64,000 bases of DNA from Podarcis gaigeae. Its lineage: Eukaryota. Made by a program: the position numbers and the translations under genes. Where the stretch lies: the NCBI GenBank assembly GCA_964106915.2, contig OZ066921.1; one strand, written 5' to 3'. This document shows positions 1-64,000 of the stretch, piece after piece. Below the pieces are notes generated by a model. That model searched no databases. It was not told the origin of the DNA and saw nothing but the letters and a program-made list of their open reading frames with translations. The number at the start of each line of letters is the position of its first letter. Positions within the stretch are counted from its first letter, which is position 1.

Positions 1-454
1 ACCAAACAAACTCCTGTTGACGTTTTAAGAAGCACCACAGCGGAGAGTTACTAGCTCTGGCGATACTCCAAGTGAGGGAATTGTGTCTCTGACATAGTCA
101 TTTTTCAAGTCGCCAAACACAACAGGGTTTCTTCACACCCCCTCTTCAAGCCAGAGGGTTTCAAAGGCAGCACAGTGAGGCCTTGGCTTTGGAATCAGAG
201 ACGCTCTCAAGAGCCAATTCCCAAGCGCACACATTTTTTGCTGGAGGAAATCCTGCTCAGTCGAAAGACGTGATAATAACCCTCAGCTTGGTCATCCCCT
301 CCACCCCCACTGTTGCTTCATTATGATCTCATTAAAGGGTAGGTGGTGGTGGATGAATCTGTAAGGAGCGTTCTAGAGTGGGTGTCATTTACTTCAGAGG
401 CATATTTGCCGTGGCCGGCATAACAGCTAGACCTGTTCCTAGATATACGAAGGG

Positions 455-700
455 ATAGCTTAGTTGCTCTCACCCATGCCTTGGTAACCTCAAAATTGAA
501 CTGCTGTAATGCACTCTGTGTGGGGCTACCCTTAAGGCTGGTTTGGAAGTTGCAGCTGGGGTCGAACCCAGCGGCTACAATGCTGAGCAGGGTACCTAGC
601 CATGCACATATAGCTCCTGTGCTGAAGGGGCTGCGCAGACTGCCAGTTTGCTACCAAGCCAGTTGAAAGAAGTCCTTGATAGCAGATAAAGCCCTGCACC
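455..700 (+). mobile_element. Decayed L2 LINE fragment
   Basis: VTSKLNCCNALCVGLPLRLVWKLQL...HIAPVLKGLRRLPV, homologous to the 40758 copy. Confidence 0.75.
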
Positions 701-1239
701 AGTAATCTTCAACCCTGGGTCCGCAGATGTTGTTGGACCACAACTCCTGTCATCCCCTGCCAGCTAAGCTCAAGGTCAGGAGTGATGAGAGTTGTATTTC
801 AGGAACAAATGGGGGAATTGAGGTTGTAAAGCACTGCACTTGGGACCAAAATACCTGAAATAGATCTGTGAGTTCATTAAAAATAATCAGAGAATGCCAT
901 GCTGATCGTACAACAGCCTTCAGAGAAGCATCTGGTGGAAAGACAGTGGCAGGCATTCTCTGCAGGGGTCCCTACCTTATGGATTGAAGAGGGCCCTGTG
1001 ATATTGTCTTGTGAACTGCTCTGAGATCTTTCAATGAAGGGCAGTTTAGAAATCTAATAAATAAAAGTATAGAAATCTAATAAATAAACAAATAAAATAA
1101 AAATAGGATGGGCATCCACGGTGGTTTGTTTCTACCCAATGTCAGGTTATTGTTTTTGTTAGTTATGCAGCCCTGTGGGTGCTTTACAACAGTGCTCTTA
1201 TATTGCTGTTTTGTAAAACACAGCTAAAAAAAACCTTTA

Positions 1240-1380
1240 GCTGTGTACACACCATACATTTAAAGCACATTTCTCGCCCCCAGAGAATCTTGGGAACTGT
1301 AGAGAACTAGAATTCCCAGCACCTCTAGCAAACTACAGTTCCCAGGATTCTTTGATTTAAATGTACGGTGTGTGCTCAGC
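1240..1380. mobile_element. Palindromic MITE
   Basis: GCTGTGTACACACCATACATTTAAA ... TTTAAATGTACGGTGTGTGCTCAGC, plus inner GGGAACTGTAG/CTACAGTTCCC inverted repeats. Confidence 0.7.
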
Positions 1381-2399
1381 CTGTGAGTTGTGGTTTGTTC
1401 TACTGAAAAGCAACCTAGGAATGTTTTTGAATGAATAAATATGTGCTTCAGCTGTTTTTGAAACAAGTGGCCTGATCTAAAAGACGTGGTTGCATGGATT
1501 CTTCCCCAAGCCCTCAAGAGTCAGCTATGCATTCATGATGTATCCCCACTTTGTATGCCCACACTGTTTCTTGGGGGTGGCCTGATACAAAGGAGAATTA
1601 GGGAGGGGCCAGTCTGTCCATGTTCAACAGATGTATTAAACAGGGGGTTGGCAGGTACCACATCATGCTAGCTGAAATTCCCACTTCTTCTCAAAATGAT
1701 ACGGAAATGCAGTTTCCCTTCTGTATCTTGCCTCCATCTGTCTGCACAGCAGATGGGGTGTTCTTGTCAGCAATGTGAAGGGCACATTCTAGGAGAGGCA
1801 ACAACAGATACAGGGTCTTCTGTGTGGAGGACCATGGATAGAAAGGCTTCAGCAAAATAATTTGGCAGCATCAAGAACCAGTGGCTACAAAGGAGGAGAA
1901 CTGGGGTGTTGGGGGAGTGGGAAATTCAGGAGGAGGTAGCAGAGGGAAAACACTAGGGAATTTTGCTCAGAGGCAGGGAACCTTTTTGAGCCAGAGAGCC
2001 ACAGGGAGGGCCAGAACCAAAAGTGGGCAGAGAAAGAAATGTGGACTTTTGGACATTAAGCTGACCTCTTCTACACAGGATTTCATGCAGACACCTTTCT
2101 CTCTTCCATCAAGGTTAGCAAGAAGCATATCAGATCTCAAGGGCACATTCCAGCCAGGCAAAAACACTCAGGGAGGGTGCACAGCAGGGCTAGTGGCTTG
2201 GGAGGGTGTTTGGCCCAGTGGGCCGTAGTTGGTCCCAGGGCCTGAGGTTCCCCATCCCTGCTCTAGCAAAATCTCTCTCTCACACACATACACCTGCTTT
2301 GTTTTTGCTAAAAATACCCAAGGAACAGCTTAGAGATCTTCTCAAAAGGTGATTTTGCTGTCACATTTTGTTTGCAGAGAGACTACCAACAAAGCCACG

Positions 2400-2559
2400 A
2401 TGCTCCATGAAGTAACCCTGTGGCTGTTGCTGGTGGTTGGCATATCCACGGTGACTGGAGGGGGAGCTGGAGGTGGTTATGGGCAGATCAAATACATGCA
2501 GCCTGTGGTGAAAGGACCTCTCGGCCCTCCATTTCGGGAAGGCAAAGGGCAGTACATAG
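2400..2559 (+). CDS. COL8A2: Collagen VIII alpha-2, first coding exon (signal peptide + NC2 start)
   Basis: Acceptor tttgcag|2378, Kozak-like gccacgATG at 2400, hydrophobic signal peptide [20 protein letters not shown], then [33 protein letters not shown]. Donor AG|gtaagt after 2559; phase 1 joins in frame (G+AT=Asp) to 16708. Confidence 0.95.
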
Positions 2560-2710
2560 GTAAGTAGCCTTCGGGTGCACAGATTCCGGAGGAGGCAGAA
2601 GGGGGGGCGGGGGTTTGTAGAGTTTTATCTTGAAGGAACAACAACTCCCAGGCCCAGGCCTCTTACTGTTTTTGCCTACTTAAAATGTTCAGATTACTTT
2701 TACAGTGGTA

Positions 2711-2928
2711 CAGTGGTACCTCGGGTTAACTACTTAATTCGTTCCAGAGGTCCTTTCTTAACCTGAAACTGTTCTTAACCTGAAGCACCACTTTAGCTAA
2801 TGGGGCCTCCTGCTGCCGCTGCAGCACGATTTCTGTTCTCATCCTGAAGCAAAGTTCTTAACCCGAGGTACTATTTCTGGGTTAGCGGAGTCTGTAACCT
2901 GAAGCGTCTGTAACCCGAGGTACCACTG
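2711..2928. mobile_element. Tc1/mariner (Tigger-like) MITE
   Basis: TIRs CAGTGGTACCTCGGGTTA / TAACCCGAGGTACCACTG with TA on both sides. Confidence 0.88.
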
Positions 2929-3109
2929 TATTCTTCTTGCCAATAGCCCTGAGAACTTGGCTATAAGTTGGCATATAACTGATTTTTTTTTTTAATTGTT
3001 GCCTTCATCTTTCCATGTTTAATGTTAGCTTCACACCTCCTCTGCCTAGACCCCACAGTAATTATGGTGATTCCATCCCTGCCCTTTTCTCCTACAAGTA
3101 GAATCCATA

Positions 3110-4575
3110 GTTAACGGAGAAGATGTTTAAGTTCTGAGTGGTAGTTGCTGTGTCTCCCAGTGCTGGTTGCTAGGTGATGAAGAGATTGTGCCATTTTGGT
3201 TGTCTCACAGTGGTGCCTAAGAGTGTGTGGCACTGGGTCTGTTGACTAGCAGAGGTTGCCTGGAGGCCATAAGGCTGCAGTGTGTGGTCTGCATTCGTGA
3301 TGGTGGTAGTTAGGCCACAGAATGGCTGCAGAATCAAGTGGTACTATTGCTTCCCTTGATTGGGACACTATACTTCTGTTGATGCAGCCTAGAATAGCAT
3401 TTGCTTTTTTTTTTTTTTTTTTTTTTTTGCTGCTGCATCACACTGTTGACTCACATGAAGCTTGTGGTCTACTAAGACCCCTAGATCCTTTTCACATGTA
3501 CTACAGGAAAGCCAGGTGTCCCCCATCTTATATTTGTGCAGCTGGTACATTTGTCTCTGTGGAAATTCATTTTATTAGTTTTGGCCCAGTATGGGCCAAA
3601 CTTCTAAGATCATCTTGATTCCTGATTCAGTCTTCTGTGGCATTAGCTACCCCTCCCAGTATGGTATCATCTGCAAATTTGATGAGCAACCCCTCCATTC
3701 CTTTATCCCTTTCATTTATAAAGTTGTTGAACAACAGTGAGCCCAGGATAGAATTCTGTGGCACCCCACTTGTCACTTTTTTCCAGGATAATGAGGAACC
3801 ATTAGTAAGCGCTCTTTAGGTCAACCAGCTACAAATCTACCTAGCCGTTACCTTGTCCAGACCACAATTTACTAGCTTTTTTGCAAGAGTATCATGGGGA
3901 ACATTGTTGAAAGCCTTACTGAAATCAATATCCACTATGTCCACAGCACCTCCCTGATCCACAAAGCTTGTAACTGTATCAAAAACACACAGGAGGTTCA
4001 TCTGGAATGACTTGTTTTTGAGAAACCCATACTGGGTCTTAGTAACCAGTGGCAGAGGAAGGGGGGGGTGCTGTAGGGGCGGACTGCCCCAGGTGTCTTC
4101 GCTGAGGGGGGTGACATTTGGCGCACCGCCTGCCCGCCTGCGACTCCCAAGCCTACCTGAAGCTGTCGGGGGAAAGGGGGTACTGCGCCGCTTTGCCAGC
4201 AGCTGTTTGGGCAACTGGGGGAGGCTTGGGAGTCGCGGGCATGTGGTGTGCTGAATGTCCACCATCGGCGGCTTGCTCCGCCCCCAGCTATAGGGTGCAC
4301 ATGCCACTCCGTCACCCAAGCGGCTATCCCACGCCTGGGAGGGCACCCTCCATGCCCTGCCCCCTTTGGGAGCGCGCCCACCCTGGGCAGCGCAGGCATA
4401 TGCTCCGCCGCTGATGACAGCATCCTTTTTTCCTATGTGCTCACATATCAATCTATTCTAGGACCTTTCTTGGTATCAGTGTCAAGCTAATCATTTGGGA
4501 GTTTCCTGGGTCTCCCCCATCTTTTTGAAGATGGGGCAAAAAGTAGATTCAGGAAACTACCGACCAGTCAGCTTG
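3110..4575 (-). mobile_element. Decayed CR1 LINE, interrupted by a DNA-transposon insertion at 4047-4413
   Basis: QYGFLKNKS..NLL..FD.VT..VDQG.AVD..IDFSKAFNNVPHD; GVPQ-like and KFADDT-like segments further along the minus strand. Boundaries approximate. Confidence 0.8.
4047..4413. mobile_element. GC-rich non-autonomous DNA transposon (hAT-like termini) nested in CR1
   Basis: Imperfect terminal inverted repeats CAGTGGCAGAG / CTCCGCCGCTG (9/11); splits contiguous CR1 sequence; no clean TSD. Confidence 0.65.
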
Positions 4576-4708
4576 AGGGAACCACAAGGGAGCAAGCCTT
4601 TTCTGTGGTGGCTCAACACATACAGAGCTTCCCAGTAGAGCTGGGGTTGGCTTCTGCCTTTTTGTAAAGCCTTGAAGTCTGATTTGCATTGATTGACCCT
4701 TCCCCTGT

Positions 4709-6805
4709 GTGGTTTATGTTTCACTCACTGAAACTTCACAACACAACACCTCTCAACCCACTGGAGAACAACCACCACCCTCCCAACAGAACACTGACCA
4801 CCAACTACCACCGAAAAAGTGTTACACAAAAAGGGACTCCACATGGACCCCTCCTGATGGACGCAATACCACACTGGACTTGTACATTGACTGCTTCCGC
4901 CACAGAATCCAAACAGATGTGACCAGAAAACACCATTGCCTACAACAAAATCTAAACCATGCTGAAAGGAGAGCCATAGATAATCTCAGAAACAACCCAG
5001 ACATTATAATTAAAGAAGCGGACAAAGGTGGAGCTGTCGTCATCATGAACAAAACTGACTACATTCAGGAGGCTCACAGACAACTTTCCAATACCGCCTT
5101 TTACATAAAATTGGACTCAGACCCCACACAAGAATACAAAAAAGAACTGAACAAGATTGTTAAGGAGCTACCCCCACACATCCAAGAACAGATCCTCACT
5201 AACACACCAACAGAACCTCGACCAGGAACTTTCTATCTTCTACCTAAAATACACAAACCAGGAAATCCAGGACGCCCCATCATTTCAGGTATTGGCACTA
5301 TTACAGTGGGTGTCTCCGGTTATATGGACTCTGTTCTGAAACCATATGCCATCAGTGCTCCCAGCTATGTACGTGACACCACAGATTTTCTGAGGAAAAT
5401 ACAATCTTTAAATAATCTTCCCAACAATACTATACTAGCTACTATGGATGTGGAATCTCTGTATACCAACATCCCACACAACGATGGTTTACAAGCTATA
5501 AGGAACACCATTTCAGATAAAACCACAGCGGACTTTGCCACCAAACTCTGCCAATTTGTCCTTACCCACAACAACTTCAAATTCGGTGATGACCTGTTCC
5601 TTCAGATCAGCGGCACAGCAATGGGCACCCGCATGGCCCCACAGTATGCCAACATCTTCATGGCAGATTTAGAACAACGTTTCCTAAACTCCTACCCACT
5701 CAAACCTCTCTTGTACCTGCGATACATTGACGATATTTTTATCATCTGGACACATGGTCAACAGACCCTGAACACCTTCCACCAGAAATTCAATGATTTT
5801 CACCCCACAATCAACCTAACTATGAATCAATGTATGCAAGAAATACATTTTTTGGACACTACTATAAAAATACAGGATGGGCACATAGACACCACCTTAT
5901 TCCGTAAACCAACTGACCTACAAACATATCTACATGCCTCTAGCTACCATCCCAAACATACCAAACAGTCCATTGTATATAGCCAGGCACTACGTTACAG
6001 CCGCATCTGTTCCAATTCTACAGACAGAGACTCTCACCTAAGAGATCTACAGCAAACCTTTTTAGAACTAAAATACCCAACAGATGAAGTTAGACAACAG
6101 ATCAACAGAGCCAGACTGATACCCAGAGAGAACTTGCTGCAAGACAGACCCAAAAAAGAAAATAACAGAACACCTCTAGTCATCACATACAGCTCCCAGG
6201 TTAAAACAGTACAACGCATCATCAGAGATCTACAACCTCTCCTGGACAATGACAGTTCTCTTTCTCAAGCTCTGGGAGGAAGACTTTTCATTGCCTACAG
6301 ACAGCCACCCAGTCTTAAACAACTCCTAACCCACAATAATACTACAACCAGACCTAACACGGACACTGGCACCAGAGCCTGCAATAAACCCAGATGCCAA
6401 CTTTGCTGCCACATACACCCGGACAACACCATTACTGGCCCCAACAACATCACACATACCATCTCGGGACTATTTAATTGCTCATCGTCTAACATTGTGT
6501 ATGCCATCAAATGCCAACAGTGTCCTTCAGCTCTCTATATTGGACAAACAGGCCAGACCTTACGCCAAAGAATAAACGGATATAAATCGGACATCAGGAA
6601 TCACAAGACAGAGAAACCAGTAGGAGAACACTTCAATCTCCCAGGACATTCTATACAAGATCTCAAAGTAGCTGTTTTACTACAAAGGAATTTCAGAAAT
6701 AGACTGGAAAGAGAAGCTGCTGAATTACAACTTATCACCAAATTTAAAACCATGGAGAAACCTGGCCTGAACAAAGACCTTGGATTCTTATCTCATTATA
6801 CATGA
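4709..6805 (+). CDS. Penelope-like reverse transcriptase + GIY-YIG endonuclease ORF (N-terminus truncated; first in-frame ATG at 5045)
   Basis: ADKGGAVV, YLLPKIHK...GRPIIS, TMDVESLYTNIP, GTAMG, YLRYIDDIF, FLD; Cys-rich linker CNKPRCQLC; IVYAIKC..C..LYIGQT...R...E...GLN. The listed GTG start lies in flanking DNA. Confidence 0.9.
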   Translation: MVYVSLTETSQHNTSQPTGEQPPPSQQNTDHQLPPKKCYTKRDSTWTPPDGRNTTLDLYIDCFRHRIQTDVTRKHHCLQQNLNHAERRAIDNLRNNPDIIIKEADKGGAVVIMNKTDYIQEAHRQLSNTAFYIKLDSDPTQEYKKELNKIVKELPPHIQEQILTNTPTEPRPGTFYLLPKIHKPGNPGRPIISGIGTITVGVSGYMDSVLKPYAISAPSYVRDTTDFLRKIQSLNNLPNNTILATMDVESLYTNIPHNDGLQAIRNTISDKTTADFATKLCQFVLTHNNFKFGDDLFLQISGTAMGTRMAPQYANIFMADLEQRFLNSYPLKPLLYLRYIDDIFIIWTHGQQTLNTFHQKFNDFHPTINLTMNQCMQEIHFLDTTIKIQDGHIDTTLFRKPTDLQTYLHASSYHPKHTKQSIVYSQALRYSRICSNSTDRDSHLRDLQQTFLELKYPTDEVRQQINRARLIPRENLLQDRPKKENNRTPLVITYSSQVKTVQRIIRDLQPLLDNDSSLSQALGGRLFIAYRQPPSLKQLLTHNNTTTRPNTDTGTRACNKPRCQLCCHIHPDNTITGPNNITHTISGLFNCSSSNIVYAIKCQQCPSALYIGQTGQTLRQRINGYKSDIRNHKTEKPVGEHFNLPGHSIQDLKVAVLLQRNFRNRLEREAAELQLITKFKTMEKPGLNKDLGFLSHYT

Positions 6806-7078
6806 CAAAGCCATTTTTCACCTTTTCACCCCTTGCTTCTTCCTGTAAGACCTATTGCAATCGTTAAGAGTCGTCAACAGGCTCATCACAGCTATCTGCC
6901 AATCACCCATTCCCACCAGCCTTCTGAGTAATACCCCTCCCCACCTTCTCACTATATAGAAGGGTCTGGAAACTTCTGTTTCAGTGTATCTGAAGAAGTG
7001 TGCATGCACACGAAAGCTCATACCAAGAACTGACTTAGTTGGTCTTTAAGGTGCTACTGGAAGGAATTTTTTTTGTTT
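4734..7078 (+). mobile_element. Penelope-like retroelement (probably Neptune group), 5'-truncated
   Basis: Carries the RT + GIY-YIG ORF, a 3' non-coding tract with a hammerhead core, and flanking direct repeats TCACTGAAA (4725-4733, 7079-7087) consistent with a TSD. Confidence 0.92.
6986..7023 (+). ncRNA. Minimal type I hammerhead ribozyme of the Penelope-like element
   Basis: Stem I GTAT(6986-89)/ATAC(7020-23); core CTGAAGA (6990-96); stem II palindrome GTGTGCATGCACAC (6998-7011); GAAA (7012-15); vestigial palindromic stem III AGCT; UC cleavage site with the cut after 7019. Confidence 0.85.
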
Positions 7079-7187
7079 TCACTGAAAGTAAGTTGGTATA
7101 TCATTGTATTACTGGAATGGTGAGTCTGTTTTTATTGCTTTAAATTTATTTTTATTCTTTCTTTATATGTAAATACATATACAGTAC

Positions 7188-7242
<55 letters not shown>
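7188..7242. repeat. Compound microsatellite (GT)n(AG)n
   Basis: Read directly from the sequence. Confidence 0.95.
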
Positions 7243-7245
<3 letters not shown>

Positions 7246-10200
7246 AGTCTTTTTCCTTGGTATTAGTGATACTGATTGTTTTTTGCATGTACTTTTTATT
7301 GTTGAAAGGCTATTTGGATGGGATTTCCCCAGAAAAGCAGCATACAGATACCTAAAAATAAAAAAGCTGATATAAAACAGATATAAGTTCACAGTTCAGC
7401 TGTGCACATAGAGGTTAGCTCTGCTCCCTTCAGATGCTGGAACAACAGTTGTGGCTGTTGCTAGGCATGTGTGCGCACACACACATTATTCAGCCTGAGG
7501 CTTGTCAGATCTCAGGACATGCTGAACCTTATTGCTTTCCCTGAAAAGCTTGGGTTCTCAGATCAGTTCCCTTAGTATTTACTGTGGTTACATGGCAATG
7601 GCATCACAACCCTGCTAATAGACAAAGGTGACTGGAGAGTGCAGTAGCTGGAGTGCTGGACTGGGAAGGCATGGGTTTAGACCCACCCCCGCCCCCCATG
7701 TGTTCTGGACAAGACACCACCTTTGAGTCTATTGTTGTTGAGAGTGTAGGTGCTGTATTAAGGGACCAGGGTGTGATGTTGGCGTTTTCTGTGACAGGAG
7801 ATGTAATTATCTTTTTTATTATTTCCCCCCTTCTTATAATCAGAAGCTAGCTGAGTAAGTGGGTTCCAATTTCTGCAATGTAGCTGGGAAGAATATTTTA
7901 ATTTGCTCCCCTGTTCTGACCTCCCCCGCACTCCAGCCTTGCTTCAGTGAATGAGCTACAAAAGGGACTCCTGTGTATTTTGCCTCAAACTGCAAAATAA
8001 CTGTGGCAGGGCAGCATGCAGGTCTGAAACACTGGTGTGCGCCAGCAAAGGAGATACGCTATAGAATATATGGTGCCCAGTAAAACAATTCACCTTTTGT
8101 TTTGCCTAGAGGTGGAATATGACTCCCAGGAGCCTTTGCACTTCTGCTGGCTCAAGTGGGTTTGCATTGGCAGGGGAGCCTAGGAATATGTCTCTCTTTG
8201 AGTGCTTCCTTTGATTGGCTTACCATCTTGTTCATGCAGGTGTTGGTTTGGAGAGCGAGACCATTGGACAGGAAGCCTGGTGTGCTTTTCAGCTGAGGAA
8301 AGGCAGGCAATCAAGGCAGGCCACCCAGAGAGGAGAGGAAACTGGGGCCCAGGCTGGCAGGACATTGTTTCCTGCTGCAGTAGCCTGAGTTTTTGGGTTT
8401 TTCCTTCCCTCTGGGGTACCTGCTAGAGACAGCCACGGCTAAAGGCAGGATGTTGAGTGGAATGGATGTGCCATAACAACGTCCCCTTCAGGAAGACGGA
8501 GGATGCGTACACACTGCAATATAGTCTGCATCCAGTGCACTTCCACTTCTGGTTTGGAAAGCAGCGTACACATGATGTTAGCACAATCCATGTATATCCT
8601 GCAGTTTCTTAGGAAACACTGCATTTTGATGCATTTTCTCCCAAGCCGGCTTTGATCCAAATTGAGAAGAACAGCCAAGATGCACTTTAAGCTGATAATG
8701 TGTACACAGCCAGAGAATGAATTGGCATGCTGTTTCATTTGGCTAGTGACTTTAGGTGGGGTAGTTGTATTTTGCTAGGTGGAGGGAGGCTCCCTCACTC
8801 TTTTATTTTCTTGTATTGCCTTCCTCAGTAGCCTGTTGGTTGGTTTGGTTTTTGATGGGGTAATTTATATCTAACTTCATCATTTATGGCAGGGGTAGCA
8901 ATCATGGTGCCCTCCAGATTTAGTTTATTGTCAGTTCCCATCTACCTCAGCAAGTGTGGCCAAACATCAGGGATGACTGGAGTTGTGGTCTAAATATATA
9001 TGTGGAGCACTTGATTCCTACTGTGCCCCAGTTCTCTGTTAGTGCCGTGCTGTTTTCAGGATTAGCAGTCAATGATCAACACAGGAGGATACAGACAGCC
9101 CAAGACATTTTGCTGCCTGAAGCAGAACAGTAAATTGCACCATTCCCCTCCCCACCCCCCAAAGTGTGCATTATATATGTGTTATTTTACCACCAGAGGC
9201 AGAAAAATCCCATGAGTATCTCTCTCTGGATGATAAATTCCAATAATAATAAAACAAGAAGCCAATTGCTGCCCTTTTGTAACAAAGGACTGAGGCATCA
9301 GCCTCACTCTACCTGAAGTTAGGGCAGACCCTAGAGGAGGGGCTGAAATATAGGTGTGGCTGCCTTGTTCCATTTGGCTAGTGAATCATCGGTTTTATGA
9401 TCACACAGTGGCCTATTCAGCCCTGTCTCCCACCCAAGGGCCACGTCCCATATTGCACAGGAAGACTTCTCCAGAATAGAAGAGAGCTTGGCTCAGGCAC
9501 TTGGCAGGCAGCAACCGCCTTCCCATCCTAAAGTAAGGTGTCAGACATTCAGCTGGGCGACATATCACACCCAGTCTCTTTTTAAAACATGTTATTCATA
9601 TAGTTTTCTTTTAAGATGTGTGGCAACCAGCATTTTCACAGGAAAGGGCTGTAGCTCAGTAGTAGATCACATGACTTGTGTGCAGAGGGTCCTAGATTTC
9701 ATCCCTGGAATCTCCAGACAGGGCAAGGAAACATTCTTTCCTGAAACTCTGAGCAGCCACTGCCAGTTGGTAAGGGTGGGGGTGATTCTGTTTGCATTCA
9801 AAGCTGGATTTATCAAAGCAATATGAGAACCAAAACATAGGCATCCTTCAATAATTCACACTTACCCAAATTTTGCAGCGCAGTTCTCCAACAAACAATC
9901 TGTGAACTATGAAAACAGATGTTCTTCAGACCTTCTCAGGTGATTCACCCAAACCTTGGGAAATTTACTATTAGAGTTACAAAAGCACACAAGCAAGAAA
10001 CACAAGCCTGAGAAGGGTACTGACATTTAGGCCGCTGCATCCCTTTGCCCCCTCAGGATGGAGGTGCATTACCGTTATTAATTCTTTTACTCCACACCAA
10101 GAATGATGACAAGGTCAAGTTAAAAACTCCTGGGCTTGTAAATAAAGCCGCTGCTGTTAAAACAGTGTAAGTAACTTGGCACCCGTGAAAACTGTCTTTT

Positions 10201-10579
10201 GGTAAATACTCTTGCTCTGCCCTAAAGGTGAGGACGTTTTGTGACTGCTGCAGGCTGGGTGTGAAGGGAGGATTTTCAGGCTACCACTGTGAGATAGCAG
10301 GTGCTCTCCAGTTGCAGCAGCACAGCTGGACTGCAAAGGGGCTTCCCGGTCATTGGTGAGGGATAACAGGGGGCAGTACAGTATGAAATCCAGACAGGCT
10401 TCTCTGGCTGACAACAGGCAAAATCAGAGAAGTAATCAATGGTCCCTGGGGACTGCTTCACTCTGAACTGGAGACACAGCTTTGCTGAACCTCGCTGGAG
10501 ATTGCAGACTTATTATCTAGGTTGGTAAAGGCACATGGACAAGAGAAAGCAGATCCAGAGGTGTAGATCCCTGAAAGAG

Positions 10580-10770
10580 AAGGGCAGGCCCTAGTGGTGG
10601 AACATCTGCTTTGTATGCCGAAATACCAGGTTCAATCCCTGGCAGCTCCAGGTAGGATGGGGAGAAGCCCCTGTTTGAAACCCTGGAGAGCTGCTTACCG
10701 GAGTGTTTGGACAATACTGAGTTAGATGGATTGTTTGTCTGCCTTGGTATAAGGCAGCTCCCTGTGTCCC
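10580..10770 (+). mobile_element. Old tRNA-derived SINE with CR1-like tail
   Basis: B-box GGTTCAATCCC and tail GACAATACTGAGTTAGATGG...GGTATAAGGCAGCT; related fragments at ~9645-9770, 39045-39150 and 50800-50950. Confidence 0.6.
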
Positions 10771-10869
10771 TGGGGCTTGAAGAGACTAGCTTTACCTCCC
10801 TGTCTGCAAAACAAGTGGCATAAGCACTTTCCCACATGGCACCTGTGTTTTGGCACACCTAATAATCAG

Positions 10870-11232
10870 GGACGCAGGTGGCGCTGTGGGTTAAAGCCTC
10901 AGCGCCTAGGACTTGCCGATCGAAAGGTCGGCGGTTCGAATCCCTGCGGCGGGGTGCGCTCCCGCTGCTCGGTCCCAGCGCCTGCCAACCTAGCAGTTCG
11001 AAAGCACCTCCGGGTGCAAGTAGATAAATAGGGACCGCTTACCAGCGGGAAGGTAAACGGCGTTTCCGTGTGCGGCTCTGGCTCGCCAGAGCAGCGATGT
11101 CACGCTGGCCATGTGACCCGGAAGTGTCTCCGGACAGCGCTGGCCCCTGGCCTCTTAAGTGAGATGGGCGCACAACCCCAGAGTCTGTCAAGACTGGCCC
11201 GTACGGGCAGGGGTACCTTTACCTTTACCTTT
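10870..11232 (+). mobile_element. Sauria SINE, full length
   Basis: tRNA-like head (GGTGGCGCTGTGG A-box, GGTTCGAATCC B-box), (ACCTTT)n tail, TSD TAATAATCAG (10860-10869, 11233-11242). Confidence 0.92.
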
Positions 11233-14200
11233 TAATAATCAGATGAGCTGGGTTGCTGGTGATGCACAGAAGGCTTATAAAAGCAGCCAATTAAAATAAA
11301 TGAAATCTAGCAAATGTTTAAGTGCTGTTTCCCATCTTCACAACCATGTAAGAGTTCACATTTAATAAGTTATTAGCAGCGCTTTCCAAAGATGCTTCTT
11401 CATTTGTTATATTCTTTACACAGGGTATAAAGCATATATTGGTGTAGAAAGCATATATACACTACCATAATGTATATATGCAAACTTGGGATATTTACCT
11501 CAAAAAGGTAAAATGTGTATAAAACTTCTTGCTGGAAAAAACCCTCAAAGCATTTTTTGGTAAACAATGTTGAGGGTTGGTTTTTTTGCAATCAAGCAGT
11601 ATATAAATTTTATGAAATGATATTAAATAAATAAGATTCGGTGGAATTTGGGGAAAATCAGGTCTCTGCTTAGGTGCATTTTTTAGAGGAAAGTGGCTTA
11701 AGCTAGAAATAGGCGGCATGGCACTCACAAATGATGCGGTATATGAGATTTAGGGCCGCAGGAGTCACCAACCTTGTGGGGCCTGTGGACACAACTGCAA
11801 ACTAGAGAAATTGTGGACAGCACAACAACAACAACCAACCACACACCACAGCCTATTCTGCTGATTACAATGGAATGCTTCTCTCAAAACTAATTTCAAG
11901 AAAGGGAGTGTAGGCTCTGGGCACCAGAAAATCCTTGCCAGGCATATCCCGGAAGTGGTGTATCATAGTGGCTCAGAGACAGTTACAAATCAGGCAATCC
12001 CCAGTTCACCTCTCATGTCTGCCATGAACTCCATAGCTGGCATTGGACAAGCCGCAGTCTATTGCTCAGCCTTCCTCCCCTACCACGTCCCTATCTGCAA
12101 AATGGAAAGATGCCACTGGTGTACCTGACAGCAGTCTTTGCCAAACTGGTGCCCTCCAGATGCTTTGGCCCATTGGCCCAAGCCAGCACAGACGTTTTGG
12201 AGAAAAGGCAGCCTTACAGAGTTGTTGCAAAGACTGCAGTTAGGTAATGTACATAATGTACATAAAACATAATATAGATATAAAGGTCCCCCATGCCTAC
12301 AAAAGATTCCACTCTAACTTCTTTTTTGCCCAGTGTGCTTGGGACTGCCTCCCCTCACTCTAAACCTACCTTTTCTTTGAATTCTTTGACTCAGCCCTCT
12401 AGTTCCTCATGCTCTGTGCCAACTGCTGCTGCCTCGAAGAGGACTGCCCTTGATGAGAGTTTGGAGACTGCAGCTAGTGTAAAATGCAACTGCTAGGCGG
12501 GTCAGTGGGGTAGCCAAATAGGATCATGTGTCCCTTGTCCTGAGAGCACTGCACTCCCTCCCTCAGTACCTGCCCCTTGAGGCAGCTGCCTCACTCTACC
12601 TCATGGTATCTGTTGCATTTGGTGATAGAACAAGATGTTTCTCAGCATCATTCCAGAGTACATGTATTGCTGATGCAGAATTATAATTTATAGAACTGTG
12701 AGAGAGTAAGGGAAAAGGTATCTTTACCCAGGTGTCTTAAAGGCTAGCAGAGAAGATGGGCATCTCTTGCACAGGAATTACTGCTCAACCAACTAAGCTC
12801 ATCGGATGTTTAAATGTGGTATGTAAGGAGGTTAAAAGACACACACACACCCTTCTATGTAGCATTAAAGGGAGCAAAGGTCTTCTTTTCTTTTTCCCTG
12901 CCTTTTCCAGCTGTTGTGAAGCTCTTATCTGAACTGCAGCCAAGGAGAACAAAACAAAGCACAAACTCCAGCACAGCCTTACTGAGAAGTAACATTTTTG
13001 GCTGCTGATGGGCTGAGATTCAAGTATCTCTCTGTGCTAGTGTTTATTTCTTCCAATGTGTTCTTGTTGCCACTGAGCAGGCTGTGTTTGTGAAAACAGC
13101 AGGCAGCAGCAGCAGCACACCCTGGGTGAGAGGCAACAAAAGAAAAGAAAGAAAAGCTGATCAGGCAAGGAAGGAAGATTTGTCCAGGTTTCAGAACTAG
13201 GCTTTTCCACCTCCTTCCTCCCCTTCACTCCCACTCATTCTCTAGCTCAAGCATGGGGTACATCACTCCAGCAGCCCCCTCCAAAAAAACAAAAAAAAAC
13301 CCTCTACACCTGTGGCCCCACCCACAAGAGGGAGAAAGTACCTGCACACACTCTTTTTCCAAGGACTGACAGTTAGATCCAATGGAATTAACTGGAACAT
13401 TGAAGAGCCAGTCAGTTTAGAGTAGACAGTTCTGATCTAGATGGACCAGTGGCCTGACCTAGCATCCTGTGAATGTGCAAACACTTTGCATTTTCCCCAA
13501 GGACTAACTTACAGCATGGTGACTGCTCAGAAAAGACTGGGGACATGATAACTAACTATTCAAAAGCATGCAGAGAACATACTCTGAATGTGGAAAATAT
13601 GCACGTCGAGTTCTCAAGTAAGAAAATAAAACGAGGAGGCAGGCATAAGGGCTTGAGCCAGAGCCCTGGCTTAGCCCCAGTGCCTTTTACAAGGCAAGAA
13701 AAGTATATTGCCGGAGTAAACTGGGGGGGACAAATATGAAGATGTGAATAGCTTCATGATCAGGTGATGGCCATAGCCAATGGAAAAATGCTGATGTTTT
13801 ATGTAACACCACCACCCAGTGGCTGTTTCTGGAATTTGCAGTCTTTCAAAGTCACAGTTTCCAAATTGCAATATCAAGAGGCCTCCAAAGGCAGCTTGAG
13901 GAGGAAGCTTGTCTAGTTCCACTTATGTTTGAGACACAAACAGAACCACGGGAACAGAACCACAGGAAGTGAGAAAGTCTAGGTGCAATGAAAACATAGG
14001 GGTTTGCCATGATCCCATCACTGGTTCCTCCGGAGGAAGCCAGGTACAGAGTGGTTTTCAGGAGAAAGTTGCCACAGTCTGAATCAGAAGCATAATCCAG
14101 ATTGGGGCCTGAAGCTGCTTTTTCTCCAGAGTAAATACAGCCAGGTTAAGTTTGTTTATTAAAGTGTGTGACTAACTAATAATAACAAAAACAATGGTAG

Positions 14201-16707
14201 TTTTATTATTTATACCCTGCCCATCTAGCTGGATTGCCCCAGGCACTCTGGACGGCATTTGGTCTCTGACCTAAGTTCTCCACCTGTAAAATAGGATCAG
14301 TAAAAGACCTTGCAGGATTGTTCAGATGGAGAACATTTTGAAAATGAAATCAGATTTCTTCTCCACCTGTGATCTAAAGGGCCACAAACACATTTTGTAC
14401 TGCCAGCACAATCAAGTGTCAAGGCATTTTTCTGAAGTCTACCAGGGAGTGGGAGTTGATTGCATATGTGCTTCTTCCCAGAAGCAGACACCATCCCTGC
14501 AAATAAAACACATAACATGTCAGGGTGATGGTTAGATCAATCTTTTTTGCTTTTATGTGCAGAGGTATTCTGCTTCCACCATCACCTTTAACTAAGCCTA
14601 CCTGCAGAGCAAAGCGAAAGAGAAACTTCTCCTAGCAGGTTCCTAGCAATAACATTTTTGATTTAATTGTTCATGACTTGCAGTGCCAGGAAAAATTTTG
14701 GCAACTGATTTTCTTGAAATGGCTCTTGATGAGGATTTATCATCAGAGGCATGGATCTGGTTTTAGAAAATTGATGTAGTGCTTTTGAGAATTCACAGCA
14801 CTTCAAATACATTCTCCATTTTAAAGTATGTTAATTCTTGCAACCTTTTAACATAGGCCAGTATTATTATCCCCACTTTAGATGGGAAAGTGGGGGGGGG
14901 GGACTATGACTATATGAGTGCAAAGGGCTTAGTGTTTATGCATCACTCACGGCAGCTAACTAAAATCAAGAATGAAATACACTAAAACAAAGAGCCTCCC
15001 ATAACAGTTAGAATGTGAAGAACAATCCCATTCAAGAAGAGGCAGAGCTCAGATGTTAAGAGAAATGGGGGCCATCAATTGAAGAAACCTTCCCTCAACA
15101 CCCACCAGGCTTTCCCTCCCCCCCCCCCCTTTCTTGGTGGGTGTAGCCTTTAAGCACTAGTTGAGGTTCTCCTCATGCCTCAGTGGGAGGGCACAAATCC
15201 CCATACAAACACTGTTGCTGTTGAGCACACACTCTGTTTCTGCGGCGAGACATAATTCTTTTGAAATTGGATCACATCAGGGCTGCAGTGTCCCAATTTC
15301 TCCGTGCTAGCGTCCCCGGTTTGGTTTTCCTGTCTGCTTTCCTGACCGGCTGAAGTTGGCAAAGTTGCATCTGTTCATTCCCTTTCCACCTCTCCCCCCC
15401 ACCTCCCAATTCCTTTTCATAAGACCTGTGTGTGTGTGTGTGTTTTCTTTCACTCTCATTCCCTTGCCTTGTAGGCCTGACTGCTTCCTTGTTCTGATGA
15501 CCTAGAAAGCTAATTCTTCTCAAACTATTAACTGCAGCATAAGAACATACTGAAATAATTTTCCTCGGGAAAGCATTTTTTCCGGGCGCCGAAAGAGAAC
15601 AAAAAAAAAAACTTGCTTGAGCATACAAGCTTAAATGGCTCTCTTTGGCTGCATTACTACTGTGGCCACTTAAGAGCTATATGGGCAAGGATTTCCTGAG
15701 ATGCTTTTGCAACCCTAGCTAGGACAGTGGATGTGGGCAAGGCCTTTGATATGCAGATAAGCCGCAAATGTTTCCACTAACAGGAGGAGAGTAACATCAG
15801 GAATGTCTGGTGCTAATTTTTCAGATTTTAAAATAAGATAAGTGTATTCCATACACTCACCTACTGGAATGAGGGCTGCTTTGTCAATGCCATCTGGGTC
15901 TTTTTCCTCGCATGTGTGTTTCATTTGCAGAATTAGTCTCCCATTGGCTGAGGGAAACTGTTTCACAATGGCCAAATCTCTGGAGACTTTCTTTCTTTTG
16001 AAGAGATGGTGTTGATCCTGTCTATCGCTGCATCAAGACAGTGCTTAAACAGAAGTACATGCAGCGGGGTGGACTCAAACTCAGCATCGTGTAGAGTGAA
16101 CAAAGGCTCTTTTACATCACTCATGAGTTTTGGGGGAACACCATGGCATTTTAAAGTTTAGCACAGTTTCAACAACAGAAAAGCAGGAGGCCTGCCTGAG
16201 CACTGTTCTTTGTTTTGTGCATCTTGCAAGCTAGGTTTCTTTACGAATGTAGTTTTGTTAAGGGGCTTGGTATCTACCACCAAGCCTTTACCTCCATCTG
16301 TCACCCTTTTGTACAGGTGCTTTTGCATATGCAGAAACGTAATCACTTGTTCTTATTTTGGAGTTGTCTGGATTATGCTGTTTAATTGTCACAATGCAGA
16401 AATGCAGCTAATTATTCCAAAGGACCTCAATCTAAATACATATTTGGAAATATGTTGTTCTTGTGCAATGTCCTTTGATGGCATCAATGGGTCTACTCAA
16501 GACTTTCAGGCAACAAAAGTTGTTACCTACCCAGATACTATGTTCTGAGAGCAACAGAAGGAAGTTTAACCAATAATGGTGCTGGGAGCCATTGGTAGTT
16601 GGAGCTGAAGAGACGGCATGCATCTACATTTCCCTTGGCTTCCAAAATGTTAGTTGCCAGTCCTTTCTTTCCCAATTCATACTGATCTGCCCCTCTTCTC
16701 TTCGCAG

Positions 16708-18629
16708 ATATGCCACCACTGCTGCCAATGGACCTCAAAGGAGAACCTGGACCTCCTGGAAAGCCTGGCCTAAGAGGACCTCCTGGCCCACCTGGCTACC
16801 CTGGGAAACCCGGCATTGGCAAACCAGGGCTCCACGGCCAACCAGGCCCCGCAGGCCCACCTGGCTTTTCTGGCATTGGCAAACCAGGCATCCCAGGGCT
16901 CCCTGGCAAGGCAGGTATGAAAGGGATGCCTGGAATTAATGGTGAGCCGGGCATGAGAGGAGACCAAGGGCCACGAGGCTTGCCAGGCCCTCCAGGAGTG
17001 CCTGGCCCAGCTGGCATTTCTGTGAACGGAAAGCCAGGCGCAACAGGAAGCCCAGGCCTGCCAGGATTCCGGGGGGAGCCTGGGGCCAAAGGAGAGCCCG
17101 GTCCCCGTGGCGAGCGTGGCATGAAGGGTGAAAATGGAGTTGGGAAGCCAGGGTTGATAGGGCCGCGGGGAAACGGAGGCCCCCCAGGCCCTGCAGGACC
17201 TCCGGGGCCACAGGGAATTGGGAAACCTGGACTTGATGGGTTGCCTGGTGCTCCAGGTGGCAAAGGTGACCCAGGGCTTCCAGGAGAGCCAGGGCTCATT
17301 GGGCAGCCTGGCCCTATGGGCCCACGTGGCCCACCAGGTGTGGATGGAATTGGTGTGCCAGGGGCAGCTGGTGTGCCTGGACTGCAAGGGCATATGGGCC
17401 CCAAGGGAGAACCTGGTCACCGTGGCCTTCCTGGCATGCCTGGGCCTACAGGGTACGGGAAGCCTGGGTTGCCTGGCTTAAAGGGAGATCGTGGGCAACC
17501 AGGTGTGCCAGGAATCAGCGGAGAAAAAGGGGAGCCCGGAATGGATGGAGAGCCAGGTGAAATGGGTCCCCCTGGTATCACTGGGGCCCCTGGGATTCCT
17601 GGTTCTATGGGCATGCCAGGTAAACATGGCATTCCAGGCCCTAAAGGTGAAGCTGGACCAAGTGGGCCTGCAGGGCTACCAGGTATGCGCGGGGACCAAG
17701 GGCCTAGCGGTTTTGTGGGGAAGCCAGGGATTCCTGGGGAGCGAGGATTGCCTGGACCACAAGGGATGCCTGGCCCAATGGGCCCCAAGGGGGAAGGTGG
17801 ATTCGCTGGTCTCCCTGGGGTCCCCGGGATTACAGGGCCCATGGGCCCAAAGGGGGACTCTGGTATTCCAGGGCAACCAGGCCTCAGAGGCTCATCAGGG
17901 ATACCAGGTCTGCAAGGCCCTTCTGGTCCAATGGGGCCCCAAGGTTTACCAGGACTGAAAGGAGAGCCTGGCCTCCCAGGCCAACCAGGAAATGGCAAAG
18001 TAGGGGAGCCGGGTATTGTAGGTCCCAGTGGGCCACCAGGGGTTCCAGGAAATCCTGGATTAAATGGGCTTCCAGGACCACCAGGGCCACCTGGACCCCC
18101 AGGAGCACCCGGGATGTTTGATGAGACAGGGATTGCTGGCCTCCACTTGCCAAATGGAGGTGTAGAGGGAGCAGTTCTGGGGAATGGCAAGCCTGGGAAG
18201 CCACAGTTTGGCCGAGGGGAACTATCTGCCCAGATGGTACCTGCCTTCACTGCCATCTTAACATCACCATTCCCAGCCTCAGGAATGCCAGTAAAATTCG
18301 ACAGGACTTTGTACAATGGTCACAACGGCTATAACCCAGTGACAGGAATCTTCACTTGTCCCATCTCTGGCATCTATTATTTTGCCTATCACGTGCACGT
18401 TAAAGGAACTAATGTCTGGGTGGCACTTTACAAAAACAACGTGCCTGCCACCTATACCTACGATGAATACAAAAAAGGCTACTTGGACCAAGCTTCCGGT
18501 AGTGCAGTGCTTGAACTCAAAGAGAACGACCAGGTCTGGATCCAAATGCCATCGGATCAGGCCAACGGTCTGTACTCCACTGAATACATCCATTCATCTT
18601 TTTCTGGATTCCTTCTCTGCCCTACATAA
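16708..18629 (+). CDS. COL8A2: Collagen VIII alpha-2, terminal coding exon (Gly-X-Y triple helix + C1q/NC1 domain)
   Basis: Acceptor ttcgcag|AT; [14 protein letters not shown] start; long Gly-X-Y run with GxGKPG imperfections; C1q domain ending [18 protein letters not shown]-stop, which I recognise as the alpha-2(VIII) C-terminus. Total 693 aa. Confidence 0.97.
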
Positions 18630-21270
18630 CAGCTGTTGGGCACACCTCCTTTAATCCACTGTAGCCATAAACTTGTCTGTTAAAAATAAAATAAAAAACA
18701 GTGTCACTGGGAAGATGGTGAAAACCAATGGTGTGTGGAACCATTTTGACCAAGCTGAGAAGATAATTTGAGAGAGAAAACTTTGCTGTTGTTTTCAGTA
18801 CCATCTTTGTATTCAGAATTTAGTGTACCCTAGTGACTGCAGATTGACCACAGATGCTAACTTGAGGATTAGCTGCCCGTCAGTTCTCTTAGGATGCACG
18901 GAAGGCATGCGATGGACAGCAGCACTCGGGGATCTGCAGGTTGTGTGACGTATCAACTTAAGACACCACCTTCCAAATTTAGCATTTGTTCACTTTTAAT
19001 CTTTCTGCTCTAAAAGTGTGATTCAAGTCAGTCAAATTGTGACAAAGTGATGAATTAATTGTGGAATGCTTTGCATGAGCACCTTTTACACAATGCTTAA
19101 CACATCTTTAAAGCATGCCATCAGAGGTATATGGGGAAAGGGATGGCAAGTGAAACATATTCCAAAGCCAGAGACTTTTGTGATCCTCTACAAAAACAGG
19201 ACTTCCTAAAGTGCACATGCTTGATAGTCCCTAAGCAAATCAAGTAGCTAAATATCCTTCATGAGTCAGCAGCCTAAAAAGATAGTTCTATGAACGCTGT
19301 TGTCTGACAAAACCAGTGTAAAGGCACTGCAGATATAGGTTCAGTTGCTACTAGCTTGACTTGTGTTATCTTCGAAGTGCCAGTTAAGAGACCATTTTTT
19401 TCAGGATGTGTAAACTTATTTGTTGTTCAGGGTGGTGGAAGTACCCAACCACCATAAAAATGTTGATTTTTAAAAAAAGTAGATTTCATGGTAACTTTCC
19501 ATTCAATCATTTCTACAACGGTGCTATTAGCTACTTAATGTTATTCAGTATAGTGCAATATCTAATAAAGGTGCAAATTGTTGTGTGCAAAGATTTATGT
19601 GATTTTGGAAAAGAATAATTTGTCTTTTCTTACCACTTTCTCTCAATAATGCTTGAAATGTCACCTGCCTTACAAGGTTATTCACAGATTTTGGGATAAC
19701 TGATCATGTGTACAGTGCTTTCAGAAGTGGTAACGCATACCCTTAAATTGCTGAAGAGTGAGCTCTCTCATCTTGGAGAAATAATATGCTGTTTTGGTGA
19801 TACCACATAAAAATAAGCAAGAGCCCCTTACTGTTTAGCCCTGTTATGAAAAAAATAGATGGAATTAATCCAGTTCATAGTTCAGAGCTTCTTTTCAAGT
19901 GTCCAGGATGCCAACAATACAGCGAGAGTGGCTTAGTTCAATCTCCCAGGTTTAATGTAGATAAAGGTATTTAAACATTAAAATGCAGTGGACTTTAAAT
20001 TTGTGAACAAGTATTCTAGGGCGACGGTTGTGAGAGAAAAAAATCATCACATTTTGGTTTGTAAAAATAACTAACACTGATAGATGGATGCTGGAGAATT
20101 GAAATTTAGGTCACCTGCTATTTCAGCTGCACTGCCAACTGCCTCTTCTTCTTTCCTTCATTTAACTTAAACTTGTATGATTTAGACACAAGCAAAAGAA
20201 TAGGCCCAAGATTTCTGATTCCATCTGATGTTTTCTAAATTCCTGGAGAGGACAAGAATGCCAAAGGCACACTCTGCTTGCAATAACATCTTTGGTTTCA
20301 CATTGGGTCACCACAGGCTAAAACTGAAGAAGCCAAGTGCACACATTTTCTACGTGCCTAATATTGGAAGAAGGCTTCCAAGAGACTGGTGCTCTAAATT
20401 TAAGTCTATTTTTCTGTGAAGTAGAATATTAAGCTTCAATTATTAACACCATCAGATCTAAGAAAATGTGTTACTATTTAAAAGTCAGATTGGCAGAGAT
20501 TGAAAGTGTGGTGGATAAGTACTCTAACAGCAGCAGAGAATCACATAAACCCCAGAATTGCTCCTGGGTGTGTTGGTACACAATTTATTTATACTGTGTT
20601 CTAACACAGAGATAACCTCTTTTTTCAGTTCCTTTGGAGATTCAACATTTGTGATCTGGCTGGTAAGACAGAAAACACAATGACAAAAAGCACATTTATC
20701 TCCAAACTAAATTGTTTTGTTTCATGGGTGCTGTCCTGCAGCCTCACTCTTCCCTTCTCTCATACAGGGCATAACCCTTCTGCATTTATACAACTTTTTA
20801 AACTTCTTAATATAGAGGCTGTTATTACACATAGGAAATGAAGTGTGGGATGAAGAGGCTGATTCACATGAGTTATCTTTTTTTTTTTTTTTTTAATGAG
20901 ATGCCAGATATTGTCTGTGACAAAGTTTGGGGGTTTTTTTGTTGGAGAGCATGTGGGAATTAGGTTTCAGTCAGCAGAAAGATCAGGTTTGGAAACTACT
21001 TTGAACTGTGCATTACAATATGCATTTTTATATACAAATTCTCTCTCTTTTAAAGAAAAGAAGTTTGCCTCTAGTATCTTCATTGCTAACCTAGTATATA
21101 GCGAATTTTTAGTTTTGTAAATACTTATGTTACATGCACTGTTTCATAGTAAATTTGGTTTTAAAATGCACTCTTGTTTTGTGATCAAAAACTGGTCTTC
21201 ACTTTTGAACTGAAACTACAGTACTTGATTGTATTGACCCAACATCAATAAATCTTATTTTACAAAAAGA
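18630..21270 (+). other. COL8A2: Probable COL8A2 3' UTR; candidate poly(A) signals AATAAA near 18685, 19563 and 21247
   Basis: AU-rich, repeat-poor sequence after the stop codon. The true 3' end is inferred, not shown. Confidence 0.5.
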
Positions 21271-22463
21271 TTTGCATTTCACATTACTGCCTGCAAAAAT
21301 CATGCCAATGTAAATATTGTTTGTTTGTTTGTAAGCCACTTTGGGTTGCCTTGGGCAATCTAAAGCGACTAGCAAATTCAATAAATAATAATAGTAATAA
21401 TTATATTTTCACTCCTTGTCTTTAGAGCAAGCCTGTTCTTTGATCACCACTGTGAACAAACAGAAGGTTTTCAAGCTGACCAGGACAGCTAAGGACTGAC
21501 CCAGAGGCCATTGTATGCACAGGGAGGTCTCACGAGAAAGGTGGCAGTGCCACAAACATTGACACCAACAGTGCTTTTGGTTTAGAGTTTGTTAGAATTT
21601 AAACTCTAATTTGTTTCTTAAAAACAAATAAGAATTCAAACCAGGTAGGAGGATATCCTGAGCCATTTTCCTTGGGGGCATTGCACTACTTCTACCACCA
21701 CCACAAAGTTCAGTGGAGGTAGGGTCATGTAATCTGGATTTTGCACGTTTGCACAAATGATAGTCCCCGACGTGGACATCTGGTGGCACTGGAGTCCAGA
21801 CAGGCATGCTGGGTGGACAGAAATGTGGCACCTACTCCCCTTCAAACTTAGGAGGATGCATCATCCATTTGGCCTTTTGTTTTCTATTGAGGGCAGCAGT
21901 GTATTTTACTTGATTTTAAATTTACTACTGGTAACACACATTCCTGGTTATCAAAGACATATGTAAAATCTCCAGATTTCAAGTACTCCAAGGTTACTCA
22001 GTTACAAGACAAGAGAGTCCAGTCTTTCGTCCTCTGGCTTTTGCCAACCACACATGAAATTCAAAAGCAATTTCTGTAGCTACCGTTTGATGAATTTGCA
22101 CCATAACAATGGACGGAAAGCAATGCTTACAAATCCTTACCTTGCTCCTAGCAGAGCTCAGTACCAAGGGTTCCCAACACTTGGGCATAGTGAACTGAGA
22201 GAGATTCGACTCCAACTGAGATTTAATAATAAAAGTCTAAAAATCAGAGACTGTAAGAGGAGCAAGATATTATGTATGCAGCAGAAAGCAACTGGCACTT
22301 CGAGCAATTGGTTACAAGAGGAACCTTTATCTGCCACACAAAATATCCTAGGCATGTTTCCCATGAGGGAAAAGAAGCCCCACATTGCAAACGAGTTCTT
22401 CTTTGGAAGATGAAACAGAAACACAGTTCTGATGACGAGGTACAGGGTTCCTTTTTCCATGCC

Positions 22464-22756
22464 TCAAATCCGCTGGCAGTAGAGTTCATACAAGCTGTCA
22501 GCCAACTTCTCTGTCTCCTCAAAAGATTCACAGCTATACTTCCAGCTTTGGGGCACCTGCTCTTCCCCATAATATGCCCCAGCAATTGCCCCAGCCATTG
22601 TAGCAATGGTGTCTGTATCCCCACCCAATGAGATGCAGTAGACAATGGTCCGTTGCAGACTGTTGAAGTCCTCAGGGATATCTGGGTGAGACTCCATGCA
22701 GCGCAGAAAGGAATAGATAGCAGTGGGGACAGAGCGCAGGGCTGCAATGTCATTGC
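22464..22756 (-). CDS. ADPRS: ARH3 exon 6 (terminal)
   Basis: tgtcag|; GNDIAALRSVPTAIYSFLRC...SLGGDTDTIATMAGAIAGAYYG...YCQRI-stop (DTDT metal motif). CDS total 1074 nt = 357 aa. Confidence 0.95.
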
Positions 22757-23351
22757 CTGACAAAAGAATTAATTCCCTTTAGCAAGCAACAGCACATGCA
22801 TCTAGCCTTCCACCATAAACTCTCATTATATTCAGTACAAAGTGATTACTATAGAAACGTGTATGTGTGTGTACCCATACCGTTATATACATGACCATTA
22901 TGCCTCACATAAATCCACAAGCATGTTATGCTGGCTATAAACACATCCTAGTGTGCACCTCCAAGATCAGATACTTGGAACTGTGGCTACTCTGAATGCT
23001 GAAGTTGCATTTCTGCCTATCAACAGGTAGTTCCCAAAAGACCTAACCATTAAAAACTCATGTGTATGTATGTGTTTAAGCTATTTATACCACAACTTTC
23101 ATAACATCCTATGAAAATTTCCAACAGCCAAGTAAACACTGTGTGAAGATAATTTGTCCTAAACCTCCCACAATTCATCCACTCTCTCACACACAATTGA
23201 GCAAATATTTTACTATTCTATCTACTTCCTCCCCAATGCTGATGATTTAAATAAACCACATGCTTGAATTTTACAATTCTACAGATTAGTGTTTTACTGT
23301 TTTCTGGTCACAAAATGGGAGTCCATGCCTTGTGCTCAATATTGCACATAC

Positions 23352-23452
23352 CTAATTCTGACACCACATCTGATTTTGACACGGTGCTCTGCTCCAAAAA
23401 TTCTTTGATCTTCTTTAGACGCTTTGAATATGGCAACTCCTCATAGCCCAGC
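23352..23452 (-). CDS. ADPRS: ARH3 exon 5
   Basis: ctccag| ... |gtatgt; 101 nt; LGYEELPYSKRLKKIKEFLEQSTVSKSDVVSEL. Confidence 0.93.
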
Positions 23453-23566
23453 CTGGAGATGAGAGACTGGGTTGAGGCATGTGCTTCAAAGGGGGAAGGG
23501 TATGCTGCCCCCTTGTGTTACAGCCAAGTATAAATGTGAGCCTGCCCTCAGATGGCTATTACTTAC

Positions 23567-23754
23567 ATTCGTGCATCCGCAACAGACTTGTCATCTGCTT
23601 CCACTTCCTCCATGTGGCCTATCAGCTGCTCCACGAACTTCTCCCGATTCAACTCTACAGCCTGTAGAGCGTAGTGAACTGCCAAAGCCTGCAGTATGGC
23701 TCCATTATAGCCCAAGGAATTGGAGTGGGTCAATTCAGCACTCAATTTGGCAAA
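23567..23754 (-). CDS. ADPRS: ARH3 exon 4
   Basis: ctgcag| ... |gtaagt; 188 nt; FAKLSAELTHSNSLGYNGAILQALAVHYALQ...ADAR. Confidence 0.95.
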
Positions 23755-25219
23755 CTGCAGAAGCAGAAGACACTGTTGTAAAAATTAAGCTAGAAGAAGG
23801 GGGCATGTCTTAACCCAACAGGGTGCATGTCTTACCTGCCTAGCATCTTCTTTGACAGATGCTGGCAACAAATGTTGTAGGAAGCAGTGACAAAGCAGTC
23901 TAAGAACTCCCTTGCCTTTCTGACTTACCCACAGTATCAATATATGCAGTTGAACCTAAGAAGGTAAGACAACCCTGCTAGACCAGGCCACTATCTGAAG
24001 CTGAATGTGAGAAAATTCAGAACAGATTAGACAAACTCATGGAAGATATAGCTGTCAGTGGCTTATAGCTATTAAGCAGTATGCCTCTGAATACCAGTTG
24101 CTGGGGAACAAGTTAGAAATGTTCTGCTCAGGTCCTGCTTATGGGCTTTTCTTAAGGACCACTATGAGGACAGGAATGATGTTGGACTAAATGACCCTTT
24201 AGCCAGATGCAGCATGGCTCTTATGTTCTTAGCCTGTCTCCACAGTGGCTGACCCAATGCTTTCAGAAAGCCCACCAGCAGTACATGAAAGCACTACCCC
24301 CACCCTTCTTGTTCCTCAGCAACTCCTTATTCAGAGGAATTTTGTCTCTAAATATGGTGGTAGTTATTAGTGGACTTACTTTCCTTGAATCTGTTTCATC
24401 ATTTTTTACAAGCCATATAAATAAATGGCCATCACCATGGCTTCTGGCAACAAATTATAAAAATCCTGAATGAACTTTTCTAAACTTCTCTGATATCACA
24501 ACATGAAAAGAATTCTCTTCAATCTGTTCTGATACTGCTCCTTAATCCAATGCTGCTACCACCCTGCCTAAGACTTTTTGCATGTTGCAACATGACTCTT
24601 CTCAATGTCATGACCGCACGGTATATGTGAGGGGAACTGTTACACACACACACACACCATTCACTGACAAGTCCCTGAGAGCTCCCACCAACACTACGAT
24701 AACAGTAGGCACAACTGCAGCAACTTCCTAAGATATTGGCACCACAATGTGCAGGACCAAAAGCACGGCAACCAGCAAATGGCTGCATTGGAGAGATTAT
24801 GGGGGGTGATATTGTTGGATTGCTCCTTACAGAGTTTATGCAAATATTACAAAAACATTGGCCCATGCAGATATGAGACTGTTGCATATTTTGGCTAATT
24901 AAACCAACATATTATTATTTATTTATCTGTCACCTAATATGCAAATTACATGCACAAGTAAAAAGTGCCATCCAGTTTAATGAAGCAATACACACACACA
25001 CACCAAAAAAACCATGCACACCCAGAAACAGCAGTAAGCATCATACATGTCAACGTGGCACTGGAAAGATGTTAATGCCAGCATTTGGTGGGTCTCACTG
25101 GAGACAGCATTCCATACACACAGATATGTCCATCCAGCCTAGGACAATGTTTGTGATGCGCTTTTATTGTTATGTAGTCAGCATTATTTCAGCAGGCTAC
25201 ATATAAGAAATCAACAAAC

Positions 25220-25427
25220 CTTCTTTACGTCTTGAACGTTAGAGTAAGCTAGTGAAATGCCTGCTACTCTCATGGCACCACCATTCCCATAGGAGCCTTT
25301 CCCATTAAACTGCTGTCTCGCTGGCTCAAACACATCTCTGCATTTTGGGCGAAGAAGTTTCTTGAATACAGTAATCACACTGGCGCCATAGGTCCGGTCA
25401 GGGTCTTTCTTGTATTCTTCAGCAAAC
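25220..25427 (-). CDS. ADPRS: ARH3 exon 3
   Basis: ctgcag| ... |gtttgt; 208 nt; FAEEYKKDPDRTYGASVITVFKKLLRPKCRDVFEPARQQFNGKGSYGNGGAMRVAGISLAYSNVQDVKK. Confidence 0.95.
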
Positions 25428-26515
25428 CTGCAGGGAGACTATGTTAAAATGCAACTCCACTTACATTCTGTGAGCTATCACTGGACAGCTGCTAATATGA
25501 AAAAAGAATAGTGCCTAGTTTGTCCAGTTAGCAGGGTGAATTTGGAGGATATATTTATTTCATTAATAAATTGCTTCCCATGAAACATCCCAAAGCAATT
25601 TACCAATAAGAAAACCAATAAGAAAACACATATAAATACAATTTCCAGGCCAATGAAGATAAGACTACATAAGAACATAAGAATAGCAATCTATTCTCAC
25701 AGTGGCCAACCAGATGTCTGTGGGAAACCAGCGAGCAAAATATGAACACAAGAGCACACTCCCCTCCTATGGTTTCCAGCAACTGGTATTTGGAAATATT
25801 GCTGCCTCCTACTGGAAAGGCAGAGCACGGACATCATGGCTAATAGCCACTGATAGCCCTTGCCTCCACAAATTAATTGGTCTACTCCTCTTTCAGCAAC
25901 CCTGACTACTGCACTGTTCTCTCCTAACTTTTAGATCATATATGAACAAGTTAAAATGCACAGGTCCCAATGCCAATCATTGGGGGACTGAGATAAAAAT
26001 TTCCACTTAAAAGGCTTGTTGGAAAAGGAAGGTCTTCCCCAGGTGCCAACAGGTGAACAATAAGTACAGTGCCTGATTGCCCAGCAGTGGCAAAGTGGGT
26101 GAATTAACTGATCATGCTACTTAATCAAGTTAAAGTTCGCAACTCTATTTCACACAGGACGTAGATTCTTCTCAAGCCCTCTTCAACAGTATCTTAGGGG
26201 CTGTCCCTGTGTGTTTAGGAAATACATGCAAAGAAGCACCCTAGATGTTGCCAACCATGTACATCTCTGTAGTGGAAACAATCAGATAAGAATAAAGGAA
26301 ACTCTGGGAAGGTTTTCTTTTCCTTGCCTAACACAAAAAAGGAGGACTGAGAAATTCCTCAAAACCTGGGAAGAGAAATGCTTACATAAACTCTCACCCC
26401 TTTTCCCACCACGCCACACAAAAAGCCTCAGGACATTTCATTTTTGTTAAAAACTGGTATGGTTGGGTAAGCATGCAGGAAACTACACAAAGATGCCTTA
26501 AGTTGCACTCATATA

Positions 26516-26879
26516 AAGGTAAAGGTAAAGGTACCCCTGCCCGTACGGGCCAGTCTTGAGAGACTCTGGGGTTGTGCGCCCATCTCACTCAAGAGGCCAG
26601 GGGCCAGCGCTGTCCGGAGACACTTCCGGGTCACGTGGCCAGCGTGACAAAGCTGCATCTGGCGAGCCAGAGCCGCACACGGAAACGCCGTTTACCTTCC
26701 CGCTGGTAAGCGGTCCCTATTTATCTACTTGCACCCGGAGGTGCTTTCGAACTGCTAGGTTGGCAGGCGCTGGGACCGAGCAGTGGGAGCGCACCCCGCC
26801 GCAGGGATTCGAACCGCCGACCTTTCGATCGGCAAGTCCTAGGCGCTGAGGCTTTAACCCACAGCGCCACCTGCGTCCC
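26516..26879 (-). mobile_element. Sauria SINE, full length
   Basis: Near-identical reverse complement of the 10870 copy; TSD CACTCATATA (26506-26515, 26882-26891). Confidence 0.92.
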
Positions 26880-27233
26880 AACACTCATATACTGAGAGCT
26901 AAGTCCCAATGAACAGGGTAGATTTTACTTCTGAGTAAATCTGCACAGGATCATTGCCTTATCTTTTTTAATTTTCAAAAAAACAATGTGAACGTGCAAG
27001 TTCCCACTCCCACGGAATCAGTTCAGAAGCGTTTTAGGATACAGAAAGGAATGAGTAATCATAAAAATAAAAAGGGACAGAGTCCATTTCAATTATTTCT
27101 TTGTCAAACCCATCAGTCCATCCAGCCCATTACTGTGAACTGTGACTGGGTGCACCTGTCCAGGATCTCAAGCTGAAAGAGATTTTCCACACCTACTCTT
27201 CAAAATCTCTTGTAACTACAGCACCCTCCTTAC

Positions 27234-27330
27234 CGCTTTGCCATATCCACTTCATCAAAGTCCTGCTTGGCTAGTAGTGACCTCACTATCGAGTGAGTCA
27301 TAGCTGTGTCATCACTGTAGAAGTGGATTC
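27234..27330 (-). CDS. ADPRS: ARH3 exon 2
   Basis: ttctag| ... |gtaagg; 97 nt; (G)IHFYSDDTAMTHSIVRSLLAKQDFDEVDMAK(R), carrying the Mg-binding DD motif. Confidence 0.93.
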
Positions 27331-28342
27331 CTAGAAGGTAGGAAGTGCAGAAATGTCAGCATACGATGGATAGACTAGAAAGGACGTGGATGTGTGCTGA
27401 GTATGTTCTTTTCCCTTTCCTCTTTCCCCTGAATAAAAATTTGGGAAGAGTAGTTAACTGATAAAGAGGTATCAGGCAATTCTAGAGGAAGAAGGTCACT
27501 CTGTACATGTTCAGAGAACTTCACCCATTACTGAGTTCAGCATAATCTTAGCATTCAAAACACACACAAGTGGGGTTCAGATAAAACCTTCATTTCGTGG
27601 GGAAAAGAGATACCAGAGCTCACAACCAGACACTCCTTGTCTGCAGTTATAATACTGGCACTGTGCAATAACAACAACAATTATAAACAAACATCTTATT
27701 ATAACATGATATGGCAAAATTAGGTTATTTCCATGGCAGTAGTCAACAGAAGAATTTCCAGAGTATGTTTCTTCATTACACCAAAGGCTCACCAATTTGC
27801 CATTGTAACTATTTTGCTTTAGGTAATTGTCAGCTGACTGTTCATTTTGCATTTTATTTTCCTTTGCTCCAAATCCTTGCCACAATATGCGCATAGGTCT
27901 TTTTAGTGTCTTTTTAGTGTCCACCCAGATTATGGAACAAATAAAAGTGTTCCATAATCTGGGTGGAGACGCTAAAAAGACCTAATTTTCATATTATGTA
28001 TAGTACACACTTTATTATTATTATTAAATAATGATGCTTGAATTTGTATTCCACCCTTTCCCCCAAAGCAGCTCCTCATTGTTATTTGCTGCTTACTGAG
28101 GACCTTTTTATTTTATGAGGTAAAGAATTGTTTTTTGTTGCAAAATGTGGCTGCCACTCTCTCTTTTTTTATTGTTTTATGGAATTGTAATGCTTTAAGC
28201 CACGCTGAAGGAACTGTTTTTACTCTAAAAGGGTGGGATGTACAAGTTTTCATAAATACGTATGCTTGCCAATTTAGGATTAAATCTCATACACCTGCTG
28301 AAGCAGAATGTTGTCAGTGAGAGCTTATGCTCTAATAAAGTA

Positions 28343-28594
28343 CAGTCATACCTTGGGTTGAATATGCTTCAGGTTGAGCGTTTTTGAGTTGCACTCTGCG
28401 GTGACCCGGAAGTAACGGAGCACGTTACTTCCAGGTTTCGCCGCTCGTGCATGCGCAGACGCTCAAAATGATGTCATGCACATGCGTGGAAGCGGCAAAT
28501 TGCGACCCGCGCACACACAGACATGGGTTGCGTTCACTTCAAGATGCGAACGGGGCTCCGGAACGGTTCCCGTTCCTATCCAGAGTCACCACTG
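28343..28594. mobile_element. Tc1/mariner MITE, related subfamily, CpG-rich
   Basis: TA-CAGT ... ACTG-TA termini with degenerate TIRs; internal pieces resemble the 32218 copy in opposite orientation. Confidence 0.7.
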
Positions 28595-28841
28595 TAGTTC
28601 CATTAGCGCAAGGATTTCCATTTGCACAGTGGAACTTCCTCTCCTCTCCTCATGCACTCCTCAAATTTGCTAAGGGAAACCCAGAATAAATTTAAGGGGG
28701 TTTCAGAGAAAGGAAGGACATGTTTTGTTCCACAGCCAAAAGTTCCTGCACTAATGGAACTACTTGATGCTGCCCTCAGTCAATAAAGACTCTTGTGGGA
28801 TCTTACTCTTCTAGCATAAGAAGAAGGCATTTTTAAAACAA

Positions 28842-31420
28842 TTTAACTCGCTTTTTTACTTCTCCAATTTTTAACTCGCTTTTTTACTTCTCCAACCTAT
28901 GGAGTTAAAAACGATTTTAAATTTGGCGCCCCTTGGTACAACTCTACTTGCAAACTAGCCAGACTCCATCTACATACAATATATAATGACTATAAACTTT
29001 CCGACGCTCCGGCCTTATCTCCATCTTATTCCCTGGCTAAAAAAGCATACAAACAGGCCCAGAAATCGGCCAAACGGGAATGGCATTTAAATCGTTGGCA
29101 GACTATAATTTCTGCCTCAAAATCTCATAACTCCCGGAAATTTTGGTCCTTAATAAAGGGAAGAAGCACGAAATATCCCTTAACGGTGATCCCGGCCACT
29201 ACATGGGGAGCAGTTCCTGAGAAAATATTTCTCAGTTGCAGAAGCTCCGGCCATTCATTGGAGACCTTCTAATCCCCTTCCTGTCTGGCCTAATACCAAC
29301 CCTGCTGAAATCCTAGAATTGATAGCTGAGCTGAAAACTGGTAAGGCCCCTGGGCCTGATTTGGTCCCTGTTGAGGCTATAAAGCTTCATCCTGTATGGT
29401 GGGCAGGGATTTTAGCTAAAACGTTTGACGCAATAAATGCCACGGGCTTAATACCAGGAATGTGGAAGGAGGCCATTATAATTCCTATCTACAAAAAAGG
29501 CCCTCCCGGTGACCCGGGGAATTACCGGAATATCAGTCTGCTATCGTCCATTGGGAAAATATATGCCCGTTTTTTGCTGGCAAGGTTGATGAAGTGGTCA
29601 GTTGAGGCTGACCTGATTGGACATGAGGAAGCTGGATTTAGATCAAACCGATCCACAACAGACCAGGCAATTATTCTTTATCACTTAGCCCGGAAATACT
29701 CGACATAGATTTGAAAAGCTGCGTTTGATAGTATTCCGAGGAAATTACTATGGGATAAACTTGCCGGCTGGGGAATAGATAGAAGGCTCCTGTGGCTTAT
29801 CTCCCAACTTCATGCCGGGTCCGTGGCCAGGGTGAGAATATCCCCTGCTGGAGACCTGACTAACCCTGTGCCAGTAAATAAGGGTGTACGCCAGGGTTGT
29901 ATTTTAGCGCCTCCTCTTTTTAACTTATTTATCAGTGATATGAGGAACCCATTAGCCGTCTCACAAAAAATTATCCATGCCCCTCATATAGCAGATTACC
30001 CTTGTCCTCTACTTCTCTACGCAGATGATGCGGTACTACTCTCTTACTCCAGAGTGGGTTTAAGGAGGGCACTAAAGATTTTTGCGACATATTGCCATTC
30101 TAATCATCTGTCTATCAACCACACCAAGTCCAAAGTACTGATATTTTCAAGGAGTCGAAAACTTTATTCATGGAAACTGGAGGGCACGAAAATTGAACAA
30201 GTACATAAATTTAAATATTTAGGAATTTATTTTCAATATAATTTAGGGTAGAAAGCGCACGTTGAATATATTCAAAACAAGACAAAAGCCCTATCACACT
30301 CCCTCCTCCGTTTTTTCTACTCTGAGGGGGCCTTATTCATCCCTGCGGCCTTGAAAGTGTATAGCATCAAAGTGATGGCCACAATGGCCTATGCTGCACC
30401 TTTATGGGCTGCCTTTGCAAACCTCTCACCTTTGGAGTCACTTCAAAGCCAATTCTTACGCCGACTCCTAAAATTACCAACATGCGTAAGTAATGCGGCT
30501 ATCCGCTTAGAAATGAAGATCCCCTCAGTGGAGTTAGTTATACGGAGGAGAGTTTTGATTTATTGGATATCTCTATGGCATAAACTCCCAAACCACTATC
30601 TCATTCAATGCATGTGGCGTGATGACTTCACAAATTCGTGGTCAGGAAAAATCCAAGCCAAATTGCTGTCCTATGAGATCTCGCCCACTGAACTGCTCAA
30701 GCTGGATCTAAATGTGGCAAAAAGGTGTATAAATCAAAGGCTGGATGATGCGGAGCTATACCAAAATTTCATAGCTGGCGGTGGAGCCTGTTCGCCGTTA
30801 AATTTCGGCATAACCCCTATCTACCGCGCTCCGTCCTACTTAACATCGCTAATGGCCGCGTCTCACCGATATGCCTTCATTAGAGCTAGGTTCAATGTCT
30901 TTCCATCAAATGTGCTGAGACATAGATTCACTAAGGGCCAAGTCTCTTCAATGTGTGCTTGTGAAATGAAAACATCTGAATCTCTACATCATGTTATGTT
31001 TATCTGCCCTTTGTACAGTTCAGCCCGCGCTAGTATACTAAACTCCATAATCCAGCCTATGGCTGACAAACCAGTAGACCTACAGCTTGCCTGGGTTCTT
31101 CAAGATGTGGATCCTTATATTACCCTACAGGTTGCTAAATTCCTAACAGCCGTCCTCTCGTACAAGAGACGGAATGGAATGTTAGCTGATTATTGATAGT
31201 TATAAGAATTTTCTATAATGACATCAGATATTGATTTTAATGTAGTGCCTAAAATTTTTAATCTTAATCTTTTCTTATGAATGGCTAATATCTGCCCTTG
31301 TGAGTTGTGAATTGTGTTATATTATTTGTGGTTTGTACGAGTCCGCTGTTTTATTTTTGTTGTTGTTGTGTGTGTTTTATGATGGGCGTAAAGCCGAATA
31401 AACATTTTGATTTGATTTGA
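28842..31420 (+). mobile_element. 5'-truncated non-LTR retrotransposon (RTE-X-like), ORF2 disrupted; antisense in ADPRS intron 1
   Basis: RT pieces GKAPGPD, PIYKKG..DPGNYRNISLLS, GFRSNRSTTD, DLKAAFDSI, GVRQGCILAP, LLYADD; C-terminal CxC..E..HH..CPLY knuckle; frameshift near 29705, TAG at 30249; ends AATAAA + (TTTGA)n. Clade assignment is tentative. Confidence 0.85.
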
Positions 31421-31699
31421 TATCCCTTTCACTGTAAAAAGAATGCTCAGAGCAGCTGGCAAGCAGGGCCAGCCCACTCATGAGGCAAGGTGAGGTGACC
31501 ACGTTGGGTGGCAGGATCCACAGGGGCAGCAGATCCAGCATCCAAGGAACAAAGCACCTGCTGCTGCCACCAGAGTGTTAAAAATTCCCAAGGAGCCAGG
31601 TGCATTTTGCAACCACATGGAGATCTCTGGATGCCAGATTAGCAAATGACATTCCATATAACTGGTCCCTCCAGCTTTCTTAAGAGGATAAGATGAAGA

Positions 31700-31900
31700 A
31701 CTTATTTATTGCATTTTTACCTCACCTTTTTCTCCAAGGAGTACATGGTTCAGTTAATCCCTACAATGACCCTGTGAGGTAGGTTAAGTGGCTGTGACTG
31801 GCCCAAGGTCACCCAGTGAGCTTCATGACTGAGTGGGGATTTGAACCCTGATCTTTCAGGTCCTAGGATGACACTGTAACCCCAACACCACACTGGCTTC
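31700..31900 (-). mobile_element. MIR-like ancient SINE
   Basis: CCCTGTGAGGTAGG...GGCCCAAGGTCACCCAG...GGATTTGAACCC pattern; similar remnants at ~11950-12130 and 47620-47770. Confidence 0.6.
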
Positions 31901-32217
31901 CTAGAGTACTTCTGCTATGGGGCAGCTATATAAATTAAGTAGGTAAATAAATGGGGAAAACAAAATGTCCCATAGAAGGATTGGAAATATTTTCATTGAA
32001 GCTTGAATTTGTTTTATTCTGGATCGTTTTATTTGATGTTTTAATGTGTTATAAACTGCTTTGAGATTTTTTCTTTAAAATACAAAGTGGTATAGAAATG
32101 AAATTATTATTATTAATAATAACAACAATAATAAATCTCATGGGGGGAAATGGAACCTAGACATTCTGTTGTGGCAACTGCAACCTATGCTTAAGGTGTC
32201 ATTTGGAGATTAGTGTA

Positions 32218-32399
32218 CAGTGGTACCTCTGGTTGCGGACAGGATCCGTTCCGGAGATCTGGTCGGATCCCGAGGTTTCCGCAACCGGAGGGACTGCTTC
32301 TGCGCATGGGGCAAACCCCAGAAAAATACTTCCGGTTTTGCCGCGTTCGCATCCTGAAGGATACGCAACCGAAGGTGTGCGTATCCAGAGGTACCACTC
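32218..32399. mobile_element. Tc1/mariner MITE, related subfamily
   Basis: CAGTGGTACCTCTGG / CCAGAGGTACCACT(C) termini, TA flanks. Confidence 0.8.
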
Positions 32400-33049
32400 T
32401 ATATATCTGAGTTTCTAACACTGCTTCCACAGTGGCCGCTCTCCCCAATGCCATCTGTACATCCGGGTGACCAAGAGATGTGGCTTGTATCCTCCCATCC
32501 CTCTGGAGAAAATAGAAAGGGCTGCCTCTGGGGTCTCCTGGGGTCTGCACCCACCTGGCATGATTCAGAGGTGGGGCTTTCCCCCGCCTTTGATTCCCAC
32601 ATCAACCGGCAGGGAAGGCTGCTTTGATTCCCCCCCCCCCCCACCGCACGTTGTCCCTGATGTAGATCTTTACTCACCCAAATCTTCCCTATGTGGATCC
32701 GTATAACCCCCTTGTTCCTGGTGCAAATCTTCACACTCCCCTTCTTCCTTGGCTGGGGAGGATGTTTTGTGGTGCGCCTCAGGTGCCAACCTGCCTTGGG
32801 CCGGTCGTTCTGTCAAGGCATTAAAAATAACCAAAATAAAAGCACCTGAGTGTTGTTCATCACCCTTCGGATTCCATGCCCCGAATCTGTACAGTGACCA
32901 TACACAGAGCCAGGAAGCCATTTCTTTAAAAGTTTTCATCAGAAATAAATTCACTTTTCGTCCTCTGCACCCTCAGGCTTGGCTCTCCAAGGTCTCTCTC
33001 TCTCTCTCTCTCTCACTCTCATATACAGCATCTTCTGTTACCTTGGGTG

Positions 33050-34210
33050 CTTCCCACCCAACCTGTTTGCTGATTGTGACGACGCGAAGAACCCTACTTA
33101 ATGAGGATTCACTCCGATTTGAGGAGGCTAGGCTCCGCTGGGTCAAATCATTCGTTTGCCTTCCCTTACTGCAAAACAAAAAAAAACCCCGACGCTTTCG
33201 AGAAAGCGGGCTTGTTGAGCAAGACCTCCAAAAAGCCAGCTTCAACTGCGCAAGTTGAATTTCGGCCTCTGAAGGCAGCCCCAAGCAAGGGGAGCTTCGC
33301 AAGGAAGGGCTGATAATCCCACGACACGAAGTCTTCCTCTCGTGACTGCCCACCGTTTACCGTGGAGAAAATGTCACAGCCCCGACGACACACCGAGGCG
33401 TGAGCCGCCCCGACCCCTCGGGAATAAATATGTGAGGGGCGGCGGGGAAGGGTCGCTTGCCCCAAATAAATTGGGGGCTCTCCCTCCCCCCCCCCACTCC
33501 CCGACACCCCCCGAAAAGGAAGGGCCGCCTCCCTCACCCCTGAGGGTCACCATCTGCTGAGGTAAAAGCGGCCCAGCTGACTCCGGAGGCCGCCTCAGCC
33601 CCTCCTCCTTTTACCTTTCTCGGGCGGCTGAAGCGAGCGCACGAAGCGCAGCAGCTCCGCCAAGTTGACCGTCTCGAAAGCTTCGAAGCCGCCGCCCAAG
33701 CAGTCGCCCAGCAGCGCTCCGAGCAGGCAGCCTCGGAACCGGCTTCGGCTCAGCACAGAAGCCGCGGCGGCCCCACCGCTCCCCACCACCGCCGCCGCCA
33801 TCTTGGCTCCTTTCGTTCGAGGCGGGAAGAGCGGCCCCGGCGGCCACGTGCCGCCCCCGCGCGGCTGCAAAGGACCCGCTTAGCCGCCGACGGGAGGAGG
33901 TGGTCGCCGCTTTCGCCGTCCCGTTGCCCTTGTGAAAAAACAGCGTTTTGTGTCTCGTTGAGTTTTTCCCTCAGCCGCTCTTTGTTTAGGCAGAGAACGG
34001 GGCGGTGTAGGGCATAGCAACAAAACGAAACAAAAGACGGAAGAGATCTGAACAATAGAATCGACCGCAGGCAAATGTAAAAACCTCATTTAAAAATGCC
34101 CGGGCAAGCCTAGCATTGTTACAGCACAGCGTCAAGAAGAACAACTCTTTCTTCTCTTACTCTAAATGAAATAAAAACAAATCTCTTTCTGGAGTAGCGA
34201 AATTCCACCG
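33050..34210. promoter_or_regulatory. CpG island / ADPRS promoter, with a YY1-type AAGATGGCGGC over the start codon and E-box CACGTG (33845-33850)
   Basis: Visibly GC- and CpG-rich compared with the CpG-depleted surroundings; spans exon 1. Motifs read directly from the sequence. Confidence 0.8.
33615..33801 (-). CDS. ADPRS: ADP-ribosylserine hydrolase ARH3, exon 1
   Basis: aagATGGCGGCG start; MAAAVVGSGG...SRFRGCLLGALLGDCLGGGFEAFETV (ARH family N-terminal motif with catalytic Glu); donor G|gtaaaa; 187 nt, phase 1. Confidence 0.93.
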
Positions 34211-34906
34211 CGGAATAGCTTTGTATACTAAGAAGGGCATGCACAGGACACACCTGTCATTTTGTGTCCTTGGGTTGCAACCCTACAGGTGTTTTACCTG
34301 ACCTTGGGGTTGTGGGGTGTCAGCTACTTTAATAGGAAAAGGGTTTTTTTTAATCTATATTGGCATCTCACATCATTGATGCATTAGGTCACCAGCACCA
34401 TCAGAGCAGTGCTATCTCTGGAGTTAACTTGGCCAGAGTCTTAAGCATGTTGTGCCTAGACATGGGCTCCAAATGTAATTTCACTTCTTGGCTTCCTGCG
34501 AAGCCAGGTAGCAGATTTTAGGTGCCATTTATGAGCGCAACGTGGGAGAGAAAGACAATTAGATCTGACTTGTAGCAGGCACAATTCCAAGGAAGTTATC
34601 CTGCGCAAGCCTTACCAAAATATTGTACTTATTTCCCAGTAAATTGTGTTCTGTATGGGAGATTCCAGATGAGATGTTTATTGAGCATTCATCCAGATAC
34701 ATTCACACCGAAGTGATACAACCAGCTAGTGGTTATCTTACAGTTCCCATTTGTCAATTTTCTGTCAATTTTCTTATCAGACTTCCTGTGATTAGAAAAG
34801 TGATGGGATATTTGCACATGTGCAGGATAAGAACCCTTTTTGTGTGTGTGCAAATTAATTATTCAGCAAGAAGCAAGAGTGCACCATTTGGAGTCTTTTG
34901 CCTTTA

Positions 34907-35148
34907 CAGTGGTACCTCAGATTAAGTACTTAATTCGTTCCGGAGGTCCATTCTTAACCTGAAACTGTTCTTAATCTGAAGCACCACTTTAGCTAATGGG
35001 GCCTCCCGCTGCCACCACGCTGCCGGAGCATGATTTGTGTTCTCATCCTGAAGCAAAGTTCTTAACCCGAGGTACTATTTCTGGGTTAGCAGAGTCTGTA
35101 ACCTGAAGCATATGTAACCTGAAGCATATGTAACCCTAGGTACCACTG
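34907..35148. mobile_element. Tc1/mariner MITE, same family as 2711-2928
   Basis: Colinear internal sequence, CAGTGGTACC termini, TA TSD. Confidence 0.88.
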
Positions 35149-35674
35149 TATAGAGGAGTCTAGTTTCTATATACACTCACACATGCCTTGCTGTCCTCAG
35201 TCCTAACAAGCAAGGGGCATTATTAGAGTTCCAGCTATGCCAAAACATTTTACACATCGTGTCAGTGAGGAGTGTGGTCATGGCAGAGTTTCAAGGGCCA
35301 CACAAGAGTTGCCTTGAGCACTGCATTTGATCCCTGGCCTGAGATTCCCCAAATGTACTTCACCAAACCTTTATTAGGCGTTACAAGTATAGGCCATCAT
35401 AAAACAACCATATATAAAAATTTAAAATATATACAAATAAACAGCCATGTAAAATATATAATGAGGAGGATTTTCATTGGGATTTCTTCCCGCTAAAACT
35501 CAGCCACCCTTGCAGTTACTTTCGGGTTCATGTCAGATAGAATCCGATATTTTCATTTTGCCATGATGTTACACTACCCAAAAAAGGGGATAGCACGCGT
35601 TTGCATAGCTGGTTAGTAGAAAAGGATATGTTCTACAGTGTCCGGCACATTCAAAGAACATCCACAATATCTTA

Positions 35675-35996
35675 AACCACAGAGCCTAGGGCTTGCTGAT
35701 CAGAAGGTTGGCAGTTCGAATCCCCATGACAGGCTGCGCTCCTGTTGCTTGGTCCCTGCTCCTGCCTACCTAGCAGTTCAAAAGCACGTCAAAGTAGATA
35801 AATAGATACTGCTCTGGTGGGAAGGTAAACAGCCTTTCTGTGTGCTGCTCTGGTTCACCAGAAGCGGCTTAGTCATGCTGGCCACATGACCCAGAAGCTG
35901 TACACCGGCTCCCTCGGCCAATAAAGCGAGATGAGCGCCGCAACCCCAGAGTCATCCATGACTGGACCTAATGATCAGGGGTCCCTTTACCTTTAC
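35675..35996 (+). mobile_element. Sauria SINE, older and 5'-truncated, flanked by a 42-bp duplication
   Basis: Same body and ACCTTT tail with CpG decay; flanks 35633-35674 and 35997-36038. Confidence 0.88.
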
Positions 35997-36180
35997 CTAC
36001 AGTGTCCGGCATATTCAAAGAACATCCACAATGTCTTATCATTTCTGGGGATGTTTAAATTTCTGCCCTTGTCAAAAGCTGAGGGGAAAACGTTCGGTCG
36101 GGCTAACGTAAAGGCCCTGCATTGGGCTGGAATTATTAATTTTGAGATATAAGTGACTCTGTTATCTGTTGTATTTAAAC

Positions 36181-36317
36181 CAGGCATAGGCAAACCCAGC
36201 CCTCCAGATGTTTTGAGACTACAATTCCCATCATCCCTGACCACTAGGTCCTGTTAGCTAAGGTTGATGGGAGTTGTAGTCCCAAAACATCTGAAGGGCC
36301 GAGTTTGCCTATGCCTG
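36181..36317. mobile_element. Palindromic hAT MITE
   Basis: Perfect 15-bp TIR CAGGCATAGGCAAAC; 8-bp TSD ATTTAAAC/ATTTAAAA; internal ACTACAATTCCCATCA / TGATGGGAGTTGTAGT. Decayed relatives near 700-835, 8890-9000, 37700-37810, 41715-41850, 47360-47490 and 52840-52985. Confidence 0.88.
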
Positions 36318-36419
36318 ATTTAAAACATAGAACTTGGGTTCCCCACCAAATTTAAAGAGATGCAAAAAGCAAAGCATAAAAGTATTTGACGTGTCAGAAA
36401 TACTGTCGCTGGGGACAGA

Positions 36420-36425
36420 TTTATT
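36420..36425 (-). terminator. TEKT2: TEKT2 poly(A) signal AATAAA
   Basis: TTTATT on the + strand, about 245 nt downstream of the TEKT2 stop codon. Confidence 0.7.
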
Positions 36426-36668
36426 GGTTATCACACTTTCTTGAAATACCAAAGCTGTAAACAAGGGGAAGTTTTATACAACCTTTGAGAACAGAAATGG
36501 GTCAGAAGGGAGAAGGAAAGTCATGTCACTCTTAACATGAGACAGATGTCATCTGCGCTTGGCATGGAAGGAAGTCACTGAGCGGGGGGCAGGGACTGTG
36601 TCACTCACTTCCCAAGCCAATTCCTTCTTCAGTATTACTCAAGGGATTATACATCTCATGCCATTATT

Positions 36669-36882
36669 CTAAGCCAGTTCCAGCTGTCGGCACTTGAGGG
36701 GTGAAAGAGTGCGATTGGTGGTTCGGTTGAAAGTGTCCACCTCAGGCACAAATTTTTCAGCAGGGATTGTCAGCTTCCGCCTGACATCCATGCACTTGTT
36801 ATCCAGCGTCAGGGAGTTCAATTTGTAGACGATGTTTGCCTGGATACGGTCCAGGTGTTTGTAGAGAGCATCCAGAGCATCC
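36669..36882 (-). CDS. TEKT2: Tektin-2 terminal coding exon
   Basis: cctcag| DALDALYKHLDRIQANIVYKLNSLTLDNKCMDVRRKLTIPAEKFVPEVDTFNRTTNRTLSPLKCRQLELA-stop. CDS total 1293 nt = 430 aa. Confidence 0.95.
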
Positions 36883-37064
36883 CTGAGGAAAGAAGCCAAG
36901 GTAAATTGAACAGGGGGTTGCCTCCATTTGCCTTTAAATCAAAGCACATCCTTATCCTTTGGTGTGGTTGATGGCAACTGAATTTCAGCTATGGCACTGG
37001 GGGTGGGGTAACACTGATTTTCCATTGCAAGGGTCTCATTAATCATTTTTCTATCAGGTACAAG

Positions 37065-37436
37065 CAGGGCCGGATTTAGGTTTGATGAGGCCCTAAGCTA
37101 CTGAAGGTAATGGGGCCCTTTATATGTCCAGCTCTTCTTTGTCAACAACAAATTGTCGCTGTTTTTTGTGTTGAATGTAGGCACCCAATATATAGAAATG
37201 AGCAAACCAGTGATATTTTAGGGAACAGGCTAGCAGGTGGGGCCCATTACTTACATCACAGGAGCCTACACAACACAAAACACTGTTGCTGTATGTAGGT
37301 TTTATTTTATTTGTTTTTTATCTTATATTTTGGAAATGTACATCCAGGTTTTTTTTCCTTTAATTTTTTTTTGGGCCCCCAAGAGAGTGGGGCCCTAAGC
37401 TATAGCTTGTTTAGCTTATACATAAATCCAGCACTG
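37065..37436. mobile_element. Non-autonomous hAT transposon in the last TEKT2 intron
   Basis: TIRs CAGGGCCGGATTTA / TAAATCCAGCACTG; perfect 8-bp TSD GGTACAAG (37057-37064, 37437-37444). Confidence 0.9.
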
Positions 37437-38284
37437 GGTACAAGTTACGCTTACGATGGCAGATTATCTTGGAGGAAGAAGGATCTCTCTCCCCATGGCA
37501 GGGCCTCCCTGTAAATCGTGTAAGGAACTGTTTTCAGCCTAAGGGCCACATTCAAATGTGAGGGAGCCACAAATGTAAATTTTGCCTTTGTATCATGGTA
37601 GGCTAGTTTGTATCATGGTAGGCTAGTTACTACATACTCCATCTATCCAACCAAGCAAGAGGCATTAATGAGAGTTCAGGAGCATGGTCCAGCCAGGCAA
37701 AAGCTCTTGAAGTGCAGTTTCCATCATCCCCAACCACTGGATATGCTGGCTGGAGCTGATGGGAGCTAGAGTTCCAGAACATCTGGAGGGCAACAGATTA
37801 GCCACCCCTGGTGCAAAAGAACAGGGGAAATGTTTCTGATTTCTAAGCTTATGTATTATAAAATACACACTATGTCTTGGATTTATTATTGTGGACTTCC
37901 TACTGGGACCAGATATTAGCAAGTCATCCCATGCACTGGAATCCAGGAGATGCCATCTTGCATCTATCACCTAAGGATCATGCACAGAGCCCACTATTTT
38001 GACCTAATAATTACCAGCCTCTCTTATAATGCTGCAGTGTGAAAGACACATTGATGCTGCATCACAAAAGATTTGGGGATTATGCTCCTAGCCTGTATAA
38101 AGTCAGCTTCCCATGTTCTGTTTTCACTCATATATCTAGGTGATCCTAGTGAACAGCCATGGCCTCCTGCAACCTAGGCAGCATATGCTGACCCAAGGCC
38201 ACAACTTGCAACTGATGCTTACTTAAAAACAGCCTATTCCCTTTCTCTGTTGAATTTTGTTTTTGTTTTTAGGGAGGTACATAC

Positions 38285-38364
38285 TGTAACTGTGCCAGCT
38301 TCTGATTCAGACAAGCAATGGTGCCTTCCAGCTGATGCACCTCATCTGTCAATCCATGCTGAGC
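38285..38364 (-). CDS. TEKT2: Tektin-2 coding exon 8
   Basis: tttcag| AQHGLTDEVHQLEGTIACLNQKLAQL |gtatgt; 80 nt. Confidence 0.92.
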
Positions 38365-38823
38365 CTGAAAGCCAAGGACGAGAGAGGGACGTCAAGCTTC
38401 AATACGTCGCAAATGGTAGCTTTGCCAAGAAAAGGTGATTACTCCTGGGTTAAACTGTCAGCTCCCCTTAATATTACTGTTATGGTCTGGCTTATACAAA
38501 AAAGCCCAAGAAGCTGCAAGGCTATCACTATTAGTAATAGTAGTAGTAGTTCTATGCCACCCTTCAACTGAGGATAACAAACAGTTTACAATATAAAAAC
38601 AGAAAAATACATTGCACAGTAGCAAGCAAAAGGAATCACACACACACACACACACATACACATCCCACGTGAATAGGCAGTGGAGTGGAGTGCAGTTAAA
38701 GCCTTCTGCAAGCAGCCTTTAAAATGTGCTTAATGCCTTCTCTCTGCCTTGCCTTGCCTCTGGTGCACAAGGCCAGCTGTCACTCCTGTCTGCCCACAAT
38801 TCTAAGCTAGAGGTTTGCTGTAC

Positions 38824-38967
38824 CTGGTCACGGCAAAGCTCTGTGTTGGAGCGGTAAGTCCGGGTCTCCAGACGGGTATGAGCCAGTTTCAGATTCACCA
38901 CCTTTGCCCGGATGTCGTCTTCCAGGCGCCTGATGTCCTCTTCCATTTCTGCTATTTCTTCTAGGGT
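38824..38967 (-). CDS. TEKT2: Tektin-2 coding exon 7 (tektin signature)
   Basis: tttcag| TLEEIAEMEEDIRRLEDDIRAKVVNLKLAHTRLETRTYRSNTELCRDQ |gtacag; RSNTELCRD is a variant of the tektin RPNVELCRD nonapeptide; 144 nt. Confidence 0.96.
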
Positions 38968-39957
38968 CTGAAAAAAGCAAAGACACCATGGGGAGAGAGG
39001 CTTAGAAGTGGTTGCCACCTCTGTCTGTGAGGTGGGCCATACAGGAGGGGCACATGCAATGGCAGAGCTTTGCATGCAGGAAGTCCCAGGTTTAGTCCCC
39101 AGCAGTATCTCCAGGTTGTGGGATAACTGCCCTGAGACATCCAGGTATAGGGTAGTATATTAATTCAATCAACAAACAAACAAACAAACAAACAAAATAC
39201 TTAAGTCTAATTAATGCATGAAAGGGTTAATATAATAGAGTAAGCTGTCCTCCTCAACTTAACTATGGCTCATCTTTCTTGGGGAAAGGGCCACACTGAC
39301 ACATAGCCAGCTCTCTGATGGCCACGTGGCAAAGTGGGTGTGACCCAAGTATGAAAGTGAGTGTGGCAATGATTGCGGTTCTCAAGGCTGCCTTCCAAAA
39401 GGGGACCTGCAGAAGCAGTCAGAAACTAAATGAAATGGGATGAGATGGAATGGAATACTATTTTTAAGAGAAAATGTGTCACAGACAAATTTGGGAGAGT
39501 TTTGGGTTTTATCAACCAAGTGTCACAGTGAGGGACTTACAGAAGCAGCTAGTAAAGAACCATCTGAAGACAGAGAAGTTTTTTTTAATGTTTAATGTTT
39601 TAACATGTTTTTATGAATGTTGGGAGCTGCCCAGAGTGGCTGGGGCAACTGTCAGATGGGCAGGGTATAAATAATAAAATGATGATGATGAAATAGGATG
39701 TCCCTATTTTCATCAGAGAAATGTTGAAGGGTCTGAAGTAGGTCATGAAATAAAGGCTCCCTACCCCTCCTTCAGGCACTGGAAAAAAAGGAGAAACCCC
39801 CTCCAAGACTGCAGATGATAACACTCTGAATTGTGGAAGAACCTTAGCATAAACCCTTCAGATCCGAGGGAGACTCTGCACTTGGAACAGACATTCTACA
39901 TGTGTCATTTAAAAAAAAATATGCAGGGCAGGTCTCCAATGCCAGCCAAGGACTTAC

Positions 39958-40065
39958 ATTCTTCTCTTGCCACCTCAGCTCATCAAGGGCTTGCTCCACT
40001 TCATGGAGCCTCTTGCGGAAGGCAAATTCTGTGGCCACGCGCTGAGCTTCTAGTTCGTTCTCAGT
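39958..40065 (-). CDS. TEKT2: Tektin-2 coding exon 6
   Basis: ttctag| TENELEAQRVATEFAFRKRLHEVEQALDELRWQEKN |gtaagt; 108 nt. Confidence 0.94.
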
Positions 40066-40082
40066 CTAGAATAGGAAACACA

Positions 40083-40229
40083 CATGGGCATAGCCAGAGG
40101 GGGGCAGAGAGGGGCAGCTGCCCCCCTAAATCAATAAAAGGCAATAAAAATACATAGCTAACTGAGGTTCTGCCCCCCTCCCAACGAAAGGCCTGGCCCC
40201 TACTAACAAAAATCCTGGCTACGCCCATG
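40083..40229. mobile_element. Small hAT-like MITE
   Basis: TIRs CATGGGCATAGCCAG / CTGGCTACGCCCATG; degenerate 8-bp TSD GAAACACA/GAATCAGA. Confidence 0.8.
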
Positions 40230-40757
40230 GAATCAGATATAAAAAGTTAGGCCACTATCATGCCATAGTTTAAGAACTGCACATAGATTGAGAGAGCCAT
40301 CACTTTGCAATGATGTATACTGACTTGGCTGTTGACCAAACAGATTTTACAGGATTTTGAAATGTAGATGGGCACAATGGGTTTTGGAAAGGAAAAAAAG
40401 TTGAACAAGTATATATGCCACAAACAACGATTCCTCTTTCAAACCACTTTTAATTCTCAAAAAAAAAAAAAAACACCAAAATCCCAAGCTGCATCCAGCA
40501 AAGTTGTTCCCTTAGCACAAGGACTACTACTTGCACAGTGGAACTTTCCCTCCTGCTCCCCCCCACGAGCCCCCCCACATGTTTTCCGGGGTTTCCCCAA
40601 CCCTCTGGAGCAGATTTGGGGAAGGGGATGAGTGAGAGAGGAGAGGGAGGGGGTCGTTCCATTGCACAGGCGATTGCCTTTGAGCTAACAAGGCTGTTGG
40701 AATAATCAGCCTTTAATTAAACAGCCTTTGCCTCTTTCCTCCTTCTTCTACTGCATC

Positions 40758-41450
40758 CTCTCTCGCCTCTCTCGCCCTGACCTAGCCACTGTGATCCACG
40801 TGACGGTCACCTCCAGACTGGATTATTGTAACTCGCTCTACGTGGGGCTGCCCTTGAGACTGACCCAGAAACTCCAGCAGGTGCAGAATGCCGCAGCAAG
40901 ACTCCTTACAGGGTCCTCGCTGCGAGATCACATTCAGCCGGTGCTTTACCAGCTGCACTGGCTCCCAGTGGAGTACAGGATCAGGTTTAAGGTGCTGGTT
41001 TTAACCTTTAAAGCCCTATACGGCCTAGGACCCTCATACCTACGGGACCGCCTCTCCTGGTATGTCCCACAGAGAAACTTACGGTCTTCAAATAAAAACA
41101 TCTTGAAGGTCCCAGGCCACAGAGAGGTTAGGCTGGCCTCAACTAGAGCCAGGGCTTTTTCGGATGTGGCTCCGATCTGGTGGAACACTCTGTCACAAGA
41201 GACTAGGGCCCTGAGGGACTTGACATCTTTCCGCAGGGCCTGCAAGACAGAGCTGTTCCAACAGGCCTTTGGCCAGGGCACAGCCTGACTCCCTCCTTCG
41301 GCAATCTTCGCGGAGCTCTGGCCCAATGGTTGCCAGTGGTTTGTTTTGAATTAATTTTATAATGAATGATTTTAGAGTGTTGTACTGTTGTACTGTTTTA
41401 TTGTTGTTAGCTGCCCTGAGCCCGGCTTTGGCTGGGGAGGGCGGGTTATA
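40758..41450 (+). mobile_element. L2-clade LINE 3' fragment with open ORF2 C-terminus
   Basis: VTSRLDYCNSLYVGLP...KLQQVQNAAARLL...LHWLPVEYRIRFKVL...RAFS.VAPIWWN.L; followed by an (ATT)n tail. Confidence 0.9.
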
Positions 41451-41451
41451 A

Positions 41452-41495
<44 letters not shown>

Positions 41496-41511
41496 CATCA
41501 TCATCATCATC
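41451..41511. repeat. (ATT)n(ATC)n microsatellite forming the L2 tail
   Basis: Read directly from the sequence. Confidence 0.95.
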
Positions 41512-41922
41512 CAGTAAAGGTTGGTGATCCTGAGCAAAAAAGTTTAATTTCAGCAGTATAATTTTAGGCTGCAGGGATCCATCTAGTTGCTGCCATTGAT
41601 AAATCATTAGGCGCCGGAAAGCTTTGCACTAAAAGATCTTCCAGTAGATCCAGATCAGACATTCAGTAAATTACTTTGAAAACAAGTCACCTTAATTATG
41701 GAGCTACTCACAGCCTTTGCCAACCTGAAGCCCTCAAAATGCTTTGGACTATACTGTAACTCCCATCAGGTGGGAGGTGTGGTACTTCTTAGGACCGATG
41801 GGAGTTGCAGTCCAAAATACCTACAAAGCACCAGGGTGGCAAAGGCTGCTCTATAACATACAGTAATGTATCTTCTCCATCAAGAGCCTTCCTAGGAGCC
41901 AACAGGAAGCCGTGTGGTTTAC

Positions 41923-42037
41923 CTGGGCAATGGTGAGGGCCATGGCTTCTCGCAGATCTGAGGCTGCTTTCATTTCTGCCTCTGCTCGATCCTTGTTGTA
42001 TTGAGTGATCTGATCCCATTCCTCTGGAGTGAGAGTT
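41923..42037 (-). CDS. TEKT2: Tektin-2 coding exon 5
   Basis: ttgtag| TLTPEEWDQITQYNKDRAEAEMKAASDLREAMALTIAQ |gtaaac; 115 nt. Confidence 0.94.
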
Positions 42038-43191
42038 CTACAATAGGCAGAAGGAAAAGATGGCCTGGTTGTTAGGTTCAGTTTTTCACACACACTTTCT
42101 CCCTGTATTGCCTTGCATATTTTTAAACTATATATCTGCAGCTTTGGAAGCCAATGGTCAGAAAAGAGCATACTGTATAAATGAAGTTTAACTCACTCAC
42201 CCACCCATGCAGTGCACTTAATAAAAGCACACTAAGCTAGCAGTGTGCCAAATATTTCTTCTGCATTTTTTTTCCTGACCATTCTCCATCAATTAATGAG
42301 GAAAGAAATGACACTGGGGAAAATACTGAAGGGGATACAAAATTCAGTGAAACACATGGGGTTTTGATGTACTTCCCTTAATTCTGAGGTGGGCAAGCGA
42401 CTGTTTGAGTGACTGAGTGCCCTTCTCTTCATTCTATAAATCTTCTCTCCAGCAGTTTGCACTCTGCAGCACACACACCCCCCACACACACCTGCATATC
42501 TGTCCTTCCTGAAAGCCTCATGAAGTCGTTGGCTGGGCTTTCCTCTAAGTACAGAAGGTAGGGCTGCTGCCCCTCCTGGGCGCTGCTTGTTGTTTTAAAA
42601 AACGAGACTTTACTTTTAAGGAAATCATTACAGAAAGATTAAAGGTAGAATGACGTACTTTTTAAGAAGACAAAAGGAAGCACTTTTTAAACAATATCGG
42701 TGAACACATTGATTGCAGGTGCTTGGTAACTACTTTCACCAGTTTCCTACACTTCAATCAAAGCCGAGGGGAAGACATGATGTTAACTCCGCCCATGGGA
42801 GAAGGCCCAAGCAACTGGGGAGGCTGCAGAGGGCAGGAGAGATGTTTAATGGGAAGAAAAACACATCCCACCACAACCCACTGTTACCTCACAAGGATGA
42901 GACCTAATTCCAAGCTTACCAAAAGTGCGAGGAAATTATAAAGCACCCTGTGAAAAAGGCAGAAAAACAAAAGCCTCTTTTGTTGGAGAGGGACAATTTC
43001 AAGAAGTTGCAGTCATAACGAGGGCTTAGCATAGGCCTCCAGTTGTCATGCCACACCCTGCTCTGGGCCTCCAACGGAAAGGTACAGCTAGGGCACTCGG
43101 GAAGGGGCACTTCAGTTGCCACATTCTGTCTAACAGGAGGGCTGGCCCTGAGATGAAGGTGGAACTCAATACCTTTTGGACACAACCTTAC

Positions 43192-43335
43192 CCAGTCGGC
43201 ACTCTGGTAGGATTAACTTTATAGGAGATATTTGGAGAGTTGATATTGAGGGAAACACAGGTCCGGTCAATCTCCACGGCTTCAGTTTTCCCTCGATGGG
43301 CAAAGTTCAGCTGTTGGCGGGCTTCCTGCAACAAG
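43192..43335 (-). CDS. TEKT2: Tektin-2 coding exon 4
   Basis: catag| LLQEARQQLNFAHRGKTEAVEIDRTCVSLNINSPNISYKVNPTRVPT |gtaagg; 144 nt. Not in the ORF track; translated by hand. Confidence 0.92.
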
Positions 43336-43631
43336 CTATGAATTAAAAGTGGGGGGGGGGGAGGCAAAGGGCAGACATGAAGGGATGTAAGAGAATATTC
43401 AGGTGGAAGTCTTCAGATTTATTCCCCTTTCATTTTGTTTAGCAATCAGCAATTAAAACTCCTATAAATTGTTGGCAGTCAAAAAAGTCTCCCATCTGTA
43501 GCAGAATATATTCTCACATGATGGTGCCATTAATGCTGAATGCAGCACACACCATATACAAGTGTAGCTGTATATTTTGCCTACAACACAAAGTCCTTGT
43601 ATCACTGCTAGAACTTCTTTTAAGAAAAACA

Positions 43632-44030
43632 TGGCAGAGATGACTGGCAGAATCCGAGACCAGGATAGAGAGACTGTGGAAGAAGATTGGAAGAAGTTTA
43701 AAGACTATCTTAATAAATATTATAAAATTAATGAAGGCTAAAAAGATATGGGTTTAAAAATTAGTGGTTTACAGGGGTATTGACTAAGGAAAAAGAATAG
43801 AATAAATAAATATATATATATGGAAATATGGGAATGGATTTGCTGATAAGATAAATGAGATTAGAATACAGAAGGGGGAGGTGTGAGGAGGTCGGTGAAA
43901 TTGGGTTTAGAAAATAAGGTTTGAAAGTATACTTGTTTTTGTTTTTGTTTGTTGGTATGTTTTTATTGTTGCTTGTATTTGTGTTTATATGTGTTTATTG
44001 GAAACTTAATAAATATCATTAAAAAAAAAA
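43632..44030 (+). mobile_element. L1-type LINE 3' fragment with poly(A) tail and 21-bp TSD
   Basis: GAACTTCTTTTAAGAAAAACA at 43611-43631 and 44031-44051; ORF2-like end MAEMTGRIRDQDRETVEEDWKKFKDYL; AATAAA followed by an A-run. Confidence 0.85.
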
Positions 44031-45032
44031 GAACTTCTTTTAAGAAAAACAGAGGAATTTATAGTTGCAGAGCAATTACAATCCCCCCAAATCACTTTAA
44101 ATCTAGGATTGTGTAAACAAGACAATCAGATGCTAAAAGGGAGCTGAATATGATGGGGAATGAGCCCCCAAGTAATTGGGGTGCTTTGATTATCCCATTA
44201 CTTTCTCTGCCAAATAAAATAAGTTATAAACAATGCAATGGCCTTTCTCTTGGGTATGGTATACTAGGTGGTGTTTCAGTTTGCTTTTTTTTTTAATTGA
44301 CCAAATAGTAGCAAAGATATAAAAGGTGTTCTACAAGGTACACTGAAAATCTGTTGGAATGTGGGAGCCTGAGATGTCAAATGTCCAGTTAAATTCTAAC
44401 ACCAGCCAGTAAATTTATGATTTTGGGTACTAGAGATAATACTGTTTCAGTGATTCTTAAAAAGTGTCCCCCTATTGTTTTAGTATTGCTTTTATAATAT
44501 ATAACCCTAGAATACTTTTCAAAAGGCAGGATATTAACTGGCAGCACAATCCCAACCAAGCCACCTCAGAAGTAAATTTAAACGTGAATTTAATGGGGCT
44601 TATTCTCAGTTAAGTGGAGTTAGGATTGCAGCCAAAGTAAGTAAATAAATGAAGTATGGCATGCCTTACAAGGTTGGTGCAATTATTACTGAAAGAATGT
44701 ATGTGATGCTCAAATGTGGTGGAAATTTGAAATGCACTGTTGCTACAAACATCTAAGTATTGCTATGCAGTGCTTTTTTTCTAGAAAAACTGGTACCAGA
44801 AATGGCCCCTCACTGCCTTTTCCCACCCACACCTGCCTCCCTCCCTGGCCCCCACAACCCCGCCCCAATGCGACCCTACAAGCTCTTCCCATCCAAAGGC
44901 TGGCTATGTGTCATTCTGCACCATTAAGACAAGTTGCACCTCCTCTGGCATCCCACACTGCATTTAACTCAGTTTGATGCCTCAGACACAATACCAATAT
45001 GTTGTACTTGACCACCAAGTCTTTTGACTCAC

Positions 45033-45238
45033 CAGAGCTGCTCAAAGGCCTCGCTCACTTTCTGCTGAAGATCTTTCGTAGTAGCATCAATCACCTCCAC
45101 CTCTTTGTGCAGCTCTTCCTCGACAGGATCCTTCACCACATCGATGTCTCGGCGACTTTCCCGCAGAGTGAGATTTTCAATGGCCACATCCAGTTGCAAG
45201 TTCTTAGCCTGCAGGGCACGCTCTGCCTCCTCCTTCAT
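45033..45238 (-). CDS. TEKT2: Tektin-2 coding exon 3
   Basis: ttcag| MKEEAERALQAKNLQLDVAIENLTLRESRRDIDVVKDPVEEELHKEVEVI...AFEQL |gtgagt; 206 nt. Confidence 0.95.
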
Positions 45239-45789
45239 CTGAAGGGAAGAAGCAAAAATAAGATAAGGGGTTGACCTCACCTTCCCAACTTGAGGTTTCA
45301 TCTCAAAGAGGTCACTGAATTTCCTTCCATCTTTAGCATCACAGAAACCATTGGTTACATGCCAACTACTGCACAGAACCACCCAAACCACTTTCTCAGC
45401 ACACCAAAATTGAGTTGCATGACCTTTACCCTTCATTGCGCAATTCTTTCTTATTCGGCGATCACTCGTAGCATTGTAAGATTGTCTTCCATGAACACGC
45501 TTTTAACAATGAATCGGTAAGTGCACATGCACGCACACTCAACCCGGATAAAAGCATAAATAATCCTTACATGCCACAGAAATGCCAGTGGCCTCCGATG
45601 ACCTTCATTCCAAGGAAGCCAGATCCAAGGCATGTGCTGGGACCCCCTGAGACCTCCCACCCCAAGAGACTGGGGTGCACCTAACAACACATTGTGTGAA
45701 TTGTTTTCACACTTCTGCACACTATCCTGGAATCTCCTGGTGAAATTCAGTTTAGGAACACCATAAATGAGTAAGTCTGCACTACATAC

Positions 45790-45915
45790 TTGAGTCAAGG
45801 CATAGATTTCCGTGTCGATGTCCGTGAGGCATTTGTCCAGAGTTTCCTTCGCTCGATTGACGACTTCAATCCGCTCAAGAAGGCGTGTGCGGTTGTCATA
45901 TTCATCCCATTTTGT
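45790..45915 (-). CDS. TEKT2: Tektin-2 coding exon 2
   Basis: tccag| TKWDEYDNRTRLLERIEVVNRAKETLDKCLTDIDTEIYALTQ |gtatgt; 126 nt. Confidence 0.94.
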
Positions 45916-46405
45916 CTGGAGAGGAGAGAGGCAATGGTTTCAAACCCCCCTTTCAGGGCATCAGCAGCATGGTTCTTACAGGTTCTTACCATGCCCTTCC
46001 TTATCTTGACAAGTTCCTGGCCCATTCTTTAGACATGTACATTTCATACAGACATGCTAGTGTGGAAATTATTTGTGAACAACCTTTCCTTGGTTTTGTG
46101 AGGAAAGGCTGAAGCTTCCTTCACTCTACTTTCTCAAAAAAACACACACAAAAAACAAAAAAAACCCCACACAATAAAAACCCTCAAATGATTAAATTTC
46201 AGTTACAATTCAGGATGAACCAATCTGCCAATTTTGGTTCCTCATAATTTCTCAATTTGTATTTCTGTTCTGCCTATTCAGCAATGATCCCATGCTCTCC
46301 TCTCCCCATTCCACCACGACCTCCAGATTTTGGACCCCAAATTATCATTTTAGTTCGTTTGTTTTTGTTTGGAAACACAGAAAAGAAGCTCAAATACTTG
46401 CCCAC

Positions 46406-46561
46406 CTGGTTATTTGTTTCATTGCGAAGGATCCGGCCCTCCTGCCTGATCTGGTGGGATGCCAAGCGCTGTCGCTCAGCATTGGTTGCAATGAGGTCAA
46501 AGTGGGTGCGCCAGTCTGGAAGTGTGTACCTCTGGCCGGGCTTCACACTCAGAGTAGCCAT
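46406..46561 (-). CDS. TEKT2: Tektin-2 coding exon 1 (exon starts at 46573 after a splice acceptor)
   Basis: gccATGGCT; MATLSVKPGQRYTLPDWRTHFDLIATNAERQRLASHQIRQEGRILRNETNNQ; donor CAG|gtggg; 156 nt. Confidence 0.95.
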
Positions 46562-48618
46562 GGCAGCAACATTCTAGGAAAGACAAAAATGAAGGTGACA
46601 CATTCAGAGATACCGGACTCAGGGGCCAACATACTTGCTCAACACATAGCAGTCTGCTATGCATTACACTTTGTTTTTCTGAATTACAAGCAAATTGTTT
46701 TTTTTGGGGGGGTGACGATGACTTTTATTTTACTTAACAAAATTTACAGACTGCTTAATAAACAAAATCTAAGTTGCTTGCATAAAAAAATAGAAAATAC
46801 TAGAAAAAAAATAATCAAGACTTCTAACTGGTGATAGCCTTGGTGATGGGCCATTAAGGAGAGCAAAGGAAGGGGCTCTGTGGGAGATGGCAAATGGGTG
46901 GATAGAATCACCTCCCTCAACCCGCATGGGAGTTAGAAGGGAAAAGGGAAAAGGGAGTTGGAAGGGAAAAGCCAGAGGTGAAAGTTGAGTTTTAGTAGTG
47001 ATGTGAGCTAGAGGAAAAAGCAGCAAACTGGAGAGAGTCAGAGCAAATGGCTTCCAATGTCTCCATTGAAATACCTTTGGTTATTGGGGGTGGAGTACAG
47101 GGGTTGGGGACACTTCTCATCTGTTTATTTTTATTTACTAAACATAAGTCAAACAAAATTCAAAAGAGCAAAATAAGTTCTCCATTTAGGGCAGTACAGC
47201 TGATGCAAAATTTCCTGGAAAACACACATCCTTGCTTTCAAACTTTAAAATGTTGCAGGGGTTGAAACTACTGTGTACTCCCCTGCCATATTGGCTGACC
47301 CTCTTTCCACCTACTTCTTTTCAGTTGTCATTATTATGTACATTGAATAAACCTGTACAAAGAGGGTTGGGAAGTCTATTGTCCTTCAGACGTTGTTGGA
47401 CTACATCTTCCATCACCCTTGACCTTGGCCATCTGGTTGTGTGTTATGGGAATTGAAGTACAACATCTGGAAAGCCACATGCTCTCTACCCTTGCTGTAA
47501 AATTTGTGACCCACTGAGTCAATAACCCTCCTTGTTTTGCTGCCTAGCGCATGCTCTATTTCTATTCCTGCCAGTTCCTCAATGCTGCTCATGATGGCAT
47601 ACATTCTGTTATCCGATCCCTTTTATCCTAACAACAGCCCTGTGAGGTAGATTGAAGCAAGACAGCAAGAAAACCAAGCCCACGTTTACTCTATGACAAT
47701 CCAGAGCTGAGTATGGATTGGAACCCATAGTTCCCCAGTCCTCGTCCAATAAAACCTCTACACTAATCTGAACCAAATGTGAGCAGCAAAAATTATGTCC
47801 AAACTGCTTCTTCTGCAGAGGGGAACATTTTCACCTCCACAGAGATTTCAAAGGGGTTCCCTGTAACTCTAGCCAATAGGTGCTGATAGCATATATTCAG
47901 AGAAGGTTGCTGTGACTTTCACAGGTGTCAAATACCTGGTGTCATTATGATGTCAGGTGACTGACAGGTGTCTGGCCCCACCCACCTGCAAAGCTTTGTT
48001 CTGGTCTATCCCACTGTGGGCAGGTCACAGAAGACGGTTGATAGGCTGCTTCAGGTGAGGTGGGCCAGGGTATTAAAATCCAGGGAGAATGAAGAAAAAG
48101 TAAAACCTCTCCGAACTCTCTCTGCTCTAAAGAACTATGCTTTCCGCTCCTCCTGCCTGAGATTGGTGTGTATTCTGCAACAGCTTACTAGTACCCTGCT
48201 TATCCCTCCCTGTTAATGTTAATGGCAGCTGATGAGGTTTCTTCTCCCACCCTGTTCTATTTGCATTTTTTTTTTAATTTAAAAAATCACACACTTTGTT
48301 AGACAGCAACATGTAGATGTTCCTGTGAGGAAGGAGGAGGTGGTGGTGGCAGCATTTGGTTTTGCCAAAATTTATCAGGCTAGCCTAATGAATTGTTGTT
48401 ACTGGTAGGAGAAAAGGAGGGTACTCTGCCCAGTAGGAAAAGCGGCACGTTCAGTAGGAAAAGCTGTGGAAAGATTTTGAACGAAATTATTTAAGACAGA
48501 AGTGGGAGGTGGAACAGAAGGTTGACAAAGTGGATGCAGAACACAATTTTGACTTGCATAGAAAGAAAGAGAGAGATCCCCAACAACAACTGTCTCTACC
48601 CTTCCATCATCAACTCAC

Positions 48619-48811
48619 CACTCCTCTTCTCCAGGCAGGCAGTCCTCCTCTTGGCCTCCGCTTCCTACAACTGCTCTTCTGTGTTATCAGCCTGGTTGCT
48701 AAGCACGCTTTGTGCCTGTTGCCAGGCAGCCATTCTCAACAGAAGCCAATCAGATAGAATCCCCCTGCAAGTGTTTACAAAGGGGGAGGGGGAGGGGCAA
48801 GCCATGGCAAC
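48619..48811 (-). promoter_or_regulatory. TEKT2: Candidate TEKT2 non-coding first exon and promoter with RFX X-box-like motifs and a CCAAT box
   Basis: Minus-strand donor G|GTGAGT at 48619/48618; GTTGCTAAGCACG (48695), GTTGCCAGGCAGC (48718), CCAAT (48746), GCCATGGCAAC (48801). The ATG exon begins at a splice acceptor, so an upstream exon is expected. Confidence 0.6.
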
Positions 48812-49121
48812 CTGGAGATCTGAAAAAGAAAAGGCTTCAAAGGGCTGGTGAAACTGATTCGATCACAGAAGAGCAGGCTGGGTTACTCTCACCCTGCCTA
48901 TCCAACTCAGAGGTTACAACAAGGAGCAGTGGATTTGAGAGGGGCTCAGGGCAATAAATGCCTCCCTAAGTGTATCTGGTGGATTGCTCTGCTGTCTTGG
49001 TTTAATCTTGCATATGTGTTTTCAAGATCAATGGAATACACCTAGATAGCATTCCCCCCTCCAAAAAAATGTGTTCATCTTCTGCAGGGCTAGTAAAGAG
49101 GGTATAGTTTTTCACAAGTAA

Positions 49122-49486
49122 AAGGTAAAGGTAAAGGTACCCCTGCCCGTACGGGCCAGTCGTGACCAACTCTAGGGTTGCGCACTCATCTCGCTTAAGA
49201 GGCTGGGAGCCAGCGCTGTCCGAAGACACTTCCGGGTCACGTGGCCAGTGTGACAAAGCTGCTCTGGCGAGCCAGCACCAGCGCAGCGCACGGGAATGCC
49301 GTTTACCTTCCCGCTATAAAGTGGTACCTATCTACTTGCACTTTGACGTGCTTTCAAACTGCTAGGTGGGCAGGAGCTGGGACCGAACGACGGGAGCTCA
49401 CCCCGCCGCGGGGATTTGAACCGCCGCCCATACGATCGGCAAGTCCTAGGCTCTGTGGTTTTACCCACAGCGCCACCCGCGTCCCC
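49122..49486 (-). mobile_element. Sauria SINE, full length
   Basis: (AAAGGT)n on +, head ...CACAGCGCCACCCGCGTCCC; TSD TTTTCACAAGTAA (49109-49121, 49487-49499). Confidence 0.92.
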
Positions 49487-50431
49487 TTTTCACAAGTAAG
49501 GCCTATATATTTTTCATAAGTCCTATATTCCAGCAGTGAAATCATCTACCAAAAGAAAGGATCTTATTAAATTAGGCTTTTCTAAATGGGTTGCCAGAGA
49601 GGATCTTGAACATTCATCTGTCTGGAAGGACAATGGAGTGCACCTCCAGGGGTAAAGTCAAACTGCTGTTTTAGCAGCACTGAACTGACCTCCCCAGGGC
49701 TCAAGCCTGGGCAGTGGGTATGGAGTCCCAGGCTGCCCAGATGACAAACCCCTCTTCTTGGGCTCACTGATGTGGTCGAAACAAAAAAGAGCAATATGCT
49801 TGGCACCAGGTCGGATGCAGGAGTCACTGGAAGGAGGTGTACATAGTGCCATCCAACCATCTTAGGGACTCCACTCTGGATTTGTGTAGGGTTTACTCCT
49901 TAGCCTTTTCTTCTCCTGGAGATCTCTAGCAAGGCAGTGGAGGTTTAGGATCAGAGTATTCCTTCTCCTAGGTGGGCTCCCTTCCCAGGTTGACGAGCCC
50001 CATCTGTCCCTCACTTCCCTCTACAGCACAAACAAAAATTGCTTTCTTGACTGTTGGACCCACTCTTGGTCTTGTCCGCTCAATCTGCCAGAGCCTGTCT
50101 TTGCATGCAGGGAAAGTCTCTATCTCACCAAGGGTTAGAGACCATCAGTTTGCCCTCACCTAGACTATCGCATGCTAACAACTTCTAGGAACCACAGGTG
50201 AGCGCTGAGTGCAGACCAAAGGTGGATAACTACCAAAGAAAGAGCATGTGTCCCCCACCAAAAGTTATACTCCCCCTCCCCTAACACCCAAGGATTCAGT
50301 ATTGGTACAGATATTCAGCCCAACATTGCAGGGAGCTGATAGAGCCTCAAGAGTCACATATGCCTTTCACACTGCGACTCAGAGCTGGCCCAGCTATTAG
50401 GCAGGGCAAGACCACAGCTTCAGAAGGTAGA

Positions 50432-50459
50432 ACACACACACACACACACACACACACAC
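50432..50459. repeat. (AC)n microsatellite
   Basis: Read directly from the sequence. Confidence 0.95.
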
Positions 50460-52189
50460 TCCCGGTGACACCCCTGTAGGCACCCTGCCTGCCCTGCTGC
50501 CTCCACCAAGTTAACAGGCAAGATAAGTGTCCATTTTGGATGAGAACCTGCCCAGAATTGATGTGACCTTACCTCAAATTGGCACTGATAGCAACAGTGC
50601 TTCTCCACCAGTAACGGATGTGCTGTGGCGACGGAGTAGGCTGTGTTGGCAGTGGCAGGAGCAGGTAGATGGTGGTGGGAGCAGCAGCAGTAGCGGCAGG
50701 GCAGGACCGCACTTCCCATTTCGCCTCAAGCTAGTGTGAGCTGGGCATTCAAAAGTGTGCAATATTCCAGTATCAATGGTGGTACTGCATTTGAAGAGGA
50801 ACACATAGTTCCACGCTAGAGGACCTGCTTGCGTGCAGGTCCTAAGTTCAGCCTCCAGTATCGCTAGGTAAAGGAGTAACAGGTAATGGGGACAAACCTC
50901 TGGCGAGCCACTGACAGAGAAGATAGTACTGAACTAGCCAAGACCAGTCCTGCTCCAACTACACTGGATACCAATGAGTTTCTTGGCCCAATTCAAACTG
51001 CAGCTCAGAACCAAATGGTATGCCTCTCCCCACTCTATGTTTTTCATCTGAGGGTCTTCTCTGTGTGCTCCTCCAATGGAGAGGTTGAGGGTGGCGACAG
51101 AAACATGGGTCTTCTCAGTGGTGGCTCCCTGGTTGTGGAATGCTTTCTCCAGGGAGGCATTCCTGGTGCCATCTCTGTCTTTTGGCGCCAGGCAAATACA
51201 CTGTTATTCACCTAGGCCTTTGGAGTTTCTTTGCATATTTTTAGCAGGGTGGGGGCAAGCTGGATTTGCCCTTATATGCATGTTGTGAGTATTTTAGGAT
51301 ATTTTAATTCTTGTATCATATCCGTCTTTAGGCTTTGTAAGTTGCTTTGTGTTCCTTTTTGAAGAAAAGGTGACTATAATTAGTCTTACCTACCAGAAGC
51401 CTGCTTCATTTGTTCCCCATGAGGAAGGATCAGTTATTGGTTGAACCATGCAAACAGCCTACATAATAGTAACAGTCTGGAAGCAGTCTGTCTTCTCACC
51501 CACTCCCATCTGTGATTGTATGCAACATGTCATTTGGGGTTCTGCAGAGCAAAAATACCTTGATGATTATTATAGGTCACTGATGTCCTGCAATTCAGTT
51601 TTAGCTTCAAAGTGGCTGGGCTACTAATAACACATGCTAATCAATGGGTGATCAAAGCAGGGTATCCTGATGCACATTCCTGCTGTGTAGGAGAAGGCTG
51701 TGAAGTGACTTGTGAGGTGTGAGGCGAAGAAACCTGGAAAGGGAGCACTTTTGAATCTGGCCAGGAGATGCACCCTTAAGCTTTTATGGGGATAGTTGGC
51801 AGAAGGTGCAGGTGCACTGATCTGTGTGCTTGCTTCTGCGGTCTTACACTACTTGACTGAAGATGTATAATATGACAACACAGGTTTCTAGCATTCTTCC
51901 TCCAAAAGAATATAGATATTGTGAAAGCATGGAACTTCCTTCCAGTTAGGTGACGGAACACAGCAAGAGCATTTCCTTCACATTCACGAATGGCTGTGTG
52001 TAATGCCATCGTAAGAGCTTATAATTTTTTTATTTCTTTCTTTAACGAAGCAGTTTTCCAGAATTTGGTTGGTGCAACTAGGTGTAAATGATGAAACAAA
52101 CTATGATGTAAAACCTTAGACATTAAAATTTCTTATTGCTTCCCGTCCCTGACAATCACCATAACCAAAGTCTGGACACAAACTTGAAT

Positions 52190-55100
52190 TCTGGAGCAAA
52201 AGCGTATTTATTGCAGTTATTAGTGAAAGTTACACTTCAAACTGAAGCAAAGCAATGCTAAGTAATTGTTTTACTTAAAAAAAAACAACAACCCACAACA
52301 TAGAGTCCTTCCAGTATAGAGAAAGTGGACCAAAACAAAACATAAAAAGGAGTGGAATCTGTCACAGAAAAACAACTTTGGGGACAGATTTGGCTCAGGA
52401 GTTCCATGACTGAATTGTGTACTGTTACATACTTGTAAGCGACAGAACATTAGACAAGAACAGAAAAGTGTAACTTCAACTGACAGATATGACAATGTGT
52501 TTTGTAACACAATGGATTGACCCCAAAAGATATAACTAGCAACAAGTCTGGGAGAAAACAAAAACAAACCCTGCTTGTCCAGTCTTTATCTGTACCCTCA
52601 AAGTATTTTAAGGTGAATTCATAACCTAACTGGATATTCAAGACATGGTGACAGAATTTCAGAGGCACCACCATGATTTGATACAACATAACACATCAGG
52701 TTACGCTAGGAATCAGTGGTGTCCAACCTATTTGGCAAGTGTGCCGGAAATCAAAGTATGAGTACGTACGTGGAACCAACTTCCCCACTCCCTCTCCCTC
52801 TCCCACCCCCCCCTACAGTGCCTGGATGTTGTTTTGCCTCTAGACCAGTCTTCCACAATCTGGTATCCTCCAGCTATTCTGAACTATGACTCCTATCAGC
52901 CCCAGCCAGCACAGTGGGGATAGCTGGGGCTGATGGAAGTCGTATTCCAAAACATCTGCAAGGCACCAGGTTAGGGAAGGCTGAACAGAGGAGCACACAG
53001 CATCACAGTGCTGGCTAGAGAGGCAGCAAGGAGTGCAAGTCCAACTATCTCAGCCAACCTGGACTGCTGTCCACATGTGCCACAAACTCCCTCCTGCTTA
53101 TACCCTAAGTGGCATGCATGCCACTAACCATGTGCCAAGGCCATTTTATTTATGGCAAACATTGTTATTTCTATGCAAATGTCAGTCCAGGTTGTTGTTT
53201 TTTAAGTATAACATTCTCCTTTTTTCCTCTTCTCCCTTAGCTGGAAAAATTGTCAGAGAAAATTTAGAAAACACACACGCACACACAAAATCAAACTGAC
53301 AAAAAGTTTGGCAGACTAGGTTTGTGAAGTCCCTCAGAATATCTGCTTCTGTGGCATTACAAGATTGAGACCTATGAGAACGTAAGACCCCTGCTGGATC
53401 ACGCCCAAGGCCCATCTTGCCCAACATCTTACAGTGGTCAACCAGATACTTGTGGGAAGCCTGTATGAAGAAAGAGAGTGCAAGAGCACTCATGATTCAC
53501 AGCAGTGGGTATCCAGAGGCGTCCTGCCCCTGACAGTGGATACACTAACCTCCACCCTGGAAGTTAAGACAGTTGTGGGGTGGGAAGAAATTTATGCCAC
53601 TAAAAGCAACAAGGACTTGTGTGCCAATTCAAGAACGCTTGGTCCTTAAGTAGTTAAGATAGGCTTACAAGAGCCATCCTCTTCCAACGAAGTGTGTTAA
53701 GAGCCAGCCCAAGTCTCGCAAAGCTGATGGATATGAAACAAAGTTGAAAATTGTACATGACAGGTTGATATTTAACCAAACTGGAAGAAAATGCAAAGAT
53801 AGCTAAACTTTTGGCAAGGGCAGTAAACTTGGCGGGGGTGATGAGTGAAGGGAGCAGTGGACACGCTATTTCTGGGTTAAAGAGTTAAGTTTCTAAAAAC
53901 ATACTGAAATACAGATTTGTTATATATATATATATATGTATATATATATTTATCTATATTTTATATAAACCAACCCTCCCACCCTATCCCCAAATAGTTG
54001 CAGCTCACATTTGCAATACAAAGAGGCACACACGGTCAAGGTGGTTTAATAAGTAAAAATTGTGAAGGCTTTTACCAATGCACTTGCCATCCATCTGTCC
54101 ACCTGCAGGAAGGCTAACTACAATAGTTCAGGTGCAACAAACTTGCTTGACTTCAGCATACTTTTGTTAAGGGGGGGGAGAGAACCTACAAGAACACCCA
54201 GAGATTTCAAACTCATCCTGTGCTTCTCTCAGAAAGCAAAACGGCAGTGCCCTACAAAGCAAGAAGTCATCAGAAATTTACAACTGAGGGCCTTAAGCTG
54301 AAGTGCAGCACCAACAAGTTCCTAGGAGAATGTGAAACTATAGCTGGCCTACAGCTGGATTCTTAAGAAATGTGTCCCTGCAATGGCACACAGAATAGTG
54401 TTGACATCACCAACACAATGCCCCACACAAAGGCAAAAGGGTACCTCCAATCTGCCATGCTATGCATTTCTTATAGCGGACCAACTGCTCAGTGCTGCCC
54501 CAAGCACCTGATGGACCCACAGTGAACGGAATGTCTTGAGGATGGAGCTTACATTTGTCCCCCTAACTACACACACACACAATGTTAATACTATACTGTT
54601 ACACAGTTTAAAGTCTGCCTTATTAAGGAAACTGCTTGAAGGGTCATTTCTCTCATGGATATAGCTTCCATACAGGAATACCTTGCATATACCACCTGTC
54701 CCCTGTAACACGAGACCAACATGCATAGGTCCATGTGCAGATGCATGTGGAAAGGATGCAGTGATTGGCAACAGGTTCTCACTGTGTGTGGATGTGGCCA
54801 AATAGACACCCGTGTGCTTGTCACATGTAGCATACATACAATTCTCTTAGACAGAAGGTACCCATACACTTAGCAGTCATGCATCAAAGAGCCCTGTGAT
54901 CAACCTACATGTCACTGCAAGCTGCCTTCTTCCTGTCACAATGGACCATTTGTGCCAAGCATGCAGAACCGAAACCTCACCAACCCCTGTCCCTTAGTGT
55001 GGACAAACTGGAAGAGCAATCATCTAGGACAAGTCATTTTTTAACATGGTCTGCGGGGAAAACCTCAGAAAACTTGCCTGACCACATGACTGTGCAATAA

Positions 55101-58100
55101 AACATAATTTCAGAATCCATTTTAATTTTCAATGTGTATTGGGAATAATTGACTTGTGAGAATGGTTGCTAATGCATACCTTTCAGGTATGGTGAAATGG
55201 CAAAATGGCAGCTTGCTGTTTAAAACCCAACAGCCACTCCCCACAGGTAACTTAATGATTCCACATGTGCAAATAAATTCATACTCAAGCAAGCCATATC
55301 CAACCTGGAGTCCAAACTCCTAGATCACGTCAAAGCTGAGCTGAGAACAAAATACAGTCTCTAACAGAGCCAATAGTCAGAAAAATTGACCCTAAAGTCA
55401 AAGCTAGAAAAACATTTTACTAGAAATATTCTACTTTAGCATGTACTGAAATCCCTTAACAATGGTCTTTCATAAACTTTGATTCAAAACATTTTTGCAA
55501 TGTTTGTTTCAGTATCTGGCATGTGTACACAAAAGTATGCCACATTAATTTTATGTATTCTATAAACACATTTTCCCAATGTTCAAAAGTAGTAAAACTA
55601 AACAATTTTAATCAGGGGGGGGAAAAATCATTAACACAATTAATGTTCCTAGGGATAATCACCTGAAACAAAAACTTAATTACACTTTGAAACTAGCATT
55701 GTAATCATTCATTGTGTTGCTTATTTTATGAAACTGTATTTTGAGAAACAACATTCTCCAATACAGAGAACATTCCATGGAGAAATGTCCATGCTACATC
55801 AGAGTCCCTACTAATGAGACTTTTTTGCTACTTGAAAAATGAAAAATCTATCATATCACAGGCTTCAAGAATTTCCATCAAAAAACCTGGAGATTTGCTT
55901 CTCCTAAAATGAGATATTGAATAGGTTTGAACCCACCCACCCCTCAAACACACACTGCTGCTGGGAGGAGGAGGAGGAACTGTCAATAGTGCTCATGATT
56001 AAAAGTGGAATAGTCTTGCCTTCTGCTGCCTGCATTTCAGAGAGTACAGCCTGAAACTTTTCTGAACAAAAAGTTCATTCCTTAAATGTAGACAAACAGA
56101 TATGACTAGACACAGGCAATACAGTGAGTGAGTGAGTAAGTGAGTAAAATCTTTATGTTGCTCCTGCTCAAACCTGACATTCAGCAAGCCTCTTGGCCTC
56201 AGTGCTTAAGTCTGGAGGACCAGGATGTTGGAGATATAATAGAGGAAGGCTATATTCATGTCCTGCTTGTGAGTTTCCCTGGGGCATTTGCTGGAATAGA
56301 ATCTAAACTAAGTGGGCCTGAATCTGCTCCTGCCAAACAAGTTTTCTGTGCCTGAATTTTGCTGTACAATCCATCTGAACAATTCCACTAGTATGATCCA
56401 GTGTGCCCATGGAATATGCATGTATTCTTCTCAGCCCCTGCTCCTTTCCTGCAACCAAAGTTTTCTGACTCTACAATAGCTCTCCTTCATCACCCTGCTC
56501 CACTATACTCACCACATAACATTCTTACAATTCCTCATAATCCACCTCAAAAAAAGACTACCATCAAGCCGAGTGCACAGCAAGCACAAAGGGACCATAA
56601 ACAAAGGAATCAGTAAAAAGGAGCAACGTGAAAGAGAGACGGCAGATTAGATCAGTTCAGGTGACTACTATGACTAGATGAATTCTTAGGTAACGGACAG
56701 GAGTAACTTTAAAGTCACTTAAACAAATATCAAAAAAATTAATGGGCAGCTATTTTTAAAAGCAACATTGTGGACTGGGTATTGGTAAACTGAGATAAAT
56801 TACTTAACGCCTCACACCAAAGTCCAATGCCACTGAATTCTAAGCAGGAAAGCGGCTTGGGGATAATGCAGTTACAAAGGCACCAGTTTCTTGCTTGTCT
56901 GAAGTGCTTCCTAGTCTATGCTGTGGAGTGTAGGGAGGAAGGAAGCAAGAAACAGGTGCACTGTTCAAAGCACAGAATGGAAAGCAAGACAAGGATTTTG
57001 TCACCATAGGGAGGATTCTATGGTTTTTCTCCTGTCAACTTCCCAGTCTGAGACCAAGAGGGCTTTAAGCTTTTTCTTAAGAGCATCATCTGTTCCAAAT
57101 AAAGGATTGGCATAATGCTCTCCATTAGCTTTTGATTGGCTCTTTTGAGAAACAAATTGTGGACTGAGAACTAGTAAACTGGGAAAGTTATTTAATGTTT
57201 TGCAGCAAACTTTGAAAAGATTTAGTCCCCAAAACTATCTTGGGAAAGTAGGGTTCAGCTCCCAAAGAGCACCTCTGAGTCCAGCACACCTCTGGTAACA
57301 GAAGAAAAGATACCAGGTCAGGAGCCGAACCTTCCTGTCAGGCTTCAGTGCCAGCTCTGCAAAACTCTGCTGTATGGTTTCGGCAGCAGGTCACGTTCAA
57401 ATCTGCTGCATCTGACCAGTCCAGCTAGCCTGTGCCTCTCCTCTCAACATTGCACTTGCATTGCATCATCAATGCACATTGGAAAAGACACAGGATGTGT
57501 GTGCGCACACACATGGTAAGGCACCATGTTGGCAACCACTGGTTTATAGAGTGTACATCTATGTTTATATGTGTATATAATATAGACATAAACACATTTT
57601 TACAAAATAACCTATAAATGGGGTAGCCAACATGGTGCCCTCCAGATGTGCCCTCCCATCAATCTCAGCACGGCTACTGTCAGGGATGATGGATATTGCA
57701 CTTAAACACCCTGAGGGCATGATTATAGAAGCATCCCGCACTTGTCTGGAGAGCTCGGAGTGGGTAGGAAATGATGAGTGTTTTCCTCTCTCGAAGCTGC
57801 AAATAAATTTTTAAAAAAGAGAGAACAAGACATGCGACACCTAGTAAGGTCAGGCCTAGCAAATGGTCTCCACACAACTAATGGTACAACTACTACTGAA
57901 GTTAAGCAGGTGCGGACCTGATCAGTGCTCTAGATGGAGGATGAATGAGACCCCATCTTAAGAGTGAGGCACACATACGCTTCCCCGCTTCCCCACCCCC
58001 GCTAGACATGCATAATAAACCAAACACCAAGTAGATTTCACACTAAAGGAGAGCCTGCAAAATCAGATATAAGTCACCAGGAAGAAGCAACTCCTCTAAT

Positions 58101-61100
58101 TTAAAAAGTATAGGAAGCTATGTTGGTCCATCTAAAAAACAACAGCAACCCTCTGAAGTCCACAGTTCAAGAAAGGTATTAATTATTAATAATTAAGGTG
58201 TTAATTAATAATAAAATAAAAATGTGTCACTTTTTTTAGACTTTGGGGTCGGTCCCAACAAAAGTATTGCATTCAGAGGTTGCTCCATCCCCCCCCCCCC
58301 ATTCCCTAGTCGAAAGTGCATTAGGTTTTGAAATTATCTCTATGATTTAACATTAAAAATAATAAAAGTATTAGAAAAAGTTCTGGAAGTATCTGTAAAC
58401 AAATTCTGCCAGAGACCACTAGAAATGGGACAACATCTAGTCTGTTTTCATACATGGCAAAGTCAGAGGCACCTCTATGGTACTTTCACAGCACAGTCCA
58501 ATGCATGTCTACTGAGAAGTAAGCACCAAATAGTGCAATGGGGTTTACTCCCAGGTAAGCACATATAGGATTGCAGCCTGTGACAATTCACCTAATTTTT
58601 TCTCTTATGGAACATTCATAGTAGGGATGGAAAATGTTCCCGAGGACACTTGGGCAGAAGATACACCCACACACCCACACAAACACACACACGTATATAT
58701 ACATTAAAATTTTAATAAAAGTGCTTATAAAAATTGCAGAGGGTGAGCATAATCTGAAAAGAATCACTTTCCTTTTTCACACAGGAATAATGCATTTTAA
58801 GATTATGCATGTTATGATGTGTGTGCATCAACTAAAAAAATGCTTCTTCAGAAATATTGGTTTTACCCATATGCAAATTTAATTGATCAATTAATTGATT
58901 AATTGGCTGAAGTTGAACAATTAACAGATTAAATGTTGACTGGGTTGCAGTTAGAGAGTTTTGCCACTGGGGTAGCATCTGCACCTCTAGAAAGCTAGTA
59001 CAGTTAAAACCAATACTACCATATCTTTGGAGGCAGCCTATTCTAATAGCAAGTCATTCTTACAAAAAAAGGTGTGTACTTCAATATCCACCCTTAACTT
59101 TCCCACTGCTGTGTATTCAGTATTTTGCTCAACCCTTTTGGAATAACTAATAGTCAAGAACCCTTGTGCACATTTAAACTAGAACCATACCATATGTGCT
59201 ATTAAGCTCTCAGCTAGGATTGGCCACTGGGTCAAAAACAACAGAGCAATTGATTTCAGATTATATAATTCATTTTTTTTTTAAAAAAGTTAGTTAAATT
59301 ACTATTAGCACAGATGCCACAGTGCATACTGAACAATTTAATACACTGTCTTTGGATAAGGTTATTCAAGAAGGGAACTATATAAACTTATATGTGAAGA
59401 TTAACGGGCAATGCACGTGTGAATTAAGGCAGCCATCACTTGGAGTCACAAAAGCTTCCACACCTCTGGAGTGAGTGGTTGAGAAGGGATCATTCATCCT
59501 TAAGTATAGGCAGTCAGCATTCTGGCCATGTAACATGGAGAAGCATGGTGTGAACATCAGGCAGGCAGAATGTATGTGCAGGCCGCAACTCTTACTCTTT
59601 CCGATAGCCTGCATCATAACAAATTAAAATAGGCTGTTGCCTAATCCAAATAACATTTTTTTTTCTTTTTGTGCCAAAGCATTAGACTATTGTTCAAATG
59701 AACAACTAGCCTCCTCTACAATCCAGCATTGCACTGAGAGTTCCAGGATGCTGAAGACAGATATGAAAGTAGGTTTGGATGAGATTATCCTTTGCCCTCC
59801 CAGTTTCCCTGAAACCCTGGATTGCAAAATTATAGCAAGAACATTATTGTAAAGACAAAGCCTGATAAACTCTTCCATAAAAATGGCAGCCAACAGTCAG
59901 GAAGAGATGATGGCACATAAACTACAGAGGTGACCAATAATCTAACCACAAAGGGACACAAATTTTCCTTGAAAAATATTCTATTGGTACCATTAAGACC
60001 ATAACTGGATTTTTTTGCAGGTGTATGCAAGTAGTTTTACAGTGTAATCACTACAACTTTGTTATTATTACTTTTACAGCATTTTGCTGCTACAGAGGTG
60101 CAGTGTTTATTAGTTTTTTCCTGACCGATAAAAAGCTTAAAGACAAGACTGGCTGTACAGCACTTTTCTTTTTAAAAAGTTTTTTTATTATTATTTCGGG
60201 GCAGCAGACCTGCTCAGCACCAAAATGCCATGCTGCAAATTTTTGCCATCAACATTTGCCATTGCAACCATGAGGACTAGGGTCCTGCTTTTTACAAAAG
60301 GTCTACAGTTAAAGCTGGGATTTTCAGAATTTTAACAACTTTAAAGATACACATATAGCTTCAGGGGCACATGCTGCTTACCACAATTTCATAGTTTGTG
60401 GCCTCTGAATAAACAATTAGTGCTTACAAGTGTCTTGGGCTACTTGCCCTAAAAACCCTAAAGTATCTTAGATCCACACAGTGGATTTTAATCAAGTTAT
60501 CAGTACCATTATTTCCCCCCAATATAGTATGGTCCACTCTAATCTTGGTCCTGATTACTTTGGGGTGGGGTACTACATAGTACTCAACACTACAAGTGAT
60601 ATCATCAAGAACTTGGTGTGTTTTCACTAAATACTTCTATCCCCCCATCACGCAGCAATATACAACTTCAGAAAGAAATAAAAATCTACAGCACCATCTT
60701 CTAAAAAGGCACTTTGAGGACTGTCTTGCTTTGAATGAATAAAACCCTCCAAGTTTCAGATGGCAGAGCTACTTCATTTTTAAGTAGGTCTTTATAGTTA
60801 CATACCTGCCAGAGATAATTCAGACACAATTTTAATATGGAAATGGGACTGAAAGATGCTAGACATGATTCTCGTCTGTCAACATTTTACCTCCTGCAGA
60901 GTCAATCCTTCAGTTTATTTTTTCAAACTGTTCTCCAGTTCCCACTCCAGGGTTTTTGTTCCTCATTCCCCAGTGGTTACTTAGTCGTAACCTCTTTATC
61001 AGCAAAGTCAAGGTTACAGAGAATAAACTGGCAAGTCATAAAGGAGGGTCTGGCATCTAACAGCTTTGCCTCTCATCATAGTGAAATCCAAGCATTTGTA

Positions 61101-64000
61101 AATATGATAATTAACAAGCAGGTATTAGCAGACCTGCAAATTCCCCAGGAGTTCTTTAGCTTTCCAAAAAACATAAGGGTCAAGTACATCAGAGGATAAC
61201 TTCAAGCTGAGCATGTCTTAATAGACGTTGCTGTGCTTGAGGCAATAGTGAAAGCTCTGCCTGGTGTTTAACCCATGATGGCCATTTTCTATATGCCAGA
61301 CTATGCTTGAGGTTCCATTCACCACAAGCTCAATATGCATGGACAAACTGCCCTCAAGTGAAAAGGATGGGAAGTGGAAGTTGATTAAAAAGATATGTCC
61401 TGCTCCCACTTTGCAGACACACAAACAACTCTTCCAGTTGAAAAGGTAATTGTTCTATCAGTTCATAGCACTAAAAATCCATTCAATGAATCACTTACCT
61501 ACCAAGTGGGAAAATCTGACAGATTCAGGGTGTTGCCATCATCAAAAACAGCTAGCAGAAAAGCTATACAACAGGAGATTTACATGGGTGGTTAATAAGT
61601 CACAATAATTTGCATAGGGGAACACACAGAGTCAAAGGATATCTACAAGCAGATAGACTTTCAGTCTTGCAGAAATATCCCAAAGGAAGCTTTGGGAAGC
61701 ACCCTTGCCATTATTTTAACATTTTTCATCTAACACTCCTGAGATCTTTACGTTCTAACAGTCTCTCACACACGTGTGTGTGAAAGACCCCACAGAATGA
61801 ACCTTTCGGTCTGATGTCTTTTAATAATGCCCCTCTTAGCAGCTGTTGTTTAGATGACGAAGCTTGGCCAGTAGGACTCTAATGCTTTGTACTACTAGGG
61901 TTGCCCAAAAGTTGTCAATTCTGCCTTTGAAAATCCAGCCCTAGCACTACCGACTTGCTGAAATTAATGGGATTTGTACCTGACAGAGAGCAAGCCCAAT
62001 GGCACAAAAGGAAAGTCCCTACCTACAGAGGGGCACATTCTGTTAGCTCAGCTTTATTCAGCCTGAAGCTGATGGAAGTTGTAGTTCAAAACATATGGAG
62101 AACAATGCACTGTGTTTTCATGGTGGACAGAACTCAGCACCAAGCAACTCTCAGGTATGGAGTGGTGATGGAGAGAGGACAGTGGCTCTTGCAAGTACAA
62201 GTGAGAAATAGGACAACCGGGGTGAGGGGAGTTTCAGCAACCATTCTAGGCAGGAATATGCATACTGAACGAAGAACAAGGCCAAGCTGGGTGCAAAAAA
62301 ACATTAAACCTACACTTTTGTACCTATATAGGCTGATCGGACAGCTGTCTCGGCTGTACAGGCATAAATTTTCATGAAAGCACATTAAAATTCAAGAAAG
62401 CTTTTTAAGAAAACAAAAACAGAGAGAATGTACAAAAATAAAAGTCCATATAATCTTGTGAAAAATATACTGGAAACTGCCACCACAGATGAGGTACCAT
62501 TTATTTCCTCCCATCCCCACCTCCACCCATCCACTGCAAACGTCAAAATATATCTTAAGTCTTTCAAAACAAAGGAAGAATATCTGGCTATTTTATAATC
62601 TTGGTTAAGACAGCACCCTTTGATATATCACACTGTTAAAATTGCTTTTGAAACAACAAAAATCAGAATACTACTTCTTAAATTGGATTCCTGTTCACCT
62701 GCCCTTCTTCCTTAGTGCAGTAATTGCCCACCTCCATTTAAATAAATATAGCAGCTACAGTACTGTAGTACAGGTGGCCTTCAATGCCAGTACATTGATA
62801 TTGGCCTGGCTCGCAGATAATACTAAGTCATTGTTTATTAACCCATAGTTTGTTGTTTGAGCCTCCAAACCCTGCCATCAACCCAACTACAGTTTGTTTA
62901 GCGCCTAACCACAACCTGAAGTCATGATTTTTTTTGTTGGCTTACAAACCTTCGTTTGTTTTAACTATGGCTTGCTGTTACACCCAAACCCTTCACCCTT
63001 CCTTAAACATTTCTTTGGCCACCCCACCCTCTCACTAAGCTACATAGGCACAAACCAAGAGCAGCTGGAAAACCCAAAGCAACTTTGAAGAAACAAGTTA
63101 TGGTTTGTTGATCGTCTATGAGACAACCGTTGGTTAACTTGTGGTTTGTTAATCAAACCATGGCTTAGCATTTAGGTGTGAACCAGGCCAGTGTATTACA
63201 AATTTTATCGGCACTTGACAGTTTCAAAATTAAAATATATTCCCGTTTGTTTTTAAGTTACCATCTCCTCTCCACATGAAAATCAATCACACTAGCACTG
63301 TGTACAAGTATTTTAAAGGTGCTTCTCTGTTGGGCTCTAAATCATTTTCACTTTGGAAGGATGAAGGTGATGGCTGCAGCAAAGGAGGCTTTAGAGCCAC
63401 CATTCTAGGGACAGGTCAGGAAATAAATATTATAGTGCATCTTGGTATAAACAGCTAAAAGGTCTTTAAAGGGGGGGAGGCAGAGGTCCCAATGTTCCAC
63501 AACTCACTTTTAAAATCTCAATTGTGAAACACTGAGTAAGAATTCCCACTGGAGCCTTTTAAAGTGACAATCCTTGGAAGAGAAAACACTTAACATTAAT
63601 ATTAATATTAGTGAATATTTGTTGTGATGCACCCATATTAGAACCGTTAAACTTGACCTCAAGCTCCAGGGAGGTTTACTAGGCTACCCTGACAACAAGT
63701 GGTGTATGTTCTCTTTAGGCAGGGGGGTGAAGGACAAAGGAGGTGAAGTCTGAGTCCATTGGCCACATCATGGGGCCTAAGCAGGCTGGTATTGAACTCC
63801 CCGCAGTCATTTCATGCTAGGAATTCAAGCATAAGTACAGTGCATGAAGTATCCTCAGCTAGGAAACTTCCAGAGATTGAAGCATGAAAGCAGCCACTTG
63901 CAATTCAATTCATTAAGAACTCTTTTGGTTCTAGCAGTTTCCCCTTTCATCTTAGTGCACACTTCTTCCCAACCCCCTAAGGTAAGCTGCTCCCCATCAC
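52190..64000 (-). other. Probable very long 3' UTR of the next gene (AGO3 by synteny)
   Basis: No credible ORF or exon, AT-rich, no young TE insertions, minus-strand AATAAA at 52207-52212. Gene order COL8A2-ADPRS-TEKT2-AGO3 recalled from human. No AGO coding sequence lies in the window. Confidence 0.5.
62803..63189. mobile_element. Old non-autonomous DNA transposon
   Basis: Termini GGCCTGGCTCGCA / TGTGAACCAGGCC and internal AAACCATGG / GGTTTGTT short inverted units. Confidence 0.55.

What the first reader, a model, noticed from the sequence alone, without database searches (positions are those of the whole stretch)
6986..7023. Intact hammerhead ribozyme core on the sense strand of the COL8A2 pre-mRNA
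Seen: all hammerhead core nucleotides (CUGAAGA, GAAA, UC) with a 4-bp stem I, a perfectly palindromic 14-nt stem II and a palindromic AGCU in place of stem III. Established: Penelope-like elements carry minimal hammerheads in their terminal repeats, and these cleave poorly as monomers but well as dimers through the palindromic stem III. Inference: the element is co-oriented with COL8A2, so every nascent transcript carries this ribozyme between the only two coding exons. Only one copy is present here, so cleavage might need trans-dimerisation with another COL8A2 pre-mRNA or another Penelope transcript. That would make collagen output conditional on transposon RNA levels.
Basis: partly seen in the sequence, partly recalled or inferred. 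Interest (0 to 1): 0.75.

Follow-up and report, generated by a model that had tools for sequence, protein, structure and literature searches.

The report
Passenger hammerhead in a collagen intron
A minimal hammerhead ribozyme motif of an already described kind sits at the tail of a broken, likely recent Penelope-type jumping gene inside a collagen gene intron, and it is likely a passenger that rarely cuts and does not control the collagen message.

Summary
The motif is real: stem I (6986-6989/7020-7023), CUGAAGA, a 5-bp stem II, GAAA, AGCU and UC. It is the only descriptor hit in the window (3 of 300 shuffles gave any). It lies in the 3' end of a 5'-truncated Neptune-type Penelope-like element (4734-7078, 9-bp target duplication), sense to COL8A2, in its one coding-region intron. 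It fits the published minimal PLE hammerhead consensus and differs from a published turtle motif by compensatory changes.

The regulatory reading is not supported. The family's 3' end is enormously repeated (summed depth about 10^5 times the flank). The insertion is seen in 1 of 3 lizard-type DNA runs and is likely absent in the other 2. Published PLE hammerheads cleave weakly even as dimers, or need the element's protein. My folding disfavours the active dimer. RNA reads from a relative show no end pile-up. Polymerase reaches the next exon in about 2.5 min.

Side lead: many family copies start just before the ribozyme, about 30 nt after a TATA-like box, which suggests uncut RNA is the template. 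The scan has noted Penelope hammerheads in other genomes (358 notes, at least 29 genomes); none matched this sequence.

The parts
6986..7023 (+). Minimal type-I hammerhead motif: stem I 6986-6989/7020-7023, CUGAAGA 6990-6996, extra A 6997, stem II 6998-7011 (5 bp, CAUG loop), GAAA 7012-7015, palindromic AGCU 7015-7018, C17 at 7019; predicted cut 7019/7020
   Evidence: matches the consensus and turtle row of Fig. S3 in PMC4209133
4734..7078 (+). 5'-truncated Neptune-type Penelope-like retrotransposon copy (2345 bp), with a single 3' pLTR
   Evidence: target duplication; a family contig of depth 418 continues upstream of 4732 with other letters (tables 7 and 8)
4725..4733 (+). 5' copy of the 9-bp target-site duplication TCACTGAAA
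   Evidence: a shared 9-mer occurred in 126 of 5000 random window pairs; X4 and X10 contigs stop aligning at 4724
7079..7087 (+). 3' copy of the 9-bp target-site duplication
   Evidence: family 3' ends pile at 7073, 7079 and 7083 (table 7)
4734..6805 (+). Open but N-terminally truncated RT + CX4CXXC linker + GIY-YIG ORF; Tyr629 where the 7 aligned homologues have His
   Evidence: (RVT_1 E 3.6e-12; GIY-YIG 22.0 bits against a cut-off of 22.6)
6953..6986 (+). TATA-like box (TATATAGA, 6953) with an Inr-like TCAGT whose A (6983) lies 30 nt downstream; predicted pLTR start site just before stem I. The AG at 6983-6984 also reads as a possible splice acceptor
   Evidence: 11 such TATA+Inr listings on both strands of the window, so weak alone; family 5' ends pile at 6984/6986
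2378..2559 (+). COL8A2 first coding exon (ATG 2400, hydrophobic signal-peptide-like start, donor GTAAGT at 2560)
16708..18629 (+). COL8A2 second coding exon (collagen helix + C1q domain)
7085..7093 (+). Donor-like AAA|GTAAGT right after the 3' duplication; host sequence, also part of the inferred empty site
   Evidence: one of 4 GTAAGT in the intron; use untested

Best explanation
This is the standard minimal hammerhead motif of a Neptune-type Penelope-like retrotransposon, carried into the COL8A2 intron as part of a 5'-truncated and likely recent insertion, and it likely stays uncut while the intron is spliced, so it likely has no effect on collagen output. Shown: the motif; its place 180 nt after the RT-endonuclease stop codon; the element's ends and duplication; its sense orientation; the family's extreme 3'-end abundance. 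Inferred: lacking helix III, it can form a catalytic core only by pairing AGCU and both halves of stem I with a second copy, or with help from the element's protein. No second copy lies in the window, and this copy cannot make full-length protein. Polymerase would reach the 3' splice site 9.7 kb downstream in about 2.4-2.8 min, so splicing would win. The motif is intact likely because the copy is young, not because the host selects for it.
For: Motif and null test. Element anatomy. The closest named full-coverage relatives are turtle PLE proteins at 65-69% identity; an unnamed protein is 97% identical. Published consensus and turtle motif: stem I GCAU/AUGC against GUAU/AUAC here, stem II GUGGG/CCCAC against GUGUG/CACAC, both compensatory. 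Abundance: summed depth over 6996-7102 is 1.37M, 1.62M and 1.37M against flank depths of about 10-20 in the three DNA runs, a ratio of 7x10^4 to 1.2x10^5 (not a copy number). Lineage restriction: X2 has a 378-nt contig with 0 differences running 28 nt into the element. X4 and X10 each have a 469-nt contig that stops aligning at 4724 with 129 and 133 letters left over, matching the distance from 7079 into the GT repeat, and both cover 7103-7185. Weak activity in print. Folding. RNA run X23 (another species): no place with a pile-up of read ends, and similar depth on both orientations over the motif bin (297 and 272). Slow intronic ribozymes leave splicing unaffected (Fong 2009 as cited in PMC10919898).
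Against: No cleavage assay was possible. Nearest-neighbour folding has no tertiary or protein term and probably underrates hammerhead junctions; in the 38- and 48-nt contexts stem I does form (0.64-0.88). The RNA run is from another species, 12% of it was read, and ordinary RNA-seq detects 5'-OH or cyclic-phosphate ends poorly. It says nothing about this locus. The empty-site reading is inferred, since the joint 4724-7079 was not among the 15 joints shown (110 hidden). The X2 bridge is 28 letters, under the tool's 31-letter rule, and X2 may be the window's own sample. The family ORF is transcribed in sense in X23 (depth about 7-35 over 4856-6246), so a helper protein may exist in some cells. 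The CPEB3 ribozyme lies a similar 9.9 kb from its next exon and does affect mRNA, though with a 2-3 min half-life.
Confidence: 0.83

Rival explanations
1. One reading: the motif cleaves COL8A2 pre-mRNA after dimerising in trans with another hammerhead-bearing RNA, so collagen output falls when Penelope RNA rises.
For: The core and the AGCU palindrome are intact. The active dimer is a valid nested structure. Dimers and trimers of a Schistosoma motif cleaved, weakly. Potential partners are many, since hammerhead-bearing reads are present in a relative's RNA.
Against: The active dimer is predicted at +3.5 kcal/mol against two monomers. The favoured dimer pairs the palindromic stem II in trans and leaves helix III unformed. 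One molecule per nucleus is only 3-17 pM. The time window is about 2.5 min. Partners would be mostly other passenger copies (inference), which gives a constant background, not a switch.
Confidence: 0.03
2. The element's own RT-endonuclease protein, made from full-length copies elsewhere, binds the intronic pLTR RNA and helps the hammerhead cut, lowering COL8A2 only where the family is active (for example the germ line).
For: The Anolis Poseidon hammerhead cut only when the element's protein was added, independently of its endonuclease activity. Near-full-length family copies exist (5'-end depth about 20-50 times the flank), and sense ORF reads occur in X23.
Against: In Anolis the protein-binding region was placed in the first 172 nt of the ORF, downstream of the pLTR. 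This copy ends at 7078 without the family tail or ORF start (table 7). The same paper found no RNA-seq ends at the cut site. Poseidon is a different clade.
Confidence: 0.05
3. The insertion does alter COL8A2, but by ordinary transposon means: its pLTR promoter starts an RNA at about 6983 that splices from the donor-like site at 7088 to the second coding exon (a signal-peptide-less chain from ATG 16710), or its sense AATAAA signals end transcripts early.
For: TATA-like/Inr-like pair and 5'-end pile-up. AAA|GTAAGT at 7088. ATG 16710 is in frame. There are three AATAAA/ATTAAA in the element.
Against: No RNA from a carrier was available. The rest of the intron has 11 such hexamers and 2 more GTAAGT besides the true donor. 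A short upstream ORF of 9 codons starts at 7004. Solo young insertions are usually silenced (general knowledge).
Confidence: 0.09

Closest known systems
Minimal type-I hammerheads (min-HHR) of metazoan Penelope-like elements (Cervera & de la Pena 2014, PMC4209133), especially the Chrysemys picta bellii motif of Fig. S3
   Same: Core, extra nucleotide after A9, G10.1-C11.1, 5-bp helix II, 4-bp helix I, GC palindrome instead of helix III; single 3' copy in a 5'-truncated element; the ORF's closest named full-coverage relatives are turtle proteins.
   Different: One compensatory pair change in each stem, a 4-nt palindromic loop II (the turtle row has a 7-nt non-palindromic loop), and C17 rather than U17. 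Lizards are not among the listed rows of Fig. S3.
Poseidon_Ac hammerhead of Anolis carolinensis (Frangieh et al. 2024, PMC11167929)
   Same: Hammerhead in the pLTR of a squamate PLE; not needed for insertion in vitro; no RNA-seq ends at the cut site.
   Different: Poseidon clade, with the ORF starting at stem II. This element has the Neptune/Nematis-type cysteine linker, and its activity is untested.
Domesticated intronic ribozymes: amniote hammerheads in RECK, CTCL and DTNB introns (PMC6155905 passages) and the CPEB3 HDV-like ribozyme (PMC10919898 passages)
   Same: Self-cleaving motif on the sense strand of a long intron; CPEB3's is also about 10 kb before the next exon.
   Different: Those are conserved across species and described as canonical or fast. 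This one is minimal, still inside its transposon, and likely absent at this site in 2 of 3 related DNA runs.

Membership tests
Metazoan PLE min-HHR (type I) | Core CUGANGA ... GAAA ... UH | tested here: met
   6990-6996, 7012-7015, 7018-7019
Metazoan PLE min-HHR (type I) | [quoted passage not shown] | tested here: met
   A6997; G6998-C7011; features listed
Metazoan PLE min-HHR (type I) | Short helix I, helix II of 5 bp or more, no helix III with palindromic 15.2/16.2 | tested here: met
   4 bp, 5 bp, G7016/C7017
Metazoan PLE min-HHR (type I) | Located in the terminal repeat 3' of an RT-GIY-YIG ORF | tested here: met
   180 nt after the stop at 6805 and within the element's 3' end at 7078
Metazoan PLE min-HHR (type I) | Compensatory changes against relatives | tested here: met
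   By eye against one published turtle row: one compensatory change in each stem. No family alignment could be built.
Metazoan PLE min-HHR (type I) | Self-cleavage as a dimer or with protein | not testable with these tools
   Folding only
Rfam hammerhead families | Score against the covariance models | tested here: not met
   0 hits at gathering; 3 unrelated weak hits at E<=10, none over the motif
Neptune-type EN+ PLE | Single ORF, RT followed by C-terminal GIY-YIG | tested here: met
   RVT_1 230-377; GIY-YIG 600-652, just under the Pfam cut-off
Neptune-type EN+ PLE | CX2-5CxxC linker between RT and EN (shared with Nematis) | tested here: met
   C562, C567, C570 invariant in the 8 aligned proteins; definition
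Neptune-type EN+ PLE | CCHH motif of the endonuclease | tested here: inconclusive
   C606, C609 and H645 present; position 629 is Tyr here and His in the 7 others, so the family has it and this copy has lost one
Neptune-type EN+ PLE | Phylogenetic placement among reference Neptune RTs, against Nematis | not tested
   No labelled references were fetched. 'Neptune' rests on the linker, and on a preprint that found Neptune and Poseidon as the PLE groups of its vertebrates.
Transposition-competent PLE | Full ORF with an upstream pLTR (tandem arrangement) | tested here: not met
   About 190 N-terminal residues of 880-aa homologues are missing; no second pLTR in the window
Domesticated intronic ribozymes (RECK/CTCL/DTNB type) | Conserved at the orthologous site across species | tested here: not met
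   Empty site inferred in 2 of 3 DNA runs; the joint itself was not displayed
Domesticated intronic ribozymes (RECK/CTCL/DTNB type) | Canonical helix III and longer helix I, able to fold as a monomer | tested here: not met

The most novel reading that the evidence does not exclude
In these lizards thousands of introns carry sense-oriented Neptune hammerheads. When the family's protein or RNA surges, they cut their host pre-mRNAs, so transposon activity directly lowers the output of many genes, COL8A2 among them in the lineage that has this insertion. A family-wide deficit of sense-oriented intronic copies would be its footprint.
Probability: 0.05. Interest if true: 0.7.

Novelty: new member of a known kind. 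Interest (0 to 1): 0.17.

Why it matters
As it most likely stands it matters little: it is one more copy of a published, very abundant motif in a young intronic insertion. It has two modest uses. The site likely differs between close lizard lineages, so inserted and empty alleles offer a natural test of whether a minimal PLE hammerhead can harm a host transcript. The pile-up of family 5' ends just before the ribozyme, rather than at its cut site, is genomic support in a Neptune-type family for the in-vitro result that uncut RNA is the insertion template; what PLE hammerheads are for is still open.

Tried and rejected
Rfam at two thresholds: no hammerhead model matches.

Own genome: none held, so no copy count, orientation-bias test or family alignment.

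Pattern scans: metagenome contigs gave 1 locus (L001), which has no Penelope context that I could see by eye, a 3-bp stem II and an imperfect stem I; I set it aside. Viral contigs gave 0.

Run search: no RNA holder listed. I laid 4 of the 24 runs (X2, X4, X10, X23), and tables 3, 5, 7 and 8 show only the best-supported rows.

A second hammerhead or pLTR within the window that could pair in cis: none. Self-BLAST gave two short chance-level hits, and the one at 44442-44467 has no core.

The perfect stem II palindrome as a dimerisation aid: rejected. It is not conserved in the turtle row, and a trans stem II duplex leaves helix III unformed.

My first exon join was off by one base and was corrected.

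Lunse et al. 2017 is not held; I saw only its title in a reference list. PMC3365414 and PMC8782182 gave only reference-list hits.

Literature searches listed no paper on this insertion or on this lizard family's hammerhead. The library lacks most subscription papers and Repbase/Dfam, so the family may well be catalogued. Supplements of the bioRxiv preprint could not be seen and may list lizard motifs.

Full report
1. Observation. The motif is present as described. One search places stem I at 6986-6989/7020-7023 (four Watson-Crick pairs, no extension), CUGAAGA at 6990-6996, an extra A at 6997, stem II at 6998-7011 (five pairs and a CAUG loop, so the 14-mer is a palindrome), GAAA at 7012-7015, GC, and UC at 7018-7019. 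The predicted cut is 7019/7020. My descriptor found this one hit on both strands of the window. 3 of 300 dinucleotide shuffles gave any relaxed hit and 0 of 300 gave a hit this good. Rfam does not recognise it at either threshold.

2. Host gene. The CDS 2400-2559 joined to 16708-18629 reads 693 codons without an internal stop, across a 14,148-nt GT..AG intron on the + strand. The second exon has collagen and C1q domains. Of 3 hits to its last 178 residues, 2 are named collagen VIII alpha 2 and 1 is named only as a C1q protein. The host is probably a lacertid lizard: Zootoca vivipara proteins contain a piece of the same element, and a repeat near 10865-11230 looks like a Sauria SINE (recalled, not tested).

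3. The element. A frame open from 4697 to 6805 encodes an RT (E 3.6e-12), a CX4CXXC linker and a GIY-YIG domain scoring 22.0 against a cut-off of 22.6. That linker marks Neptune and Nematis elements (PMC8557442, passages); I did not build a tree. Named full-coverage relatives are turtle proteins at 65-69% identity, and one unnamed protein is 97% identical. TCACTGAAA occurs at 4725-4733 and 7079-7087; a shared 9-mer arises in 126 of 5000 random window pairs, and the read data put both element ends there. The copy is therefore 4734-7078. It lacks about 190 N-terminal residues and an upstream pLTR, and has Tyr for a His kept in the 7 other aligned proteins. The ribozyme begins 180 nt after the stop codon.

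4. Related genomes. I laid 4 of 24 listed runs on 4000-7185. In all three DNA runs depth climbs steeply toward the 3' end, to 1.4-1.6 million over 6996-7102 against about 10-20 on the flank. The tool warns this is no copy number; I take it only as 'very many, likely tens of thousands'. X2 (organism A, possibly the window's own sample) has a 378-nt contig with no differences that crosses the 5' junction by 28 letters, slightly under the tool's 31-letter rule, and has no depth on the right flank. X4 and X10 (organisms B and G) each have a 469-nt contig that stops at 4724, the base before the duplication, with 129 and 133 letters left. That fits 7079 to just inside the GT repeat, and both runs cover 7103-7185. 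I read this as the empty site; the joint itself was not among the 15 shown. So the insertion is seen in 1 of 3 runs and is likely absent in 2 of 3.

5. Would it cut? Cervera and de la Pena 2014 (PMC4209133; main text parts 1-2 of 4 and supplement parts 1-2 of 3 read) describe these motifs in Neptune and other PLEs, report thousands per genome, mostly as single copies, and note them in turtles and snakes. Their Schistosoma motif did not cleave as a monomer and cleaved weakly as a dimer or trimer. Their turtle row differs from this motif by one compensatory pair in each stem and has a non-palindromic loop II. A review (PMC6765202, passages) calls the rates very low even as dimers. Lunse 2017 could not be read; its title says such ribozymes cleave as dimers, and it may report better rates. 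Frangieh 2024 (PMC11167929, parts 1-2 of 4) found that the Anolis Poseidon hammerhead cuts only with the element's protein, is dispensable for insertion, and leaves no RNA-seq ends at the site.

My folding gives stem I a probability of 0.64-0.88 in 38- and 48-nt pieces but at most 0.04 in the five contexts of 96-801 nt. The active dimer is 3.5 kcal/mol above two monomers. The best dimer pairs stem II in trans and leaves helix III unformed. These models lack tertiary and protein terms, so they show a tendency only. In RNA run X23 (organism H, 12% read, 2010 reads laid) the motif bin is covered in both orientations (297 and 272) and no place shows a pile-up of ends. This is family-level, from another species and by an insensitive method.

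6. Would cutting matter? The site is 9,688 nt before the acceptor, about 2.4-2.8 min at the elongation rate quoted in PMC10919898. That paper (passages) cites Fong 2009 that fast intronic ribozymes block splicing and slow ones do not, and finds an effect for CPEB3, whose half-life is 2-3 min. A bimolecular, weak ribozyme is unlikely to meet that clock (inference; one molecule per nucleus is 3-17 pM). Its likeliest partners would be other passenger copies, a steady background rather than a transposon-driven switch.

7. Mechanism committed to. A Neptune-type RNA was reverse-transcribed from near its 3' end at a nick in this intron, stopped early, and left a 2.3-kb copy with a 9-bp duplication (structure shown; process inferred from known PLE biology). 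The hammerhead came along and is intact because the copy is young (inferred; 15 amino-acid differences from the 97% relative). It is transcribed with COL8A2 and likely removed uncut (0.83). Rivals: non-ribozyme effects of the insertion (0.09), protein-assisted cutting (0.05), trans-dimer control (0.03).

8. Side lead. Among the 24 loose-end rows shown (1933 hidden), 5' ends cluster at 6986 (60, 44 and 43 contigs) and 6984 (28 and 21), with unrelated AT-rich letters upstream (agreement 0.37-0.40); 7020 is not among them. A TATA-like box at 6953 lies 30 nt before an Inr-like A at 6983. TATA/Inr-like pairs are described in rotifer pLTRs (PMC3846280, passages), whereas Drosophila Penelope has a TATA-less promoter (PMC2377424, passages). 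The likely reading is that many short copies are reverse transcripts running to the 5' end of an uncut RNA that starts just before stem I. Alternatives are a splice acceptor at 6983-6984, as in D. virilis where the intron ends at helix I, or older subfamilies whose likeness ends there. I could not separate these.

9. Novelty. This is a new member of a known kind. Searches listed nothing on this insertion, but the motif class, its PLE location and its presence in reptiles are in print. A 2026 preprint (10.64898/2026.07.22.740005; passages and Discussion) reports about 43% of related Xenopus retrozymes in introns, with modest depletion, so intronic placement is common. PMC6155905 (passages) was used for the domesticated intronic hammerheads. 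Earlier scan notes mention Penelope hammerheads in other genomes; none matched by sequence or by two narrower word searches. Interest 0.17.

Noticed in passing
window 6953-6986, with family data: Family 5' ends pile at 6984/6986, just before stem I and about 30 nt after a TATA-like box, not (among the rows shown) at the cut site; this suggests uncut RNA starting there is the template for many ~95-nt copies.
   Followed up: partly
window 7085-7093 and 16708-16712: A donor-like AAA|GTAAGT directly after the insertion and an in-frame ATG at the start of the second coding exon could allow a pLTR-started, signal-peptide-less COL8A2 transcript.
   Followed up: partly
window 7004-7033: A 9-codon ORF starts in loop II of the hammerhead; in Anolis Poseidon the element's ORF starts at stem II.
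   Followed up: no
window 4000-4430: A GC-rich repeat of about 410 bp upstream of the element; many contigs skip about 4045-4451, so it is another insertion within an older repeat, and RNA reads of run X23 lie on it.
   Followed up: no
window 28847-31196: Frames of a second, broken reverse-transcriptase element on the + strand (RVT_1 hits in two of four frames tested).
   Followed up: no
window 10865-11230: A repeat ending in short ACCTTT units that resembles a Sauria SINE (recalled, not tested).
   Followed up: no
L001 1496-1534: A hammerhead-like core with a 3-bp stem II and an imperfect stem I in a contig that looks like vertebrate, perhaps bird, DNA (impression only); a decayed relic or chance.
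   Followed up: no
proteins P0085, P0087, P0119: Zootoca vivipara predicted proteins join a CARD domain (PF00619) to the endonuclease end of this element family; probably gene-model read-through, possibly exonisation.
   Followed up: no
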